From assembly GCA_029005335.1 (NCBI GenBank), contig JAQXFT010000022.1, positions 21,438-85,437 on the forward strand: a stretch of 64,000 nt of DNA, in the 5' to 3' direction. This DNA is from Oscillospiraceae bacterium (GTDB taxonomy: Bacteria > Bacillota > Clostridia > Oscillospirales > Ruminococcaceae). The notes under the pieces were generated by a model. It did no database searches, was not told the origin of the DNA, and saw only the letters and a list, made by a program, of their open reading frames with translations. The position numbers and the translations under genes were made by a program. Of this stretch, positions 1-64,000 are shown piece by piece; the stretch's first letter is position 1, and the number at the start of each line of letters is the position of its first letter.

Positions 1-96
1 CAGGGAACTTCCGTTCACAAATATGTATCCTATGTTACTGATGATATTTATCATGACGGAATATGGAATGCCCTGAAGCATTTTGAGATTATTTGA
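1..96 (+). CDS. 3' end of a Cof-type HAD-IIB hydrolase (partial)
   Basis: Frame 1 reads QGTSVHKYVSYVTDDIYHDGIWNALKHFEII* (TGA 94-96), resembling the YVTddxxxDGI-xALKHF C-terminus of Cof-like HAD phosphatases; not in the ORF track. Confidence 0.6.
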   Translation, partial: QGTSVHKYVSYVTDDIYHDGIWNALKHFEII

Positions 97-98
97 TA

Positions 99-127
99 TT
101 GACAATCCTTTATATTTATGGTATTCT
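99..127 (+). promoter_or_regulatory. sigma-A promoter of the PPi-PFK gene
   Basis: TTGACA(99-104), 17 nt spacer, TATTCT(122-127) preceded by a TG extended -10. Confidence 0.65.
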
Positions 128-186
128 AATCTTAATTATAATATGAGAGGAGGAACGGAATACAAAAAAATGTATTCCTGTTGTTT

Positions 187-1392
187 ATGAATATTGCTGT
201 TGCACAGTCGGGAGGCCCTACAAGTGCTATCAATGCATCACTTGCCGGAGTTTATCTCGAAGCAGTCGAATCCGGAAAATTCAATAAGATATATGGTTCT
301 CTGAATGGTATTGAGGGAATTATAAAGCAGAAGCTTATAAATCTTTCGGACTATCTTAAAAATCCGGAGGATATTGACCTGCTGATTCATACACCGTCAA
401 CGGTTCTCGGTTCTTGCCGTTATAAAATTCCGGAAGAAAATGCTGATGAGGTATATCAGAAAATTCTCAGATGTTTCAGGAAATATGATATAGGCGTATT
501 TTTCTATATCGGCGGTAACGATTCCATGGATACTGTTATGAAGCTTTCTGAATATTTTGAAAAAAATAACATTAATGATATAAAGGTTATAGGCGTTCCG
601 AAAACTATCGACAATGATTTGTGCGGTACTGACCACAGTCCCGGATTTGGTTCAGCATCGAAATATGTAAATGCAACAGTTCAGGAGATAGCAAGAGACA
701 GCAGGGTATACAGTGTTGATTCCGTTACCATAATTGAAATTATGGGACGTCATGCAGGCTGGCTTACTGCTTCAACCTGCTGTCTGAGAGCTAACGGAGA
801 AACAGCTCCGCACTTTATATATCTTCCCGAAGTTCCTTTCAATGTTGATAAGTTCGTTGAAGATGTAAAGCGTGTTCAGAAAGAGCATAAAGCCGTTATT
901 GTTGCAGTATCGGAGGGCGTTAAGCTTGAAAATTCTCATCAGTACCGTTCCGGAAAAACTGACGCTTTCGGACATCAATATTTATCGGGAATAGGAAAAT
1001 ATCTGGAAAATATTGTTTCAGATAATCTTAAATGCAAGGTGCGTTCCGTTGAGCTTAATGTTATGCAGAGGTGCAGTTCTCATATAGCTTCCGGAACAGA
1101 CCTTGACGAATCAGTTGAAATCGGAAGATGTGCCGTAAAAACTGCACTTGCTGGAAATACCGGCTGTATGATGTGCTATATCCGTGACAGTTCAGAGCCT
1201 TACAGTATTCATATTGAAAGTATTCCGGTATCTCAGACAGCTAACCACGAAAAATATTTCCCGAAAGAATGGATTAATTCAGAGGGCAATAATATTTCCG
1301 ATGAGGCAATAAAATATTTCCTGCCTCTTATTCAGGGAGAAGTCCAGCAGAAAATGAAAAACGGTATGCCGGTACATTTCGTTATCGAATAA
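187..1392 (+). CDS. pfp: 6-phosphofructokinase, probably PPi-dependent
   Basis: QSGGPTSAINAS, GGNDS (Asp at the PPi/ATP specificity site), PKTIDND, EIMGRHAGW motifs; ATG at 187 chosen over TTG 181. Confidence 0.85.
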   Translation: MNIAVAQSGGPTSAINASLAGVYLEAVESGKFNKIYGSLNGIEGIIKQKLINLSDYLKNPEDIDLLIHTPSTVLGSCRYKIPEENADEVYQKILRCFRKYDIGVFFYIGGNDSMDTVMKLSEYFEKNNINDIKVIGVPKTIDNDLCGTDHSPGFGSASKYVNATVQEIARDSRVYSVDSVTIIEIMGRHAGWLTASTCCLRANGETAPHFIYLPEVPFNVDKFVEDVKRVQKEHKAVIVAVSEGVKLENSHQYRSGKTDAFGHQYLSGIGKYLENIVSDNLKCKVRSVELNVMQRCSSHIASGTDLDESVEIGRCAVKTALAGNTGCMMCYIRDSSEPYSIHIESIPVSQTANHEKYFPKEWINSEGNNISDEAIKYFLPLIQGEVQQKMKNGMPVHFVIE

Positions 1393-1419
1393 TTTTTTCA
1401 GATTTTTCAGAAAAAATTT

Positions 1420-1448
1420 GTATAATTTTTCAGATATCTCACATAATA
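1420..1448 (+). promoter_or_regulatory. sigma-G-type forespore promoter of spoVT
   Basis: GTATA(1420-1424), 17 nt spacer, CATAATA(1442-1448) matches the sigma-G consensus; spoVT is sigma-G controlled in B. subtilis. Confidence 0.65.
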
Positions 1449-1493
1449 CAAATACAAATCCGAAAAAATTTGTATACGGAGGTATCAGAATAT

Positions 1494-2030
1494 ATGAAAG
1501 CAACCGGAATAGTACGTCGTATAGACGATTTGGGACGAGTTGTCATTCCGAAGGAAATAAGACGCACAATGCGTATACGTGAGGGCGACCCTCTTGAAAT
1601 ATATACCAACAGCGAGGGAGAAGTAATATTCAAAAAGTATTCGGCAATCGGTGAAATTACTGAGAGTGCCGGACATATTGCGGATATAATGAATAAGCTG
1701 GCAGGTTGTCCCGTAGTTATATTCGACCGTGACCACGTTGTTGCAACATCAGGAGTATCAAAAAAGGAGTTCTCCGAAAGACGTGTCAGCAATCAGCTTG
1801 AGGAGCTTATGGAGAACAGGGGACAGTATTACAGCAATAATGACAATTCAAGATTTGTAGTTGCTGAGGGCATAGATAAAAGCGGACTTGCGGTAGTGCC
1901 TATAATTTCCAATGGTGATGTTACCGGTGCAGTTGCATTTATGGAAAACGGTACAGGCAAGGTTACAGAGCTTCAGAAGAGCCTTATTACGGCTTCGAGT
2001 CAGTTTCTGGGAAAACAGCTTGAATGTTAA
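1494..2030 (+). CDS. spoVT: Stage V sporulation protein T (AbrB-type N-terminus plus GAF domain)
   Basis: MKATGIVRRIDDLGRVVIPKEIRRTMRIREGDPLEI signature; GGAGG at 1478-1482 supports ATG 1494. Confidence 0.93.
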   Translation: MKATGIVRRIDDLGRVVIPKEIRRTMRIREGDPLEIYTNSEGEVIFKKYSAIGEITESAGHIADIMNKLAGCPVVIFDRDHVVATSGVSKKEFSERRVSNQLEELMENRGQYYSNNDNSRFVVAEGIDKSGLAVVPIISNGDVTGAVAFMENGTGKVTELQKSLITASSQFLGKQLEC

Positions 2031-2032
2031 GC

Positions 2033-2055
2033 ACGGGCGGCCGATGGTCGCCCGT
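2033..2055 (+). terminator. REP-like palindrome acting as spoVT terminator
   Basis: ACGGGCGGCC-GAT-GGTCGCCCGT followed by a T run immediately after the stop codon. Confidence 0.75.
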
Positions 2056-2140
2056 TTTTTCAGATGATAAAAAATATGCTCTCTTTCATCAGATTTTTTC
2101 TGACAAAAGGGAGCATTTAAATCCGGCTGAACGGATTTTT

Positions 2141-3283
2141 TTATTTCATATTGTATTTTTCAAGTAAGGTTTTGATTTTTTCGTGAGGGTCTATAACAGA
2201 GCTTATTGATACATCATGATTTATGGCAGCTATGAAATATGCTATATATTTTGATACGTCAACCTCATAGAACCATTCACGGCTTAAAAGCTCAGGGGTT
2301 CTGTATGTGAGGTTTGTGCCGAATACACCGTCAATATATCCGTCAGCATAAGCCTTGTCGAATTTTTCCAGACCGTTTGTAAAGATAGCATAAGTAGCAT
2401 ATGCAAAGATACGGCGTGCATTTTTTTCTTTGAGAGCATATGCAAGGTCGAGCATAGATTCACCGGAGGAAATAATATCATCAGCAATAAAAATATCCGT
2501 GCCGTCAACGGGATTTCCGAGATATTCATGAGCTACAATAGGATTTCTGCCGTCTACTATGGTAGAATAGTCACGTCTTTTATAGAACATACCGAGTTCT
2601 ACTCCGAGTACGGAGGCATAGTACATATTTCTGTTCAAAGCACCCTCATCAGGGCTTACAATCATGAATTTATCCTTTGTAAGTTCAATATCCCTGATAT
2701 TTTTTATAACGCTTTTGAGTACCTGATATGTTGGCATAACGTTATCGAAGCCCATAAGCGGAACAGCGTTCTGTACTCTCGGGTCGTGAGCGTCGAAGGT
2801 AATTATATTTGAAACACCCATTCTTTCGAGTTCCTGCAAAGCCCATGCACAGTCGAGTGATTCACGGTAATTTCTTCTGTGCTGACGTCCGCCGTAAAGA
2901 ATCGGCATAATAACGTTGATTCTGTGAGCCTTACCGCTTGCGGCCTGAATTATACGCTTCAAATCCTGAAAATGGTCATCAGGTGACATACAGTTTTCAC
3001 GGGAAAAGAGCTTGTATCTGCAGTTATAGTTTCCGACGTCAACTATAATGTAGAGGTCTTTTCCTCTGACAGTGGATTTGATGTATCCTTTTCCGTCGCC
3101 GGAAGCAAAGCGGGGACATTCGGCTTCGATAAGCAGAGTATCAATATCATTTCCGCCCTTTTTAGCCCAGTCAACGAGATAGCTGTTAATTTTCCCTCCG
3201 AGTTCCGTTGCACTTTCCATAGCGATAATTCCTACAGGAGCAACGCTTGATTCCTGATTAAATAAAACTTCACTTGCAGTCAT
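2141..3283 (-). CDS. prs: Ribose-phosphate pyrophosphokinase
   Basis: RFASGDG, YGGRQHR, FDAHDP, VSPDEGA, IADDIISSGESM motifs; GAAAGGA RBS before ATG 3283. Confidence 0.9.
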   Translation of the reverse strand: MTASEVLFNQESSVAPVGIIAMESATELGGKINSYLVDWAKKGGNDIDTLLIEAECPRFASGDGKGYIKSTVRGKDLYIIVDVGNYNCRYKLFSRENCMSPDDHFQDLKRIIQAASGKAHRINVIMPILYGGRQHRRNYRESLDCAWALQELERMGVSNIITFDAHDPRVQNAVPLMGFDNVMPTYQVLKSVIKNIRDIELTKDKFMIVSPDEGALNRNMYYASVLGVELGMFYKRRDYSTIVDGRNPIVAHEYLGNPVDGTDIFIADDIISSGESMLDLAYALKEKNARRIFAYATYAIFTNGLEKFDKAYADGYIDGVFGTNLTYRTPELLSREWFYEVDVSKYIAYFIAAINHDVSISSVIDPHEKIKTLLEKYNMK

Positions 3284-3307
3284 ACTGATTATTCCTTTCA
3301 AAAACAA

Positions 3308-3838
3308 TTACTTACAGAATTTATTGATATAGTTGTCTATATCTCCGGCAATGATATTTCTGGCACTCTCTGCATTTTCGATTTCATCTATAGCAGTAGT
3401 TTTATTTTCGAGTTCCTTATAGACCTTGAAGAAATGAATCATTTCTTCAAAAACGTGCTTAGGGAGTTCATCAATATCGGTATATGTATTATAGTTGGGG
3501 TCATCGAAGGGGATAGCGATAATTTTGTCATCATGCTTACCGCTGTCCATCATTCTTATAACTCCTATAGGATAGCATCTCACGAGGGTATGAGGGTAGA
3601 GAGATTCAGAGCATATAACCAGTACGTCAAGCGGGTCATTATCGTCAGCATATGTACGGGGTATAAGGCCGTAATTTGCAGGATAGTGAGTAGAGGTATA
3701 GAGGATTCTGTCCATTTTTATGAAGCCTGTTGCCTTATCAAGCTCATATTTTACTTTGCTTCCCTTTGGAATTTCGACAACAGCGAAGAAATCATCAGGG
3801 CTTATACGCTTGGGGTCGATATTATGCCAGATATTCAA
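3308..3838 (-). CDS. ppa: Soluble family I inorganic pyrophosphatase
   Basis: [43 protein letters not shown]; TTG start at 3838 after GAAGGA. Confidence 0.92.
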
Positions 3839-4173
3839 AATCAAATCCTTCTTTCTTAAAAAATACTCAGGCTGAATCATTTGAAAAATACAAAATGCCT
3901 TTATTATTAGTATATCATTTTTCAGGGATTTGTCAATAAGAGATTGAAAATTCGGCAATCTAATATAATTTTACACAGATTTATTATAGATTTTGCATTT
4001 TTTTGTAAAGCTCCGGATACGAGGGACATATTATATATATTATAAAATTCATAATTTGTTTTTTTACCGGACTGTATTTTTTAAAAATACTATTGAAAAA
4101 ATTTTTCGGGAATGTTATAATTATATAAGAATTTTTCGGTTTGGTTCAATTTTATAGAAAAGAAGTGATTTGT

Positions 4174-6117
4174 TTGAAAAGATATATCAATATAGCTGTT
4201 ATAGTTTCGGGTATCGATGAATATTATCAGAGCTGTATCCTTGAGGGTATTCAGAAATTTGCTCTTTCACATCAGATAAACCTTGCACATTTTATAGCCT
4301 TCGGCGGAACAATGTTCGATACAAAGCATGATACCGGTGAATATAATATATTTTCGCTTCCTGATTTTTCATATTTTGACGGGGCAATTCTGCTGTTGAA
4401 TACAATATCATCATCTTCCGAGGCAGAGAGCATAATATCCAGAATAAAGCAGGCTGGAATACCTGCTGTAAGCATAGACCGTGATATTCCTGAATTTTAT
4501 CATATCGGCATTGACAATTCCTCAGCTATGGAAAAAATTGTTGAACACTTTATAAATTATCATGGCTTCAGGACATTCAACTATATATCAGGACCCGAAA
4601 ACAACTCCGAGAGCGTCCAGAGATACAACTCCTTCCGGAAAGTCCTTAAAAAGTATAATCTTCCGTTTGATGACAGAAGGGTGTATTTCGGGGATTTCAG
4701 AGCATTGAGCGGACGGCAGGCTGCGGAATATTTCCTGTCATCAGGACTTCCTCTTCCGGACGCCGTAATATCTGCAAATGATGTTATGGCAGTCTCTGCA
4801 ATGAGCGTTTTTGAGGAGCATAACTTAAAGATTCCGAATGATGTATGCTTTTCGGGCTTTGATAATACATATGATGCAAGGAATTATTCTCCGGAGCTTA
4901 CTTCAATCCAGAGACCTCTTTCCGAATCCGGAATACTTTCATGCAGGATTCTTTATGAACACATAAACGGCAAGAAAACTGAAAGAAACTTTATTCTCGA
5001 TATGAAGCCACGCTTTACCCAGAGCTGTGGCTGTCAGAGCTATAATCCCGAAACTTCTGAAAGCTTCCGGAAGCACAACTATAAAATTCTTGAAAACAAT
5101 GCTGTATCACGTTCAATGATAAACCGTATGTCATGCCGGCTTATAGACTGCGACAACTTTGAAGAGTATATCGAAAAGCTTAAACCTTTTGTAACAGAAA
5201 TAAAAGCTGAAGAATTTTATCTCTGCCTCTGCGACAACTGGAATGCGGGTATTGATGGCAGTGGGAATTATAATTTTCAGATGAATCAGGATTTTTCTGT
5301 TGAAAGATATACAGAAAATGTAGTTATACCATGCTCATTCAGAAACGGAAAATTTTCTTCAATACCGTCCTTTGAATCAAAGAATATGGTTCCGGATATG
5401 TTCAGTGATACCGGAAAAAATAAATTCTATTATTTTGTTCCGCTTCACTTCCGTGAAAGATGTCTCGGCTATCTGGCTATACTCAACAGTGATTTTCTTA
5501 TAAAAACTCCGATGTTTCAGACATGGAGTATTACTATATGCAGTTCTCTTGAAAATATCCGCAAAATTGAATGTCTGGACAATGCAGTAAAAAAGCTTGA
5601 CAGGCTTTATACTGTTGATACTCTTTCGGGAATATACAACAGAAACGGTTTTAATAATAATTCAACTGAGCTTTTCAACTATTGCATAAAGCGTAAAAGA
5701 CCAGTTATGCTTATGTTTATAGATATGGATAATCTTAAGGTTATAAATGACAATTTAGGGCATAAATCCGGAGATTCCGCTATTCACGCTATTGCTGAGG
5801 CTATAAGGGATTCCTGTACGAATGGCGAGGTATACTGCCGGTTCGGAGGAGATGAATTTATAGTATTCGCTGCCGACTATACCGAAAAGGAAGCACGCAT
5901 ACTTACTGAAAAAATACATGAGAACATAAGAAAAAAATCCGAGAATCTGAATCAGAAATATACCCTTACTGCAAGTATAGGCTATCATATACAGATTCCG
6001 GACGAAAATACACAGATTTTTCAGCTTGTAACAATCGCCGACCATGTAATGTATGAACAGAAGAAGAAAAAAAAGAAATCCAGATATCTTAAAAAATCAG
6101 GTGAAAAAAATGAATAA
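4174..6117 (+). CDS. LacI/periplasmic-binding-protein-like sugar-sensing domain fused to a GGDEF diguanylate cyclase
   Basis: N-terminal PBP1-like motifs (IGIDNSSAM, PDAVISANDVMA, SGFDN, PELTSI); C-terminal DTLSGIYNR, FIDMDNLKVIND, RFGGDEF; no HTH, no transmembrane segment. Confidence 0.85.
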   Translation: MKRYINIAVIVSGIDEYYQSCILEGIQKFALSHQINLAHFIAFGGTMFDTKHDTGEYNIFSLPDFSYFDGAILLLNTISSSSEAESIISRIKQAGIPAVSIDRDIPEFYHIGIDNSSAMEKIVEHFINYHGFRTFNYISGPENNSESVQRYNSFRKVLKKYNLPFDDRRVYFGDFRALSGRQAAEYFLSSGLPLPDAVISANDVMAVSAMSVFEEHNLKIPNDVCFSGFDNTYDARNYSPELTSIQRPLSESGILSCRILYEHINGKKTERNFILDMKPRFTQSCGCQSYNPETSESFRKHNYKILENNAVSRSMINRMSCRLIDCDNFEEYIEKLKPFVTEIKAEEFYLCLCDNWNAGIDGSGNYNFQMNQDFSVERYTENVVIPCSFRNGKFSSIPSFESKNMVPDMFSDTGKNKFYYFVPLHFRERCLGYLAILNSDFLIKTPMFQTWSITICSSLENIRKIECLDNAVKKLDRLYTVDTLSGIYNRNGFNNNSTELFNYCIKRKRPVMLMFIDMDNLKVINDNLGHKSGDSAIHAIAEAIRDSCTNGEVYCRFGGDEFIVFAADYTEKEARILTEKIHENIRKKSENLNQKYTLTASIGYHIQIPDENTQIFQLVTIADHVMYEQKKKKKKSRYLKKSGEKNE

Positions 6118-7099
6118 CAGAATGACAGTATATAACTACAGGGATTTTGACGAGGGAAAGTATTTCAGAAAGTATTCTGCCGAATATGGAATAGAAATAA
6201 ATCCTTTACCTTTTACTCCGGATTTGTCAACCGTAAAATTAAGTGAAGATTCATCATTTGTAAATGTTATAACTACTCCGGTAAATGCTGAGCTTCTGGA
6301 TAAATTCAGGTCGTGCGGAGTTGAATATATAGTTACACGTACAATAGGCTATGACCATATAGATACAGAATATGCAAAAAAGCTGGGAATAAAAATTGCC
6401 AATACACCTTATGACCCTGAGGGTGTTTCGGAATATACAATAATGCTGATGCTTATGTGCATACGCCGTCTGAAATCAATACTCATGAGGGGAGAAATAC
6501 AGGATTTTACTCTCAAAGGTATTCTTGGAAAGGAACTCGGAAGCATGACTGCAGGTGTAATAGGCACGGGAAGAATCGGTACACGTCTTATAAAGAATCT
6601 TTCCGGATTCGGGTGCAGAATACTTGCAAGCTCTCCGCATGAAAATCCGGAGGTGAAAAAATATGCTGAATATACCAGCCTTGAAAATCTTATAAGGGAA
6701 TCTGATATTATAACGCTTCATGCACCACTTTCAGAAAATACAAGGAATATAATCAGCAGTGATACCATATCGCAGATGAAGGACGGAGTAATTATAATCA
6801 ATACTGCCAGAGGCGGACTTATTGATATGGACGCTCTTATTGAGGGAATAGAATCCGGAAAAATAGGCTCAGCCGGTCTTGATGTAGTGGGAAATGAATC
6901 AGAAATCTGCTACTACGACAGACGTGAAGCTGTTCTTCACAACAGACAGCTCTATACTCTCAGAAGTATGCCCAATGTAATAATTACTCATCATATGGCA
7001 TTCTATACTGAAAACTGTGTTGAAACTATGGTAAGGGATTCGATAAGAGGAGCTTTCTGCAGTCTCAGCAATAAAGAAAATCCATGGCTTATACCATAA
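6110..7099 (+). CDS. D-isomer-specific 2-hydroxyacid dehydrogenase (D-lactate dehydrogenase-like)
   Basis: RTIGYDHID, GVIGTGRIG, ITLHAPL, INTARGGL, LDV, HMAFYT; start overlaps the end of the GGDEF gene. Confidence 0.85.
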   Translation: MNNRMTVYNYRDFDEGKYFRKYSAEYGIEINPLPFTPDLSTVKLSEDSSFVNVITTPVNAELLDKFRSCGVEYIVTRTIGYDHIDTEYAKKLGIKIANTPYDPEGVSEYTIMLMLMCIRRLKSILMRGEIQDFTLKGILGKELGSMTAGVIGTGRIGTRLIKNLSGFGCRILASSPHENPEVKKYAEYTSLENLIRESDIITLHAPLSENTRNIISSDTISQMKDGVIIINTARGGLIDMDALIEGIESGKIGSAGLDVVGNESEICYYDRREAVLHNRQLYTLRSMPNVIITHHMAFYTENCVETMVRDSIRGAFCSLSNKENPWLIP

Positions 7100-7128
7100 A
7101 AAACGGGCGGGAAAAGTCGCCCGTTTTT
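7099..7128. terminator. Bidirectional intrinsic terminator between convergent genes
   Basis: AAAAACGGGCG-ggaaaagt-CGCCCGTTTTT. Confidence 0.8.
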
Positions 7129-8146
7129 ATCTGTATTTGTATACAGGAACATTCTCAAAGCCATCAAGAAGCTTGTCAGTCTCATTGAATGCAACGCAAG
7201 TACCCTTTGCGACACAATTCATAGGGTCATCAGCAATACGGCAGTCAATTCCGAGAGTTCTCTTTATAAGGGGGCATAATCCGCCCAGAAGAGCTCCGCC
7301 TCCTGTAAGAATTATTCCGTTTGCATGAATATCGCCGACAAGCTCCGGAGGAGTATCTCCCAGAACCTTTCTTATAGCTTCGAGTATTGCAAATACTTCA
7401 TCTTCAATAGCGTTATAAAGCTCGACTTCATTCAGATTTATAGTTTCCGGAAGTCCTCTTAAAAGATTCCTTCCCTTTACCGGTATTGATATTTCAACAT
7501 TGGGGTCATAGAGATTTGCAAGATGTATTTTCAGATATTCGGCAGTTCTTTCACCGATAAGAAGCCTGTATCTGTTCTGGATATATCTGATAATTGCACG
7601 GTCTATACAGTTACCTGCAATTTTTATGGTATGTGAGGCTACGATACCGTTCATTGATACTATGGCTACATTTGTAGTACCTCCGCCGATATCGACAACC
7701 AGATTTCCCTTTGCATCGGCAATATTGATTCCTGCACCAATAGCAGCGGAAACAGGCTCCTGAATCATATAAACCTGTCTCGCACCGGCACTTCGGGCGG
7801 CATCTGCAGCAGCACGGCTTTCAACATCAGTTATATAAGATGGTATGCATATTATTATACGTGGTTTTATAAGCTGGTATCCGGCTACTTTAAGAATAAA
7901 TTCACGTATCATACTTCTTGCCAGATCGTCATCAGATATAACACCTTCACTTATCGGGTGTACTACAGATATATAATCGGGATTTCTTCCAATCATCTTA
8001 TAAGCCTCCTTGCCGACGGCAAGAACTCTCTCTGTATATGTATTATATGCTATAACAGAAGGCTCATTGAGAATCACTCCTCTTTTTCCCATAGTAATAA
8101 CGATGTTGGAAGTACCCAAATCTATTCCTATATCAGCATTTGCCAT
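7127..8146 (-). CDS. mreB: Rod shape-determining actin homolog (MreB/Mbl family)
   Basis: IGIDLGTSN, NEPSV, IQEPVSAAIGAG, VDIGGGTT, TGGGALL; AAGGAG before ATG 8146. Confidence 0.88.
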   Translation of the reverse strand: MANADIGIDLGTSNIVITMGKRGVILNEPSVIAYNTYTERVLAVGKEAYKMIGRNPDYISVVHPISEGVISDDDLARSMIREFILKVAGYQLIKPRIIICIPSYITDVESRAAADAARSAGARQVYMIQEPVSAAIGAGINIADAKGNLVVDIGGGTTNVAIVSMNGIVASHTIKIAGNCIDRAIIRYIQNRYRLLIGERTAEYLKIHLANLYDPNVEISIPVKGRNLLRGLPETINLNEVELYNAIEDEVFAILEAIRKVLGDTPPELVGDIHANGIILTGGGALLGGLCPLIKRTLGIDCRIADDPMNCVAKGTCVAFNETDKLLDGFENVPVYKYR

Positions 8147-8147
8147 T

Positions 8148-10355
8148 TTAATTCTCCTTTTTATTTTCACGGAGCATATACGAAAGACAAGTATATCTCA
8201 GTGTTTTTTTGCTGTTGTCAATCATTTCGGTTATATCATCTTCAGTCCCTATAAGAATCAGAAGCTTTTTTGCACGGGTTACAGCGGTATACAGAAGATT
8301 TCTGTAGCAGAGCTTTTTGAACTCACATGTAACCGGCATTATAACTGCATCAAATTCACAGCCCTGACTTTTGTGAACTGTTACAGCATATGCAAGCTCA
8401 AGCTGTGAGAGCATATCAGATGTATATAAAGCGGTTTTCCCGTCAAAATTAACGGTAACTTCTCCGGAGCTTTTATTAATGCTTTCTATGCGTCCTATAT
8501 CTCCGTTATAAATTCCCATACCGTTTTCCTCGTCCTTATACCAGACTATATCGTAATTATTTTTTATCTGCATGACCTTATCGCCCTCACGGAGAGTATA
8601 AAGATGGTTTTTGATTTCAGATTTCTGATTGCTTTCGGGATTGAGATTTTTCTGCAGGAAGCGGTTTATTTCGATAACTCCGAGAAGACCTTTTTTTGAC
8701 GGGGAAAGAATCTGTATGTTATCAAGCGGAGAGTAATTATATGCATTCGGCAGGCGGGTTTTTATAAGGTCGGAAATAAGATTCAGAATATTATTGCAGT
8801 CTGTACGTCTGAAGAAAAAGAAATCACTGTCATGACGTGAAAGCTCCGGTTTTTTTCCGTTTATGATTTTGTGGGCATTTGTGACTATACAGCTTGATTT
8901 TGCCTGACGGAATATTTCTTTAAGCTCTACAACGGGAATTGCTTCGCTGTCGATTATATCTTTCAGAAGATTTCCTGCTCCGACTGAGGGGAGCTGGTCG
9001 CTGTCGCCTACCATTATTATTTTACATTCAGGACGCAGTGCATGAATCAGACTGGAAAAAAGCTGTACATCGACCATTGACATTTCGTCTATGATTATAA
9101 CATCACATGGCAGAGGATTTGATTCATCATGCAGGAATTTCTGCTTTCCGAATGAATTGAATCCGACCTCAAGAAGCCGGTGAATTGTTTTTGACTCGTG
9201 ACCGGTAAGCTCAGTCATTCTCTTTGAGGCACGTCCTGTCGGAGCTGTAAGAACTACATCATAGTCCATTTTTTCAAATATGGAGATTATTGCATTTATA
9301 GATGTTGTTTTACCAGTACCGGGGCCTCCTGTCATGACGAGAACTCCCTTTTCAATGGCTTCGGAAATAGCTTTTCTTTGAAGGGCTTCATATTTTATAT
9401 TGTTTTCGGATTCCTCAATATCTATAAGAAAATCGCAGTCGATATTTTCCGTAATACCGTAATTTACAATGGTATTGAGTCTGTTTGCAATAAAACGTTC
9501 TGCATAATAGTATTCGGGAAGGTATACAAATTCACGTTCTTTTTTTACATATTCAAAAAGCTCATTTTCCTCCAGTGCATAGCTGTATGTATCATAGAAA
9601 TCAGATTCTGACACATCAAGGAACATACAGGCTTTTTCGCACAGTCTGTCAAGCGGAACGCATGAATGTCCCCCAAGAGCATTCTGACTGAGAATATATT
9701 GTATTCCGGCAATAATTCTTCTTTTGTCATTTCTTTGGAAATTCTGTTCAGAAGCTATGATGTCAGCCTTTGCAAAATCAAGCTCAATATCATTTCCGCA
9801 CATACAGTAAGGATTTTTTCTGATAGTTTCAACAGTATCTTCACCGAATTTCTGATAAGCCCTCATTGCAAACTGCGACCTTATACCGTACTGCATGAGA
9901 TATGAGGCAACATTTCTCAGTGCAAAGAGCTTTTTTATTTCAGTCTTTATTACTTTGTATTTTTTAGGTGAGATTCCCTTTATTTCCATAAGTCTGTCAG
10001 GAGTCTTCTCCATGATTTCAAGGGTATCCTTTCCGAAAACCGCAACTATACGCTTTGCCAGAACAGCACCTATACCCTTTATAGCTCCCGATGCAAGATA
10101 CTTTTCAATATTTACCGTATCATCAGGAAGCTTCCGTTCGCAGTATACAGCACAAAACTGCTTTCCGAATCTGGGGTGCAGGGTATAGGTTCCCTCCACT
10201 GAAAGAAGCTCTCCGCATTCTATATCTCCAAGCTCTCCGACAACCGTCACAAGCTCATCGCCTGAATTTATATCAAGGACGATATATCCGTTAGCTTCAT
10301 TTTTAAAGATAATGTTTTCAACAGTTCCCTCAATCCTTATATTTGTTTGTTCCAT
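8148..10355 (-). CDS. recD2: ATP-dependent RecD2 helicase
   Basis: N-terminal OB/HhH region (GAIKGIG), GGPGTGKT Walker A, DEMSMVD, GDSDQLPSVG, AYAVTVHKSQG, LLYTAVTRAK. Confidence 0.92.
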   Translation of the reverse strand: MEQTNIRIEGTVENIIFKNEANGYIVLDINSGDELVTVVGELGDIECGELLSVEGTYTLHPRFGKQFCAVYCERKLPDDTVNIEKYLASGAIKGIGAVLAKRIVAVFGKDTLEIMEKTPDRLMEIKGISPKKYKVIKTEIKKLFALRNVASYLMQYGIRSQFAMRAYQKFGEDTVETIRKNPYCMCGNDIELDFAKADIIASEQNFQRNDKRRIIAGIQYILSQNALGGHSCVPLDRLCEKACMFLDVSESDFYDTYSYALEENELFEYVKKEREFVYLPEYYYAERFIANRLNTIVNYGITENIDCDFLIDIEESENNIKYEALQRKAISEAIEKGVLVMTGGPGTGKTTSINAIISIFEKMDYDVVLTAPTGRASKRMTELTGHESKTIHRLLEVGFNSFGKQKFLHDESNPLPCDVIIIDEMSMVDVQLFSSLIHALRPECKIIMVGDSDQLPSVGAGNLLKDIIDSEAIPVVELKEIFRQAKSSCIVTNAHKIINGKKPELSRHDSDFFFFRRTDCNNILNLISDLIKTRLPNAYNYSPLDNIQILSPSKKGLLGVIEINRFLQKNLNPESNQKSEIKNHLYTLREGDKVMQIKNNYDIVWYKDEENGMGIYNGDIGRIESINKSSGEVTVNFDGKTALYTSDMLSQLELAYAVTVHKSQGCEFDAVIMPVTCEFKKLCYRNLLYTAVTRAKKLLILIGTEDDITEMIDNSKKTLRYTCLSYMLRENKKEN

Positions 10356-10392
10356 AGCATAATCCTTTCCGGAAATATTATTCACATCAACT

Positions 10393-10421
10393 ATTATACT
10401 ATCTTTTATTCATGATTGCAA
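10393..10421 (-). promoter_or_regulatory. sigma-A promoter of recD2-mreB
   Basis: Minus strand TTGCAA, 17 nt spacer, TATAAT, lying inside the 3' end of the upstream ORF. Confidence 0.6.
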
Positions 10422-10734
10422 ATGATTCTGAAAAATATTTTTCAAGCTCATCGGGAGCAAGAAAAACAGCATTTTCATGATTCAGACAGAATCTTTCACA
10501 AAATTCCGTATGTACCGAATCCGCACCGCAGTTCAGCAGAATAATATCTGCTTCAGTCTGCTCCAGAGCATCGGAAATACGTTCTCTCAGAGAATCGTCA
10601 TCAGCCATGACCGGTATTACTGCAAAGTAACATTCCCTGCGGTTTCTGAAAATACATTCCGCAAAAAGGGATACTCCCTCAGCTACTGCGATAACCGTAA
10701 TTATGAGTATTGCTGTAAGTACTGCACCATCCAT
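10399..10734 (-). CDS. Hypothetical protein with an N-terminal membrane anchor
   Basis: GAGGTG RBS; hydrophobic N-terminus then a small alpha/beta-like segment; no family recognised. Confidence 0.6.
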   Translation of the reverse strand: MDGAVLTAILIITVIAVAEGVSLFAECIFRNRRECYFAVIPVMADDDSLRERISDALEQTEADIILLNCGADSVHTEFCERFCLNHENAVFLAPDELEKYFSESFAIMNKR

Positions 10735-10787
10735 ATAAATCACCTCATGTTTTTTTATGATATTATATGACAGTACTGAAAAAAATG

Positions 10788-11318
10788 TTAATTCTGATTT
10801 ATATATCTGCTTATTATTACCTCTGAAAATTCAGCAAGGGCAGTATATACCTTTTCGATATTGTCATTCTTATACTTTATGGCAGTATGAAACGAACCTT
10901 GTATTACATAGGTAAGCATCATCTGTTTTTCAAAGCTGTCATCTTTTTTGAGAGTACGCTTTTTTATCTCCTGTTCGATTTTGTCAACAAGCTTTCCTGA
11001 ACGTATATCCGAAAATAATATTGATATTACGTCATGACGGCGGTAAAATGCCGTTACAATTTCCTTTGTAAGCTTTGAAGGCTCTGTAAAAATGCAGTCA
11101 AGAGATGTAAGCTCATCAAAAATTTCCTGAATAGTATTGTTTTCAACCTCATCAGCAAGCTCATATATATCAGAATAGTGAAGATAAAAGGTAGCTTTAT
11201 TTATCATTGCAATTTCTGAAAGCTCCCTGACAGTAATTTTTTCAATTGATTTCTTTTTTCTGAGTTCAAGGAAAGCTTTTTTTATGCTCTGCTTTGTTTT
11301 TATTACTCTTAAATCCAT
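10788..11318 (-). CDS. TetR/AcrR family transcriptional regulator
   Basis: DLRVIKTKQSIKKAFLEL, KITVRELSEIAMINKATFYLHYSD HTH. Confidence 0.9.
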   Translation of the reverse strand: MDLRVIKTKQSIKKAFLELRKKKSIEKITVRELSEIAMINKATFYLHYSDIYELADEVENNTIQEIFDELTSLDCIFTEPSKLTKEIVTAFYRRHDVISILFSDIRSGKLVDKIEQEIKKRTLKKDDSFEKQMMLTYVIQGSFHTAIKYKNDNIEKVYTALAEFSEVIISRYINQN

Positions 11319-11385
11319 AAAGTCTCCTTTCACGACATTTTAAGTAAAAACGTCTGTTATTAAACTTTTTTATATAAATTGACTC

Positions 11386-11414
11386 TTGAAAACTTCCGGA
11401 ATTTATATTATAAT
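11386..11414 (+). promoter_or_regulatory. sigma-A promoter of glgB
   Basis: TTGAAA(11386-11391), 17 nt spacer, TATAAT(11409-11414). Confidence 0.6.
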
Positions 11415-11460
11415 ATAATTATACTGTATTTATGAATTTTTGTCAAATGGAGATGATAAA

Positions 11461-13263
11461 ATGAATTTAGATGATTTTTACAGAGGACTTTCTTTTAACG
11501 ATTATGAATTTCTCGGAGCTAAGGTATCGGATACCGGAACTGTTTTCAGAACATTTGCACCAAATGCCGTAAAAGTATCAGTTATAGGCGAATTTAATGA
11601 CTGGACTGATACACCCATGAATAAAATACTTAACGGTCAGTTCTATGAATGTAATATTCCTGAAGCCCGTGAAGGAATGATGTACAAATACAGAATCTAC
11701 CGTACTGAGAATGATTTTGTAGACCACTGCGACCCTTACGGCTACGGAATGGAGCTTCGTCCGAACAGTGCATCAATAATCAGAGACCTTTCAAAATTCA
11801 GGTTTGATGACAAAAAGTGGCTTGAAAAGCGTACCGACTGTCACGGCGAACCCCTTAATATATACGAAGTTCATTTAGGCTCATGGAAAACAAATCCTGA
11901 TGACGAAAACGGCTGGTATAATTACAGTCAGATTGCGGATATGCTTATACCATATGTAAAGGAAAACGGCTATAACTACATAGAATTTATGCCTCTCAGC
12001 GAACACCCCTGCGACGAATCATGGGGCTATCAGAACAGCTGTTTCTTTGCACCTACTTCACGATACGGAACTGCTGTTCAGCTTATGGAGCTTATAAATA
12101 AATGCCATAAGAATAACATTGGTGTTATAATGGATTTTGTACCTGTACATTTTGCAGTAGACGGCTACGCCCTTGCAAATTATGACGGTACACCCTTATA
12201 TGAATATCCCAACAATGCTGTTACCCACAGCGAATGGGGAAGCTATAACTTCATGCATTCCAGAGGAGAGGTAAGAAGCTTTCTCCAGTCATCAGCTAAC
12301 TTCTGGCTTGATGTATTCCATTTTGACGGAATCAGAATGGACGCTATAAGCCGTATTATTTACTGGCAGGGTACTCCCGAAAGAGGCGTAAATAATAATG
12401 CTGTTGAATTTGTACGTGAAATGAATCACGGGCTTAAAAAGCTTCACCCTACTGCCATATTATGTGCTGAGGATTCGACTAATTTTATCAAAATTACGAA
12501 GCCTTATTCAGAGGGCGGACTTGCTTTCGACTATAAATGGGATATGGGCTGGATGAATGATACCCTTGATTATTTCCGCCAGTATCCATGGGTCAGAACT
12601 CAGGAATATCATAAGCTTACCTTTTCAATGATGTACTTTTACAATGAGCATTTTATTCTTCCGCTCTCTCATGATGAGGTTGTACACGGAAAAGCCACTA
12701 TTGTCCAGAAGATGAACGGAGACTATGAACAGAAAATTCCTCAGGCAAGGGCAATGTATATGTATATGTATGCCCACCCCGGAAAGAAGCTCAACTTTAT
12801 GGGAAATGAATTTGCCCAGTTCCGTGAATGGGACGAAAAACGTGAACAGGACTGGGATTTGCTGAAATATCCGGTTCATGATTCATTCCATAGATTTATG
12901 AAGGATTTGAATAAATTCTATCTCAATACTCCGGCATTCTATATGTGGGACGACGACCCCAGAGGCTTTGAATGGCTTGACTGTCATCAGGAAGAAAAAT
13001 GTATCTATGTCATAAAGAGAATATGTCCAACTCAGAAGATTATATCCGTATTCAATTTCGGCGGAAGTGAACAGAAGGATTTTGAAATAAAGTCCGGAAA
13101 AGATGTTCAGTATAAACTCATAATGGCTTCGGATATGCCCAAATACGGCGGTAATAATGAATATAAGAAGAAAACCTTTAAACCGGACAAAAATGGCATT
13201 ATCAGGCTTACTCTTACTCCCTTTTCTGCTTTATATTTTGAATCAATTCCGACAAATCCTTGA
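11461..13263 (+). CDS. glgB: 1,4-alpha-glucan branching enzyme (GH13 with CBM48)
   Basis: FAPNA, IYEVHLGSW, SWGYQ, DFVPVHF, DGIRMDA, AEDST, KWDMGWMND, LSHDEVVHGK. Confidence 0.95.
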   Translation: MNLDDFYRGLSFNDYEFLGAKVSDTGTVFRTFAPNAVKVSVIGEFNDWTDTPMNKILNGQFYECNIPEAREGMMYKYRIYRTENDFVDHCDPYGYGMELRPNSASIIRDLSKFRFDDKKWLEKRTDCHGEPLNIYEVHLGSWKTNPDDENGWYNYSQIADMLIPYVKENGYNYIEFMPLSEHPCDESWGYQNSCFFAPTSRYGTAVQLMELINKCHKNNIGVIMDFVPVHFAVDGYALANYDGTPLYEYPNNAVTHSEWGSYNFMHSRGEVRSFLQSSANFWLDVFHFDGIRMDAISRIIYWQGTPERGVNNNAVEFVREMNHGLKKLHPTAILCAEDSTNFIKITKPYSEGGLAFDYKWDMGWMNDTLDYFRQYPWVRTQEYHKLTFSMMYFYNEHFILPLSHDEVVHGKATIVQKMNGDYEQKIPQARAMYMYMYAHPGKKLNFMGNEFAQFREWDEKREQDWDLLKYPVHDSFHRFMKDLNKFYLNTPAFYMWDDDPRGFEWLDCHQEEKCIYVIKRICPTQKIISVFNFGGSEQKDFEIKSGKDVQYKLIMASDMPKYGGNNEYKKKTFKPDKNGIIRLTLTPFSALYFESIPTNP

Positions 13264-13283
13264 ATTTTCAATAAAAAATCAGT

Positions 13284-13305
13284 CGGGCGACCTTTGGGTC
13301 GCCCG
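13284..13305. terminator. REP-like palindrome/terminator between convergent genes
   Basis: CGGGCGACC-TTTG-GGTCGCCCG, perfect 9-bp arms. Confidence 0.75.
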
Positions 13306-13332
13306 TTTATACTTTGCATGAATTTTTCTGAA

Positions 13333-13596
13333 TCAGTCCTCATCAGGATTTCCGTCGGAAATATCATTCAGTCCCGAAAATCTGTCTGAAACCTGCACTA
13401 TTTCATTATCCTGAGTGAGTATATTATTCTGAAGAATTTTGGCATAATCAGTTTTCAGAATCTCAGCAATATCATCATCAACATCGCCCAAATCTCCGGT
13501 AATGCTGAATCCGTCATCTGATTCGTCTTCATAGTCATCAGGTAATATTCCCATTGTGTCAATGTCTCTGAAATCTTTTTCTTCCGGTAATGTCAT
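13333..13596 (-). CDS. Small, very acidic hypothetical protein (87 aa)
   Basis: AAGGAGG RBS before ATG 13596; 27 D/E versus 5 K/R by hand count. Confidence 0.65.
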   Translation of the reverse strand: MTLPEEKDFRDIDTMGILPDDYEDESDDGFSITGDLGDVDDDIAEILKTDYAKILQNNILTQDNEIVQVSDRFSGLNDISDGNPDED

Positions 13597-13663
13597 ATAA
13601 AAAAAGTCCTCCTTATACAAAAATTTTATAATATACGGAGAGAGGGGACAAAGTCCCCGTAAA

Positions 13664-14746
13664 TCAGTCTCCGAAGGATACTCCCAAATCTCTTGCAATA
13701 ACTACAAGCTGGTCGTCGGGGTCAACGAATTTTGTTTTTCCGGCAATATCCTCAAGCTTGTTTGAAGTAATCTTTGAACCTATCTGTGCAACAGTTCTTC
13801 CATATTTTTCCTCTGCGATAAGCTTTGCGGCATGAACTCCGAATTTTGTAGCAAGTATTCTGTCATATGCACTCGGACTTCCGCCACGGAGCATATGTCC
13901 CGGAACGCATACTCTTGCTTCTATTCCGGTATTGTTCTGAATCTGTGCAGCAATTCTGCCTGTAGCGGTAGTCATACCTGCTTCGAGACGTTTTTTTGCA
14001 CGTTCTTTCTTTTTCATCTTGGCTTCTTCGATATCAAAAGCACCTTCAGCTACAGCGAGTATTGAGAAAGTTTTTCCGGCAGCACTTCTTGCAAGTACAG
14101 CTTCGCAGACCTTTTCTATATCATATGGAATTTCCGGAATAAGGATTATATCCGCACCGCCTGCGACTCCGGCATTGAGTGTAAGCCAGCCGGCTTTATT
14201 TCCCATGATTTCACAAAGGATTATTCTTGAATGGCTTGCAGCAGTGGTATGAAGTCTGTCGATAGCGTCTGTAGCTGTATCAACAGCCGTGTGGAATCCG
14301 AATGTAACATCAGTACCGTATATATCGTTGTCGATAGTTTTAGGAAGACCAATTACGTTAAGACCCTCATCAGAAAGGAGCTTTGAGGTTTTATGAGTAC
14401 CGTTTCCGCCCAGAGTAAGCAGACAGTCAAGCTTCTGTTTTCTGTATGTCTCTTTCATATTTTTTACTTTGTCAATATTGTCATCGCCGATTACGGTCAT
14501 CATCTTGAATGGCTGACGCTTTGTTCCGAAAATTGTACCTCCCTGAGTGAGTATTCCGGAGAAATCCGAGGGATTCATAGTTTTGCAGAGATTGTTGATA
14601 AGACCGTAATAGCCGTTTGAAATTCCGACGATTTCAATATTATCCTCTCCGAAGCGTTCAAAGCAGGCTTTTGCCACACCTCTGATAGTGGCATTGAGTC
14701 CGGGACAGTCGCCACCGCTGGTTAAGATACCGATTCTTCTTTTCAT
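13664..14746 (-). CDS. pfkA: 6-phosphofructokinase, probably ATP-dependent
   Basis: LTSGGDCPGLNA, GGNGT (Gly at the specificity site), PKTIDND, EIMGNKAGW, PGHMLRGG. Confidence 0.88.
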   Translation of the reverse strand: MKRRIGILTSGGDCPGLNATIRGVAKACFERFGEDNIEIVGISNGYYGLINNLCKTMNPSDFSGILTQGGTIFGTKRQPFKMMTVIGDDNIDKVKNMKETYRKQKLDCLLTLGGNGTHKTSKLLSDEGLNVIGLPKTIDNDIYGTDVTFGFHTAVDTATDAIDRLHTTAASHSRIILCEIMGNKAGWLTLNAGVAGGADIILIPEIPYDIEKVCEAVLARSAAGKTFSILAVAEGAFDIEEAKMKKKERAKKRLEAGMTTATGRIAAQIQNNTGIEARVCVPGHMLRGGSPSAYDRILATKFGVHAAKLIAEEKYGRTVAQIGSKITSNKLEDIAGKTKFVDPDDQLVVIARDLGVSFGD

Positions 14747-14772
14747 TTTTTACCTCCGTTAAATAAGAATTT

Positions 14773-15417
14773 TTAAATTATAGCGTTTACAATTGAAAAA
14801 TAGTGGAAAATGCTTCCTGCTATTACAAATAAGTGCCATATTGAGTGAAAGTATCTGTACTTCTTTTTGCTGTAGAAGAAAACTCCTCCTGAATAGCAAA
14901 GTCCGCCTATGATGAGGAATACTATTGAGATTGTCGGACAGCTTTCTATAAGGGGCTTTATTGCAAATATTATACCCCAGCCCATTGCGACATAGCAGAG
15001 CGTTGAAATTTTTCTGAATTTTTCCAGATTTACTGATGAAAGCACAGTGCCTGCAATTGCTGATGCCCATATTATTCCGAATATAGTCCAGCCCAAAGCA
15101 CCCTGAAGTATACAAAGAGTTATAGGAGTATATGTTCCTGCTATAAGGAGATATATGGTATCATGGTCAAGAATACGGAAAACTTTTTTAGCTTTTTCGT
15201 TTGTAAGAGCGTGATAAAGTGTTGACATTGTGTAGAGTATTATCAGTGATGCTCCGTATATTGACGCTGATACAACTTCCATTGCACCTCCGTGAACTGC
15301 ACAGAGTACTATTAACACAACACACCCTGCTATTGAAAGCAATGCACCTATTCCATGCGATACGGAGTTGAAAATTTCTTCTCCGAGCGAATACCTTTTG
15401 ACTTCAGTCATAATCAA
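14773..15417 (-). CDS. Hemolysin III / PAQR family membrane protein
   Basis: EEIFNSVSHG, STLYHA, DHDTIYLLIAGTYTP, HSIWHLFV; about 7 TM segments. Confidence 0.9.
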   Translation of the reverse strand: MIMTEVKRYSLGEEIFNSVSHGIGALLSIAGCVVLIVLCAVHGGAMEVVSASIYGASLIILYTMSTLYHALTNEKAKKVFRILDHDTIYLLIAGTYTPITLCILQGALGWTIFGIIWASAIAGTVLSSVNLEKFRKISTLCYVAMGWGIIFAIKPLIESCPTISIVFLIIGGLCYSGGVFFYSKKKYRYFHSIWHLFVIAGSIFHYFSIVNAII

Positions 15418-17657
15418 TACACCTTTCTTTCTTTCATATTCTGTTTAAAAAATTCCTCAAGCTGTTCCGGAGGCATAGGCTTTCCGTACAGATACCCCTG
15501 ACCGAAATTACAGCCAAGCTCTCTCAGAATTTTTGCCTGATTGGGATTTTCAATACCTTCAGCAATTGTTTCGATTTTCTTTGACTTTGCTATTCTTATG
15601 ACAGCATTTACGATTTCAAAAGCTATGGGGTCGGTCTCGATATCAACTATAAATGAGCGGTCAAGCTTTAAAAGGGTTATCGGAAGAATCTGAATATAGC
15701 TGAGTGAAGAATATCCTGTTCCGAAGTCGTCCATAGCGAGCTTTACTCCAAGTTCACGTATCTGATTCATCTGTGATACAGCATAATCGACATCATGGAG
15801 GGCAAGTCTTTCTGTAAGCTCTACCTCGAGCCATTCAGCATCAAGACCTGATATCACAAGAGCTTCAAATATATTTTCCTTCAGGTTTTTCTGATAGAAG
15901 TCATCAGAAGTAAAATTTATTGACATAACTATTTCAGGATAGCCCAGTTTCTGCCACATAACGTTCTGTCTGCAACCTTCCTGAAGGACAAATTCACTTA
16001 TTCGGGCGATAAGGTGTGATTTTTCTGCTATCGGCACAAAGACATTGGGAGAAATAACAGTACCATCAGGCTTAATCCATCTTATGAGGGCTTCGACTCC
16101 GATTATAGCACCGGTCTGCAAATCAATTTTAGGCTGATAGAATAATTTCAGTTCATTGTTGTCGATAGCGTCAGAGAGGGATTTTTCAAGCTCAGAGTTA
16201 TCGATAATTTCGTCATGCATATGGCTTTCATATGCACATATGCTGTTTCTTGAACCGTCACTGCATTTAAGAGCAAATTCGGCGTGTTCAAGAACCTCCA
16301 TAAAGTTTGCACCATCAGCAGGCATTCTTGAATATCCGACTGAGCATGAAAGGGACTGTAAGGAAAATTCATCTACAGCCAGCTTCTGAAAATCTCTCTG
16401 AATCTGTTCAGCTGTTTTTCTCGGGAGTTCATCATCGCCGTAGTCACGGGTTATTATAGCGAAGTTGTCACCGCTTATTCTTGCTGAAAAGCCTCCGAGT
16501 GATATATATTTATAAAGATTGCTTGCAAAGGCTTTAAGAACCTTGTTTCCGTTTGAATATCCGCAGGTATCGTTTATGATGTGGAACTTGTCTATATCAA
16601 GAACCATTACCCAGTATGAATATCCCAGCTCCTTACAGCAGTTATAGTTTTCCTGACCGATTTTTACAAGCTTGTTTCTGTTGGCAATATCGGTAACTTC
16701 GTCGGTAAAGGCGAGACGTTCAATCATCATATCCTTTTCACGTTCAGAGGTTATATCGATTATAGCACCGCCTATTATAGTCTGACCGTTATTTTCATTT
16801 GAGGGGACTGTTTTAAGTCTCATTGAGTACCAGTGATAAGCGTTGTCGTATGATTTTATCTGAAGCTCAAGATTTGTGATTTCGCTTGTACAGCTTTCTG
16901 AATTGTAGTTTGCAGATATATATGAGGCATAGGCATTGCGGTCATTGGGGTGGATAAGCATTTTAAGTTCTCCGAATGATATTATGGGCTTGTCATATCC
17001 AAGCATACGCATAAATTCGCTTGAAATCTGAAAGGTCTTGTCATTGCGGCTGAGTATTACGCCGATTTCGGAAAGCTCCATAGACAGGTTATGTCTCTGA
17101 TGTGATTTTTCAAGCTCTCTCTGAGTTTTTTTCAGCTCAGTAAAATTGAATCCGGTACTCATATAGAGGCTTGCCTTTTTTGTTTTCTTGATTAGTGATG
17201 TACTCCATGCTATATACATTTCTTCATTATATTCGTTTGTTACATGGCTTTCACCGAGTTGGCCGTTTATGAGCATATCTATAGTTTTCGCATTAGTATT
17301 CTGAATGTCGAAGACCTTTTTAATCATTTCCTGATTGTCAAAGTCGAGAGATTCAATTCCGAGTTCATCACGGAGCTTTTTATTCATGAATACAGCGGAG
17401 CAGTCATTAGTCCAGAGCAGTATTTCTGTATTCAGGGTTTCTGTAATATCTGAAAATTCCATAATATCAATAGTGGGATTATTTTTATAGTATATGGCAT
17501 TTGATATTCCTGAAATAAGAAGCATAAAAATTACTGTTATTATATATATGGATATTATTATAGTAGCCTCAGCCGGATGCATCCATGCATAGACAAGTAC
17601 AAGCATTGTGGCTATTACCATAATAGATACAGATATTAAAACTTGTTTGTGCTTCAA
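15414..17657 (-). CDS. Membrane-anchored PAS-GGDEF-EAL protein, probable c-di-GMP phosphodiesterase
   Basis: Two N-terminal TMs; PAS/PAC-like WYSMRL..IIDIT; degenerate SGDNF; intact EALIRW, VELTE, DDFGTGYSSL, EGIE, QGY. Confidence 0.88.
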   Translation of the reverse strand: MKHKQVLISVSIMVIATMLVLVYAWMHPAEATIIISIYIITVIFMLLISGISNAIYYKNNPTIDIMEFSDITETLNTEILLWTNDCSAVFMNKKLRDELGIESLDFDNQEMIKKVFDIQNTNAKTIDMLINGQLGESHVTNEYNEEMYIAWSTSLIKKTKKASLYMSTGFNFTELKKTQRELEKSHQRHNLSMELSEIGVILSRNDKTFQISSEFMRMLGYDKPIISFGELKMLIHPNDRNAYASYISANYNSESCTSEITNLELQIKSYDNAYHWYSMRLKTVPSNENNGQTIIGGAIIDITSEREKDMMIERLAFTDEVTDIANRNKLVKIGQENYNCCKELGYSYWVMVLDIDKFHIINDTCGYSNGNKVLKAFASNLYKYISLGGFSARISGDNFAIITRDYGDDELPRKTAEQIQRDFQKLAVDEFSLQSLSCSVGYSRMPADGANFMEVLEHAEFALKCSDGSRNSICAYESHMHDEIIDNSELEKSLSDAIDNNELKLFYQPKIDLQTGAIIGVEALIRWIKPDGTVISPNVFVPIAEKSHLIARISEFVLQEGCRQNVMWQKLGYPEIVMSINFTSDDFYQKNLKENIFEALVISGLDAEWLEVELTERLALHDVDYAVSQMNQIRELGVKLAMDDFGTGYSSLSYIQILPITLLKLDRSFIVDIETDPIAFEIVNAVIRIAKSKKIETIAEGIENPNQAKILRELGCNFGQGYLYGKPMPPEQLEEFFKQNMKERKVY

Positions 17658-17840
17658 ATATAATCTCCCCTTGCGTAAAAAATTACGTTAATATAATTAT
17701 ATCAAATCCATATAAAAAAGTCAATGCCTGCATGAAATTTAAAAACATTATTTCACAAAACAAATTTAAAAAATCCGTGATTTTCACAGAATTAACACTT
17801 TTATGATTTATAATATTAAAAAAAGGAGGACTGATTTTTT

Positions 17841-18521
17841 ATGAGTAAAATTTTAATTGTTGATGACGAAGTAAATATCAGAAAGGTTGTAAGAGAATAC
17901 GCCGAATTTGAGGGCTATGAAGTTTCAGAGGCTGAAAACGGTATGGAGGCTGTAAGTATCTGCAAGGAGAATGATTTTGACATTATTATAATGGACGTTA
18001 TGATGCCACGTCTTGACGGATATTCTGCTGTCAAGGAGATACATAAATACAAGCAGATTCCTGTTATTATGCTTTCTGCAAGAGGTGAGGAATATGATAA
18101 GCTTTTCGGATTTGAAATCGGAATTGATGACTATGTTGTAAAGCCTTTTTCACCTAAGGAGCTTATGGCGAGAGTAAAGGCTGTAATAAAAAGGAATACT
18201 GTTACTTCGGCATCACCTAAAAATTCAGACAGATATATTTTTGAGGGACTCGAAATAGATATTTCAGGACGTGAAGTATATGTCAACGGTGTTAAAGCGT
18301 CTATGACACCAAAGGAATATGACCTGCTTTTTTATCTTGTACGCAACAAGAATATAGCTCTTACCCGTGACAAGCTTCTTGAAGAAGTATGGGGCTATGA
18401 TTTCTTCGGTGATGACCGTACTGTTGATACACATATAAAAATGCTCAGGAACAGCCTCGGCGAATACCGCAAATTTATTGTAACACTGAGAGGAATGGGA
18501 TATAAATTTGAAGCGAATTAA
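17841..18521 (+). CDS. OmpR/PhoB-family response regulator
   Basis: ILIVDDE, MDVMMP (phospho-Asp), GIDDYVVKPF, TPKEYDLL, RTVDTHIKMLR, RGMGYKF. Confidence 0.93.
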   Translation: MSKILIVDDEVNIRKVVREYAEFEGYEVSEAENGMEAVSICKENDFDIIIMDVMMPRLDGYSAVKEIHKYKQIPVIMLSARGEEYDKLFGFEIGIDDYVVKPFSPKELMARVKAVIKRNTVTSASPKNSDRYIFEGLEIDISGREVYVNGVKASMTPKEYDLLFYLVRNKNIALTRDKLLEEVWGYDFFGDDRTVDTHIKMLRNSLGEYRKFIVTLRGMGYKFEAN

Positions 18522-19977
18522 TAATTTATGTCATAATATTAAAAATAAATTCGGAAGTATTCCTCTTAATCTTAAAATATGGATATATTTTGTCATATAT
18601 ACTATAATAGTATTTGTGCTTCTCTGGTTCTTTCAGATTATATTTCTTGAGAATTTCTATGAAAATATGAAAATAAATGATGTTCTGGCAGAGGGAAAAT
18701 TTCTTGCCGAAAGCTATATGGCTGACTGCTTTGATGAATCGGCATATGATGAGCTTCTCAATCAAAGCTCCATGCAAAATGATATGTGCATAGAAATTCA
18801 GGACAAATACGGACGTTCAGTATATTCAAAAAAAGCCTTCGGTGACTGTATTATACATAACAGAGACGGTACACTTGCTTCACTTCGCTCAAAGCTTCAG
18901 AAAAGCCAGGACGGAGAAGTGCTTTACAGAGGAAAAAATCTCAGAAGCAGTGTTGAAAGCTTTATTTATGGAAAAGTTCTTTCTGACGGAAAGAAAACAT
19001 ATGGCTATCTTTTTCTGAATACTCCGATACAGCCTGTATCTTCTACTGTATCTATCATAAAGCGTCAGCTTATGATTATAACCTTTATACTTATAATAAT
19101 AGCCTTTATGATATCAATCTATGTTTCACAGACAATAGCTTCACCAATAGTCAAGATTACCAAATCAGCAAAAATGCTTGCAAACGGTAAATATGATGTT
19201 GAATTTGAGGGCAGGGGATACCTTGAGGCACAGGAGCTTGCTGATACCCTTACATATGCAGGACAGCAGATTTCAAAAGTAGATACGCTTCAGAGAGACC
19301 TGATTGCAAACGTTTCCCACGACCTGAGAACACCTCTTACCATGCTTAAAGCATATGCCGAAATGATTCGTGATTTGTCCGGAGATAATCCGAAAAAGCG
19401 TGAAGAGCATCTGGAAATTATCATAGAGGAAACTGACCGCCTTACTATGCTTGTAAATGATATGCTTGACCTTTCAAAGCTTCAGAGCGGTAAACAGACT
19501 CTTCACTGTACAGAATTCGGCATAAGTGAAAAAATGCACGGAATTATAGACCGATTCAGGGGTGTATCCGAGAAAATGGGGTATCATATACATTTTACCC
19601 CCGATAAGGAACGTATTGTATGCTGTGATTCAGTAAAGATAGAGCAGGTAATATATAACCTTATCAACAATGCCATAAACTATACCGGAGCTGACAAGCA
19701 GGTATATGTTACTCAGGTTAATCTTGATGACGGTGTGAGAATTGAAGTGCGTGATACAGGTGACGGCATTGAGGAGGATAAAATAAAGCTCATTTTTGAT
19801 AAATACTACCGTTCTGAAAATCATAAGCGTGAGGTAATCGGAACAGGGCTTGGGCTTTCGATAGTAAAAGAAATACTTAAAATGCATAACTATGATTACG
19901 GCGTAAACAGTACAACAGGAAAGGGTTCAGTATTCTGGTTTACAATAAAGAACCTGCCTCATGATGATAAAATTTAA
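18508..19977 (+). CDS. Sensor histidine kinase (2 TM, HAMP, HisKA, HATPase)
   Basis: SHDLRTPLT H-box, NLINNA N-box, DTGDGI, GTGLGLSIV. Confidence 0.93.
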   Translation: MKRINNLCHNIKNKFGSIPLNLKIWIYFVIYTIIVFVLLWFFQIIFLENFYENMKINDVLAEGKFLAESYMADCFDESAYDELLNQSSMQNDMCIEIQDKYGRSVYSKKAFGDCIIHNRDGTLASLRSKLQKSQDGEVLYRGKNLRSSVESFIYGKVLSDGKKTYGYLFLNTPIQPVSSTVSIIKRQLMIITFILIIIAFMISIYVSQTIASPIVKITKSAKMLANGKYDVEFEGRGYLEAQELADTLTYAGQQISKVDTLQRDLIANVSHDLRTPLTMLKAYAEMIRDLSGDNPKKREEHLEIIIEETDRLTMLVNDMLDLSKLQSGKQTLHCTEFGISEKMHGIIDRFRGVSEKMGYHIHFTPDKERIVCCDSVKIEQVIYNLINNAINYTGADKQVYVTQVNLDDGVRIEVRDTGDGIEEDKIKLIFDKYYRSENHKREVIGTGLGLSIVKEILKMHNYDYGVNSTTGKGSVFWFTIKNLPHDDKI

Positions 19978-19980
19978 AAA

Positions 19981-20012
19981 AGGGCGGAAAAAAAATCCGC
20001 TCTTATTTTTTT
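19981..20012 (+). terminator. Intrinsic terminator of the two-component operon
   Basis: AGGGCGGA-a-rich loop-TCCGCTCT followed by a T-rich tract. Confidence 0.6.
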
Positions 20013-20019
20013 AAAATTC

Positions 20020-20047
20020 TGAAGCAAGATGCAAATCTGATTCGTAT
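20020..20047 (+). promoter_or_regulatory. Putative ECF sigma promoter
   Basis: TGAAGC(20020-20025), 17 nt spacer, CGTAT(20043-20047) resembles the TGAAAC..CGTA Bacillus ECF consensus. Confidence 0.5.
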
Positions 20048-20103
20048 ATATAGTGAAGGGTAAAAAATACCCGATATACAATTTATTTTAAGGAGGAATT
20101 ACT

Positions 20104-20665
20104 ATGAAAAAACTCAGAAAACTTATTTGTCAATTTCCCGTATGAGCTTTATTCTGATGTTCTTCATATGAATTTCAATGAAGATTATTACAATATGCAT
20201 GCCTACTGTGTTGGCTGGAGCGGAAACTATTCTTCAGAGGTCGTCCGGATAGATTATTCTGAAAATATGGCTAATATTCACATAAGGGGTATTTCCTCCG
20301 GCATAGCTGAATTTAATGTTTCCGATGAAAACGGATATTCAGAAAACTTTACCGTTCAGGTAGTTCCGCAGAGATATACTTTTCCGCAGGATACATCAAC
20401 TACAACAAGCATCTCCGGACAGCCTGCAACATCCGTCGTAACTAATAATGATATACCGATTTTTTACGGTGATGTGAATTGTGACGGGTATATAGATATT
20501 GCCGATGTTGTTACAGTTTCGGCTTATGTAGCTGACCCTGAACAGAATTATCTGGGTAGTCCTGAAATAATCAGCGGAGATGTTCATAATAAAGGTGACG
20601 GTATTACATCAGGAGATGTACTCATGATTCAGCAGTTCCTTGCAGGAATAATCACGAGCTTATAA
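20104..20665 (+). pseudogene. Disrupted dockerin-bearing secreted protein
   Basis: AAGGAGG plus ATG 20104 gives MKKLRKLI (signal n-region) that stops after 13 codons; the +1 frame carries a Thr-rich linker and a duplicated Ca-loop dockerin (YGDVNCDGYIDIADVV..GDVHNKGDGITSGDVLMIQQFL); ATG 20168 has no RBS. Confidence 0.7.
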
Positions 20666-20748
20666 TTTTGTTGATTATGAGAAATCTTTTTTCAGAAGCT
20701 TTTCAATTATATTTCACTGGCTCTTCACATAGCACGTTTATAATATAG

Positions 20749-20880
20749 ACAAGTTCAGGGAATGCAAGCTACCTGAACAGGTTTTCATTATAAGGTTAAG
20801 CGTTTACCCCGACACTTAACCGTAAAATCCCCAATAATCCCTATATCATGGCAAGGAGGCTCTGAAAAGAGCCTTTTTGC
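20749..20880 (+). ncRNA. Candidate small RNA (about 130 nt, three hairpins)
   Basis: TATAAT 20739-20744; stems GTTCAGG/CCTGAAC, GGTTAAG/CTTAACC and terminator AGGCTCT-GAAA-AGAGCCT plus T4; no meaningful ORF. Confidence 0.5.
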
Positions 20881-20904
20881 TTTTTATTTTTACAGAAATC
20901 CGCA

Positions 20905-20938
20905 AAAAAAATAAAGGGCGGTTTATTTTCCGCCCGTA
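20905..20938 (-). terminator. htrA terminator
   Basis: Minus strand GGGCGG-aaaataaa-CCGCCC followed by TTTATTTTTTT. Confidence 0.7.
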
Positions 20939-20942
20939 ATTA

Positions 20943-22307
20943 TTATTCTTTATCAGGAGTTACTTCCTGAAGTACAAGTGATATTTCAATGTCCTCACTT
21001 TCGCCCTGACGGCTTATTGTAAGTTTAATTTCGTCACCGGCTTTATACTTGTTTTTGATTTCGTTAAGCTCATTGAGATTTTCAACAGGTTCTCCCTGAA
21101 TACCTATTATTACGTCGCCTTCTTTTATTCCGGCAAATTCAGCGGAGCTTCCCTCGCTTACGCTTACCACATATACTCCGACCGGAATACCATAGAATCT
21201 GGAAATAGTATCAGATACGTTCTGAGTCTGTATTCCTATCTGCGGACGGCCTGTGACATATCCGTAATTTATAAGGTCATCTATAATTATTTTGGCTTCT
21301 GAAATCGGAATTGCAAATCCAAGACCTTCAATACTTGCTGAGCCATAGCTTGATGATATTTTAGATGAATTTATACCTATTACCTGACCGCAGCTGTTAA
21401 GGAGAGGGCCTCCTGAGTTTCCGGAGTTTATTGCTGCATCGGTCTGTATAAGCTTCATCTGCTTTTCATTTACGGTAATTTCACGGTCTATTGCTGATAT
21501 TATACCGCTTGTTACAGAGCCGAAAAGCTCGAATCCGAGGGGATTTCCTATAGCTATGACAAGCTCTCCGACCTTCAGGTCATTGCTGTCGCCGAATTCA
21601 GCAGCTTTAAGGTTTTTTGCATCGATTTTAAGGACGGCTATATCAGTTTCGACATCACGTCCCATCACCTTTGCTTCATATTCTGTTTCATCTGAAAGTA
21701 CAACGCTTACGCTTTTGGCATCACCGCAGTTATATTCACTTGTATCATATACTACATGGGCATTTGTTATAATATATCCGTCATCAGTCATTATGATTCC
21801 TGTACCTGTACCCTTTATTTCCCTTGTCTGATTCGAGGGAGTACCGAATCCCCAGATATCAATAGACTGCTGGGTATATTCAAACGTTGCAGAAACCCCC
21901 ACAACTGACGGCATTGAATTTTCGACTATATCCGGAACTGAAATTGCATTTTTTCTTGATGCAAGGTCAATAAGGCTCGGAAGCTGTTCTGATTCCGAAG
22001 AAGTTGGATTTGTATTTCCGACAGCGTTTATGGATTCTGATTCTTCGGATTCTTCTGAATTTTCGGATTCCTCAGATGAATCATTTTCTATTGTGGAAAT
22101 TTTCGGATTCTTTTCTGTATATTTGTATACCTGTACTGAACCTGCACCTACTATGACAAGTGAAAGTATAAATGCGACAGCTTTAAGGAAACTTCTTTTT
22201 TTATGAGGCTTTTCAGTATTTTCAGTATCTGAGGAATATGAATATGAATTTTCCGGAGCATTATAAATATCTTTGTTTTCGTTCTCATTATTGTTATTAT
22301 ATATCAT
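20943..22307 (-). CDS. htrA: HtrA/DegP membrane serine protease with a PDZ domain
   Basis: One TM, acidic linker, TNAHVV, DIAVLK, IQTDAAINSGNSGGPL, C-terminal PDZ. Confidence 0.93.
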   Translation of the reverse strand: MIYNNNNENENKDIYNAPENSYSYSSDTENTEKPHKKRSFLKAVAFILSLVIVGAGSVQVYKYTEKNPKISTIENDSSEESENSEESEESESINAVGNTNPTSSESEQLPSLIDLASRKNAISVPDIVENSMPSVVGVSATFEYTQQSIDIWGFGTPSNQTREIKGTGTGIIMTDDGYIITNAHVVYDTSEYNCGDAKSVSVVLSDETEYEAKVMGRDVETDIAVLKIDAKNLKAAEFGDSNDLKVGELVIAIGNPLGFELFGSVTSGIISAIDREITVNEKQMKLIQTDAAINSGNSGGPLLNSCGQVIGINSSKISSSYGSASIEGLGFAIPISEAKIIIDDLINYGYVTGRPQIGIQTQNVSDTISRFYGIPVGVYVVSVSEGSSAEFAGIKEGDVIIGIQGEPVENLNELNEIKNKYKAGDEIKLTISRQGESEDIEISLVLQEVTPDKE

Positions 22308-22435
22308 AACAAGCACATCCTTTCTGAAAAATTTTTTTAGGATTCTATACTTATAATTATAAGCATTAATGTGATAATATTATGATAGTATACAGAAAAA
22401 CAAGTGTTTTAATATGATTTTTTATGCTATAACAG

Positions 22436-22458
22436 CAGGGCGACCAATGGTCGCCCTG
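22436..22458. repeat. REP-like palindrome after the DUF4340 stop codon
   Basis: CAGGGCGACC-AAT-GGTCGCCCTG, perfect 10-bp arms. Confidence 0.75.
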
Positions 22459-22463
22459 TAATT

Positions 22464-23843
22464 TTAAAGTTTTGATTCTTCTATAGCGTTCAGAAGCTTT
22501 CTGTACCAGTACATAAATGAGTAGTCGCCGTCCGTATCGGACTTGCTTATTATGAAGCCGGTATATGTATCATTGATTTTCAGCCAGTAGGAGCTTTCAT
22601 CTCTCGGGATAAATTCCATTATAGTGTTAATGTCTTCGTCAAGATGATATTCAACTGTAATTTCCGGTTCGCCTGATACTTCGGCATCTTTTTCGATACC
22701 GGAGAAGCCTGTATTTGAGAGGGCGTTATACATTGTATAAAGATTATTGAGGACGTCCTCTCCGTAATCTGAAATATCCTCGCCATTCAGAATATATTTT
22801 GAGTTGTCGGAATCAAGCTCAAAGTGAATTTCTTCTCCGCAGTAATTTATATCGAGTGTATTTACGGTTGACATATATGTTGAGTAGATATTATTTACAA
22901 CGACATCAAGAATAGTGTTTTCAATATAGTAAACATCAGTCGTATAGTATTTTGAGACCTGTCCGGATTCCTCTATGAGAATGTAGATATAGCTGGGGTC
23001 ATCGCCGTATTTGCTGAAAAGCAGTGAATGAGTTTTGCCGTCAGTTCCGTAAAGCTTCATCTGAGCATATGGCTCATCAAATCCGTATTTTGAGTAGTCC
23101 TTCAAATCAGATTCTATAAATTCCTCAGCTTTAAGACGTGTAAGCACGCTTATCATTGAGCTTATTTTTGTACTGTCAAGCTGAAGATAGGAGTATTCTC
23201 CGTCCAGCTTCCATATATTGTCGGAGTTGAGAACAGTTTTATAAATACTTTCGCCGTCTCTTATGAGTTCAAAGCCGGTAATTTCGCTGTCGGAATAGCC
23301 TGTGAGATATTTTGTCCTGAGCAATTCCTTATTTACATAGAGTACGCTTCCGTATGAATAGTCTATACTGTATATCTTGTCTTTACCCTCAGCCATACAG
23401 TAAAAAGCTTCATTTGTCGGAGTTGGATTGCCCATATATATTGTATAGTCTTTATCTGCGGTATGGCAGGTAATTGTTATAGGGGAATCAAGTCCGTATT
23501 TTGAAAGGTCAGCGTCCTCAGCCTTTCCGAAATTCTTTTCAGCGGAAAGGTCACTCATATATGAAACTACGTTTATTATGTAATCCTGATTCGGGGAGAT
23601 TTCATCAGTATTGCTGAACTGCCAGCTTCCGTTATTCAGAACTGCCAGAAATTTACCGTCGGGGCAGTCAAAATCTACTCCTGTCACGTCGTCCGAATTA
23701 AATCTGAACAGTACGTTTTCATTTTCAATCTCAGCTTCGATACGCTGTTTTTCGTCCTGATTGCTTTTTACCGCAAAGTATGCTCCCAGAGAGCCTCCTC
23801 CGAGTACAGCAAGTACTGCTATAGCGATAATAATTTTTTTCAT
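22464..23843 (-). CDS. DUF4340-domain extracellular protein
   Basis: N-terminal anchor; repeated LSKYGLDSP / YSKYGFDEP motifs, MGNPTP. Confidence 0.75.
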   Translation of the reverse strand: MKKIIIAIAVLAVLGGGSLGAYFAVKSNQDEKQRIEAEIENENVLFRFNSDDVTGVDFDCPDGKFLAVLNNGSWQFSNTDEISPNQDYIINVVSYMSDLSAEKNFGKAEDADLSKYGLDSPITITCHTADKDYTIYMGNPTPTNEAFYCMAEGKDKIYSIDYSYGSVLYVNKELLRTKYLTGYSDSEITGFELIRDGESIYKTVLNSDNIWKLDGEYSYLQLDSTKISSMISVLTRLKAEEFIESDLKDYSKYGFDEPYAQMKLYGTDGKTHSLLFSKYGDDPSYIYILIEESGQVSKYYTTDVYYIENTILDVVVNNIYSTYMSTVNTLDINYCGEEIHFELDSDNSKYILNGEDISDYGEDVLNNLYTMYNALSNTGFSGIEKDAEVSGEPEITVEYHLDEDINTIMEFIPRDESSYWLKINDTYTGFIISKSDTDGDYSFMYWYRKLLNAIEESKL

Positions 23844-25321
23844 TATGAATTTCTCCTTTTAAGCCATACGCCTGCACCGCATACTACAAATACAATCGGT
23901 ATTGCAATCATAATCGCCATGACGCTTTTAGCCTGATTTGCATCATCAAATACCATGTTGTCAAAGGAGCGTGTCTTGTCCTCTATTTCCATATCGACAT
24001 CGCTGTCATACATCCATGTTATAGACGAAAGACAGAGATAGAGGGGAATTATTGTGAAGCCTGCTGATACGTGTTCATCGTCCATAAATTCAGCATTGCC
24101 CATTACAATCATTTTTGAATCGTTCTGTGTGTTATGTGCATAGTATGCAAGGTCAAGAGTATTTCCGAGTTCGACCTTTTCAGTACCGCCATAGGGTTCG
24201 CTTTTAATAGTAGCTGAGGTATTCTGTACGGAATATACATCAGCCTGAAGAAGACTTCCTGTCTGAACTATCATTGAATCAGGGCCTGTTACTGTTTTAA
24301 AGGTTCTGGATTCGCACATATATGGATAAATTCCCTGTTCTATGATAGTATTGAGGTCTGTAGTGAGGTCAACATCGCTGTTTTCAGCAGTCTCCGGAAG
24401 TGATACGGCTATTGTATATTTATCGTTGTTTACTATTTTATTTTTATCGGATTCATAAAGTCTGTTGTAATCCATTGCGAGATTATACCTGAACATCAAA
24501 TCCTCTATGTTGGTATATCTTTCGGTGCTGGAATCGGGGGACATCAGAAATGCGAGATTTCCGCCGTTTTCGGTATATTCTGATATGAGCTTTTTTTCTT
24601 CGAGAGTAATATCATGCTGAGGAGCGCATACAAATATAATTGCAGCGTCATCAGGAACAGCTTTTGTTTCTGAGAGATTAAGCTCTGATGTAGTATAGTT
24701 GTAGTTATTCAGATTGGCTGTAAAAAGGCTGTAGTCCTCTATGGATTTTTCGCCGTGACCTGTAAGGAAATAAATCTGGGGTATATCGCCCTCGGTAACA
24801 GCTTTTATAGCACCTGTTATAAGATTTTCACCGACATATTTCTGTTCAACGATATTTCCGTTGTCGTCATATATATCGGAAAACATCTGGTTTGATGAGA
24901 TTTTCCTGATTGAGTTTCCGCATCTTATTACTATATCCGCTGTTGTGAGATTGAAGAATCCGTCCGGATTAAGCTCTTCAACACGTTCCGGATATTCGTC
25001 AGGATAGTATGCGTTGAAATCTATATTTTCGTATGATTTATATTGTTCAAGGGCATAATAAAGCGGAAGATATTCATCAATTTCCTTTATGTCATCAAGC
25101 TCGCAGAGTATAGTAAATTCGATTTCCTTATCTCTGACGCTGTCAAGAAGCTTTACTGAGGTATCACTTAAAGTATACATCTTGCTGGGTGTCATATCGA
25201 TATTGAAGTCAAAATATGATACAATAAGGTTTATCGGGATTGCTATGACAAGAATCAGGATTGCAAGCACAAGAGCAAGAATCCCTGAAAAATTAAATGT
25301 TTTGTTATTTTTGCTGTTCAT
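23843..25321 (-). CDS. GldG-like ABC transporter auxiliary protein
   Basis: DMTPSKMYTLS, IYFLTGHGE, APQHDIT, VMGNAEF; N- and C-terminal TMs. Confidence 0.8.
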   Translation of the reverse strand: MNSKNNKTFNFSGILALVLAILILVIAIPINLIVSYFDFNIDMTPSKMYTLSDTSVKLLDSVRDKEIEFTILCELDDIKEIDEYLPLYYALEQYKSYENIDFNAYYPDEYPERVEELNPDGFFNLTTADIVIRCGNSIRKISSNQMFSDIYDDNGNIVEQKYVGENLITGAIKAVTEGDIPQIYFLTGHGEKSIEDYSLFTANLNNYNYTTSELNLSETKAVPDDAAIIFVCAPQHDITLEEKKLISEYTENGGNLAFLMSPDSSTERYTNIEDLMFRYNLAMDYNRLYESDKNKIVNNDKYTIAVSLPETAENSDVDLTTDLNTIIEQGIYPYMCESRTFKTVTGPDSMIVQTGSLLQADVYSVQNTSATIKSEPYGGTEKVELGNTLDLAYYAHNTQNDSKMIVMGNAEFMDDEHVSAGFTIIPLYLCLSSITWMYDSDVDMEIEDKTRSFDNMVFDDANQAKSVMAIMIAIPIVFVVCGAGVWLKRRNS

Positions 25322-25327
25322 TTCATA

Positions 25328-26059
25328 TTATCCTTTCTTCCAGCGTCTTGCTTCGAGTGAAATAACAGTCCATGCCACAAATACTAATATTACGGTTATG
25401 AAGAATATTATATCTGAGAATCTTATGATTCCCTGTGCAAAGTAATTGAATTTGTCTTCAGCGGCAAACATCATTACAAATGACTGGAGCTTCGGGTGTG
25501 CTGAAAAATATTCACTTGTTACGAAGTAGTTTATAAATGTAAGAAGAAGCATTGCGGCTTCACCGATTACGGCTGCTATGATTGAATTTTCTGAGAATGA
25601 TGCACAGAACATTCCTATTGCTATACACATCACTCCCCACAGAAAAAATCCGATATATACAGAAATAAGGGCAGGAATTATAACTGTTCCGTATATTCCG
25701 GTTATAATCGGATATATAAGCGAAGCTGTCATCATAAAAAGAAATACGGTTACGATTGCGAGAAATTTTGCCGTCACGAACTGGAAAACGTTTACCGGAG
25801 AGGTCATTATAAGAACTTCTGTTCCGAATTTTCTCTCATCGGGAAAGCATCTCATAGTAAGCACGGGGACGATAAATGCAAAGTAGAAGAGATTTGTTGC
25901 GAATATGTCAGCAAATGTAAACTGCATTTTAGCTGTATTTATATCGGAAATTCCACGGTTCAGAGAAAGAGTAAAAAGAAACATGAATAATGCGGTAATT
26001 ATGTAGGCAAACGGTGTTTTGAAAAAGGAATGCAGTTCTTTTTTGTATATCGGAAACAT
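25328..26059 (-). CDS. ABC-2 type permease (GldF-like)
   Basis: IYKKELHSFFKTPFAY, LTMRCFPDERKFGT, AKFLA; six TMs. Confidence 0.88.
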   Translation of the reverse strand: MFPIYKKELHSFFKTPFAYIITALFMFLFTLSLNRGISDINTAKMQFTFADIFATNLFYFAFIVPVLTMRCFPDERKFGTEVLIMTSPVNVFQFVTAKFLAIVTVFLFMMTASLIYPIITGIYGTVIIPALISVYIGFFLWGVMCIAIGMFCASFSENSIIAAVIGEAAMLLLTFINYFVTSEYFSAHPKLQSFVMMFAAEDKFNYFAQGIIRFSDIIFFITVILVFVAWTVISLEARRWKKG

Positions 26060-26061
26060 TT

Positions 26062-27090
26062 TTAATTATCCTCCTTGTTTTTATCGGAATTTTCGGGGTC
26101 GGGAGTGTTAGCCTGCATTTCCTCAACCATATCCTTTAAGGTATTACGCTTTGCCGGCTTGTTTACAAGCTTTACAAAGGCTTCTTCCAAATCGGGTTTT
26201 TCGGCATATATTTCGGCAATCTGAATATTCTTTGCAATCAGTGCAGAGATTACATCATTCTGCACCTTATCGGTATCCTTGCCGATAATTGAAAATCTTA
26301 CTGATGCAATACCGTCTGACTCGGATTTTTCAATAATTTTATCAACTCCGTCAACAGCTCCTATAACTACGTCGGCAGTATATGCCGATGTTTTTGCCCT
26401 GACGTTTATTATACGTGTTGTATTAACGCTGTTTTCGAGATTTTCAATAGTATCTATAGCCTTGATTTCGCCCTTGTTGATAATTACAACACGGTCACAG
26501 ACAGCACTGACTTCCGAGAGGATATGTGAGCTGAAAATTACGGAGTGTTCTTTTTTCAGGTCTTTGATGATTTTACGGACTTCCGCTACCTGTTCGGGGT
26601 CGAGACCTACAGTAGGCTCATCGAGAATAAGGAATTTCGGGTTGCCGAGAAGTGCCTGAGCAAATCCTACTCTCTGTCTGTAGCCTTTTGAGAGATTTTT
26701 AATAAGTCGCTTTGAAACGTCCTGAAGCTTGAGGCATTCTATTGCGGAATCAATCTGTTCTTTACGCAATGATGCCGGAATTTTTTTAAGCTCCGCACAG
26801 AATTTAAGATACTCATTTACTTTCATATCAGGGTATACCGGAGGAATTTCAGGGAGATATCCGATATTTTTCTTAGCCTGTACGGGATTTCTGGAAATAT
26901 CTTCTCCGCAGATATTTACAGTACCTCTGGTCATGGGGAGATAGCCGGTAATCATATTCATAGTGGTGGATTTTCCTGCACCGTTAGGCCCCAGAAATCC
27001 AAGAATCTCATTGTCGTTTATTGTGAAGCTTATGTCGTTTACAGCAAGGTGTCTGCCGTAGTATTTTGTAAGATGTTCAACAGTAATCAT
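26062..27090 (-). CDS. ABC transporter ATP-binding protein (GldA-like)
   Basis: GPNGAGKST, LSKGYRQR, LDEPTVGLD, SSHILSEV. Confidence 0.93.
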   Translation of the reverse strand: MITVEHLTKYYGRHLAVNDISFTINDNEILGFLGPNGAGKSTTMNMITGYLPMTRGTVNICGEDISRNPVQAKKNIGYLPEIPPVYPDMKVNEYLKFCAELKKIPASLRKEQIDSAIECLKLQDVSKRLIKNLSKGYRQRVGFAQALLGNPKFLILDEPTVGLDPEQVAEVRKIIKDLKKEHSVIFSSHILSEVSAVCDRVVIINKGEIKAIDTIENLENSVNTTRIINVRAKTSAYTADVVIGAVDGVDKIIEKSESDGIASVRFSIIGKDTDKVQNDVISALIAKNIQIAEIYAEKPDLEEAFVKLVNKPAKRNTLKDMVEEMQANTPDPENSDKNKEDN

Positions 27091-27162
27091 GAGATGCTCC
27101 TTTCAAGAAAAATAATATTAAAAATAAGCATACTTCTATTTATTGTGACATATAATTATTAT

Positions 27163-27215
27163 CGTAATATGAACAAAATATTAATGAAATGTTAATAAAA
27201 ATCCTGAAATGTTAA
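27163..27215 (-). promoter_or_regulatory. Direct-repeat array over the ABC operon promoter
   Basis: TGAAATGTTAA exact at 27185-27195 and 27205-27215, with imperfect 11-bp-period copies at 27174 and 27163. Confidence 0.5.
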
Positions 27216-27505
27216 AATGCAATGCTATATATAATGTATACGGAATTTTTCCGTATAAAAAAAGTCCGGAACAAGCATTATAAATATAAATCAACAGTGT
27301 GTATATTATGTGAAAGCGTACTGATTATTAAATGAATTTGATATATGCAACAGATAAGTTATAATATATTATAAATTTACAGCAAAGTAATAATCTTCCG
27401 GCTTCGCCTTTTGCTTACCTATGTGAAATGTATACAAAATTTTCATAAGCTTTGTGTGCATTGCAACAAAAAAATCTCTGATTCGGATTGTTTTTTATCA
27501 AAGTG

Positions 27506-27534
27506 TTGACAATATCCCTGACTTATATTATAAT
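27506..27534 (+). promoter_or_regulatory. Consensus sigma-A promoter of cel48
   Basis: TTGACA(27506-27511), 17 nt spacer, TATAAT(27529-27534). Confidence 0.85.
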
Positions 27535-27687
27535 TATATCGGAACAAGTTCAGGGGTTATGTTATGTAACCACTGATTTATTTCTTGCCGATTGCCTGCC
27601 TGCATACTTAAAAAATTATGGTCGGATTTTTGTGCAGTCAGGTTTAATGTATTTATTTTATTATTTTAATGAGAGGGGTAATTTCCT

Positions 27688-30156
27688 ATGGTATCAAAGA
27701 AGAAGGCTCTTACCGCCGGCGTTATGGCGGCTGCCCTTACTGCAAGCTCTGTACTTCCGGCTGCTGCTTCTGCCGCTGGTACAAGAACTAAAGATGAAAA
27801 ATTCGGCGACTCTACTTATGCTGAAAGATTTCTTTCACTCTATGATGATGTTATTACAAATGGTCAGGAAAATGGCTATTTAAGCTCCAAGAATGTTGCA
27901 AGCGGTGGATTCGGTGTTCCTTATCACGCTGTTGAAACTATGATTATTGAAGCTCCTGACTACGGTCACGAAACTACATCTGAAGCAATGTCATACATTG
28001 TATGGATGGCTGCTATGAGAGACGCTATCGCTGCATCAGGTAAAGTTGACGGTGCTACAAATACCAATGACCTCGCAAAGGCTTGGAAAACTCTTGAAAT
28101 TATGGTTCCTGATGTACAGCCTAACTACTGGCAGCAGGGTGAGCTTTCAGCTCGTGTAGCTCCTGAATATCAGGATCCGACTCAGTATCCTGCTCCTCAG
28201 GACGCAAATAACACTGGTAAAAACCCGATTTATGGCGAAATGAAATCCGCTTACGGAAACAGCGGTGACAAGGGTCTTTATCTTCTCCACTGGCTCGCTG
28301 ACGTTGATGACTGGTACGGCTTCGGCGGCGGAAACGGTAAGTTCACATTTATAAACACCTTCCAGAGAGGCGAACAGGAATCCTGTTGGGAAACTGTTCC
28401 TCACCCATGTGTTGAAGAGCTTACTTATGGTATGCCAAGTTACGGTATGAAGGGTCTTTTCAACGGTACAAACGAACCCGTTGCAAAGCAGTATGCTTAT
28501 ACAAACGCTCCTGACGCTGAAGACCGTGCTATTCAGGCTGTTTATGATGCAAACAAATGGGGTGTCGGCGATTCTTCACTCTCTGCACTCGCAGGTAAGA
28601 TGGGTGACCAGTGCCGTAACAACATGTTCGATAAATACTATAAGAAGATTGGCTGTCAGAATATGATGCAGGACAATAACGGCGGTTCAGGTCTTCAGGG
28701 TCAGCACTTCCTCATGTCATGGTATACTTCATGGGGCGGAGCTCTTGACGGTCAGTGGGCATGGCAGATTGGTGCTTCACATATGCACGAATTCTATCAG
28801 AACCCTCTCGCAGCTTATGCACTTCTCTATGATAAGGATATCAATGCTGGTATGAAGTCCTCAAATGCTAACAAGGATTATGAGGAATCATTCAAGAGAC
28901 AGCTCGAGCTTTATCTCTGGCTCCAGTCAGCTGACGGTCCTATCGCAGGCGGCTGCACAAACTCACTCAACGGCAGATATGAATCATACAGCAATGCCAA
29001 GACTTATGATAATCCGACAAGCTGTGGCAATTCTACATTCTATGATATGGTATATCAGGAACACCCTGTATATGCTGACCCGGGTTCAAACGGCTGGATT
29101 GGTAACCAGGTATGGGCTGTTCAGCGTCTCGCAGAGCTTTACTATGATGTAGTTACAAACGGCGACAAGTATGGCAAGAGCATCGGCGGACTCTCAGTTC
29201 AGGAAGCTCTTGAAAAGATTCTTGACAGATGGGTTGCATGGTTCATTGAAAATACAGAGCTTACAGCTGACGGCGATTACTCAATTCCTGCTTCACTTAA
29301 ATGGACAGGTTCTCCTGCTGCATGGACAGGAACTTATGATGCTAATGCTAATTCAGGTCTCACATGCGAAATCGTTGCAAGAGGTAACGCTGACCTCGGT
29401 TGCGTATCTTCACTCGCTAACTCACTCATCTACTATGCTGCTGCTAAGAAAGCTCCTTCTGATGACGCTAAGAATGCAAATGCTTCAACACTCGAAGGTC
29501 AGGCACTCTACCTCGCAAGAGAACTCCTCGACAGAGAATGGAATATCTGCCGTGATGATATCGGTCTCTCAAGAGTTGACCACAACGGAAGCCTTATTTC
29601 AAGATTCTTCGACCAGGATGTATGGGTACAGACTGATTACAACGGTACAATGCCTAACGGTGACAAGATTGCAAATGGTGCTACATTCTACAGCCTCCGT
29701 ACAATGTACAAGGAAGACCCGAAATTCGCTGAACTCGAAGCAGCTTATAAGATTTACTCAGACGGCGGAAAGACAGCTGAAGCTCTTGAAGAAGCATCTG
29801 ACAGCCTCGAACTCACATACCACAGATTCTGGCACGCTGGTGATATCCTTATGGCTAATGGTGTTATGTCAATGCTCTATCCTGATGTAACTCCTGTTAC
29901 TGAGACAGACCCGACAAACCCGACAGACCCAACAGGTGATATCCTCTGGGGAGACGTAAACGTTGACGGCAAGGTTGAAATCGCTGACGTTGTTGCTGCT
30001 GCTGCTTTCGTAGGTGATTCTGCAAATAACGCTGTTACACCTCAGGGACTTATCAACGGTGACGTTCATAATAACGGCGACGGTATGACATCTGGTGACG
30101 TTCTCGCTATCCAGCAGTACCTCGCAAGCATTGTAACTGAACTTCCTATCAAGTAA
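27688..30156 (+). CDS. cel48A: GH48 cellobiohydrolase with signal peptide and C-terminal dockerin (cellulosomal Cel48)
   Basis: EAPDYGHETTSEAMSY (general acid Glu), WLADVDDWYGFG, INTFQRGEQES, YTNAPDAEDRA, YHRFWH; PT linker; dockerin GDVNVDGKVEIAD..GDVHNNGDGMTSGD. Confidence 0.95.
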   Translation: MVSKKKALTAGVMAAALTASSVLPAAASAAGTRTKDEKFGDSTYAERFLSLYDDVITNGQENGYLSSKNVASGGFGVPYHAVETMIIEAPDYGHETTSEAMSYIVWMAAMRDAIAASGKVDGATNTNDLAKAWKTLEIMVPDVQPNYWQQGELSARVAPEYQDPTQYPAPQDANNTGKNPIYGEMKSAYGNSGDKGLYLLHWLADVDDWYGFGGGNGKFTFINTFQRGEQESCWETVPHPCVEELTYGMPSYGMKGLFNGTNEPVAKQYAYTNAPDAEDRAIQAVYDANKWGVGDSSLSALAGKMGDQCRNNMFDKYYKKIGCQNMMQDNNGGSGLQGQHFLMSWYTSWGGALDGQWAWQIGASHMHEFYQNPLAAYALLYDKDINAGMKSSNANKDYEESFKRQLELYLWLQSADGPIAGGCTNSLNGRYESYSNAKTYDNPTSCGNSTFYDMVYQEHPVYADPGSNGWIGNQVWAVQRLAELYYDVVTNGDKYGKSIGGLSVQEALEKILDRWVAWFIENTELTADGDYSIPASLKWTGSPAAWTGTYDANANSGLTCEIVARGNADLGCVSSLANSLIYYAAAKKAPSDDAKNANASTLEGQALYLARELLDREWNICRDDIGLSRVDHNGSLISRFFDQDVWVQTDYNGTMPNGDKIANGATFYSLRTMYKEDPKFAELEAAYKIYSDGGKTAEALEEASDSLELTYHRFWHAGDILMANGVMSMLYPDVTPVTETDPTNPTDPTGDILWGDVNVDGKVEIADVVAAAAFVGDSANNAVTPQGLINGDVHNNGDGMTSGDVLAIQQYLASIVTELPIK

Positions 30157-30177
30157 TTAGTTTTAATTAACCTTTAC

Positions 30178-30208
30178 AGGGGTATTCCTTCGGGAATGCC
30201 CCTTTTGT
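30178..30208 (+). terminator. cel48 intrinsic terminator
   Basis: GGGGTATTCC-TTCG-GGAATGCCCC plus TTTTGTTTT. Confidence 0.9.
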
Positions 30209-30242
30209 TTTTTTAAAATATGTTCTTTTTTCGTTAATGCCC

Positions 30243-30271
30243 TTGCATTTTCTTGGATAAGGTGGTATAAT
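30243..30271 (+). promoter_or_regulatory. sigma-A promoter of the yloC-gmk-priA operon
   Basis: TTGCAT, 17 nt spacer, TATAAT with a TG extended -10. Confidence 0.7.
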
Positions 30272-30319
30272 AATATATATTTTGAAATTGAAACTAAATT
30301 TGAAATGGAGCATTTAATT

Positions 30320-31240
30320 ATGAGAAGTATGACAGGCTACGGCAAGGCTCAGAGTATTTCTGACGGCAGAGAAATTTCCGTTGAAATACGTTCGGTAAAT
30401 CACAGATACTATGAATTCAATTCAAGAATACCAAGAGCTTATACCTATCTTGAGGAAAAGCTTAAAACGCTTATTCACTCAAAAATAAGCAGAGGTAAAA
30501 TTGAAGTTTCAGTTGCTGTAAATAATATTGAAAATTCCGATTACTCCGTTGAGATTAATAAGCCCGTTCTTGAAAGCTATTTCAATGCACTTGCTGACCT
30601 TTCAGTAAATGGAATATCAGTTGACGAAAAATTCAGCAACGTACTCGGCAGAACATATAAAATCGAAAATGACCTTACACTTTCAAATATTATGAAAATT
30701 CCGGATATATTTACTGTCTCCAGAAAGACCGATGATGAGGAACAGATATGGAATGCGGTGAAAGCTGTCGCTGAAAAGGCTCTTGAAAGCTTTATGGAAA
30801 TGAGTTTCGCTGAGGGCGAACGCCTTAAAAACGATATAGAACAGAAATTATCCGGTATAAGCGAAATGGTCGGAAAAATCAAGGTTCTTGAGCCACAGTC
30901 AATAGAGATATACCGTGAGAGACTTTACAGCAGACTTAAAGAAATTCTCGAAGCCACGGATATCGATGAGCAGAGAATTATTACAGAATGTGCTGTTTTC
31001 AGCGACAAGGTCGCTGTTGATGAAGAAACTGTACGTCTCGAAAGCCATATAAATCAGGTTCTTTCACTCATTTATTCCGGTGAACCCTGCGGAAAAAAGA
31101 TTGACTTTATTATTCAGGAAATGAACAGGGAAGTAAATACAATCGGTTCAAAATCACAGAGCCTCGAAATAACTAAAACTGTCGTTGACCTGAAATCAGA
31201 AATCGAAAAAATCAGGGAACAGATTCAGAAGGTGGAGTGA
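30320..31240 (+). CDS. yloC: YicC/YloC family endoribonuclease
   Basis: MRSMTGYG, EIRSVNHRY, EETVRLESH, GKKIDFIIQEMNREVNTIGSK, EKIREQIQ. Confidence 0.92.
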   Translation: MRSMTGYGKAQSISDGREISVEIRSVNHRYYEFNSRIPRAYTYLEEKLKTLIHSKISRGKIEVSVAVNNIENSDYSVEINKPVLESYFNALADLSVNGISVDEKFSNVLGRTYKIENDLTLSNIMKIPDIFTVSRKTDDEEQIWNAVKAVAEKALESFMEMSFAEGERLKNDIEQKLSGISEMVGKIKVLEPQSIEIYRERLYSRLKEILEATDIDEQRIITECAVFSDKVAVDEETVRLESHINQVLSLIYSGEPCGKKIDFIIQEMNREVNTIGSKSQSLEITKTVVDLKSEIEKIREQIQKVE

Positions 31241-31246
31241 ATATTC

Positions 31247-31498
31247 ATGCTTATAAATATAGGATACGGAAATATGATTTCCTCAAATCGGATAGTCTCA
31301 GTTGTAAGCCCCGAATCTGCACCGGTCAAACGTCTTGTTCAGGAGGCAAGAGATTCCGGAATGGTTATTGATGCCACATACGGAAGAAGAACACGTGCAG
31401 TTATTGTTATGGACAGCGGACATATAGTGCTTTCATCACTTGTTACTGATACTGTTGCACAGAGAGTAAACGAAAAGGAGAAAAAAAATTATGAATAA
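31247..31498 (+). CDS. remA: RemA (DUF370) family protein
   Basis: [34 protein letters not shown]. Confidence 0.9.
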
Positions 31499-32096
31499 AG
31501 GCTTGCTTATCGTTGTATCTGCTCCGTCAGGGTGCGGAAAGGGTACGGTTCTTAAAGAAATTTTAAAGGACGAAAATTATTATTATTCCGTCTCCGCTAC
31601 CACCCGTGAACCAAGAGAGGGCGAAACAGACGGAGTACACTACAGATTCTATTCAAGAGAAAAGTTTGAAAAGCTTGTTTCCGATAATATTATGCTTGAA
31701 CACGCTGAATACTGCCATAATTATTATGGCACAAGAGGCGATATAGTTGAGGAAATGAGAAATAAGGGAAAGGACGTTATCCTTGAAATAGAGGTTCAGG
31801 GTGCTATGAACGTTATGAAAAAATGTCCCGAAGCTATAAGTATATTTATACTTCCGCCGTCAGTCAGGGAGCTTGAAAGACGTCTGCGTAAAAGAGGTAC
31901 TGAAGAAGAAGAAGTAATAGCAGAAAGACTTGAAAAAGCCATTGAGGAAATAGGATATGCTCCCAGATATAAGTACATAATTGTTAACGATGCTTTGGAG
32001 AACGCTGTAGACGACTTCAAAGCTGTTATAAAGGCTGAAAAGCTTAAAGCTGAGTATGCCGGCGAAATTTTAGATGAGGTGATTAAAAATGCTTAG
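31491..32096 (+). CDS. gmk: Guanylate kinase
   Basis: [36 protein letters not shown]. Confidence 0.95.
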
Positions 32097-32289
32097 ACCG
32101 TCAGTAAATCAGATTATTTCAAAAAATGAAAGCTGTTACTCTCTTGTAATAGCTGTCGCAAAGCGTGCAAGGGAAATCGCTGATGAGCTTTATAAAAACA
32201 GCAGGACACTTGAGGAAAAACCTGTAAAAACTGCTGTTGAGGAGTTCGCAAGCGGTAAGTACAAGATTATTGAAGCTCCGAAAAGATGA
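32089..32289 (+). CDS. rpoZ: RNA polymerase omega subunit
   Basis: MLRPS, YSLVIAVAKRAREI, KPVKTAVEE; gmk-rpoZ synteny. Confidence 0.9.
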   Translation: MLRPSVNQIISKNESCYSLVIAVAKRAREIADELYKNSRTLEEKPVKTAVEEFASGKYKIIEAPKR

Positions 32290-34550
32290 GCCTTATTGCA
32301 GATACTGCTGTAAGCGGTACATCATATTCCTTTGATATGCTTTTCAGCTATGCCGTCCCCGAAAATATTTCGGAAACGCTTAAAGAAGGTTGCAGGGTTA
32401 TTGTACCGTTCGGCAGGGGAAACAAAAAAAGAACTGCCGTTGTTATCAGACTAAGAGAGGGAAGCATTTCAGGATTAAAAGCTCTGGAAATTCAGGCTGA
32501 TGAAAGTCCTGTTCTGTCTCCGGAGCTTATAAGGCTCTCTCTTTATCTTCATGACAATACTTTCTGCACTTATTATGATGCTGTTAAAGCCATGCTTCCT
32601 GCCGGATACAATATAGTTATGTCAGAAAATATCCCAAGAAATGCAGTCGGAAACAGTGTTGTAAAAATAGTTCGCTTTTCTGATGAGTATATAAATAATC
32701 CCGAAAATTTTAATCTTACTCCGAAACAGAAAATTGTTGCGGATATGCTTGAGGAATCCGGAGCTGTTTCCGAAAAAGAGCTTGCATATATCTGTGGAGT
32801 TACTGTTTCAGTAATCAGGCGAATGACTGAAAATAACGTTCTGGTATGCTTTGAAAATGAAGTTTACAGAGAAGTATGCAATTCAGATGTCGAAAAAAGA
32901 GATATTAATGATGTTGTGCTTTCTCAGGAACAGCAGACAGCTTTTGAAAGTATATTTAAAAATGTCAGGGAAAAAATTCCGTCCTGCTTTCTGCTCCATG
33001 GAGTTACCGGAAGCGGTAAAACCCTGATTTTTGAAAAGCTTATTCATGAAACTGTATCAATGGGGCGGACTGCCCTGCTTCTTATTCCTGAAATTGCTCT
33101 TACTCCCCAGATTCTGCAAAGATTCAGGGGGCTTTTCGGAGACAGAATAGCTGTTCTTCACAGTGGTCTGTCAGTGGGACAGAGATATGACGAACACAGA
33201 AGAATTAAAAATGGCTGTGCCGATATAGTTATAGGTACGAGAAGTGCCGTATTTGCTCCGCTTGAAAATATAGGCATTATCATAATGGACGAGGAGGGAG
33301 AACGCTCCTATAAATCCGAAAGCTCTCCGAGATATAATACCATTGATATTGCAAAACAGCGTTGCAGATACCATAACTGCGTACTTCTGCTTGCATCAGC
33401 AACGCCGTCTGTTGAAAGCTATTATTATGCCCAAAAGGGAATATATAAGCTTATAGAGCTTAAAAACAGATATAACAATGCACCATTGCCGGAGGTTCAC
33501 ATAGTAGATATGGCTCAGGAACGTTCAGCCGGAAACCGTACAGGCTTCAGCCACGTTCTTTCGTCAGAAATACAGCGTAATCTTGATAACGGTGAACAGA
33601 CAATACTTCTTCTTAACCGCAGAGGATACCGCACTGTTATGAGCTGTATTGAATGCAGTCAGCCGGTATATTGCAAAAATTGTACCGTACCTATGACATA
33701 TCACAAAGTCAACGGAAAGCTTATGTGTCATTATTGCGGATATGTCTGCGATATTCCGGAAAAATGTGACAAATGCGGTTCTGAACGCTTCAGAATGACA
33801 GGAACAGGTACTCAGCGTGTAGAGGAAGAGCTTGAAATATTCTTTCCTGATGCCCGTATACTCCGCATGGACGCCGATACAACCTTTTCAAGGGCTTCAT
33901 ATGAAAAGAATTTCAGGGATTTTGCAGACGGAAAATATGATATTATGCTTGGTACTCAGATGATTGGAAAGGGTCTTGATTTTCCGAATGTAACCCTTGT
34001 GGGAGTGCTTTCGGTTGACAATTCGCTTTACAGCGGAGATTTCAGAAGCTATGAGAGAACTTTTTCGCTTATAACTCAGGTTGTAGGCAGGGGAGGTCGT
34101 GACGGCAAATATGCAAGAGCATATATCCAGACCTTTATGCCTGACCATTATATTATAAATCTTGCGTCACAGCAGAATTATACTGAATTTTATAAAGAGG
34201 AAATCGAAATCAGAAGAAGCCTGATATATCCGCCTGTGTGTGATTTGTGCGTTATCGGCATATCCGGAACAGATGAAGAATGTGTTTCAGTTGCCGGCAA
34301 ATGCATAATAAATATAATTTCCGGTATGCTTAAAAACTGGCATTATAGAACTCCGGTAAAGGTTATAGGAGATTTGAAATGCTCGCATACAAGAATAAAC
34401 GGAAAATTCAGGCATAGAATTATAATAAAATGTAAAAATACTAAGGAAATCCGTGAATTTATAACTTATGTTATCAAAGAGTCATCTAAATGCAGGGAGC
34501 TTTCGGGAATCTCTGTATATGCAGATATGAATGGCGATACAGGATTTTAA
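32286..34550 (+). CDS. priA: Primosomal protein N' (PriA)
   Basis: GVTGSGKT, PEIALTPQ, DEEGERSYK, two Cys clusters, GTQMIGKGLDF, QVVGRGGR. Confidence 0.95.
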   Translation: MSLIADTAVSGTSYSFDMLFSYAVPENISETLKEGCRVIVPFGRGNKKRTAVVIRLREGSISGLKALEIQADESPVLSPELIRLSLYLHDNTFCTYYDAVKAMLPAGYNIVMSENIPRNAVGNSVVKIVRFSDEYINNPENFNLTPKQKIVADMLEESGAVSEKELAYICGVTVSVIRRMTENNVLVCFENEVYREVCNSDVEKRDINDVVLSQEQQTAFESIFKNVREKIPSCFLLHGVTGSGKTLIFEKLIHETVSMGRTALLLIPEIALTPQILQRFRGLFGDRIAVLHSGLSVGQRYDEHRRIKNGCADIVIGTRSAVFAPLENIGIIIMDEEGERSYKSESSPRYNTIDIAKQRCRYHNCVLLLASATPSVESYYYAQKGIYKLIELKNRYNNAPLPEVHIVDMAQERSAGNRTGFSHVLSSEIQRNLDNGEQTILLLNRRGYRTVMSCIECSQPVYCKNCTVPMTYHKVNGKLMCHYCGYVCDIPEKCDKCGSERFRMTGTGTQRVEEELEIFFPDARILRMDADTTFSRASYEKNFRDFADGKYDIMLGTQMIGKGLDFPNVTLVGVLSVDNSLYSGDFRSYERTFSLITQVVGRGGRDGKYARAYIQTFMPDHYIINLASQQNYTEFYKEEIEIRRSLIYPPVCDLCVIGISGTDEECVSVAGKCIINIISGMLKNWHYRTPVKVIGDLKCSHTRINGKFRHRIIIKCKNTKEIREFITYVIKESSKCRELSGISVYADMNGDTGF

Positions 34551-34568
34551 ACAATATGGAGGGAAAAA

Positions 34569-35030
34569 ATGGCTATAAGAAAGATTCTTACTCAGGAGGA
34601 CGAAACACTTCATGCAATATGCAAGCCTGTTGAAAAGTTTGACGAAAAGCTTGCACAGCTTCTTGATGATATGCATGAAACTCTTGACAAGGCTCAGGGA
34701 GTGGGGCTTGCTGCTCCCCAGATAGGTATAAGACGCAGAATTTTTATAATGCACGTTGATGATGAAAAAATTGAGGCAATAAATCCTCAGATTATAAAAA
34801 CAAAAGGCAGACAGAGAGTGCTTGAGGGCTGTCTTTCATGCCCTAATCAGTGGGGATATGTTACAAGGCCTCTTAAATGTATTCTGAAGGCTCAGGACAG
34901 AGACGGAAACTGGTATGAAAGAAAATTTTCAGAACTTGCTGCACAATGTACCTGTCACGAAAATGACCACCTTGACGGTCATTTATTTACCGAAGTAGTA
35001 GAGGAATTTATAATTCCTGATGAGGAGTAA
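34569..35030 (+). CDS. def: Peptide deformylase
   Basis: GVGLAAPQIG, EGCLS, HENDHLDG. Confidence 0.95.
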   Translation: MAIRKILTQEDETLHAICKPVEKFDEKLAQLLDDMHETLDKAQGVGLAAPQIGIRRRIFIMHVDDEKIEAINPQIIKTKGRQRVLEGCLSCPNQWGYVTRPLKCILKAQDRDGNWYERKFSELAAQCTCHENDHLDGHLFTEVVEEFIIPDEE

Positions 35031-35031
35031 T

Positions 35032-35964
35032 ATGAACAGATTAAAAATAGTATTTATGGGTACTCCTGATTTTGCAGTGCCTTGTCTGGAAAAGCTTGTT
35101 GAAACCGAAGATGTAAAAGCTGTATTTACTCAGCCCGATAAGCCTAAGGGACGTGGATTTAAAATGATTCCTACTCCTGTAAAGGAATCCGCCCTTAAAT
35201 ATGATATAGCCGTATATCAGCCGAAATCACTCCGGAAAGGTGATGACGCTGAAAAGGCTCTTGAGATTCTTAGAGAAATCAGTCCTGATTTGATAGTAGT
35301 TACGGCATACGGACAGATTCTTCCGAAAGAAGTGCTTGAGCTTCCGGAATATGGCTGCATTAATATTCACGCTTCTTTATTGCCGGCATATCGTGGAGCT
35401 GCTCCGATTCAGTGGTGCATACTCAACGGAGAAAAGAAAACCGGTGTAACTTCAATGCAGATGAATGCCGGACTTGATACGGGTGATATGCTTGTAAAGC
35501 GTGAAACTGATATAGGCGAAAATGAAACTTCTGCTGAACTCTTTGAACGTCTTGCAGAAATGGGCGGAGAAGTGCTTCTTGAAACAATAGCTAAAATTAA
35601 AAACCATTCCCTTGAACCCGTAAAACAAGATGATTCGCTTTCTTCGTATTCTCCCATGATTACAAAGGATATGAGCCGTCTTGACTTTTCAGAGCCTGCA
35701 CAGAAAATTCACAATATAATAAGAGGTATTACAGGATTTACGGTACTGGACGGAAAAAGACTTAAAGTTTATCGTTCATCACTTTCCGGCGAATTTTCAA
35801 CGGCAGAAAACGGTGAAATTACTGACATAAAAAATTTCGGAGTAAAATGCGGTGACGGACAGATAATAAGATTTGAGGAAGTTCAGCTTGAGGGAAGCAA
35901 ACGCATGAAGGTTTCAGATTTTCTTAGGGGAAAAAAGCTTGAAAAAGGAAGTATACTGGGGTAA
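35032..35964 (+). CDS. fmt: Methionyl-tRNA formyltransferase
   Basis: FMGTPDFA, TQPDKPKGRG, NIHASLLPAYRGAAPI, GLDTGD. Confidence 0.95.
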   Translation: MNRLKIVFMGTPDFAVPCLEKLVETEDVKAVFTQPDKPKGRGFKMIPTPVKESALKYDIAVYQPKSLRKGDDAEKALEILREISPDLIVVTAYGQILPKEVLELPEYGCINIHASLLPAYRGAAPIQWCILNGEKKTGVTSMQMNAGLDTGDMLVKRETDIGENETSAELFERLAEMGGEVLLETIAKIKNHSLEPVKQDDSLSSYSPMITKDMSRLDFSEPAQKIHNIIRGITGFTVLDGKRLKVYRSSLSGEFSTAENGEITDIKNFGVKCGDGQIIRFEEVQLEGSKRMKVSDFLRGKKLEKGSILG

Positions 35965-35989
35965 TTATGTTTCATAACGGAGGTATATT

Positions 35990-36658
35990 ATGAGTTATTT
36001 TCTTGTTATCATTTCATTTCTTGTCGCACTTCTGGCATCTTTCAATGTTAATCGTACCTATAAAAAATACAGTCAGATGATGAACCGCAGAGGCTATACA
36101 GCCGACCAGATTGCAAGAATGATTCTTGACCAGAACGGCTTGTATAATGTTGCAATAGAGAGAGTAAGCGGAAGCCTTACTGACCATTTTGACCCCAATG
36201 CCAATGTTATAAGGCTTTCGGATTCTGTATACGGAAAGACTTCAGCCGCTGCAATAGGAGTAGCTGCACATGAATGCGGTCATGCGGTACAGTATGCGGA
36301 ACAGTATTCACCTATGAAAATACGTTCTGCCATAATACCAATAACCAATATAGGTTCAAGCCTTGCATATCCTCTTGTAATTCTCGGAATAATTCTCGGA
36401 GGCTTCCGCCCTCTTATAACTATAGGAATATGGCTTTTTATTGCGGTAGTGGCATTTCAGCTTGTAACCCTCCCTGTAGAGTTCAACGCAAGCGGAAGAG
36501 CCTTAAAGACTCTTGAACAGAGCGGATATCTTGATGATGATGAGCTGGCACAATCCAAAAAAGTTTTAACAGCAGCTGCCCTGACATATGTTGCAGCACT
36601 GTTTACAGCTATTGCACAGCTTATAAGACTTGTGGCAATTTCAGACAGAAGGAATTAA
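35990..36658 (+). CDS. YugP-like membrane zinc metallopeptidase
   Basis: LTDHFDP, AAHECGHAVQ, TLPVEFNAS, LTAAALTYVAA. Confidence 0.88.
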   Translation: MSYFLVIISFLVALLASFNVNRTYKKYSQMMNRRGYTADQIARMILDQNGLYNVAIERVSGSLTDHFDPNANVIRLSDSVYGKTSAAAIGVAAHECGHAVQYAEQYSPMKIRSAIIPITNIGSSLAYPLVILGIILGGFRPLITIGIWLFIAVVAFQLVTLPVEFNASGRALKTLEQSGYLDDDELAQSKKVLTAAALTYVAALFTAIAQLIRLVAISDRRN

Positions 36659-36662
36659 TTAT

Positions 36663-37961
36663 ATGAAAAATGCAAGATTTCTTGCTGTTGAACTTCTCGG
36701 CAGGACATTTAAAAATAACGGATATTCAAATATCCAGCTTGGAGCAGGTCTTGAAAAATCGGGTCTTGATGAACGTGACAGGCGTTTATGCTCCATGCTG
36801 TATTACGGAGTTATTGAAAGAAAAATTACGCTTGATTATATAATATCACAGCTCAGCAACAGAAGTACGGATAAAATTGACCTTACTGTATTGAATATTC
36901 TCCGGACGGGAATATATCAGATTCTTTATATGGATAATATTCCTGATAATGCCTCTGTAAATGAAAGCGTAAATCTTGTGAAAGCCTTTCACAAGAAGAG
37001 TGCTTCGGGATTTGTAAATGCAATACTCCGCAATTTTATCAGAAATAATAAGGATTATGCCGTTCCGAGAGATATTTTTATATCGTCAAGTGTAAAATAT
37101 TCCGCACCTGTTGAATTTATAGAAAGTCTTATAAATGATTACGGTATGGAAAAAATGGACATACTTCTTTCAGATGCACTTGAAGTTCCGCCTGTTACGG
37201 TCAGAATAAATACCATTAAAGAAGATTCCTCAGATATTATGGAAAATCTCGGTGCTGAAAAATCCGGTATAATCCCTGACTGTTACAACCTTAAATGCGG
37301 AGACCTGACAGCTCTTCCGGAATTTAAAAGCGGATATTTTCACGTTCAGGATTTATCATCACAGCTCTGCTGTATGGCTCTGAACCCAACGGAAAATGAC
37401 AGAGTTCTTGATTTGTGTTCAGCTCCGGGCGGAAAAGCCTTTACCATGGCTCAGCTTATGAAAGACAAGGGAGAAATATATGCCTTTGATTTGCATGAAA
37501 AGCGTGTTGATTTGATAAAAAAAGGTTCGGAACGTCTCGGCATATCCAATATAAAGGCTATGACCGGTGATGCCTGCACATTCAATCCGGATTTGCCGAA
37601 ATTTTCAAAAATTCTTTGTGATGTTCCATGCTCCGGAATCGGAGTTATAAGACGCAAGCAGGAGATAAAATACAAGAATTTTGCCGGATTTGAAAAGCTT
37701 CCGGAAATACAATACAGGATACTTGAAAATGCTCTTAATTATCTTGAATCCGGCGGTGAGCTTGTATATTCAACGTGTACTCTCCGCAAAGCCGAAAATG
37801 ATAATATCATAGACAGACTTCTTGAAAATCACAGCGATATTGAGGGAATACCATTCCTTCAGAAGCTTGGCGAACCCTTCGGGAGCTATAAGGCTACTAT
37901 TTTTCCTGACTGTTTTAAAAGTGACGGATTCTTTATTTCAAAAATAAGGAAAGTAAGGTGA
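36663..37961 (+). CDS. rsmB: 16S rRNA m5C967 methyltransferase
   Basis: NusB-like N-terminus, VQDLSS, DLCSAPGGK, DVPCSG, YSTCT. Confidence 0.93.
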   Translation: MKNARFLAVELLGRTFKNNGYSNIQLGAGLEKSGLDERDRRLCSMLYYGVIERKITLDYIISQLSNRSTDKIDLTVLNILRTGIYQILYMDNIPDNASVNESVNLVKAFHKKSASGFVNAILRNFIRNNKDYAVPRDIFISSSVKYSAPVEFIESLINDYGMEKMDILLSDALEVPPVTVRINTIKEDSSDIMENLGAEKSGIIPDCYNLKCGDLTALPEFKSGYFHVQDLSSQLCCMALNPTENDRVLDLCSAPGGKAFTMAQLMKDKGEIYAFDLHEKRVDLIKKGSERLGISNIKAMTGDACTFNPDLPKFSKILCDVPCSGIGVIRRKQEIKYKNFAGFEKLPEIQYRILENALNYLESGGELVYSTCTLRKAENDNIIDRLLENHSDIEGIPFLQKLGEPFGSYKATIFPDCFKSDGFFISKIRKVR

Positions 37962-37962
37962 T

Positions 37963-39036
37963 TTGTTGGAAATTGCGGAAAAAATTGATATTCTCTCCCT
38001 TGACCTCCCACAGCTTGAACTGAAAATGGCTGAAATCGGAGAGAAGAAATTCAGAGCAAAGCAGATTTTTCAGTGGCTTCATGTAAAAAAAGTGTTCAGC
38101 TTTGATGATATGACTGACATATCTGTGCAACTACGCACAGAACTTAAAGATATTTTTTGTATAAAACGTCTATTTATTGCAAAAAGACTTGAATCTTGTA
38201 TAGATAATACGGTAAAATATCTTTATAGACTTCCTGACGGAAATTATGTCGAAACTGTTCTCATGGAATATCATTACGGAAAAAGTATATGTGTATCCAC
38301 TCAGGTGGGCTGTAAAATGGGCTGCAGTTTCTGTGCTTCTGCAATTGCAGGCTTTGTCAGAAATCTTACACCGTCAGAAATACTTATGCAGATTTATATG
38401 ACTGAAAAGGATATGGGAGTAAAGGTTTCAGGAATTGTACTGATGGGCATAGGTGAACCGCTGGACAATTATGAAAATGTTGTTAAATTTCTCAGACTTG
38501 TTTCCGATAAGAACGGAAATAATCTGAGTCTGAGACACGTTTCGCTTTCCACCTGCGGAATCGTACCGAAAATATATGAGCTTGCCGGTGAAAAATTCGG
38601 ACTTACTCTCTCTGTATCGCTCCACTGTGCCGACAACGACGGAAGAAGCAGAATTATGCCGGTAAACCGTACCTATAATCTCGGCCAGCTTATTGAAGCA
38701 TGCCGTTTTTATATCGAAAAAACCGGCAGAAGAATTACTTTTGAATATGCTGTCATAGACGGGGTAAACGTTTCAGAAAACGACGGTGAAAAGCTCGTTT
38801 CGCTTCTCAGGGGAATGAATTGTCATGTAAATGTCATACCTGTAAATAAAGTCAAAGAAAGAAATTACAGGTCAAAAAAATCATCAGCTGAAAATTTTGC
38901 ACAGTATCTTCTGAAAAGGGGAATTAATGCAACGGTCAGAAGAACGCTCGGAAGCGATATAAATGCAGCCTGCGGTCAGCTCCGGCGTGATACTCTAAAA
39001 CTTGAAAAGACTGGAGGTGTAAATTATGAGGGTTAA
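37963..39036 (+). CDS. rlmN: 23S rRNA m2A2503 / tRNA radical SAM methyltransferase
   Basis: STQVGCKMGCSFC, MGIGEPLDN, SLH, DINAACGQL. Confidence 0.95.
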   Translation: MLEIAEKIDILSLDLPQLELKMAEIGEKKFRAKQIFQWLHVKKVFSFDDMTDISVQLRTELKDIFCIKRLFIAKRLESCIDNTVKYLYRLPDGNYVETVLMEYHYGKSICVSTQVGCKMGCSFCASAIAGFVRNLTPSEILMQIYMTEKDMGVKVSGIVLMGIGEPLDNYENVVKFLRLVSDKNGNNLSLRHVSLSTCGIVPKIYELAGEKFGLTLSVSLHCADNDGRSRIMPVNRTYNLGQLIEACRFYIEKTGRRITFEYAVIDGVNVSENDGEKLVSLLRGMNCHVNVIPVNKVKERNYRSKKSSAENFAQYLLKRGINATVRRTLGSDINAACGQLRRDTLKLEKTGGVNYEG

Positions 39037-39751
39037 AACTGCTACCGATATAGGTCTTGCCCGTGACGAAAATCAGGACGCTGTAAGATATGAGGATTTC
39101 GGCGAAAATGTCCTTGTTGTTGTGTGCGACGGTATGGGCGGAGAGCGTGCCGGAGGTGAAGCCAGTGTTATGGCTATTGATGAAGTCTTTACAAGATTCA
39201 GAAACGGATACCATGAGGGGCTTTCAGATGATGATATAAGAAAGCTTCTGATTTCATCGGTTTCTGCGGCTAATTCGGTTATTTACACAACAGCAAGGCT
39301 TGATTTCAAAAATTTCGGAATGGGAACAACGTGTGTTGCTGCCTTTGTAACTCCGAAAACTGCATTTATCGCAAATGTAGGCGACAGCAGAGCCTATATA
39401 ATTACGGAAAGCGGTTTGCATCGTATTACTGTCGACCACAATGTTGCCTCACTTCTCTATGAACAGGGAAAAATTACTGCTGATGAAATGATTACTCATC
39501 CGCAGAAAAATGTCCTTGTGCGTGCTGTGGGAGTCGATAAAACAGTTATGGTCGATATGTTCATTCTGGACTATGAAAATCAGATAAAGATTCTGCTATG
39601 CTCAGACGGACTTTCAGGATATAATACCGATTCTGAAATATATGAGGTAGTAGCATCAGCTTCATTTGATGAATGTGCAGATGAACTTATAAAGCTTGCC
39701 CTTGAAAAGGGTGGACAGGATAATATCACTGTCGCACTTATTTCTGATTAA
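39026..39751 (+). CDS. stp: PP2C Ser/Thr phosphatase (Stp/PrpC)
   Basis: RDENQD, CDGMGG, MGTT, NVGDSRAY, CSDGL, GGQDNIT. Confidence 0.93.
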   Translation: MRVKTATDIGLARDENQDAVRYEDFGENVLVVVCDGMGGERAGGEASVMAIDEVFTRFRNGYHEGLSDDDIRKLLISSVSAANSVIYTTARLDFKNFGMGTTCVAAFVTPKTAFIANVGDSRAYIITESGLHRITVDHNVASLLYEQGKITADEMITHPQKNVLVRAVGVDKTVMVDMFILDYENQIKILLCSDGLSGYNTDSEIYEVVASASFDECADELIKLALEKGGQDNITVALISD

Positions 39752-39773
39752 TATACAGGAGGAATAACAAAGA

Positions 39774-42152
39774 ATGGCACAAGATACTAATATCGGGCAA
39801 ATGCTCGATAACAGGTACAAAATAACCGAGCTTATAGGCGTAGGCGGAATGGCAGATGTTTATAGAGGTACGGATATTGTTGACAACAAAACGGTTGCAA
39901 TAAAGATTCTTAAAACAGAATTTGCTGACAATGAGGAATTTCTCAGCCGTTTCAGAAATGAATCAAAGGCGATTGCACTTCTTTCACACCCGAATATCGT
40001 CAAGATTTATGACGTAGGATTTTCTGAAAATCTTCAGTACATCATTATGGAGTATATCGACGGAATTACCCTTAAAGACTATATCGAAGAAAAACATGCC
40101 CTCAATTGGAAAGATGCTGTACACTTTATGATTCAGATTCTGCGTGCATTACAGCATGCACATGAAAAGGGAATAGTCCACCGTGATATAAAGCCTCAGA
40201 ATATAATGATGCTTAATGACGGCACTATAAAGGTTATGGACTTCGGAATAGCAAAATTTTCAAGAGAAACAGGAAAAACTGCTACTGACCAGGCTATAGG
40301 AAGCGTCCACTATATAAGCCCTGAACAGGCTAAGGGTGAGGCTACTGATGAAAAAAGCGATATTTATTCAGTAGGCGTAATGCTCTATGAAATGCTTACG
40401 GGTCAGAAGCCCTTTGATTCCGATAATTCCGTATCCATTGCTGTTATGAATATCAACGATACTCCGAAGCGACCCAGAGCAGTGAATCCGAATGTTCCAG
40501 CCGGACTTGAGGAAATAATACTTAAAGCTATGGAGAAAAATCCGCTTGACAGATATCAGTCCGCTTCAGCAATGATTCAGGATATTGAACGCTTTAAAGC
40601 CAATCCCGATATCTCATTCGGATACTACATTGAGGATAACGGCGACTCCGAGGAAACACGCTATTTCAACGCTGTTGAACAAAGCGAATACAATGAGGAA
40701 AACGGTCAGACCGGAAAACGTACTGTTACAGCTGTCGAAGAACCTCCCAGACGCAGAAAACGTCATGAAGAAGAAGTTGCTGATGATGACGAAGATGAGG
40801 AGGAAGAGGAAGAAAAGGGTTCTCTCTTTGTACCCGTACTTACTGCTATTACAATTGCTGTAATTATCGGCGGAGTTATATTTGTTGCATCTCTCGTAAT
40901 GAATATGTTTCAGGGAGATTCGGGCGAAAAATTTGACTACAAAATGCCGAATCTTATAGGAGTTGACTATAACGAGGCTATAAACAAATACGGCGGTACT
41001 ATAAATATAGTCGTTGATTCTCAGGAATACAACGAGGTTGAAAAGAACTGCATATTCGAGCAGGATATTGAGCCTGAGACTCCTTTCAACAAGGGCGATA
41101 CAGTTAAAGTAAAAGTAAGCAAGGGTATGAAGACAATCAAAGTTCCGGACGGTACTGATATAAATGTCAATATCTATAAAAATTCACTTCAGGAGCTTGG
41201 ACTTAAAATCGATATAAAATCCGATACAAGCGACAGTATCCAGAAAGATAACATCATCAGGACTGAGCCGGAAGCCGGTACTGATGTCGAACCCGGAACA
41301 GTAATTCTTGTATATGTAAGTGCCGGAGTCAATAAGGAACAGATTAAGCTTGATAACTTCGTAGGAAAAACTATTGAAGAGGCTATGCTTATATGCTCCT
41401 ATAAGAGTATCAGCAACGTAAAAAGAGAAGACGCTCCCTCATATGAAAAGGAAGGTATAGTATTTGAACAGAGTATTCCTAAGGATACAGTAATCGAATC
41501 CGATCAGGAGCTTATACTTTATGTCAGCAATGGTGTTTACCCTGATGGTGAGGTTACATTCAATGTAAGTCTTCCTGATAACTCCGAGGGAAGATTCGTA
41601 CTTGATTTCTTCTCCGATAACGACAGCAAGACTATTATGTCAAGCGGAGTTATACTCGCTCCGGAAATGGCAAATACTTCTGTTCAGGTAAAGGGTACAG
41701 GAAAGGATATTCCGATTACAGTCTATATTACAAATCAGAGCAATAACCTCAGGTCGAGAATAGGACAGTATAACTTTGATTTCTCAACGGCATCATATAC
41801 CGCAAACTGGGAGGACGTTTATACTGCAATAAGCGAAATTGACGGATTCCATAAGGAGACACAAGCTCCGACAGAAGCTCCTGAAGCGCCTCCGACGGAA
41901 TATGTTGAGCCTACAGAACCTCCGACGGAATATATTGAGCCTACAGAGCCTCCGACGGAATATATTGAACCAACTACTGAACCTACTGTTCAGCCCTCTA
42001 CAACAGTAGGAGGATATACTGACAATGACGGAGACGGTATTCCGGATAATATAAATGATATTCCATGGGTTGATGAAGACGGAGACGGAATCAATGATAA
42101 CTGGCCATGGGTTGACAATGACGGAGACGGATTCCATGACTGGCTTGGATAA
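39774..42152 (+). CDS. pknB: PASTA-domain Ser/Thr kinase with an extended extracellular tail
   Basis: IGVGGMADVY, HRDIKPQN, DFGIA, GSVHYISPEQ; TM; three PASTA-like repeats; beta-rich domain; PTE repeats; three DxDGDG repeats. Confidence 0.93.
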   Translation: MAQDTNIGQMLDNRYKITELIGVGGMADVYRGTDIVDNKTVAIKILKTEFADNEEFLSRFRNESKAIALLSHPNIVKIYDVGFSENLQYIIMEYIDGITLKDYIEEKHALNWKDAVHFMIQILRALQHAHEKGIVHRDIKPQNIMMLNDGTIKVMDFGIAKFSRETGKTATDQAIGSVHYISPEQAKGEATDEKSDIYSVGVMLYEMLTGQKPFDSDNSVSIAVMNINDTPKRPRAVNPNVPAGLEEIILKAMEKNPLDRYQSASAMIQDIERFKANPDISFGYYIEDNGDSEETRYFNAVEQSEYNEENGQTGKRTVTAVEEPPRRRKRHEEEVADDDEDEEEEEEKGSLFVPVLTAITIAVIIGGVIFVASLVMNMFQGDSGEKFDYKMPNLIGVDYNEAINKYGGTINIVVDSQEYNEVEKNCIFEQDIEPETPFNKGDTVKVKVSKGMKTIKVPDGTDINVNIYKNSLQELGLKIDIKSDTSDSIQKDNIIRTEPEAGTDVEPGTVILVYVSAGVNKEQIKLDNFVGKTIEEAMLICSYKSISNVKREDAPSYEKEGIVFEQSIPKDTVIESDQELILYVSNGVYPDGEVTFNVSLPDNSEGRFVLDFFSDNDSKTIMSSGVILAPEMANTSVQVKGTGKDIPITVYITNQSNNLRSRIGQYNFDFSTASYTANWEDVYTAISEIDGFHKETQAPTEAPEAPPTEYVEPTEPPTEYIEPTEPPTEYIEPTTEPTVQPSTTVGGYTDNDGDGIPDNINDIPWVDEDGDGINDNWPWVDNDGDGFHDWLG
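41889..41970 (+). repeat. 30-bp in-frame tandem repeat (PPTEYIEPTE, about 3 copies) in pknB
   Basis: cctccgacggaatat at 41889, 41919 and 41949. Confidence 0.9.
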
Positions 42153-43023
42153 AATTCAGAATGCTTTAATAATAAAATCAATCGGGGGACTCTATACGTC
42201 AGAGTCCCCTGACGGTTTAATAACAGAGTGCAGGGCAAGGGGAGTTTTCAGAAACAGAAATATTTCACCAGTTGTCGGAGACTATGTTACTATCGAAAAT
42301 GGCATCATATCCGGAATAAATCCACGGAAGAACAGTATTATAAGACCTCCTCTTGCAAATCTCGATCAGATTCTGTTTGTTGTATCAACATGCAAGCCGA
42401 CACCAAATTTTCTTCTTCTTGATAAATTTATCGCAATATCAGTATACAAGAATATTACACCTTTAATAGTAATCTCAAAGGCTGATATAGGAGAAATAAA
42501 GCCGATTCTTGATATTTACAGCAATACAGATATAAAAATACTGATAGCGGATTATTCGGACAAGTCATCTGTAGACAGAATCAGAGAGCTTTTAACCGGA
42601 AAAATAAGTGCTTTTGCGGGCAATTCCGGAGCAGGAAAATCTACTCTGCTTAATGCCGTTGACAGCAGTCTTAATCTGAAAACAGGTGAAATCAGTGAAA
42701 AGCTCGGCAGAGGAAAGCATACAACACGCCACGCTGAATTGTATAAACTCAGGGAGGGCGGATATATTGCAGATACCCCTGGATTTTCAACCTTTGAAAC
42801 AAATAAATATGATGTAATCAGAAAGGAAGAACTTGCAGGCTGTTTTACAGAATTTCTGAAATATACAGATGATTGTCAGTTCAGGGACTGCTCCCATACC
42901 CGTGAAAAGGGCTGTAGGGTTATAGAGGCTGTGAATCAGGGCATAATAAGCAGAAGCCGTCACGAAAGTTACTGTGTTATGTATGATGAAGCAAAAAAAC
43001 TTAAGGAGTGGGAGCTTAAATGA
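42136..43023 (+). CDS. rsgA: Ribosome small subunit-dependent GTPase A
   Basis: CRARG, SKAD, GNSGAGKSTL, GKHTT, DTPGF, CQFRDCSH..GC zinc site; start taken at ATG 42136. Confidence 0.93.
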   Translation: MTGLDKIQNALIIKSIGGLYTSESPDGLITECRARGVFRNRNISPVVGDYVTIENGIISGINPRKNSIIRPPLANLDQILFVVSTCKPTPNFLLLDKFIAISVYKNITPLIVISKADIGEIKPILDIYSNTDIKILIADYSDKSSVDRIRELLTGKISAFAGNSGAGKSTLLNAVDSSLNLKTGEISEKLGRGKHTTRHAELYKLREGGYIADTPGFSTFETNKYDVIRKEELAGCFTEFLKYTDDCQFRDCSHTREKGCRVIEAVNQGIISRSRHESYCVMYDEAKKLKEWELK

Positions 43024-43646
43024 ACACTTTTGTTATATTTTCGGGTGGAGAAATTTTTGATTATTCGGTAGTATCACGTAATATCAGTCATTATGTTGTC
43101 ATATGTGCGGACAGCGGTCTGTATCACTGCAAAAAACTGGACATTTTTCCGCATGTAGTAATAGGGGATTTCGATTCCTATAAAGGCGAAATAGCTCCGG
43201 AGAGCAAAGTTATAAAAAGCTCTCCGGAAAAAGATGATACTGATACAATGCTTTGCGTTAAATATGCGATAGAAAAAGGAGCGAGGGCAATAAAAATATA
43301 CGGAGGACTTTCCGGCAGACTTGACCACACTATCGCAAATATCCAAGCTCTTAAATACTGTGCTGAAAGAAATGTTCATGCAGAGATAGATGATGGATTC
43401 AACCGTGCTTTAGTACAGGGAGAAAAAAGTATATGCGAGTACAGAAAAGATGATTCAAAGTACTTTTCTGTATTTTCGCTTACTGATAAAGTATTTATCA
43501 GAGAGCTTTCAGGAGTAAAGTATCCTCTTGAAAAATATTATCTTACGTCCGGATTCCCTTTAGGAGTAAGCAACGAGATTACATCAGACAGTGCAAGGCT
43601 TGAAGTATCAGGCGGATATGCGTTAATTATTTTTTCCAGAAAATAA
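43020..43646 (+). CDS. thiN: Thiamine pyrophosphokinase
   Basis: CADSG, IGDFDS, EKDDTDT, GRLDHTIAN, GVSNE. Confidence 0.92.
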   Translation: MNTFVIFSGGEIFDYSVVSRNISHYVVICADSGLYHCKKLDIFPHVVIGDFDSYKGEIAPESKVIKSSPEKDDTDTMLCVKYAIEKGARAIKIYGGLSGRLDHTIANIQALKYCAERNVHAEIDDGFNRALVQGEKSICEYRKDDSKYFSVFSLTDKVFIRELSGVKYPLEKYYLTSGFPLGVSNEITSDSARLEVSGGYALIIFSRK

Positions 43647-43698
43647 GAACCCTTTTCATAATTCAGAATATAATGAAAATATGAAGGGAGGCTACATA

Positions 43699-43779
43699 AT
43701 GAAAGTAGTTGTTATCAAAAGCCCTAAGGTACTGTCAGGAATTTTAAGAATGATTTTTGGTATAAAGAATGAAAAGTAG
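43699..43779 (+). CDS. spoVM: Stage V sporulation protein M (26 aa)
   Basis: GGAGG RBS; MKVVVIKSPKVLSGILRMIFGIKNEK has Pro9 and an amphipathic pattern like B. subtilis SpoVM; same position after thiN; absent from the ORF track. Confidence 0.9.
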   Translation: MKVVVIKSPKVLSGILRMIFGIKNEK

Positions 43780-43803
43780 GGGGTGCTTTATGCACTCCCT
43801 TTA
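43779..43803. terminator. Terminator hairpin between spoVM and vanZ
   Basis: GGGGGTGC-TTTAT-GCACTCCC plus TTT. Confidence 0.6.
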
Positions 43804-44222
43804 TTTCCGGAAAATATTCTGAATATCAGAGCGAAAATCAATGCTCCGAATAATGCTCCTGATGTATCAATAATTACGTCCTGAAAACGGCAGGCTCTGC
43901 CCGGTACAAAATACTGATGAATTTCGTCAGTGCAGGCATAAAGAAAGCATACAGAGAGAGTATAAAAAATTTTCCTTGGAATAAATATTCCGGATACTAA
44001 AAATCCCAGTACGGCATATATGGTAAAATGTGCGGTTTTTCTTACTATATACGATAGATTCTCCCTTACTCCTGACGGAATCCATTCGAGCAGTTGCTCT
44101 ACAAAGAAGTTGCTTTTTTCATTGGATTCCTCAGAATTATCGGCAGAAAAACAGAAAATTACTGCCATGCACAGCAACGCAAGAACTGCAAAAACAATTT
44201 GTCTGATTTTTAATCTTTTCAT
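43788..44222 (-). CDS. VanZ-like membrane protein
   Basis: IFCFSA, VRKTAHFTIY, YACTDEIHQYFVPGR, DVIIDTSG. Confidence 0.88.
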   Translation of the reverse strand: MKRLKIRQIVFAVLALLCMAVIFCFSADNSEESNEKSNFFVEQLLEWIPSGVRENLSYIVRKTAHFTIYAVLGFLVSGIFIPRKIFYTLSVCFLYACTDEIHQYFVPGRACRFQDVIIDTSGALFGALIFALIFRIFSGNKGSA

Positions 44223-44376
44223 AAGTCTTCTCCTTTCAGAATCAGCTTAATATATTATACTCCGGATTTTATCAGAAGTAAATATTTATAGAAAAATTTC
44301 AAAAAATACTTGTAAGATTGAAATAAAAATGCTATAATAGTTTAAGTAATGATTTTTTGATTTTTCGGAGGTTAAA

Positions 44377-45561
44377 ATGAAAAATATACTTTCCAATATA
44401 TGGATTAAAAGATTTATGTCGCTTTTCAGCGGTCTTTATGCCCTTGGTGCTTGTTTCCTGTGTTACTGTTCATTGTTCTATAAGGCGGAGATAAGCTCCC
44501 CGAACTCAATGTGTATACTTATTTCGGTATTGTCAGCCGTATTCCTTCTGATAATGCTCTATACACGAAAACAGCTGATTACAAGAATATCAAGCTTTGT
44601 AATACTTCCTGCAATGCTTCCTGTCGTGCTGTTCTATTTCGGAGAATGGAAGCTTATAATTCCGTTTGTAGCCTCGGGACTGATAATATTCCTGTTTTCG
44701 GGAGCGGGCGAAGGCGTAAAGACAACTCTGGGTACTATAATACTTCTGCTTTATATATTCGGTTCTCTCGGATATTTTCTTATTACATCATTCTTCATTA
44801 CGGCAAGCAAGACTGAAACTGTAGAAACAGGTGTTTCACCGTCAGGAAAATACAGATATTCTGTTGTTAATACTAAGGACAGCTCCAACGGAAGTACGGC
44901 TGTATACGTTGAACCTAATGATGCGGATATATCTTTGCCAAGATTCTACATAACATTCAGACTGAATAACTTTGAACGTATAGTTTATCTTGAACGCCCT
45001 ATGACTAAAAAGACAGAAGTAGAGTGGAAAGAGCAGTCCCGACAGGATATAACAAAGGAGCTTAATAAGATTTCAGACCATATTGTGCTTCACCTTACTG
45101 AGAAACAGCTTGAAACGCTGGGCTATACCTTTGAGGAAAAGCTTGTGATTACAGACCTTGAATTTGAGGATTATCAGTTCCTCGGTATTGAACAGAATAC
45201 AGTAAGTGAAGTTTTACTTGATTCGCTTGATGCACAACAGCTTGAATACTTTAATATTTCAAGAGACGGAACGGGATATTATGTGCTTTCGCCAAGTGAG
45301 GATTTCAGAAAATCGGCTCATGCTGATGAGGGCGAAAGAATTTACCTGAAGGATTTGAAGTCAGGTCTGCTTGAGGATTTATATATTGAAAAAGATGATT
45401 CCGTTATACTTAATGAGCTTACGGACGAACAGCTTGCAGCACTGGGAGTTCCTGAAAGCGGAGATGTTATGACGTTTAATGGTCAGGTATGCTTCAGATA
45501 CTATGTTGCTGTGCTTGATAATTATTTTGATGTTGAACATAAGACAATTGAACTTTTCTGA
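44377..45561 (+). CDS. Hypothetical membrane protein (N-terminal TM bundle plus repeat-containing soluble domain)
   Basis: GGAGG RBS; promoter TTGTAA, 17 nt spacer, TATAAT upstream; about five hydrophobic helices then SPSGKYRY and five 14-aa repeats. Confidence 0.8.
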   Translation: MKNILSNIWIKRFMSLFSGLYALGACFLCYCSLFYKAEISSPNSMCILISVLSAVFLLIMLYTRKQLITRISSFVILPAMLPVVLFYFGEWKLIIPFVASGLIIFLFSGAGEGVKTTLGTIILLLYIFGSLGYFLITSFFITASKTETVETGVSPSGKYRYSVVNTKDSSNGSTAVYVEPNDADISLPRFYITFRLNNFERIVYLERPMTKKTEVEWKEQSRQDITKELNKISDHIVLHLTEKQLETLGYTFEEKLVITDLEFEDYQFLGIEQNTVSEVLLDSLDAQQLEYFNISRDGTGYYVLSPSEDFRKSAHADEGERIYLKDLKSGLLEDLYIEKDDSVILNELTDEQLAALGVPESGDVMTFNGQVCFRYYVAVLDNYFDVEHKTIELF

Positions 45562-45573
45562 TATAAAAAAACA

Positions 45574-45597
45574 GGAGCAGTAAAAAAATACTGCTCC
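45574..45597. terminator. Bidirectional terminator
   Basis: GGAGCAGTA-A6-TACTGCTCC flanked by A and T tracts. Confidence 0.8.
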
Positions 45598-45609
45598 TTA
45601 ATTTTTTTG

Positions 45610-46857
45610 TTATTGCTGCTGATAGTCAAGTGAGAACGGCTCATATCTTTTGAATGCTCTTTCATTTCTTGATACACTGTAGGTATCAGCCAGCTCTTCA
45701 ATAAAGTCACTGAATTCCTCGCCGTATTTCTGATTCTGGAGGCTGAGAATCATATTTTCAGACCACCAGTCATCATCTGTAAGTCTTTCATAGAGGTCAG
45801 CCTTGAAAATTACATAAACAGCCTCGCTGTCCTCAAATACGGAAGCTTCTCCGGTTTTAGCCTCCTTGAATATATATTCATTGGCTTTCTTTGAGGGGAC
45901 ATAATTCGGTTCAGTAGCTGTAGTAGTTTCACCGCTTTCGCCAACTGATATATCAGCTTCCTTTGCAGTAGTTACGGTTACAAACTGTACAAGCTGTTCG
46001 TTTGCAAATGGGTTAGTAGTTGTAGTAGTTGTTGTTGCAGAGGGGTCAGAGGTGGTTGTAGTAGTGGTGGTAGTTGCTGAATCTGTGGTAGCTGTCAGAG
46101 CGGCAGCCTTTTCGGCTTCTTCGAGCTTATACTCCTGGTATTCATCACGGATTTCGTCCATTTTGTAAAGTCTTTTCTGCTCAGTAGTTTCCTTGTTTAC
46201 TTCCTCGGCATAATCTTCAGCAAGCCTGATGAGCTTTTTCTTATCACTGCCTTTTAAGAGGTTGCCATCGGAATCCTTGAGGTCGATTGTGATATATTCC
46301 ACACGGGCATAATTGTCATTGAAATATTTTTTAAGTTCGCTTTCGCTCATACCCTTTTCGCCGTCAAAGCCGTAGTAGTGCTTGAATACATGCTCACGTT
46401 TATAATCAATTTCCATTATATCCCTGAGGGATTCTTCTCCGATACCGTTTTTGGTATAGAATTTACCTCCGTCGCCCTGTGTATAATAGGAGAGCATATC
46501 ATCGATTTCTGATTTCTCCTCAGCGGTAAGCTCTTCTCCCAGAGCATCAAATTCACGTGATATAGCGACAAATTCAGTACAATATTCCTCAGCCTTATTC
46601 TGAATCCAGTCTTTTGCCGTGATGTTGTCGATATGAGCATTTTTTATATTTTCGACCTTGGTTGTATCCGTGCCGTCCTCTCCGATTATATTAGAGGCTT
46701 CATAGTAAGCACTCATAGTGTAGAATATGAATATTCCTGCACGTATATCAGTACCGTCAATATTCATACCGGTTGACGTTGATTCACCACAGCCTGAGAA
46801 TGCTGCCGCCATAGTAAGGGCAGTAGCAGCGGCAACGATTCTTTTGAATTTTTTCAT
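45610..46857 (-). CDS. Lipoprotein, PrsA/SurA-like foldase homolog with a Thr-rich insertion
   Basis: Lipobox AFSG-C; helical SurA-like N-terminal region; parvulin-like remnants ARVEYITI and GEASVFEDSEAVYVIFK. Confidence 0.65.
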   Translation of the reverse strand: MKKFKRIVAAATALTMAAAFSGCGESTSTGMNIDGTDIRAGIFIFYTMSAYYEASNIIGEDGTDTTKVENIKNAHIDNITAKDWIQNKAEEYCTEFVAISREFDALGEELTAEEKSEIDDMLSYYTQGDGGKFYTKNGIGEESLRDIMEIDYKREHVFKHYYGFDGEKGMSESELKKYFNDNYARVEYITIDLKDSDGNLLKGSDKKKLIRLAEDYAEEVNKETTEQKRLYKMDEIRDEYQEYKLEEAEKAAALTATTDSATTTTTTTTSDPSATTTTTTTNPFANEQLVQFVTVTTAKEADISVGESGETTTATEPNYVPSKKANEYIFKEAKTGEASVFEDSEAVYVIFKADLYERLTDDDWWSENMILSLQNQKYGEEFSDFIEELADTYSVSRNERAFKRYEPFSLDYQQQ

Positions 46858-46885
46858 TTATATTCCTCCGATTTAATTTTAAGTT

Positions 46886-47914
46886 TTAGAGCTGGTCAGC
46901 AATATTGTATATAAGCTGTTCGGATTTTTCCCAGCCAAGGCAAGGGTCGGTAATGGATTTGCCGTAAATACCTTCTTCTATTTTCTGACAGCCGTCCTCA
47001 ATATAGCTTTCAATCATCAGACCCTTGACAAATTTTCTTATATCATCTGAATGACGCATACTGTGCAGAACCTCATTGCTGATTCTGATTTGCTCGAGGT
47101 ATTTTTTTCCGGAATTGGAGTGGTTTGTATCTATTATTACAGCCATATTTTTCAGATTTTTCTGTGAATAGAGTTCAAACAGGAGCATAAGGTCTTCATA
47201 GTGGTAGTTGGAGATATTCTGACCGTGCTTGTTTGTAGCACCTCTCAGGATAGCGTGAGCATAGGGATTGCCGTCAGTAAGGACTTCCCAGCCGCCGTAA
47301 AGGAATGTATGATGAGCCTGAGCAGCCTTTATAGAGTTAAGCATAACAGACAAATCGCCGGAAGTAGGATTCTTCATACCTGCCGGAACGTCCATTCCGC
47401 TTGCAGTAAGTCTGTGCTGCTGGTCTTCGACTGACCTTGCACCTACTGCTACATATGAGAGCAAATCGGATACATATCTGTAATTTTCCGGATAGAGCAT
47501 TTCATCGGCACACGTTAATTTAGTTTCGGAAATTGCCTTCATATGGAGCTGTCTTACCTTGATAACGCCCTGAAGCATATCTTCATTTTTAGTAGGGTCG
47601 GGCTGATGAACCATACCCTTATATCCTTCGCCGGTAGTTCTGGGTTTATTTGTATAGATTCGGGGAATAATAAGGATTTTATCCTTAACCTTTTCCTGAA
47701 CCTCAGCCAGACGGTGGACATAATCCATAACGGAATCGTCCTTATCGGCTGAGCATGGACCTATTATAAGCAGAAATTTGTCAGATTCACCGGTAAAAAC
47801 CTTTTTTATTTCCTCATCACGGGCAGATTTTATATTTTTAATTTCCTCTGAAACGGGGTAAAGCTCCTTGATTATCTGCGGTTCAGGGAGCTGTCTGTTG
47901 AATGTCATTCCCAT
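46886..47914 (-). CDS. aroF: DAHP synthase, class I alpha
   Basis: IIGPCSA, RIYTNKPRTT, AVGARS, GMKNPTSG, DTNHSNS, SITDPCLGW. Confidence 0.92.
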   Translation of the reverse strand: MGMTFNRQLPEPQIIKELYPVSEEIKNIKSARDEEIKKVFTGESDKFLLIIGPCSADKDDSVMDYVHRLAEVQEKVKDKILIIPRIYTNKPRTTGEGYKGMVHQPDPTKNEDMLQGVIKVRQLHMKAISETKLTCADEMLYPENYRYVSDLLSYVAVGARSVEDQQHRLTASGMDVPAGMKNPTSGDLSVMLNSIKAAQAHHTFLYGGWEVLTDGNPYAHAILRGATNKHGQNISNYHYEDLMLLFELYSQKNLKNMAVIIDTNHSNSGKKYLEQIRISNEVLHSMRHSDDIRKFVKGLMIESYIEDGCQKIEEGIYGKSITDPCLGWEKSEQLIYNIADQL

Positions 47915-47948
47915 ATAAAAAAAACTCCTTTAATTACATTTACATTTT

Positions 47949-47977
47949 ATTATATCATTATGAAATTATATTGTCAA
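47949..47977 (-). promoter_or_regulatory. Consensus sigma-A promoter of aroF
   Basis: Minus strand TTGACA, 17 nt spacer, TATAAT with TG extension. Confidence 0.8.
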
Positions 47978-48510
47978 GTCTTGTTTTTTTTGAGAGCGGG
48001 TCTGAGTCTTTTTTCATAAAGCTCGTAGAATATGTTGAGGTTGTATTCATAAAGCAGGAATATAAAGTTTACGAAAGCGAGGATTATTGGTATGCCGTAT
48101 TTTCCGAAGCCTTTTATTTCCTCCAGAAAGGCTGTGAGACCCATTATATATGTTGTAAGCATGAAGAATGATATTACACATATATTGAAAACGGTTAGTT
48201 TTATCAGAAATCTTACAGTTTGGGAGGGAATTTTGTCTATAAGAAAGCGTGTTATCGGATAGTGACCAAAGAACATTATGAATAATAAAACGGCTTCCTT
48301 GTCGAAAGTCACTATCATTGAGAGCAGGCTTACGGCGATATATGTCAGAAAAGCCCAGCTGATACTGATTTCTGATACAATAATCATCATAAAAACTCCC
48401 GAAATCATCGGGAGAAGTATTGAAAGGGCAGGAAAAATACCCGTCATAAACATTGTCAGCAGGCAAAGTGCAGAAACTATACCGCCCAGAGCTGTTTTAT
48501 AAGCCTTCAT
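47974..48510 (-). CDS. Hypothetical integral membrane protein
   Basis: Five to six hydrophobic segments, FFGHYP motif; overlaps the SDR stop codon. Confidence 0.75.
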   Translation of the reverse strand: MKAYKTALGGIVSALCLLTMFMTGIFPALSILLPMISGVFMMIIVSEISISWAFLTYIAVSLLSMIVTFDKEAVLLFIMFFGHYPITRFLIDKIPSQTVRFLIKLTVFNICVISFFMLTTYIMGLTAFLEEIKGFGKYGIPIILAFVNFIFLLYEYNLNIFYELYEKRLRPALKKNKT

Positions 48511-49274
48511 TTTCGCACGGACTTTTTATTCTGAATGTGAAAAACTACCGGAGCTACAATTTTTTCCGGAAAAATTTTTGAAAGTGCAACGCCGATTTTC
48601 ATGGTGAAAGTTGGAATTATAACGGTTTTATTGCTGAAAGCCTTTTCAAGGGCATATTCAGCCATATATTCAGCGGATTTGGGTTTTATGCTGAAACTGA
48701 CTCCGGCACGTTCATTGAATTTTGTATCAATAGGGCCGGGACAGAATACACTTATTTTTACATTAGTTTTAAGGTGTTTAAGCTCCTCAGCGATTGCGAG
48801 TGAAAGTCTTACAACATAGTTTTTTGAGGCATAATATCCTGAAAGCTTAGGACCCGTCATAAATCCGGCACCCGAAGCTATATTTATTATTCTTCCCCTG
48901 TTATGTCTGAGAAAATCACGCAGAAAGAGCTTTGTCAGTATATGAAGTGAGGTTATATTGACGTTAATCATATCAAGCTCTGATTTCAGGGACGTTTCCC
49001 CGAAATAACCGAAAACTCCGAATCCGGCATTATTTATCAGCAAATCGATACTGTGCTTTCTGCATACCTTGTAAAGCTTATATGCATTCTGTGGCTTTGA
49101 GAGGTCGCAGGTGACTGTATATACATTAGTTTTAAGGCTTTTCTGAAGCTCTTTAAGAGCTTCTGAATTTCTTCCGGTCAGAATAAGCTCCCAGCCCTTT
49201 TTGCTAAGGATTTCAGCCATAGCTTTTCCAAGACCGGAGGTAGCTCCGGTAATCAGTGCTTTCATTTTCAACAC
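48507..49274 (-). CDS. Short-chain dehydrogenase/reductase
   Basis: ITGATSGLG, INNAGFG, NIASGAG, YYASK, CPGPIDT. Confidence 0.92.
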   Translation of the reverse strand: MLKMKALITGATSGLGKAMAEILSKKGWELILTGRNSEALKELQKSLKTNVYTVTCDLSKPQNAYKLYKVCRKHSIDLLINNAGFGVFGYFGETSLKSELDMINVNITSLHILTKLFLRDFLRHNRGRIINIASGAGFMTGPKLSGYYASKNYVVRLSLAIAEELKHLKTNVKISVFCPGPIDTKFNERAGVSFSIKPKSAEYMAEYALEKAFSNKTVIIPTFTMKIGVALSKIFPEKIVAPVVFHIQNKKSVRK

Positions 49275-49289
49275 TCCCTTATTTTGGAT

Positions 49290-50393
49290 TTATTTAAAAT
49301 ACATAAAAAGCTGACATTTAATCATTCCATTATAGAGCTTACGGCGTTTGTCAGCTTTTCGGGCGAAAAATTTTTCAAATTCCTCTGATGGTGATATGAT
49401 AAATGCCGGTTTGCCTATAGTCTTTCCCATAAGCTTGTATATTTCCTCAGCCTGACGTATTTCGAGCATTCTTTCTCCGTAGGGCGGGTTGCATATTACA
49501 ACTGAATTTTCCGGCTGACGGAAATTTCTTATATCAGCCTGTTCAACGGATATGCGTGATTTTACGCCGGCCTTTTTAGCGTTGTCGATAGTGAGGGCAA
49601 CGGCAGAATCGTCGATATCAGAGCCTATCGCATGAAATTCTGCATCTTTATTTACATTTGCAATAGCTCTCCGGCGTTCCTCACTCCAGATATTCTGAGG
49701 GATAGAAGCCCATTTTTCAGCGGCAAAGCGTCTGTTTATTCCGGGGGCGATATTCATGGCTTTAAGAGCGGATTCTATTAATATAGTACCGCTTCCGCAG
49801 AAAGGGTCGCATACGACAGTATCAGGTCTTACACGTGCAAGGTCGATTATGCCGGCAGCGAGAGTTTCCTTTATCGGGGCGAGATTGGAATTTTTTCTGT
49901 AGCCTCTTTTATGAAGTCCGACGCCACTTGTATCGAGGTATATATTGACCTTGTCCTTTAGTATGCTGAACTGTATCTGGACAGGCGGTTCGGATTCGTC
50001 AAACCAGCTTGTATTGTATTTTGATTTAAGTCTGTCAACGCAGGCTTTTTTAACTATTGACTGACAATCCGGAACGCTGTGGAGGGTTGAGTTAAGGGAA
50101 TATCCTTTTACGGGAAAAGCATTTTTTTCACCTATAAAATCTTCAAACGGAATATTTTTCACACCCTGATATAATTCCTCAAAGCTGAAAGCATTAAATT
50201 CTGCAAGCTCTATGAGAACTCTTTCAGCCGTTGAGAGACAGAGATTTGCACGGGCAAGAATATTCAAATCACCATAAAAGGATATTTTGCCGTCGGAGAC
50301 ACTGAGATTAGTGCCTCCGATTTTATTTATTTCATATTTCAGAACGCTTTCCAGTCCGAAGTGACATGGACAGCAAAATTTAAGATTATTCAA
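49290..50393 (-). CDS. THUMP-domain SAM-dependent rRNA methyltransferase (RlmL/YpsC-like)
   Basis: CHFGLE, DTSGVGLHKRGYR, APIKETLAA, DPFCGSGT, CNPPYGER; true start TTG 50393 after AGGAGG (the ORF-track extension is the PBP repeat read in another frame). Confidence 0.9.
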   Translation of the reverse strand: MNNLKFCCPCHFGLESVLKYEINKIGGTNLSVSDGKISFYGDLNILARANLCLSTAERVLIELAEFNAFSFEELYQGVKNIPFEDFIGEKNAFPVKGYSLNSTLHSVPDCQSIVKKACVDRLKSKYNTSWFDESEPPVQIQFSILKDKVNIYLDTSGVGLHKRGYRKNSNLAPIKETLAAGIIDLARVRPDTVVCDPFCGSGTILIESALKAMNIAPGINRRFAAEKWASIPQNIWSEERRRAIANVNKDAEFHAIGSDIDDSAVALTIDNAKKAGVKSRISVEQADIRNFRQPENSVVICNPPYGERMLEIRQAEEIYKLMGKTIGKPAFIISPSEEFEKFFARKADKRRKLYNGMIKCQLFMYFK

Positions 50394-50406
50394 AGAATAT
50401 ATCCTC

Positions 50407-53043
50407 CTATTCTTCTGCAACCGGTTCATCGGCAGGAATATCAGCCGGCGGAGGTTCAACAGCCGGAGCGTCAGTAGGTTCATCGGCAGGAATATCAGCC
50501 GGCGGAGGTTCGACAGCCGGAGCGTCAGTAGGTTCAACGACCGGAATATCAGTAGGTTCAACAACAGGTGCATCAGTCTCTGCTATTGTAGACGGGGTAT
50601 CCTCCCAGTCTGATGGAGCTGTAGTTGTATAGCTTTCATATGATGATGTAGTCGGAGCTGATGTATATGAGTAATTGTAGTTGTAATTATTATCATCATC
50701 ATAACTACTGCTATTACTACTGCTACTACTGCTACTACTGCTGCTGCCGCTGCTGTAGCTTGTATCGCTATATGAAGGAGAGGAATATGAATCACAATAA
50801 GGTGCATTTGAGCTTTTCCAGTATCCTATAACGCCATGAGGACAGCCTGAACCTGCTATTTTGCCCGTATTACTGCACATATAGGCTTCAATTACATCTT
50901 CATTGGGAGTAAACTCCGTATTTTTAACGTGTTCGGGGTCAGAAACCCAGTCATAAACTATATTTCGCCATATGTCTGCTGCATGGAGTGAAAGCGGAAG
51001 GCTTGCATCACCGATAAGCTTGTCATAGCCTATCCATACACCGCTTACGAAATCGGGCATAAGTCCGACGAATGTTGAGTCGTACCAGTCATTTGTAGTA
51101 CCTGTTTTACCGCATACTTCAATACCGCTTATTCTTGCACCAGTACCAGTACCATTTTCAACGACATTTTTAAGAAGTCTGTTCATAACCCATGCAGTCT
51201 CAGGGTCAACGCCTTCATGCGGGTCGCCGTCGATTTCGAGAAAATCATGGTTAGCCTGAGTAACCTTGCTTATAATGTGTGCTTCGTATTCAGTACCGTC
51301 GTTTCCGTATGGGATATAGGCATTTACAAGATTCTGTATGGATATACCCCATGTCAACGCACCTACTGAAAGCGGAGCATATGCTTTATCCTCGGGGTCA
51401 AGCTTCATATTCAGATTTTCAGTGCAGAATTTGAATACGGCATCTACACCCAAATCCTGACAGAGCTTTGCAGGAACTGTATTATATGATTTCTGAAGTG
51501 CATAGTAAACCGGAATGCTTGCACCTGATATACTGAGAAGACCGTCTGTGGAATAGTTGGTAGGCCATGGAGTGCCGTCGATTTCGATATATGTTGTATC
51601 ACGGTAATATGAACCCCAGTGAATCATATCTGTATAGAGGGCAAGACCATATGTTGAAACAGGCTTCATGGTAGAACCTACCTGACGTGTCTGGTCAACA
51701 GCGTAGTTCCATGTAAGGGCTTTTTCCTTTTTGCCTATTCCTGCACCCATTCCAAGCACTTCGCCCTTATAGTTGAGGGCAGCAAATCCGACCTGCGGGG
51801 TATCCTCTTCATATTCTCCGTCACCGTCGAGGTCAACGTATCTTATTACGGAGCTTCTGTTCATAAGGTTGTTGAGGTCAAGGAATTTTTCATCGAGATA
51901 ATCCTGAAATTCCATATCGGCAGTTGTATAAATCTGATAGCCTCCGGTGTTGAAGCGTCTGAGAGCCTCATTGTAGTCAATATTATACATCTCCTGAATT
52001 ATGCCGCAGAATTCATTAATAGCGGCATCAACAATCCATGAGGGCTTTTCGTCTTCCTCATCTTCTTTGATTTCGAGATTTTCGGGGTGCAGTTTTTTGT
52101 ATTCCTCTGAATCTGTATAAATCAGTTTTTCGTCGAGATATTTCTGATATTCATCATAGGTCAAAGCACCGTTTTTATACATCTGCCAGAGAACATATTG
52201 CTGTCTTTCCTTGTTATTGATTTTACCGTCGAGAATTTCTCCGGTTTCTTCATTTACTTCATAGACATAAGGTCCGAAATAGTTAGGACTTTTAGGAATT
52301 GCGGCAAGCGTAGCGGCTTCTGCTACGGATAAATCCTTTACATCTTTTCCGAAATATTGTACAGACGCAAGCTGAATACCGTTTATAGGGCCTCCGAAGC
52401 CGATATAATTGAGGTATGTTTCAAGGATTTCGTCCTTGGAATATTTTTTCTCCAGTTGCATGGCTCTGAAAATTTCTCTGATTTTTCGCTGAGGGGAGGT
52501 TTCGTTATCGCCGGTAAGATTTTTAATAAGCTGTTGTGTTATGGTAGAACCACCCTGTTCGGTATTGTAGATATGGATAAACATATTCAGGAATGCCGTG
52601 AAGGTACGCTTGTAGTCAACACCGTCATGAGTATAGAAACGTTCATCTTCCGTATACACAAAAGCATCTCTTACGTGCTGGGGTATCTCGTCGATAGTAA
52701 TGGGGATACGCTGTAAATCGTTGCTGACCTTGTGAAGCTCAACGAGTTCGCCTTCACTATCCGTACCGTATACATAACTGTTACAGCTCATTTCCATTTC
52801 CTGAATGGTAATTCCCGTAGTTTCGTCCATAAAATCGAGTACATAGACAGTAAGGGCAGTAGCGACGATAGTGCCTGTTATGACCATAACCAGAAACAGA
52901 GACAAAAGAGTAGTCATAATAACGGCAAAGAGCTTCTGGATTACAAGCAGAAATTTATTTTTTTTCTTTTTCCTGTGTTTTTTCTTCGGAGCAGTGGATT
53001 CCTCCACAGCCGGAGACAGATTTTTATCGTTCATTTTGTTCAT
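50407..53043 (-). CDS. Class A penicillin-binding protein (PBP1A)
   Basis: TM anchor; EDERFYTHDG, GGSTITQQLIKN, RKIREI; SxxK (STMK), SYN, KTGTT; Ser/Pro-rich tail. Confidence 0.93.
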   Translation of the reverse strand: MNKMNDKNLSPAVEESTAPKKKHRKKKKNKFLLVIQKLFAVIMTTLLSLFLVMVITGTIVATALTVYVLDFMDETTGITIQEMEMSCNSYVYGTDSEGELVELHKVSNDLQRIPITIDEIPQHVRDAFVYTEDERFYTHDGVDYKRTFTAFLNMFIHIYNTEQGGSTITQQLIKNLTGDNETSPQRKIREIFRAMQLEKKYSKDEILETYLNYIGFGGPINGIQLASVQYFGKDVKDLSVAEAATLAAIPKSPNYFGPYVYEVNEETGEILDGKINNKERQQYVLWQMYKNGALTYDEYQKYLDEKLIYTDSEEYKKLHPENLEIKEDEEDEKPSWIVDAAINEFCGIIQEMYNIDYNEALRRFNTGGYQIYTTADMEFQDYLDEKFLDLNNLMNRSSVIRYVDLDGDGEYEEDTPQVGFAALNYKGEVLGMGAGIGKKEKALTWNYAVDQTRQVGSTMKPVSTYGLALYTDMIHWGSYYRDTTYIEIDGTPWPTNYSTDGLLSISGASIPVYYALQKSYNTVPAKLCQDLGVDAVFKFCTENLNMKLDPEDKAYAPLSVGALTWGISIQNLVNAYIPYGNDGTEYEAHIISKVTQANHDFLEIDGDPHEGVDPETAWVMNRLLKNVVENGTGTGARISGIEVCGKTGTTNDWYDSTFVGLMPDFVSGVWIGYDKLIGDASLPLSLHAADIWRNIVYDWVSDPEHVKNTEFTPNEDVIEAYMCSNTGKIAGSGCPHGVIGYWKSSNAPYCDSYSSPSYSDTSYSSGSSSSSSSSSSNSSSYDDDNNYNYNYSYTSAPTTSSYESYTTTAPSDWEDTPSTIAETDAPVVEPTDIPVVEPTDAPAVEPPPADIPADEPTDAPAVEPPPADIPADEPVAEE
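50423..50562 (-). repeat. 54-bp in-frame tandem repeat in the PBP1A tail
   Basis: Units at 50423-50476 and 50477-50530 (TDAPAVEPPPADIPADEP), plus partial copies. Confidence 0.9.
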
Positions 53044-53121
53044 CACCTTTTTCTGAATTATAATGATATTTATTATTATATCACAAAAAAAACTCAATGT
53101 TAAGTAGTTTTTGAAAAAAAT

Positions 53122-53150
53122 GTATAAAATATCAAAATCCGCCAATAATG
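53122..53150 (+). promoter_or_regulatory. sigma-F/sigma-G-type promoter of the bofC-like gene
   Basis: GTATA, 14 nt spacer, GCCAATAATG. Confidence 0.55.
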
Positions 53151-53194
53151 AGAGTAAGGATTTGTATAACCGTATAAGAGGGAGGGTATATTAT

Positions 53195-53527
53195 ATGGTA
53201 ATTGACAGAAAAATATTTTTTACGCTTTTAACTTCCGCAACGTTTTCCGGCGTGCTTGTAATCTGTACGCTTGCACAGAATATACGCAATGAAAAGATAT
53301 CAGCAAGGACTACGAATGAACCGGTTGCACTTGAGTCGGTCGGATATATTTTAAGGGAATATGAAAACAACCTCGCCATATTCAGGGGCGAAAGCGAAAG
53401 CCCGTATAAAATAATAAGAGTGAATCTGAATCTGCTTTCGGATTATGACCGTGAAATGCTTTGTGAGGGAATAGAAGCAGATTCCGAAAGCGAGATAAAC
53501 CGGATTATTGAGGATTTGACTTCTTAG
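53195..53527 (+). CDS. BofC C-terminal-domain protein
   Basis: N-terminal TM; YILREYENNLAIF..DREMLCEGI..INRIIEDLTS; GGAGG before ATG 53195. Confidence 0.65.
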   Translation: MVIDRKIFFTLLTSATFSGVLVICTLAQNIRNEKISARTTNEPVALESVGYILREYENNLAIFRGESESPYKIIRVNLNLLSDYDREMLCEGIEADSESEINRIIEDLTS

Positions 53528-54092
53528 GGGATTTCTTCTTACGCACTGAAAAGCCGAAGTCACCCAGCTTTCTTCCGAGGGAAAAATATTCTCCGTGAGC
53601 ATAAGCCATAAGTCCGCACTGTTGTAAATTAAGTTTACCCTTGCTGTCGATATATTTTTCATCTATATTGATTCCGGTAATTTCAGCGAGGAACATTGTA
53701 TGCGTTCCGAGGTGCTTTGAATCCGTTATTTTACATTCGAGATTTACCGGACATTCCTCTATGCACGGAGCGGATACTGTACGGGACGGGGCGGTATGGA
53801 ATCCGCATTTTTTGAATTTATCCGTATTCTTACCGCTTTTTACTCCGCAGAAATCAGTCTGACGGCACATTGCAGAGGTAGTAAGGTTTATAACAAATTC
53901 TCCTGAATCTTTAATTATATTGTATGAATATCTTTCAGGTCTTACTGAAATATATGTCATGGGCGGGTGAGTATTTATAATACCTGTCCAGCCTATGGTT
54001 AAGACGTTCGGGTTATCGACAGTACCGCAGGATACGAGTACAGCAGGAACGGGAGAAAGAATAGTGCTTCCTTTCCAGAATACTTTTGACAT
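53505..54092 (-). CDS. Flavin reductase-like FMN-binding protein
   Basis: PVPAVLVSCG, SVRPERYS, EFVINL, IEECPVNLEC, GTHTMFLAEI. Confidence 0.88.
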   Translation of the reverse strand: MSKVFWKGSTILSPVPAVLVSCGTVDNPNVLTIGWTGIINTHPPMTYISVRPERYSYNIIKDSGEFVINLTTSAMCRQTDFCGVKSGKNTDKFKKCGFHTAPSRTVSAPCIEECPVNLECKITDSKHLGTHTMFLAEITGINIDEKYIDSKGKLNLQQCGLMAYAHGEYFSLGRKLGDFGFSVRKKKSPKKSNPQ

Positions 54093-54261
54093 GGCTATAA
54101 AAAATCCTTTCTGAAAATAAAAAAATTGTTAGTCAGGGGGAGCGGAATATCCAAAGTATATTATATCATGGCGATTAAAAAATTTCAATATATCAGCGAC
54201 GGATTTCGATATTTTTTTTTCCGGCAATAATATATAATAATTCTGAAAGGAGGATAAGAGA

Positions 54262-54579
54262 ATGAATGTTGATATAAAATCTGAAAACGGCTATGCCGTA
54301 GCACTTCTGAGCGGTGAAATTGACCACCATAATGCAAAGGAAATCCGTGAAAAGCTTGACCGCTTTATAATTGCCAACCAGCCTAAGGAGCTTGCAATAG
54401 ATTTTGCAGACATATCCTTTATGGACAGCTCCGGAGTGGGGCTTATAATGGGGCGTTATAAGCTTATCAGTGAATGCGGAGGCAGGCTTGTTGTAAAAAA
54501 TCCCCGTCAGTATATAAAGAGAGTTTTTAAAATTTCGGGGATTGAACGTATTGTAAGAATTATAAATGATAAGGTTTAG
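54262..54579 (+). CDS. spoIIAA: Anti-anti-sigma F (STAS domain)
   Basis: GEIDHH, FMDSSGVG phospho-Ser site; operon context. Confidence 0.93.
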   Translation: MNVDIKSENGYAVALLSGEIDHHNAKEIREKLDRFIIANQPKELAIDFADISFMDSSGVGLIMGRYKLISECGGRLVVKNPRQYIKRVFKISGIERIVRIINDKV

Positions 54580-54588
54580 GAGGAGAAA

Positions 54589-55023
54589 ATGGAAGTCATA
54601 AACGAGGTTAAATTCACAATGCCATCTCTTTCCGTGAATGAAAGTATTGCAAGGGCAGTGGTATCATCATTTCTGATTCAGACTGACCCGTCAGTTGATG
54701 AGCTTTCCGAGATTCGCACTGTTGTATCGGAAGCTGTAACGAATGCAATTGTTCACGGATACAGAAATTCGACAGGTGTTATTGAAATGACAATCAGACT
54801 GCTTAAAGGCAGGGAGGTATACATAAAAGTTCGTGACAGGGGCTGTGGAATTGAGGATATTGAAAAGGCTATGGAACCGCTTTTTACAACAGCTCCGGAG
54901 GAGGAACGCTCAGGACTGGGATTTTCTGTTATGCAGTCCTTTACTGACAGCCTGAAAGTAAGAAGCAAGTGCGGAAAGGGGACAATTGTTACAATGCGTA
55001 AGAAGCTGAAAAATAATGAATGA
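54589..55023 (+). CDS. spoIIAB: Anti-sigma F kinase
   Basis: NESIARAVV, SEAVTNAIVHGY, DRGCGI, ERSGLGFSVM. Confidence 0.95.
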   Translation: MEVINEVKFTMPSLSVNESIARAVVSSFLIQTDPSVDELSEIRTVVSEAVTNAIVHGYRNSTGVIEMTIRLLKGREVYIKVRDRGCGIEDIEKAMEPLFTTAPEEERSGLGFSVMQSFTDSLKVRSKCGKGTIVTMRKKLKNNE

Positions 55024-55672
55024 CCAGAAAAAGCCTCTTGCCGAAGAAAATCTCGGTCTTGTACACCTTTGTGCAAATAAATTCAGAGGCAGAGGGATAG
55101 AGTATGAGGAATTGTATTCGGCAGGGTGCATAGGACTGCTTAAAGCCGTAAAGGCATTTGATACGGAAAGGGGAGTAAAATTTTCCACCTATGCCGTACC
55201 GGTTATTCTCGGAGAAATAAAGAGAATATTCCGTGACGGAGGCATAGTAAAGGTAAGCAGAAGCCTTAAGGAATTATCCGTGAGGATTCAGAAAATACGT
55301 GAAGACTTTATAAAATCAAATGGTCGTGAGCCTTTGCTCTCGGAGCTTGCAGAGCTTTCTGATACAGATATTTCGGAGGTATCAGAAGCTCTTTGTGTCA
55401 GTCAGCCTGTAATATCCCTTACAGCAGGAAATGATGAGGAAAATCAGATTGATATTCCCTCGGAAGCCCCTGATTCCGAAATAGTGGATATACTGGCATT
55501 ACGTCAGATAATGTCCCGTATGGACAAAGCTGACAGATTTCTTATTGAACTGCGTTATTTCAAGGGCTTTACACAGTCAAAGACAGCGAAAATTCTGGGA
55601 ATGACTCAGGTGCAGGTATCACGCAGGGAAAGAAAGCTTTTATCAGGTATACGTGAACAGCTTCTTGAATAG
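55016..55672 (+). CDS. sigF: RNA polymerase sigma factor F
   Basis: NLGLV, GLLKAVKAFD, FSTYAVPVILGEIKR, TQVQVSR; third gene of spoIIA. Confidence 0.9.
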   Translation: MNDQKKPLAEENLGLVHLCANKFRGRGIEYEELYSAGCIGLLKAVKAFDTERGVKFSTYAVPVILGEIKRIFRDGGIVKVSRSLKELSVRIQKIREDFIKSNGREPLLSELAELSDTDISEVSEALCVSQPVISLTAGNDEENQIDIPSEAPDSEIVDILALRQIMSRMDKADRFLIELRYFKGFTQSKTAKILGMTQVQVSRRERKLLSGIREQLLE

Positions 55673-55736
55673 ACTGTATACCGGACAAGCCTTTTTATTA
55701 TATTATAATCTTTTGCGGAAAAGTTACAAATTTACA

Positions 55737-55765
55737 TTGATTTATTTTTCAGAATATAGTATAAT
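55737..55765 (+). promoter_or_regulatory. sigma-A promoter of the HD gene
   Basis: TTGATT, 17 nt spacer, TATAAT. Confidence 0.6.
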
Positions 55766-55816
55766 GTATTTGTATAGGCATTATGCCATATAAAAATACT
55801 GAAAGGTTATGATTAA

Positions 55817-56314
55817 ATGCTTAAAGCAATCTGCTCAAAAAAAGACCTCACGCAGACATCTTATTTTGATTATATAAAGGATATCGTTGATTCAAGTGAG
55901 CTTGAAGGTCTCAAGTGTATAACTCATCATATATGTACAACACGTTTTCAGCACTGTGTCAACGTATCATACCATAATTACGTAATATGCAAATTTTTAG
56001 GACTTGATGCAAAATCCGCAGCACGTGCCGGACTTCTTCATGATTTGTTTTATTATGACCGCAAGGAATACAATAAGCATAAAAAATCTTTCTCACACAG
56101 CAGATTCCATTCTCTTGTAGCTCTTGAAAATGCCTCAAAGCTTACAGAAATAAATGATGTTGAGAGAGATATAATTGAAAATCATATGTTTCCCTCAACA
56201 AGACAGCTTCCCAGATATAAGGAATCCTATGTTATAGTTATCGTCGATAAATACTGTGCAATTCTTGAATGTCTTCTGCCAAAAATAAAAAAATACATTT
56301 TTCACAGCAATTAA
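55817..56314 (+). CDS. HD-domain phosphohydrolase
   Basis: RFQHCVNVS, AGLLHDLF, HMFP, VDKYCA. Confidence 0.85.
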   Translation: MLKAICSKKDLTQTSYFDYIKDIVDSSELEGLKCITHHICTTRFQHCVNVSYHNYVICKFLGLDAKSAARAGLLHDLFYYDRKEYNKHKKSFSHSRFHSLVALENASKLTEINDVERDIIENHMFPSTRQLPRYKESYVIVIVDKYCAILECLLPKIKKYIFHSN

Positions 56315-56315
56315 T

Positions 56316-56349
56316 AAAAAAACGGGCGGTTTTTTCCGTCCGTTTTTTA
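56316..56349. terminator. Bidirectional terminator
   Basis: AAAAACGGGCGG-tttttt-CCGTCCGTTTTTT between convergent genes. Confidence 0.75.
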
Positions 56350-57237
56350 TCAGAAAAATATATTTATAGTTCCGAGAATAAGACCTATCAAAGCTCCGAG
56401 ATTTACAACCGCATTGAGTTCCTTTTTCATGATTGACATAAGCAAATCCTCAAGCATAAGTACGTCCATCTGATTTACTTTTTCCTCAACTATTTCTGAA
56501 ATTCTGAAATTCCTGATAAATTCATCTGCGTGCTTTTCGATAAAGCTTATATATATTCTCAGGAATGAATCGGGAAGCTTATCGGCATCAACTCCGGCTT
56601 CAGTCAGAATTTCATAAATTGATTTGTTTTCAAGCTTTCCGGCTTCAGAATCTATAATAGGTGAAATTATATCCCTGCCATTCTGATTTATGTATTCATT
56701 GACTTTTTCGCCCAGTGACATACAGAGAGAATTTATTAATTCATCTTTGATGAACATTGCAAGCATAGTTCCGGCAACCTTTTCCTTTATGGCGTCGCCA
56801 CCCTTTTCAGCAATAATCTGACCGAGATTTGCATTATTGGCAGAAGTCATGATTTTTTCTGTTATGACAGAGCATATATTCTGTCTGATTTCATTGTATT
56901 TTTCAGGGGACATTGTTTTTCCGGCAAAATCCTTCAGAGTAAGTTCGCTTCTGATGAGATTTCCAGCATATGATTTTATGGTGTTCTGCATTGACTCTGA
57001 AAGAAGTACATTTTTAATATCAGTTTCGGTAAGAAGAGTAGTTCCGACTGCTTTCCCGAGAGCCTTTGCAAGTCTTGGTTTACCCTTAGGGATTATTCCG
57101 GGAGTAAAGGGCAGAGTCTTTCCGCCTATTTTTACGGGGTGCAGAGGTCTGAAAAGCATCTTTACTGCTATATAGTTTGTAAAATATCCTATCACTGCAC
57201 CTACAAGAGGCGGTATAATGTATCTGAGCATTTCCAT
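56350..57237 (-). CDS. DUF445 (YheB-like) membrane protein
   Basis: GAVIGYFTNYIAVKMLFRP, PGIIPK, C-terminal ELNAVVNLGALIG. Confidence 0.88.
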   Translation of the reverse strand: MEMLRYIIPPLVGAVIGYFTNYIAVKMLFRPLHPVKIGGKTLPFTPGIIPKGKPRLAKALGKAVGTTLLTETDIKNVLLSESMQNTIKSYAGNLIRSELTLKDFAGKTMSPEKYNEIRQNICSVITEKIMTSANNANLGQIIAEKGGDAIKEKVAGTMLAMFIKDELINSLCMSLGEKVNEYINQNGRDIISPIIDSEAGKLENKSIYEILTEAGVDADKLPDSFLRIYISFIEKHADEFIRNFRISEIVEEKVNQMDVLMLEDLLMSIMKKELNAVVNLGALIGLILGTINIFF

Positions 57238-57268
57238 AATTTTTTCAAAATCCTTTCATCTTTGGTTT

Positions 57269-57940
57269 TTAATGCTTGTCCAGAAATTTTGTCTTTACAA
57301 AATATCCGGCAATACTGAAAAGTGCTATCAGTACAAAAAGAAATATTCCGGTTCTGAAGTTTCCCTCAAAGAAGCTGTCTCCCATTACAACAGAGCATAT
57401 CATAGCCGGAGTACGTGCAACAGCAGTTATCAGCATGAATTTTGCCGGACTTATATCTGTAAGAGCTGCTATATATGTCAGAAAATCCTTAGGCGTTCCG
57501 GGAATCATAAACAGTATGAAAATTATTACTGAAAGCTGTTTTTCATTTTTCAGAAAGCGGTGATTTTCAAAATCAGCTTTCGGAAAAATTTTTTTAACCA
57601 GAGGCTTTCCGAAGATTCTGACGAGATAAAATACAATCAATGTTCCGGTAAAAATTCCCACAAAGCAGAGAATACTTCCCCAGAGCTTTCCGAAAAGAAC
57701 TCCGCCTATGATATCAACAGGAGCTCCGGGTATGAATGCAAGAACTATCTGGAGAATTTCTATTCCTATGAATATGAGCGGAGCAAAAATTCCGAAGCTT
57801 CTTATTTTTTCGTCAAGAAGTATTCTTCCTTCCTCAGTATATATAAGCTTTATCAGCGGTATGATATAATACAGAAGTACAGTGCATACTGCAATAAGGA
57901 GAATTATTGCTATGGTTTTTGCAGTGCCTTTTTTCTTCAT
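57269..57940 (-). CDS. TVP38/TMEM64 (DedA/VTT) membrane protein
   Basis: LQIVLAFIPG, GGVLFG, MIPGTPKD, ARTPA. Confidence 0.88.
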   Translation of the reverse strand: MKKKGTAKTIAIILLIAVCTVLLYYIIPLIKLIYTEEGRILLDEKIRSFGIFAPLIFIGIEILQIVLAFIPGAPVDIIGGVLFGKLWGSILCFVGIFTGTLIVFYLVRIFGKPLVKKIFPKADFENHRFLKNEKQLSVIIFILFMIPGTPKDFLTYIAALTDISPAKFMLITAVARTPAMICSVVMGDSFFEGNFRTGIFLFVLIALFSIAGYFVKTKFLDKH

Positions 57941-58048
57941 ACTAATCCCTCATTCCTTTCATTTTATGCTTATTTATCTATTATGAACAGTAATTGCGAT
58001 AATTGTGTGTTGAAATTATTACCAAAGTATTACATTTGTAGAAAACAC

Positions 58049-58077
58049 TTGACAAGATTATTTTTTTTGTATATAAT
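58049..58077 (+). promoter_or_regulatory. Consensus sigma-A promoter of the cohesin-like lipoprotein
   Basis: TTGACA(58049-58054), 17 nt spacer, TATAAT(58072-58077). Confidence 0.85.
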
Positions 58078-58128
58078 AAATAACTGTAAATACTTATAAA
58101 TAAATTTATCGGAAAGGAACATAATGAA

Positions 58129-59145
58129 ATGAAAAATAAAAAATACAGATTGCTTTCTGCTATAGTTCTTTCAGGAATGATTCTTGCATCATTCGGAGGA
58201 TGCGGTGATAAGAATAATTCATCTGTTTCAGAATCATCTCTCAATTCAGAGGAAATTGCTGCTGTTCAGAAGCCCGGACTCTCCTTCCATTACGGCGAAC
58301 CGGCAACCTCCGGAAATCAGCTTGACGAGCCTGACCCGACTGCTGCCGTAACTACTTCAGCTTCTTCTGAAAGCTCCGGAAATGTTGCAACATCTGTTGC
58401 AGTTGTCACCGATTCAGAGGGTTCAGCTGTTACTGAGGTCGCTGATGTTACCGATGCCGCAGGTGCTGTTGTTACAACTCAGGTAGTTGTTACTGACAGC
58501 GAAGGTACTCCTGTTACAGAAGCCGGAGGTCAGACTGCTACTACTGTTGTAAATGTTACAGAAGTAGTTCAGAAAACTGAAATCTTTACTGAATCACAGT
58601 CAGAGGAAACCACTTCTGATTCCGAAACCCAGACAACGACAGCTTCTTCCGAAAGCTCTGAAAGTTCTGAAAGCTCTGAAGATACAAGCTATAAGGCAGA
58701 CATGAAATCATTCAATGCAATGTGGCTTGATGTCTCTGAAAGTAAGAATTATACCTTTAACGATACCTTCATTGAAGTAAAGGTTCAGATAAATGAAGAT
58801 ATTCCTGACGGAAAGTATCCTATAAACATCACATGGCCTGACTTTGCTGCCTATGACAAGGAGGTTATAGGAAAAACAATCGAAACTGACCACACTGTCA
58901 ATGGATACATATATGTAAATACACCTGTTGAGGCTCAGAATATTCCTTCTGACGGCTTCGTTGTATATGCAGAGAATGTTGAGGGAAAACAGGGTGAGGA
59001 GACTATTCTTAAATTCGGTCTTAAAAACAATCCGGGAATCTGTGCTGTAAACTTCAACTTTGAATATGACGAAAACGCCATAACAATCAAACAAGCCTAT
59101 GCAGTAGGAGATTTTGAGGAGATTTCCGCTGGAAATCTCAGCTGA
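58129..59145 (+). CDS. Surface lipoprotein with a Ser/Thr stalk and a circularly permuted cohesin-like domain
   Basis: Lipobox FGG-C; S/T/E-rich linker; C-terminal domain contains the cohesin second-half pattern before the first-half pattern (GICAVNFNFEYDENAI). Confidence 0.75.
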   Translation: MKNKKYRLLSAIVLSGMILASFGGCGDKNNSSVSESSLNSEEIAAVQKPGLSFHYGEPATSGNQLDEPDPTAAVTTSASSESSGNVATSVAVVTDSEGSAVTEVADVTDAAGAVVTTQVVVTDSEGTPVTEAGGQTATTVVNVTEVVQKTEIFTESQSEETTSDSETQTTTASSESSESSESSEDTSYKADMKSFNAMWLDVSESKNYTFNDTFIEVKVQINEDIPDGKYPINITWPDFAAYDKEVIGKTIETDHTVNGYIYVNTPVEAQNIPSDGFVVYAENVEGKQGEETILKFGLKNNPGICAVNFNFEYDENAITIKQAYAVGDFEEISAGNLS

Positions 59146-59154
59146 TTAAAATAT

Positions 59155-59175
59155 GCCGGTCATAATCTGACCGGC
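59155..59175. terminator. Bidirectional terminator
   Basis: GCCGGTCA-taatc-TGACCGGC plus a T run. Confidence 0.85.
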
Positions 59176-59184
59176 TTTTTTTTA

Positions 59185-60276
59185 TTATTCAAGAAAATCC
59201 TTTACCTTTTTGCTTCTGCTGGGGTGACGGAGCTTTCTGAGAGCCTTTGCCTCAATCTGGCGGATACGCTCCCGTGTGACTTCAAAACGCTGTCCGACTT
59301 CCTCAAGAGTACGTGACTTTCCGTCCTCAAGACCGAATCTGAGTTTAAGTACCTTTGCTTCACGTTCTGTAAGTGTGTTGAGAACCTCATTGAGCTGTTC
59401 CTTTAAAAGAGTGTGTGAAGCAGCTTCTGCAGGAGCAGGTGCATCGTCATCAGGTATAAAGTCTCCGAGATGGCTGTCTTCCTCCTCACCTATAGGAGTT
59501 TCAAGCGATACAGGGTCCTGTGCTATACGCATGATTTCACGAACCTTGTCAACAGGCATATCAAGTTCCTTTGCTATTTCCTCCGGAGAAGGGTCACGAC
59601 CGTTTTCGTGGAGAAGCTGACCTGAAATCTTTTTGACTTTTGTAATAGTTTCCACCATATGCACCGGTATTCTTATAGTCCTTGCCTGGTCTGCGATTGC
59701 CCTTGTGATAGCTTGTCTTATCCACCATGTAGCATAGGTTGAGAATTTGAAGCCCTTTGTGTAGTCAAATTTTTCTACAGCTTTAATAAGTCCGAGGTTG
59801 CCCTCCTGAATCAGGTCAAGGAACTGCATACCTCTGCCGACATATTTTTTAGCTATGCTGACTACAAGACGCAGATTTGCTTCAGAGAGCCTTTTTTTGG
59901 CATAGGGGTCACCGGTAGACATTTTTTTTGCAAGCTCTGTTTCTTCCTCGGTTGTAAGAAGCGGAACTTTTCCTATTTCCTTGAGATATATTTTTACGGG
60001 GTCGTCAATAGCGATACCCTCAGTGGAAAGAGAAATCTCGAGGTCATCATTTGTCGGAACATCGATGTTTGAAGACATTTCGGCATCAAGAGGATAGTCC
60101 TCAACTATTTTTATATTGAGGTTCTTGCAGTCGGTGTAGAAGGTATCTATCTTGTCTGCAATCTGTTCATCGTCGTCGAAATTTTCAAGAGCATCCATAA
60201 ATTCCTTAGTAGTGATAACGCCATTGGTTTTTCCCTGTTCCATGAGGGCTTCGATAGTATTTTTCTTTGTTTCCAT
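59185..60276 (-). CDS. rpoD: Primary sigma factor (sigma-A/RpoD)
   Basis: [58 protein letters not shown]. Confidence 0.97.
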
Positions 60277-60294
60277 ATACCCATTCCTCCTGAT

Positions 60295-62034
60295 TTATTT
60301 TTTGCCTTTTCTTTGAAACTTTTCCTTAATTGCTTCATCGGAGTAGTCGTCATTCTGGTTATCGTAATTTTTCAGCTTTATGATGCAGTCTTCAAAGAAC
60401 TGGTCATCTATGCTTACTTCTCTGTTTTTTGTTTCTATTCCAGTTATTCTGCTCATTTCCGCAAGTGAAAATTCATCAGCGAGCATTGATATTGTGAAAT
60501 GCTCTGAACCGTTCATTGAGCGACAGAGAGCGGAATATACTTTTTTATTGAAATCCGTTACAAAAATTTCCGGCGGAGCTTTTCTGGAAATATTTTCCGA
60601 CCTTTCAGGATATCTCAGAAGACAGAGGATAATTCCCTCTTCAGCACCGACGGCTTTCTGATTTGACAAAGCTTCCGGATTAATGTTATCCTGTTTATAG
60701 GTTTGTTCAGCAACAATATTATTCCACTCATATTTCTTTTCAGCACTGGTATTTTTTCGGATTTCCCTTTCTATATGGCTCTGAAGGACATCTCTGGATA
60801 TACCGCTTTTTTCGGCGGTACGGGATATGTATATATCACGTTCGATAGTGTTCTGTATTCCGGCGAGAAATTTTACTGAACGTTTGGTAAATTCTATTTT
60901 TCCCTGTTCGGAGTTCATATCGAGACCGTCCGCACATTTTTCGAGCATAAACGAATTTGCGTCCTCTGAATTATCCAGAAGCTTTCTGAAGCTTTCAGAG
61001 CCGAATTTTTTAATATATTCATCGGGGTCCTTGGCATCGTTCATTCTTATGATTTTTGCGGATATTCCGGCTTCCGAGAGTATATTCACAGCTCTCTGCG
61101 AAGCCTTCTGACCGGCACTGTCGCTGTCGTAGCAAAGAAGAACCTCATCGCAGTATCTTTTAAGCTTTGAGGCGTGGTGTTCGGTAATTGATGTTCCGAG
61201 AGTTGCCACAGCGTTTTCAAAGCCAGCCTGATTCAGTGATATTACGTCCATATAACCTTCAGTGAGAATCAGTTTTTTTGACGGATAATTTCTTGCGAAG
61301 TTAAGTGAGAACAGATTGCTTCCCTTGTCGAATACAAGGGTTTTGTTTGTATTCAGATATTTTGGCTTTGAATCGTCCAGCACACGTCCGCCGAAGGCGA
61401 TTATATTTCCTCTCAGGTCGAGTATCGGAAACATTACACGGTTTCGGAATATATCATAGAGCTTTCCGTTTTTCGGGGATTTTGTACAGAGCCATGCATC
61501 TGTAAGGATTTCATCGCTGAAGCCTTTTGATTTCATATATCTGTAAAGGCTGTCCCACGAGTCGGGAGCATATCCGAGACCGTATTTTTTTATAGTCTGA
61601 GGAGAAAGGTTTCTGCCGGCAAAGTAGGAAAGACCTCTTTTATCGGAGCCTTTTATCATATTGAGATAGAAATAGTTTGCTGCCTCACGGTTAGCTTCAT
61701 ATATCCGGCGTTTTTTTTCGGCATTTTTGCCGGAGTGATTCTGTTCAGGAATTTCAAGTCCGGAACGTTCAGCGAGTAGCTTTATCGCCTCCTGAAAATC
61801 GAGATTTTCTATTCCCATGACAAAGCTTATTACATCTCCGCCCGCACCGCAACCGAAGCAGTAAAAGCTCTGGCTATCCGGAAAGATTGTGCAGGACGGT
61901 GTTTTTTCGGAGTGGAACGGACAGGCACACACATAATTATGTCCCTGTCTCAGAAGATTGACGTATGAACCGACAACCGATTCAATCGGATTGGCTGATT
62001 TGAGCCGGTATAAAAATTCATCATTTCTGAGCAT
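60295..62034 (-). CDS. dnaG: DNA primase
   Basis: CPFHSEKTPS, CFGCG, KYLNT, EGYMDVI, ATLGT, YDSDSAG. Confidence 0.96.
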   Translation of the reverse strand: MLRNDEFLYRLKSANPIESVVGSYVNLLRQGHNYVCACPFHSEKTPSCTIFPDSQSFYCFGCGAGGDVISFVMGIENLDFQEAIKLLAERSGLEIPEQNHSGKNAEKKRRIYEANREAANYFYLNMIKGSDKRGLSYFAGRNLSPQTIKKYGLGYAPDSWDSLYRYMKSKGFSDEILTDAWLCTKSPKNGKLYDIFRNRVMFPILDLRGNIIAFGGRVLDDSKPKYLNTNKTLVFDKGSNLFSLNFARNYPSKKLILTEGYMDVISLNQAGFENAVATLGTSITEHHASKLKRYCDEVLLCYDSDSAGQKASQRAVNILSEAGISAKIIRMNDAKDPDEYIKKFGSESFRKLLDNSEDANSFMLEKCADGLDMNSEQGKIEFTKRSVKFLAGIQNTIERDIYISRTAEKSGISRDVLQSHIEREIRKNTSAEKKYEWNNIVAEQTYKQDNINPEALSNQKAVGAEEGIILCLLRYPERSENISRKAPPEIFVTDFNKKVYSALCRSMNGSEHFTISMLADEFSLAEMSRITGIETKNREVSIDDQFFEDCIIKLKNYDNQNDDYSDEAIKEKFQRKGKK

Positions 62035-62062
62035 ATTATACCTCCGGATATTCTGGAGAAAT

Positions 62063-62698
62063 TTATTTTTTTACTGATGAAAAATCTTCAAAAAGCTCTT
62101 TCCCGAATCTGATAGAGATATTTCCTCCGGAAATATTTCTCAGTTCTTTGCACAGAGCTTCACGGTATTCATCGGTGACAAGGAGTTCGAGATTCACCTT
62201 GTCGCCGAAATCAGAAGATACAGTTATAACCTTGTATTCGGGAATGATATATGATATTTTTCCGTAGAGAGAATAGTCGGCGGAAATATTTATGTGAGTA
62301 CACCGGCACATATTCATAATTTCAGCGGAATCACAGGTAATTGAAGCACAGTGTGAATAAGCTCTTACGAGACCGCCTCCGCCCAGAAGAATACCTCCGA
62401 AGTAGCGTGTTACGACTATGCAGACATCAGTAAGATTTTTTTTTCTCAGAACGTCAAAGACGGGTATTCCGGCAGTTCCCTGAGGTTCGCCGTCGTCGGA
62501 ATATCTTGATATATTGTCATTTCTGAGAATATAGGCATATACATTATGAGTAGCCTTGCGGTGCTTTTCACGTATACTTTCGATAAATGCAACAGCCTCA
62601 TCATTTGTCTGCACAGGTGCGATACAGCCGATAAATTCGGAACGTTTTTCGGTGAATGAAGCCTCTGCTTTTTGTGAAATGGTATAATAGTTATTCAA
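62063..62698 (-). CDS. YigZ/IMPACT family protein
   Basis: EKRSEFIG, ATHNVYAY, SDDGEPQGTAG, TRYFGGILLG; TTG 62698 after AGGTG chosen (GTG 62707 also possible). Confidence 0.9.
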   Translation of the reverse strand: MNNYYTISQKAEASFTEKRSEFIGCIAPVQTNDEAVAFIESIREKHRKATHNVYAYILRNDNISRYSDDGEPQGTAGIPVFDVLRKKNLTDVCIVVTRYFGGILLGGGGLVRAYSHCASITCDSAEIMNMCRCTHINISADYSLYGKISYIIPEYKVITVSSDFGDKVNLELLVTDEYREALCKELRNISGGNISIRFGKELFEDFSSVKK

Positions 62699-62715
62699 TG
62701 GTATCACCTGCCTGA

Positions 62716-62743
62716 CGAAAAAAGGCGGTCTCAGACCGCCGTT
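62716..62743 (-). terminator. rpmE terminator
   Basis: Minus strand GGCGGTC-TGA-GACCGCC plus TTTTTT. Confidence 0.8.
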
Positions 62744-62754
62744 GTTCAGATGGA

Positions 62755-62958
62755 TTACTTGTCCATATTGAATCTCTTTTTGAATCTGTCAACACGACCG
62801 CCGGTATCGACGAGCTTCTGCTTGCCGGTATAGAACGGGTGGCACTTTGAGCAGACTTCAACCTTGATATTTTCTTTTGTGGACATAGTTTCCATAACGT
62901 TACCGCAGTGGCAGGTAATAGTAGTCTTCACAAAATCAGGATGAATACCTTCCTTCAT
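62755..62958 (-). CDS. rpmE: 50S ribosomal protein L31, zinc-binding type
   Basis: [27 protein letters not shown]; GAGGTG RBS. Confidence 0.95.
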
Positions 62959-63054
62959 GTGTTTCACCTCTTTCTGAAAAAAAGTTATGCAAAGCGAGAA
63001 GTAGCCCATCAAGCAGACATGACAGTAGTACCTTACGTTATACATTCATGCTAT

Positions 63055-63083
63055 ATTATATCATTATATTTTTATATTGTCAA
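63055..63083 (-). promoter_or_regulatory. Consensus sigma-A promoter of rpmE
   Basis: Minus strand TTGACA, 17 nt spacer, TATAAT with TG extension. Confidence 0.85.
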
Positions 63084-63133
63084 GGGGGTGCGGAAAAATT
63101 TTTTATTTTAATTATATTGAATATTTTACCTGT

Positions 63134-63162
63134 GATTACATCAGTATTTTCCGCCAATAATA
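63134..63162 (+). promoter_or_regulatory. sigma-F-type promoter of sigG
   Basis: GATTA, 14 nt spacer, GCCAATAATA; same -10 12-mer as the bofC-like gene. Confidence 0.5.
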
Positions 63163-63200
63163 GTAATGAAGCATGGAAATTTGTCGGGAGGAATAATTTT

Positions 63201-63974
63201 ATGTCATATAATAAAGTAGTGATTTCCGGAATAAATACTTCACAGCTTACTGTTCTGAAGGAGAGCGAAAAGATTGAGCTTCTCAGGGAGATTCAGAGAA
63301 CGGGGAGCAAGGAGGCAAGGGACAAGCTCATAAATGGAAATCTTCGGCTTGTGCTTAGTGTCATACAGAAATTCACAGGCAGGGGAGAAGATATTGACGA
63401 CTTGTTTCAGATAGGAGTTATAGGTCTTATAAAAGCTATAAATAATTTTGATTTGTCAAAGGAGGTAAGGTTTTCAACATATTGCGTTCCGATGATAAGC
63501 GGAGAACTCAGACGCTATTTAAGGGATTACAGTCAGGTAAAGGTAAGCCGTTCACTGCGTGATTTGGCATATCGTGCAATGCAGGCGAGGGAGAGGCTCA
63601 CGGCGGAGAATCAGAGAGAGCCTGCTATAGAGGAAATAGCTCAGGAGGTTGGTGCAAAGCGTGCTGACGTAGTAATTGCACTTGAGAGTATAAGCGACCC
63701 CATATCTCTTTATGAACCTGTATATTCAGATTCCGGAGATACATTATATGTAATGGATCAGATTGGGGATAAAAACGATATGGAAAGCTGTCTGAATGAG
63801 ATTTCAATCCGTGATGCTATAAAATCGCTTGGTGAACGTGAGAGAAATATTCTCTATCTGAGATTTATCAGGGGAAAAACCCAGACAGAGGTTGCAAAGG
63901 AGGTCGGAATTTCTCAGGCACAGGTATCGAGAATAGAGAAAAATGCCATAAATCACATTAAAGCCTCCGTGTAA
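63201..63974 (+). CDS. sigG: RNA polymerase sigma factor G
   Basis: MSYNKVVISGINTSQL (SigG-specific N-terminus), NLRLVLSVIQKF, TQTEVAKEVGISQAQVSRIEK; GGAGG before ATG 63201. Confidence 0.93.
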   Translation: MSYNKVVISGINTSQLTVLKESEKIELLREIQRTGSKEARDKLINGNLRLVLSVIQKFTGRGEDIDDLFQIGVIGLIKAINNFDLSKEVRFSTYCVPMISGELRRYLRDYSQVKVSRSLRDLAYRAMQARERLTAENQREPAIEEIAQEVGAKRADVVIALESISDPISLYEPVYSDSGDTLYVMDQIGDKNDMESCLNEISIRDAIKSLGERERNILYLRFIRGKTQTEVAKEVGISQAQVSRIEKNAINHIKASV

Positions 63975-63980
63975 AAGAAT

Positions 63981-64000
63981 GGGCGACCAATCCGGTCGCC
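63981..64000 (+). repeat. REP-like palindrome after sigG (cut by the window edge)
   Basis: GGGCGACC-AATCC-GGTCGCC. Confidence 0.7.

What the first reader, a model, noticed from the sequence alone, without database searches (positions are those of the whole stretch)
58681..59145. Circularly permuted cohesin on a membrane-anchored lipoprotein: a candidate alternative cellulosome or dockerin anchor
Seen: the last roughly 155 aa contain both halves of a cohesin in swapped order. First comes SYKADMKSFNAMWLD..KNYTFNDTFIEVKVQI..DGKYPINI..DFAAYD..NGYIYV, matching strands 4-9 (compare type I IVFLFAED..KDGVFAKIRATV..GFADND..DGGVNV). After a 12-aa linker (NTPVEAQNIPSD, 58918-58953) comes GFVVYAENVEGKQGEETILKF..NNPGICAVNFNFEYDENAITI..GDF, matching strands 1-3 (compare VVVEIGKVTGSVGTTVEIPV..GIANCDFVFRYDPNVLEI..GDI). 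The new termini fall in the strand 3-4 loop. The gene is monocistronic, with a perfect sigma-A promoter, lipobox, long stalk and its own terminator, so it looks functional rather than a fragment. Established: ruminococcal scaffoldins are usually sortase-anchored and cohesins normally run strand 1 to 9. Inference: a lipid-anchored, sortase-independent docking point for dockerin proteins, which standard cohesin HMMs would split or miss. An inverted cohesin may have been mentioned in ruminococcal scaffoldin surveys; I cannot verify this, so novelty needs a literature check.
Basis: partly seen in the sequence, partly recalled or inferred. Interest (0 to 1): 0.85.

Follow-up and report, generated by a model that had tools for sequence, protein, structure and literature searches.

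The report
Circularly permuted cohesin on a lipoprotein
This gene encodes a lipid-anchored surface protein whose head is a cohesin (the socket of cellulosome plug-and-socket assembly) with its two halves in swapped order; it belongs to a large, undescribed family found only in dockerin-rich gut and rumen bacteria, so it is a testable candidate for a cell-surface dockerin receptor that standard searches miss.

Summary
Window 58129-59145 (+) encodes a 338-aa lipoprotein with an invariant lipobox Cys25. Its last ~150 aa are a circularly permuted cohesin.

- **Pfam:** it sees only profile positions 6-47 in the native order. The re-ordered sequence gives one hit over 6-137/139.
- **Profile-profile alignment to 120 canonical cohesins:** the score rises from 111.5 (68 columns) to 183.4 (132 columns, whole template) after re-ordering. 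Shuffled and reversed controls stay at 111.6-111.9.
- **Solved type I cohesins (3KCP, 1AOH and others):** they align collinearly only with the re-ordered profile.
- **AlphaFold2:** one compact all-beta domain (pLDDT 84.7, pTM 0.78).
- **Foldseek:** found nothing, so there is no direct three-dimensional superposition.

The family is large: 113 clusters (50% identity) at E<1e-10. Of 121 representatives, 95 are lipoproteins and 15 carry an N-terminal dockerin instead.

Among 200 genomes of the same family, it occurs in 14. All 14 are dockerin-rich. None of about 179 dockerin-poor genomes has it. Two genomes have 81-100 dockerins but only one other Pfam cohesin.

Dockerin binding is inferred, not shown. 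I found no published permuted or lipoprotein-borne cohesin. This scan noted a similar protein on another genome. The new termini lie after strand 4, not in the 3-4 loop.

The parts
58049..58077 (+). Sigma-70/SigA-type promoter, TTGACA-17 nt-TATAAT (12 of 12 matches)
   Evidence: It is the only perfect match in 56500-60500. This is a consensus match only; the transcription start was not measured.
58111..58119 (+). Ribosome-binding site GGAAAGGAA, about 9 nt before the ATG
   Evidence: Read directly from the sequence.
58129..59145 (+). CDS of the 338-aa lipoprotein with a C-terminal circularly permuted cohesin (P0001); the stop codon is included
   Evidence: There are 16 homologues at 46-99% identity with the same architecture and the same C-terminus.
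58129..58203 (+). Lipoprotein signal peptide with lipobox SFGG|C. Cys25 (TGC 58201-58203) is the predicted lipidated residue.
   Evidence: Cys25 is invariant in 16 close sequences and 74 diverse sequences. 95 of 121 family representatives have a lipobox. Lgt and LspA genes are present in this genome.
58267..58341 (+). Conserved N-terminal motif (aa 47-71, QKPGLSFHYGEP...LDEPDPT). It is predicted as a beta-strand at aa 52-58. Its role is unknown.
   Evidence: Conserved across the family, with consensus h-K-Q-P-h-x-F. pLDDT is about 72 in the full-length model. It does not score as a cohesin strand.
58204..58683 (+). Ser/Thr/Val/Glu-rich stalk (aa 26-185), predicted disordered. It includes 14-aa repeats VTDxxGxxVTE starting near aa 94, 108, 122 and 130 (nt about 58402-58533).
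   Evidence: pLDDT 25-39. The repeat motif occurs in 72 of 112 family members, against 1 of 46 canonical scaffoldins. It is visible in the A5 consensus.
58684..58917 (+). First half of the permuted cohesin (aa 186-263). It corresponds to canonical strands (5)6-9: FNAMWLD, TFIEVKVQI, GKYPINITWPDFA, NGYIYV.
   Evidence: Aligns to canonical template positions 62-134 and to 3kcp_A residues 101-153. The AF2 strands are E10-18, E31-39, E46-52/56-59 and E73-81 of the domain.
58918..58953 (+). 12-aa linker NTPVEAQNIPSD. It joins the old C-terminus (strand 9) to the old N-terminus (strand 1).
   Evidence: It lies between the two HMM matches. Its length is similar to the inter-cohesin linkers of tandem scaffoldins, including this genome's own on C167 (about 13 aa).
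58954..59142 (+). Second half of the permuted cohesin (aa 276-338). It corresponds to canonical strands 1-4: GFVVYAENVEG, ETILKFGLK, NNPGICAVNFNFEYD, ITIKQAYA.
   Evidence: Pfam Cohesin profile 6-47. Template positions 1-68. 3kcp_A residues 7-61. AF2 strands E96-104, E109-117, E122-132 and E136-143.
59155..59183 (+). Intrinsic terminator: an 8-bp stem with 6 GC pairs, then a T-run. It is bidirectional and shared with the convergent rpoD gene.

Best explanation
**Shown by sequence analysis.** The gene encodes a lipoprotein. It has a signal peptide with Cys25 as the lipidation site, a stalk of about 160 aa that is mostly disordered, and a C-terminal domain of about 150 aa. That domain is a natural circular permutant of a type-I-like cohesin. 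Canonical strands (5)6-9 come first. A 12-aa linker then joins the old C-terminus to the old N-terminus. Strands 1-4 come last, and the new termini lie after strand 4. The most economical origin is duplication and truncation of a tandem-cohesin scaffoldin. The domain aligns contiguously across cohesin-cohesin junctions, and its internal linker has the length of an inter-cohesin linker. The protein belongs to a large unrecognised family.

**Inferred.** After Lgt/Lsp processing the protein is tethered to the outer face of the cytoplasmic membrane. The stalk carries the cohesin head through or into the cell wall. There the head binds the dockerin of one or more of the organism's roughly 49 dockerin proteins, which could be an enzyme, an adaptor or the main scaffoldin. 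This would give a sortase-independent, lipid-based cell-surface anchor for cellulosome components.

My confidence that it is a folded permuted cohesin is about 0.93. My confidence that it binds a dockerin is about 0.55-0.6. The figure below applies to the whole statement.
For: **Permutation**
- Pfam re-ordering test.
- Two order-swapped hits with a canonical-cohesin HMM in 113 proteins.
- hhalign score 183.4 over the whole template, against 111.5 in native order. Shuffled and reversed controls score 111.6-111.9. Each half matches its complementary part independently.
- Collinear full-length alignments of the re-ordered profile to solved cohesins 3kcp_A, 1aoh_A, 4ums_A, 1g1k_A and 2vn5_A, against split, swapped hits for the native profile.
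- The native-order HMM aligns across cohesin junctions of this genome's own tandem scaffoldin.

**Folded single domain**
- AF2 domain model: pLDDT 84.7, pTM 0.78. Its strand segments map one-to-one onto cohesin strands.

**Functional gene**
- Conserved family with a fixed C-terminus and an invariant Cys.
- Own promoter and terminator.
- Conserved synteny.
- Lgt and LspA are present.

**Link to dockerins**
- All 14 of 200 family genomes with the domain are dockerin-rich (at least 30 scored matches). None of about 179 genomes with 0-14 dockerins has it.
- 15 of 121 family members carry a Dockerin_1 module in place of the lipobox. That is the architecture of an adaptor scaffoldin.
- In genomes G016 and G173, with 81 and 100 dockerin matches, it is one of only two Pfam-detectable cohesins.
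Against: - No binding data exist, and no complex could be modelled.
- Foldseek found no significant match to any solved structure for either model. This is expected for a sequential aligner on a permutant, but it means the jelly-roll topology is not demonstrated in three dimensions.
- The gene sits among housekeeping genes (VTT/DedA, rpoD, dnaG), not next to dockerin genes.
- 7 of 21 dockerin-rich genomes lack the family, so it is not essential to cellulosome systems.
- Cohesin-like modules outside cellulosomes exist, so a cohesin fold alone does not prove dockerin binding. This point rests on my own knowledge of the literature.
- The co-occurrence counts involve related genomes and are not independent.
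- A conserved N-terminal strand motif of unknown role might occupy the domain.
Confidence: 0.58

Rival explanations
1. It is a genuine permuted cohesin fold on a lipoprotein, but it no longer binds dockerins, or never did. It recognises another ligand. Candidates are a wall or plant polysaccharide, another surface protein, or the protein's own conserved N-terminal strand motif (hKQPhxF).
For: - There is no dockerin gene next to it, and the neighbourhood is housekeeping.
- A conserved N-terminal strand is predicted with moderate confidence in the full-length model.
- 7 of 21 dockerin-rich genomes lack the family.
- Non-cellulosomal cohesin-like modules are known; this rests on my own knowledge.
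Against: - The family is restricted to dockerin-rich genomes: 14 of 14 against 0 of about 179.
- Dockerin-bearing family members exist.
- Its closest relatives are the cohesins of tandem Coh-Doc scaffoldins.
- The best-conserved blocks (NNPG..F.YD, W.D, DG.YPI) are those shared with those cohesins.
Confidence: 0.27
2. The two half-cohesins do not fold together within one chain. They complement in trans, giving domain-swapped dimers or oligomers of the lipoprotein on the membrane, each reconstituted cohesin being built from two molecules.
For: - Duplication-truncation products can in principle domain-swap.
- The linker is short (12 aa) for spanning the length of a beta-sandwich (inference).
- No coordinates were available to verify the intrachain path.
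Against: - AF2 predicts a compact monomeric domain with pTM 0.78 and pLDDT 95-97 around the linker-proximal strands.
- Linker length is conserved at about 12-20 aa, enough for roughly 40 A (inference).
Confidence: 0.08
3. It is a decaying remnant of a tandem-cohesin scaffoldin gene (the end of one cohesin plus the start of the next), or an assembly artefact, with no function.
For: The native order equals what a fragment spanning a cohesin-cohesin junction would look like.
Against: - It is conserved from 99% down to about 25% identity in more than 100 clusters, with the same start and end of the domain.
- It has an invariant lipobox Cys, its own promoter and terminator, and no stops.
- The same gene is present on many independent contigs and in isolate-quality MAGs.
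Confidence: 0.02

Closest known systems
Type I cohesins of clostridial scaffoldins (e.g. C. thermocellum CipA cohesins, PDB 1AOH and 3KCP; C. cellulolyticum CipC cohesin 1, PDB 1G1K)
   Same: The same set of beta-strands and sequence motifs. A re-ordered family profile aligns over the whole length of these chains. The Pfam Cohesin model is matched above its cut-off after re-ordering.
   Different: Chain connectivity. Here strands (5)6-9 precede strands 1-4, and a linker joins the old termini. Known cohesins all run 1 to 9. Native-order searches find only a third of the domain. Dockerin binding has not been shown here.
Cohesins of tandem Coh...Coh-Doc scaffoldins of uncultured Oscillospiraceae/Ruminococcus (e.g. 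P0087, P0091, P0102, P0105; this genome's own scaffoldin on contig C167)
   Same: These are the closest sequence relatives (NNPG...YD, W.., DG.YPI motifs). hhalign gives probability 99.9. They are the likely evolutionary source by duplication and truncation.
   Different: Those are canonical, repeated, and usually end in a dockerin. This one is single, permuted, and sits at the C-terminus of a lipoprotein.
Single-cohesin anchoring scaffoldins: ScaE of Ruminococcus flavefaciens (sortase/LPXTG), and OlpA/OlpC/SdbA of C. thermocellum (SLH domains)
   Same: The proposed role: one cohesin held at the cell surface to receive a dockerin-bearing scaffoldin or enzyme.
   Different: The anchor is an N-terminal diacylglyceryl-Cys (lipoprotein), not a C-terminal sortase signal or SLH repeats. 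The cohesin is permuted. The role here is inferred. The anchoring modes of ScaE and Olp are taken from my own knowledge and from PMC11557425.
The lone Coh-Doc 'adaptor' protein of Ruminococcus albus (Dassa et al. 2014, PMC4081043)
   Same: It occurs in the same kind of genome: many dockerins and very few recognisable cohesins. Genomes G016 and G173 here have one such Coh-Doc protein plus the permuted-cohesin lipoprotein.
   Different: The R. albus protein is a canonical cohesin with no cell anchor. Whether R. albus itself has a permuted-cohesin lipoprotein could not be tested here.
Natural circular permutants of beta-sandwich proteins (e.g. concanavalin A versus favin among legume lectins)
   Same: The same fold with a rotated chain order. 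Such permutants are thought to arise by duplication or by re-ligation (my own knowledge).
   Different: A different protein family. The permutation here is genetic and defines a whole family.

Membership tests
Cohesin domain (Pfam PF00963) | Sequence match to the family model above the curated cut-off over most of the model | tested here: inconclusive
   - Native full-length protein: no hit at E<=10.
- Native domain: 26.3 bits, but only profile 6-47.
- Re-ordered domain: 29.4 bits (cut-off 24.1) over profile 6-137/139.
- Family-level profile comparison after re-ordering: probability 99.9, E 3e-32, whole template.

The feature is met only after re-ordering.
Cohesin domain (Pfam PF00963) | Collinear strand order 1 to 9 of the jelly-roll | tested here: not met
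   The order is (5)6-9, linker, 1-4 in P0001 and in 113 family representatives. This is the defining difference, so I file it as a permuted variant and not a standard member.
Cohesin domain (Pfam PF00963) | Nine-stranded beta-sandwich (jelly-roll) fold | tested here: inconclusive
   The AF2 model is compact and all-beta (pLDDT 84.7, pTM 0.78). Its strand segments map one-to-one onto cohesin strands 6, 7, 8, 9, 1, 2, 3 and 4. Foldseek, a sequential aligner, gave no significant hit.
Cohesin domain (Pfam PF00963) | Ca2+-dependent binding of a dockerin | not testable with these tools
   Only circumstantial: co-occurrence with dockerin-rich genomes, and dockerin-bearing family members.
Bacterial lipoprotein (Lgt/LspA substrates) | N-terminal signal peptide: a basic n-region, a hydrophobic h-region, and a lipobox ending in an invariant Cys | tested here: met
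   MKNKKYRLLSAIVLSGMILASFGG|C. Cys25 is invariant in 74 diverse members. 95 of 121 representatives have a lipobox. Position -3 is Phe, which is less common but, as I recall, allowed in Gram-positive lipobox patterns.
Bacterial lipoprotein (Lgt/LspA substrates) | The organism encodes the lipoprotein maturation enzymes | tested here: met
   LGT (PF01790, E 2.8e-68) and signal peptidase II (PF01252, E 1.1e-31) are found in the window's own genome.
Bacterial lipoprotein (Lgt/LspA substrates) | Actual lipid modification and membrane association | not testable with these tools
   Needs globomycin or palmitate labelling, or Triton X-114 partitioning.
Anchoring scaffoldin of a cellulosome | A cell-anchoring device and one or more cohesins in the same protein, in a genome with dockerin proteins | tested here: met
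   A lipobox plus a permuted cohesin. The own genome has about 49 Dockerin_1 matches and about 8 canonical cohesins.
Anchoring scaffoldin of a cellulosome | Demonstrated binding of a scaffoldin-borne or enzyme-borne dockerin at the cell surface | not testable with these tools

The most novel reading that the evidence does not exclude
Permuted-cohesin lipoproteins are the missing primary dockerin receptors of 'cohesin-poor, dockerin-rich' ruminococci. This is the situation described for Ruminococcus albus, and seen here in genomes G016 and G173, which have 81-100 dockerins, one Coh-Doc adaptor and this lipoprotein. On this reading they tether enzymes directly to the membrane through a lipid anchor. 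They would define a third, sortase- and SLH-independent mode of cellulosome attachment that domain searches have overlooked because of the permutation.
Probability: 0.3. Interest if true: 0.9.

Novelty: new variant of a known kind. Interest (0 to 1): 0.75.

Why it matters
Cohesin-dockerin pairing is the assembly principle of cellulosomes and amylosomes. It is also a widely used tool in synthetic biology.

- **Topology.** As far as I could find in the searchable literature, every described cohesin has the same chain order. Cell-surface anchoring is described as going through sortase, SLH domains, or occasionally a transmembrane helix. A large, conserved family of naturally permuted cohesins on lipoproteins would add a new topology and a new anchoring mode.
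- **Under-counting.** It would explain why genome surveys under-count cohesins. Pfam finds only about 40 of about 140 positions, and often falls below threshold.
- **Orphan dockerins.** It gives a concrete, cloneable candidate for what 'orphan' dockerins bind in cohesin-poor ruminococci. That question has been open since at least Dassa et al. 2014 (PMC4081043).
- **Engineering.** The new termini, after strand 4, show where a cohesin tolerates chain opening. That is useful for engineering fusions.

Tried and rejected
2. **The conserved N-terminal motif (aa 47-58) as the 'missing' strand 5, displaced by the stalk.** Inserting it between the halves did not raise the hhalign score (179-181 against 182-184). 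Rejected as homology; its role remains unexplained.
3. **phmmer of the native domain against PDB sequences.** It gave only noise (TAL effector, fluorescent proteins). A family profile was needed.
4. **The search for related loci.** With the diverse alignment it failed because no conserved stretch was found. With the close alignment it found only uncultured MAGs.
5. **Naming cultured hosts.** Three attempts through source names returned only 'Ruminococcus sp.' or 'Oscillospiraceae bacterium' MAGs. I therefore could not test R. albus, R. flavefaciens, R. champanellensis or R. bromii by name.
7. **Sortase-anchored cohesins in this genome.** None was seen among the detected cohesin ORFs. The main scaffoldin runs off its contig and the assembly has 224 contigs, so no conclusion can be drawn. 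Eight sortase genes are present.
8. **The pseudogene or fragment reading.** Rejected because of conservation (see the rival explanations).
Full report
**1. What is there**

Window 58129-59145 (+) is a 338-aa ORF (P0001).
- A perfect TTGACA-17-TATAAT promoter lies at 58049-58077. It is the only 12/12 match in the 4 kb scanned. A GGAAAGGAA ribosome-binding site follows.
- A GC-rich hairpin terminator follows the ORF at 59155-59175. It is shared with the convergent rpoD gene.
- The N-terminus, MKNKKYRLLSAIVLSGMILASFGG|C, is a lipoprotein signal.
- The genome encodes Lgt and signal peptidase II.
- Residues 26-185 are Ser/Thr/Val/Glu-rich and predicted disordered (pLDDT 25-39).
- Residues about 186-338 form the domain in question.

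**2. The permutation is real**

(a) *Pfam.* The full native protein gets no Cohesin hit even at E<=10. The native domain matches only profile positions 6-47 (26.3 bits). The re-ordered domain, with the C-terminal piece first, gives a single match over 6-137 of 139 (29.4 bits, cut-off 24.1). Taken alone, a gain of 3 bits is weak, so I tested the point at family level.

(b) *A canonical-cohesin HMM.* I built it from four Pfam-verified cohesins of tandem scaffoldins. It hits P0001 twice in swapped order: aa 164-246 to model 37-120, and aa 281-333 to model 4-56. It does the same in 113 of the 164 proteins retrieved.

(c) *Profile-profile alignment (hhalign).* I aligned a 113-sequence family alignment to 120 canonical cohesin domains.

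| Input | Aligned columns | Score | Other |
|---|---|---|---|
| Native order | 68 | 111.5 | |
| Permuted order | 132 (template 1-134 of 134) | 183.4 | E 3e-32, probability 99.9 |
| Other half column-shuffled, 10 times, or reversed | 93-127 | 111.6-111.9 | |
| First half alone | 71 (template 62-134) | 82.5 | E 3.5e-15 |

(d) *Solved structures.* The re-ordered family profile (A3) aligns collinearly and at full length with experimentally characterised cohesins. Examples are 3kcp_A (query 2-146 to chain 9-152), 1aoh_A, 4ums_A, 1g1k_A, 2vn5_A and 6kg8_A. The native-order profile (A4) hits the same chains in two order-swapped pieces. For 3kcp_A these are query 93-145 to chain 7-61, and query 32-83 to chain 101-153.

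(e) *This genome's own tandem scaffoldin.* The native-order HMM aligns contiguously across the cohesin-cohesin junctions of the scaffoldin on contig C167. This is the classic signature of a permutant that arose by duplication and truncation.

From the 3kcp alignment, SYKADM corresponds to FDTAVYP (strand 5) and FNAMWLD to IVFLFAED (strand 6). The strand numbering is recalled from the published CipA cohesin structures.

**3. Structure**

- AlphaFold2 on the domain with 16 homologues gives mean pLDDT 84.7 and pTM 0.78. This is one compact all-beta domain.
- Using the HMM alignments, its strand segments map one-to-one onto cohesin strands 6, 7, 8 (split), 9, then 1 (with a bulge), 2, 3 and 4.
- The 12-residue linker NTPVEAQNIPSD (58918-58953) has the length of the inter-cohesin linkers in tandem scaffoldins. 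It could span the roughly 35-40 A between the old termini (inference).
- Foldseek found no significant match for either model. That is what a sequential aligner does with a permutant. It also means I have no three-dimensional superposition, and the coordinates cannot be exported for a permutation-aware alignment. This is the main gap on the structural side.

**4. The family**

- Close homologues (46-99% identity, 321-355 aa) share the lipobox, the stalk and the exact C-terminus.
- An exhaustive search of 1.84 billion cluster representatives found 355 clusters at E<1e-3 and 113 at E<1e-10. Most are 270-360 aa with the domain at the C-terminus.
- Of 121 representatives, 95 have a lipobox. Another 15 carry a Pfam-verified N-terminal Dockerin_1 module instead. 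The remaining 11 are mostly gene fragments.
- The exchange of a lipid anchor for a dockerin at the same position mirrors anchoring versus adaptor scaffoldins. It argues that the N-terminus is the tether and the permuted cohesin is the working head.
- Public annotations call members 'hypothetical protein', or occasionally 'cohesin domain-containing protein'. One cluster is seen on at least 1000 contigs.

**5. Distribution**

- In 200 genomes sampled from the same taxonomic family, the domain occurs in 14 genomes from 10 genera.
- Dockerins occur in 64 of the 200. All 14 positives are among the 21 dockerin-rich genomes (20 or more matches). None of the roughly 179 genomes with 0-14 dockerins has the domain. 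Related genomes are not independent, so I give counts only.
- Two genomes of one genus stand out. G016 has 81 dockerin matches and G173 has 100. Each has only two Pfam Cohesin matches: a Coh-Doc adaptor and the permuted-cohesin lipoprotein.
- This matches the 'cohesin-deficient yet dockerin-rich' puzzle described for R. albus (PMC4081043).
- Pfam is known to under-detect ruminococcal cohesins (PMC11557425), so 'only two' is a lower bound.

**6. Context**

- In close relatives the gene sits between a divergently transcribed VTT/DedA-family membrane protein and the convergent rpoD-dnaG operon.
- The VTT neighbour persists at 54% identity and at 37% identity, the latter in another genus.
- No dockerin gene is adjacent.
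- The own genome is 1.82 Mb with 38.7% GC. It has about 49 dockerin matches, about 8 canonical cohesins and 8 sortases.

**7. Mechanism**

*Shown by sequence:* a lipoprotein signal, a stalk and a permuted cohesin.

*Inferred:*
- Lgt and LspA lipidate Cys25.
- The 160-aa stalk lifts the cohesin into or through the wall.
- The cohesin binds a dockerin and anchors enzymes or a scaffoldin to the cell without sortase.

*Rivals:*
- A cohesin-like head with a non-dockerin ligand.
- A domain-swapped oligomer.
- A gene remnant, effectively excluded by conservation.

**8. Novelty**

Full-text searches for permuted cohesins, permuted cellulosome modules, lipobox or lipoprotein cohesins, and the ruminococcal scaffoldin surveys found no such description. 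The library lacks most subscription journals, so this is 'not found', not 'absent'. This scan's notes include one first-reader observation of a similar protein on another genome, with no follow-up. I class the finding as a new variant of a known kind: a cohesin with a new topology and a new anchor.

**9. Unexplained**

- *N-terminal motif.* A motif just after the lipobox (aa 47-58, family consensus h-K-Q-P-h-x-F, followed by LDxxDPT) is conserved. It is predicted as a strand with pLDDT about 72 in the full-length model. It does not behave as a cohesin strand. If it docks onto the domain, the 'stalk' would be a loop and the head would sit near the membrane.
- *Stalk repeats.* The stalk carries family-specific 14-aa repeats T[DEN]xxGxx[VIA]T. 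They occur in 72 of 112 members, against 1 of 46 canonical scaffoldins.

Noticed in passing
window 58267-58341 (aa 47-71 of P0001): There is a conserved motif directly after the lipobox: QKPGLSFHYGEP...LDEPDPT, with family consensus h-K-Q-P-h-x-F followed by D-P-T. In the full-length AF2 model it is predicted as a beta-strand with pLDDT about 72. It may pack onto the permuted cohesin, as an extra edge strand or a plug, but it does not score as a cohesin strand.
   Followed up: partly
window 58402-58533 (aa 92-135): There are three to four 14-aa repeats VTDxxGxxVTE in the stalk. The motif T[DEN]xxGxx[VIA]T occurs in 72 of 112 family members and in only 1 of 46 canonical scaffoldins. It matches no Pfam family, and its role is unknown.
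   Followed up: partly
window 57269-57940 (-), and L017, L018, L013: A VTT/DedA-family membrane protein is transcribed divergently from the lipoprotein gene. It remains the upstream neighbour at 54% identity and at 37% identity in another genus. This could be plain synteny or a functional link.
   Followed up: partly
genomes G016 (L013 = G016:C21:20609-24025) and G173: These two genomes of one genus have 81 and 100 Dockerin_1 matches. Each has only two Pfam Cohesin matches: one Coh-Doc adaptor and the permuted-cohesin lipoprotein. The cohesin-poor situation resembles that of R. albus.
   Followed up: partly
proteins P0039, P0048, P0060, P0063, P0067, P0069, P0077, P0100 and others (metagenomic): These family members have a signal peptide and a Dockerin_1 module in place of the lipobox. 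P0063 additionally carries BspA-type leucine-rich repeats. They are permuted cohesins built into adaptor-like proteins.
   Followed up: partly
G000 contig C167:6482-8251 (-), 590-aa frame (L010): In the window's own genome, a dockerin-bearing 590-aa ORF next to the tandem scaffoldin gives only partial cohesin-like matches: Pfam profile 5-43, and family HMM 35-92. It may be a further divergent or partial cohesin.
   Followed up: no
protein cluster of P0188/P0198 (293-300 aa): One family cluster is recorded on at least 1000 contigs, the longest 1.16 Mb, and is named 'cohesin domain-containing protein [Oscillospiraceae bacterium]'. At least one host of this family is therefore very abundant in sequenced gut samples. 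Its identity was not resolved.
   Followed up: no
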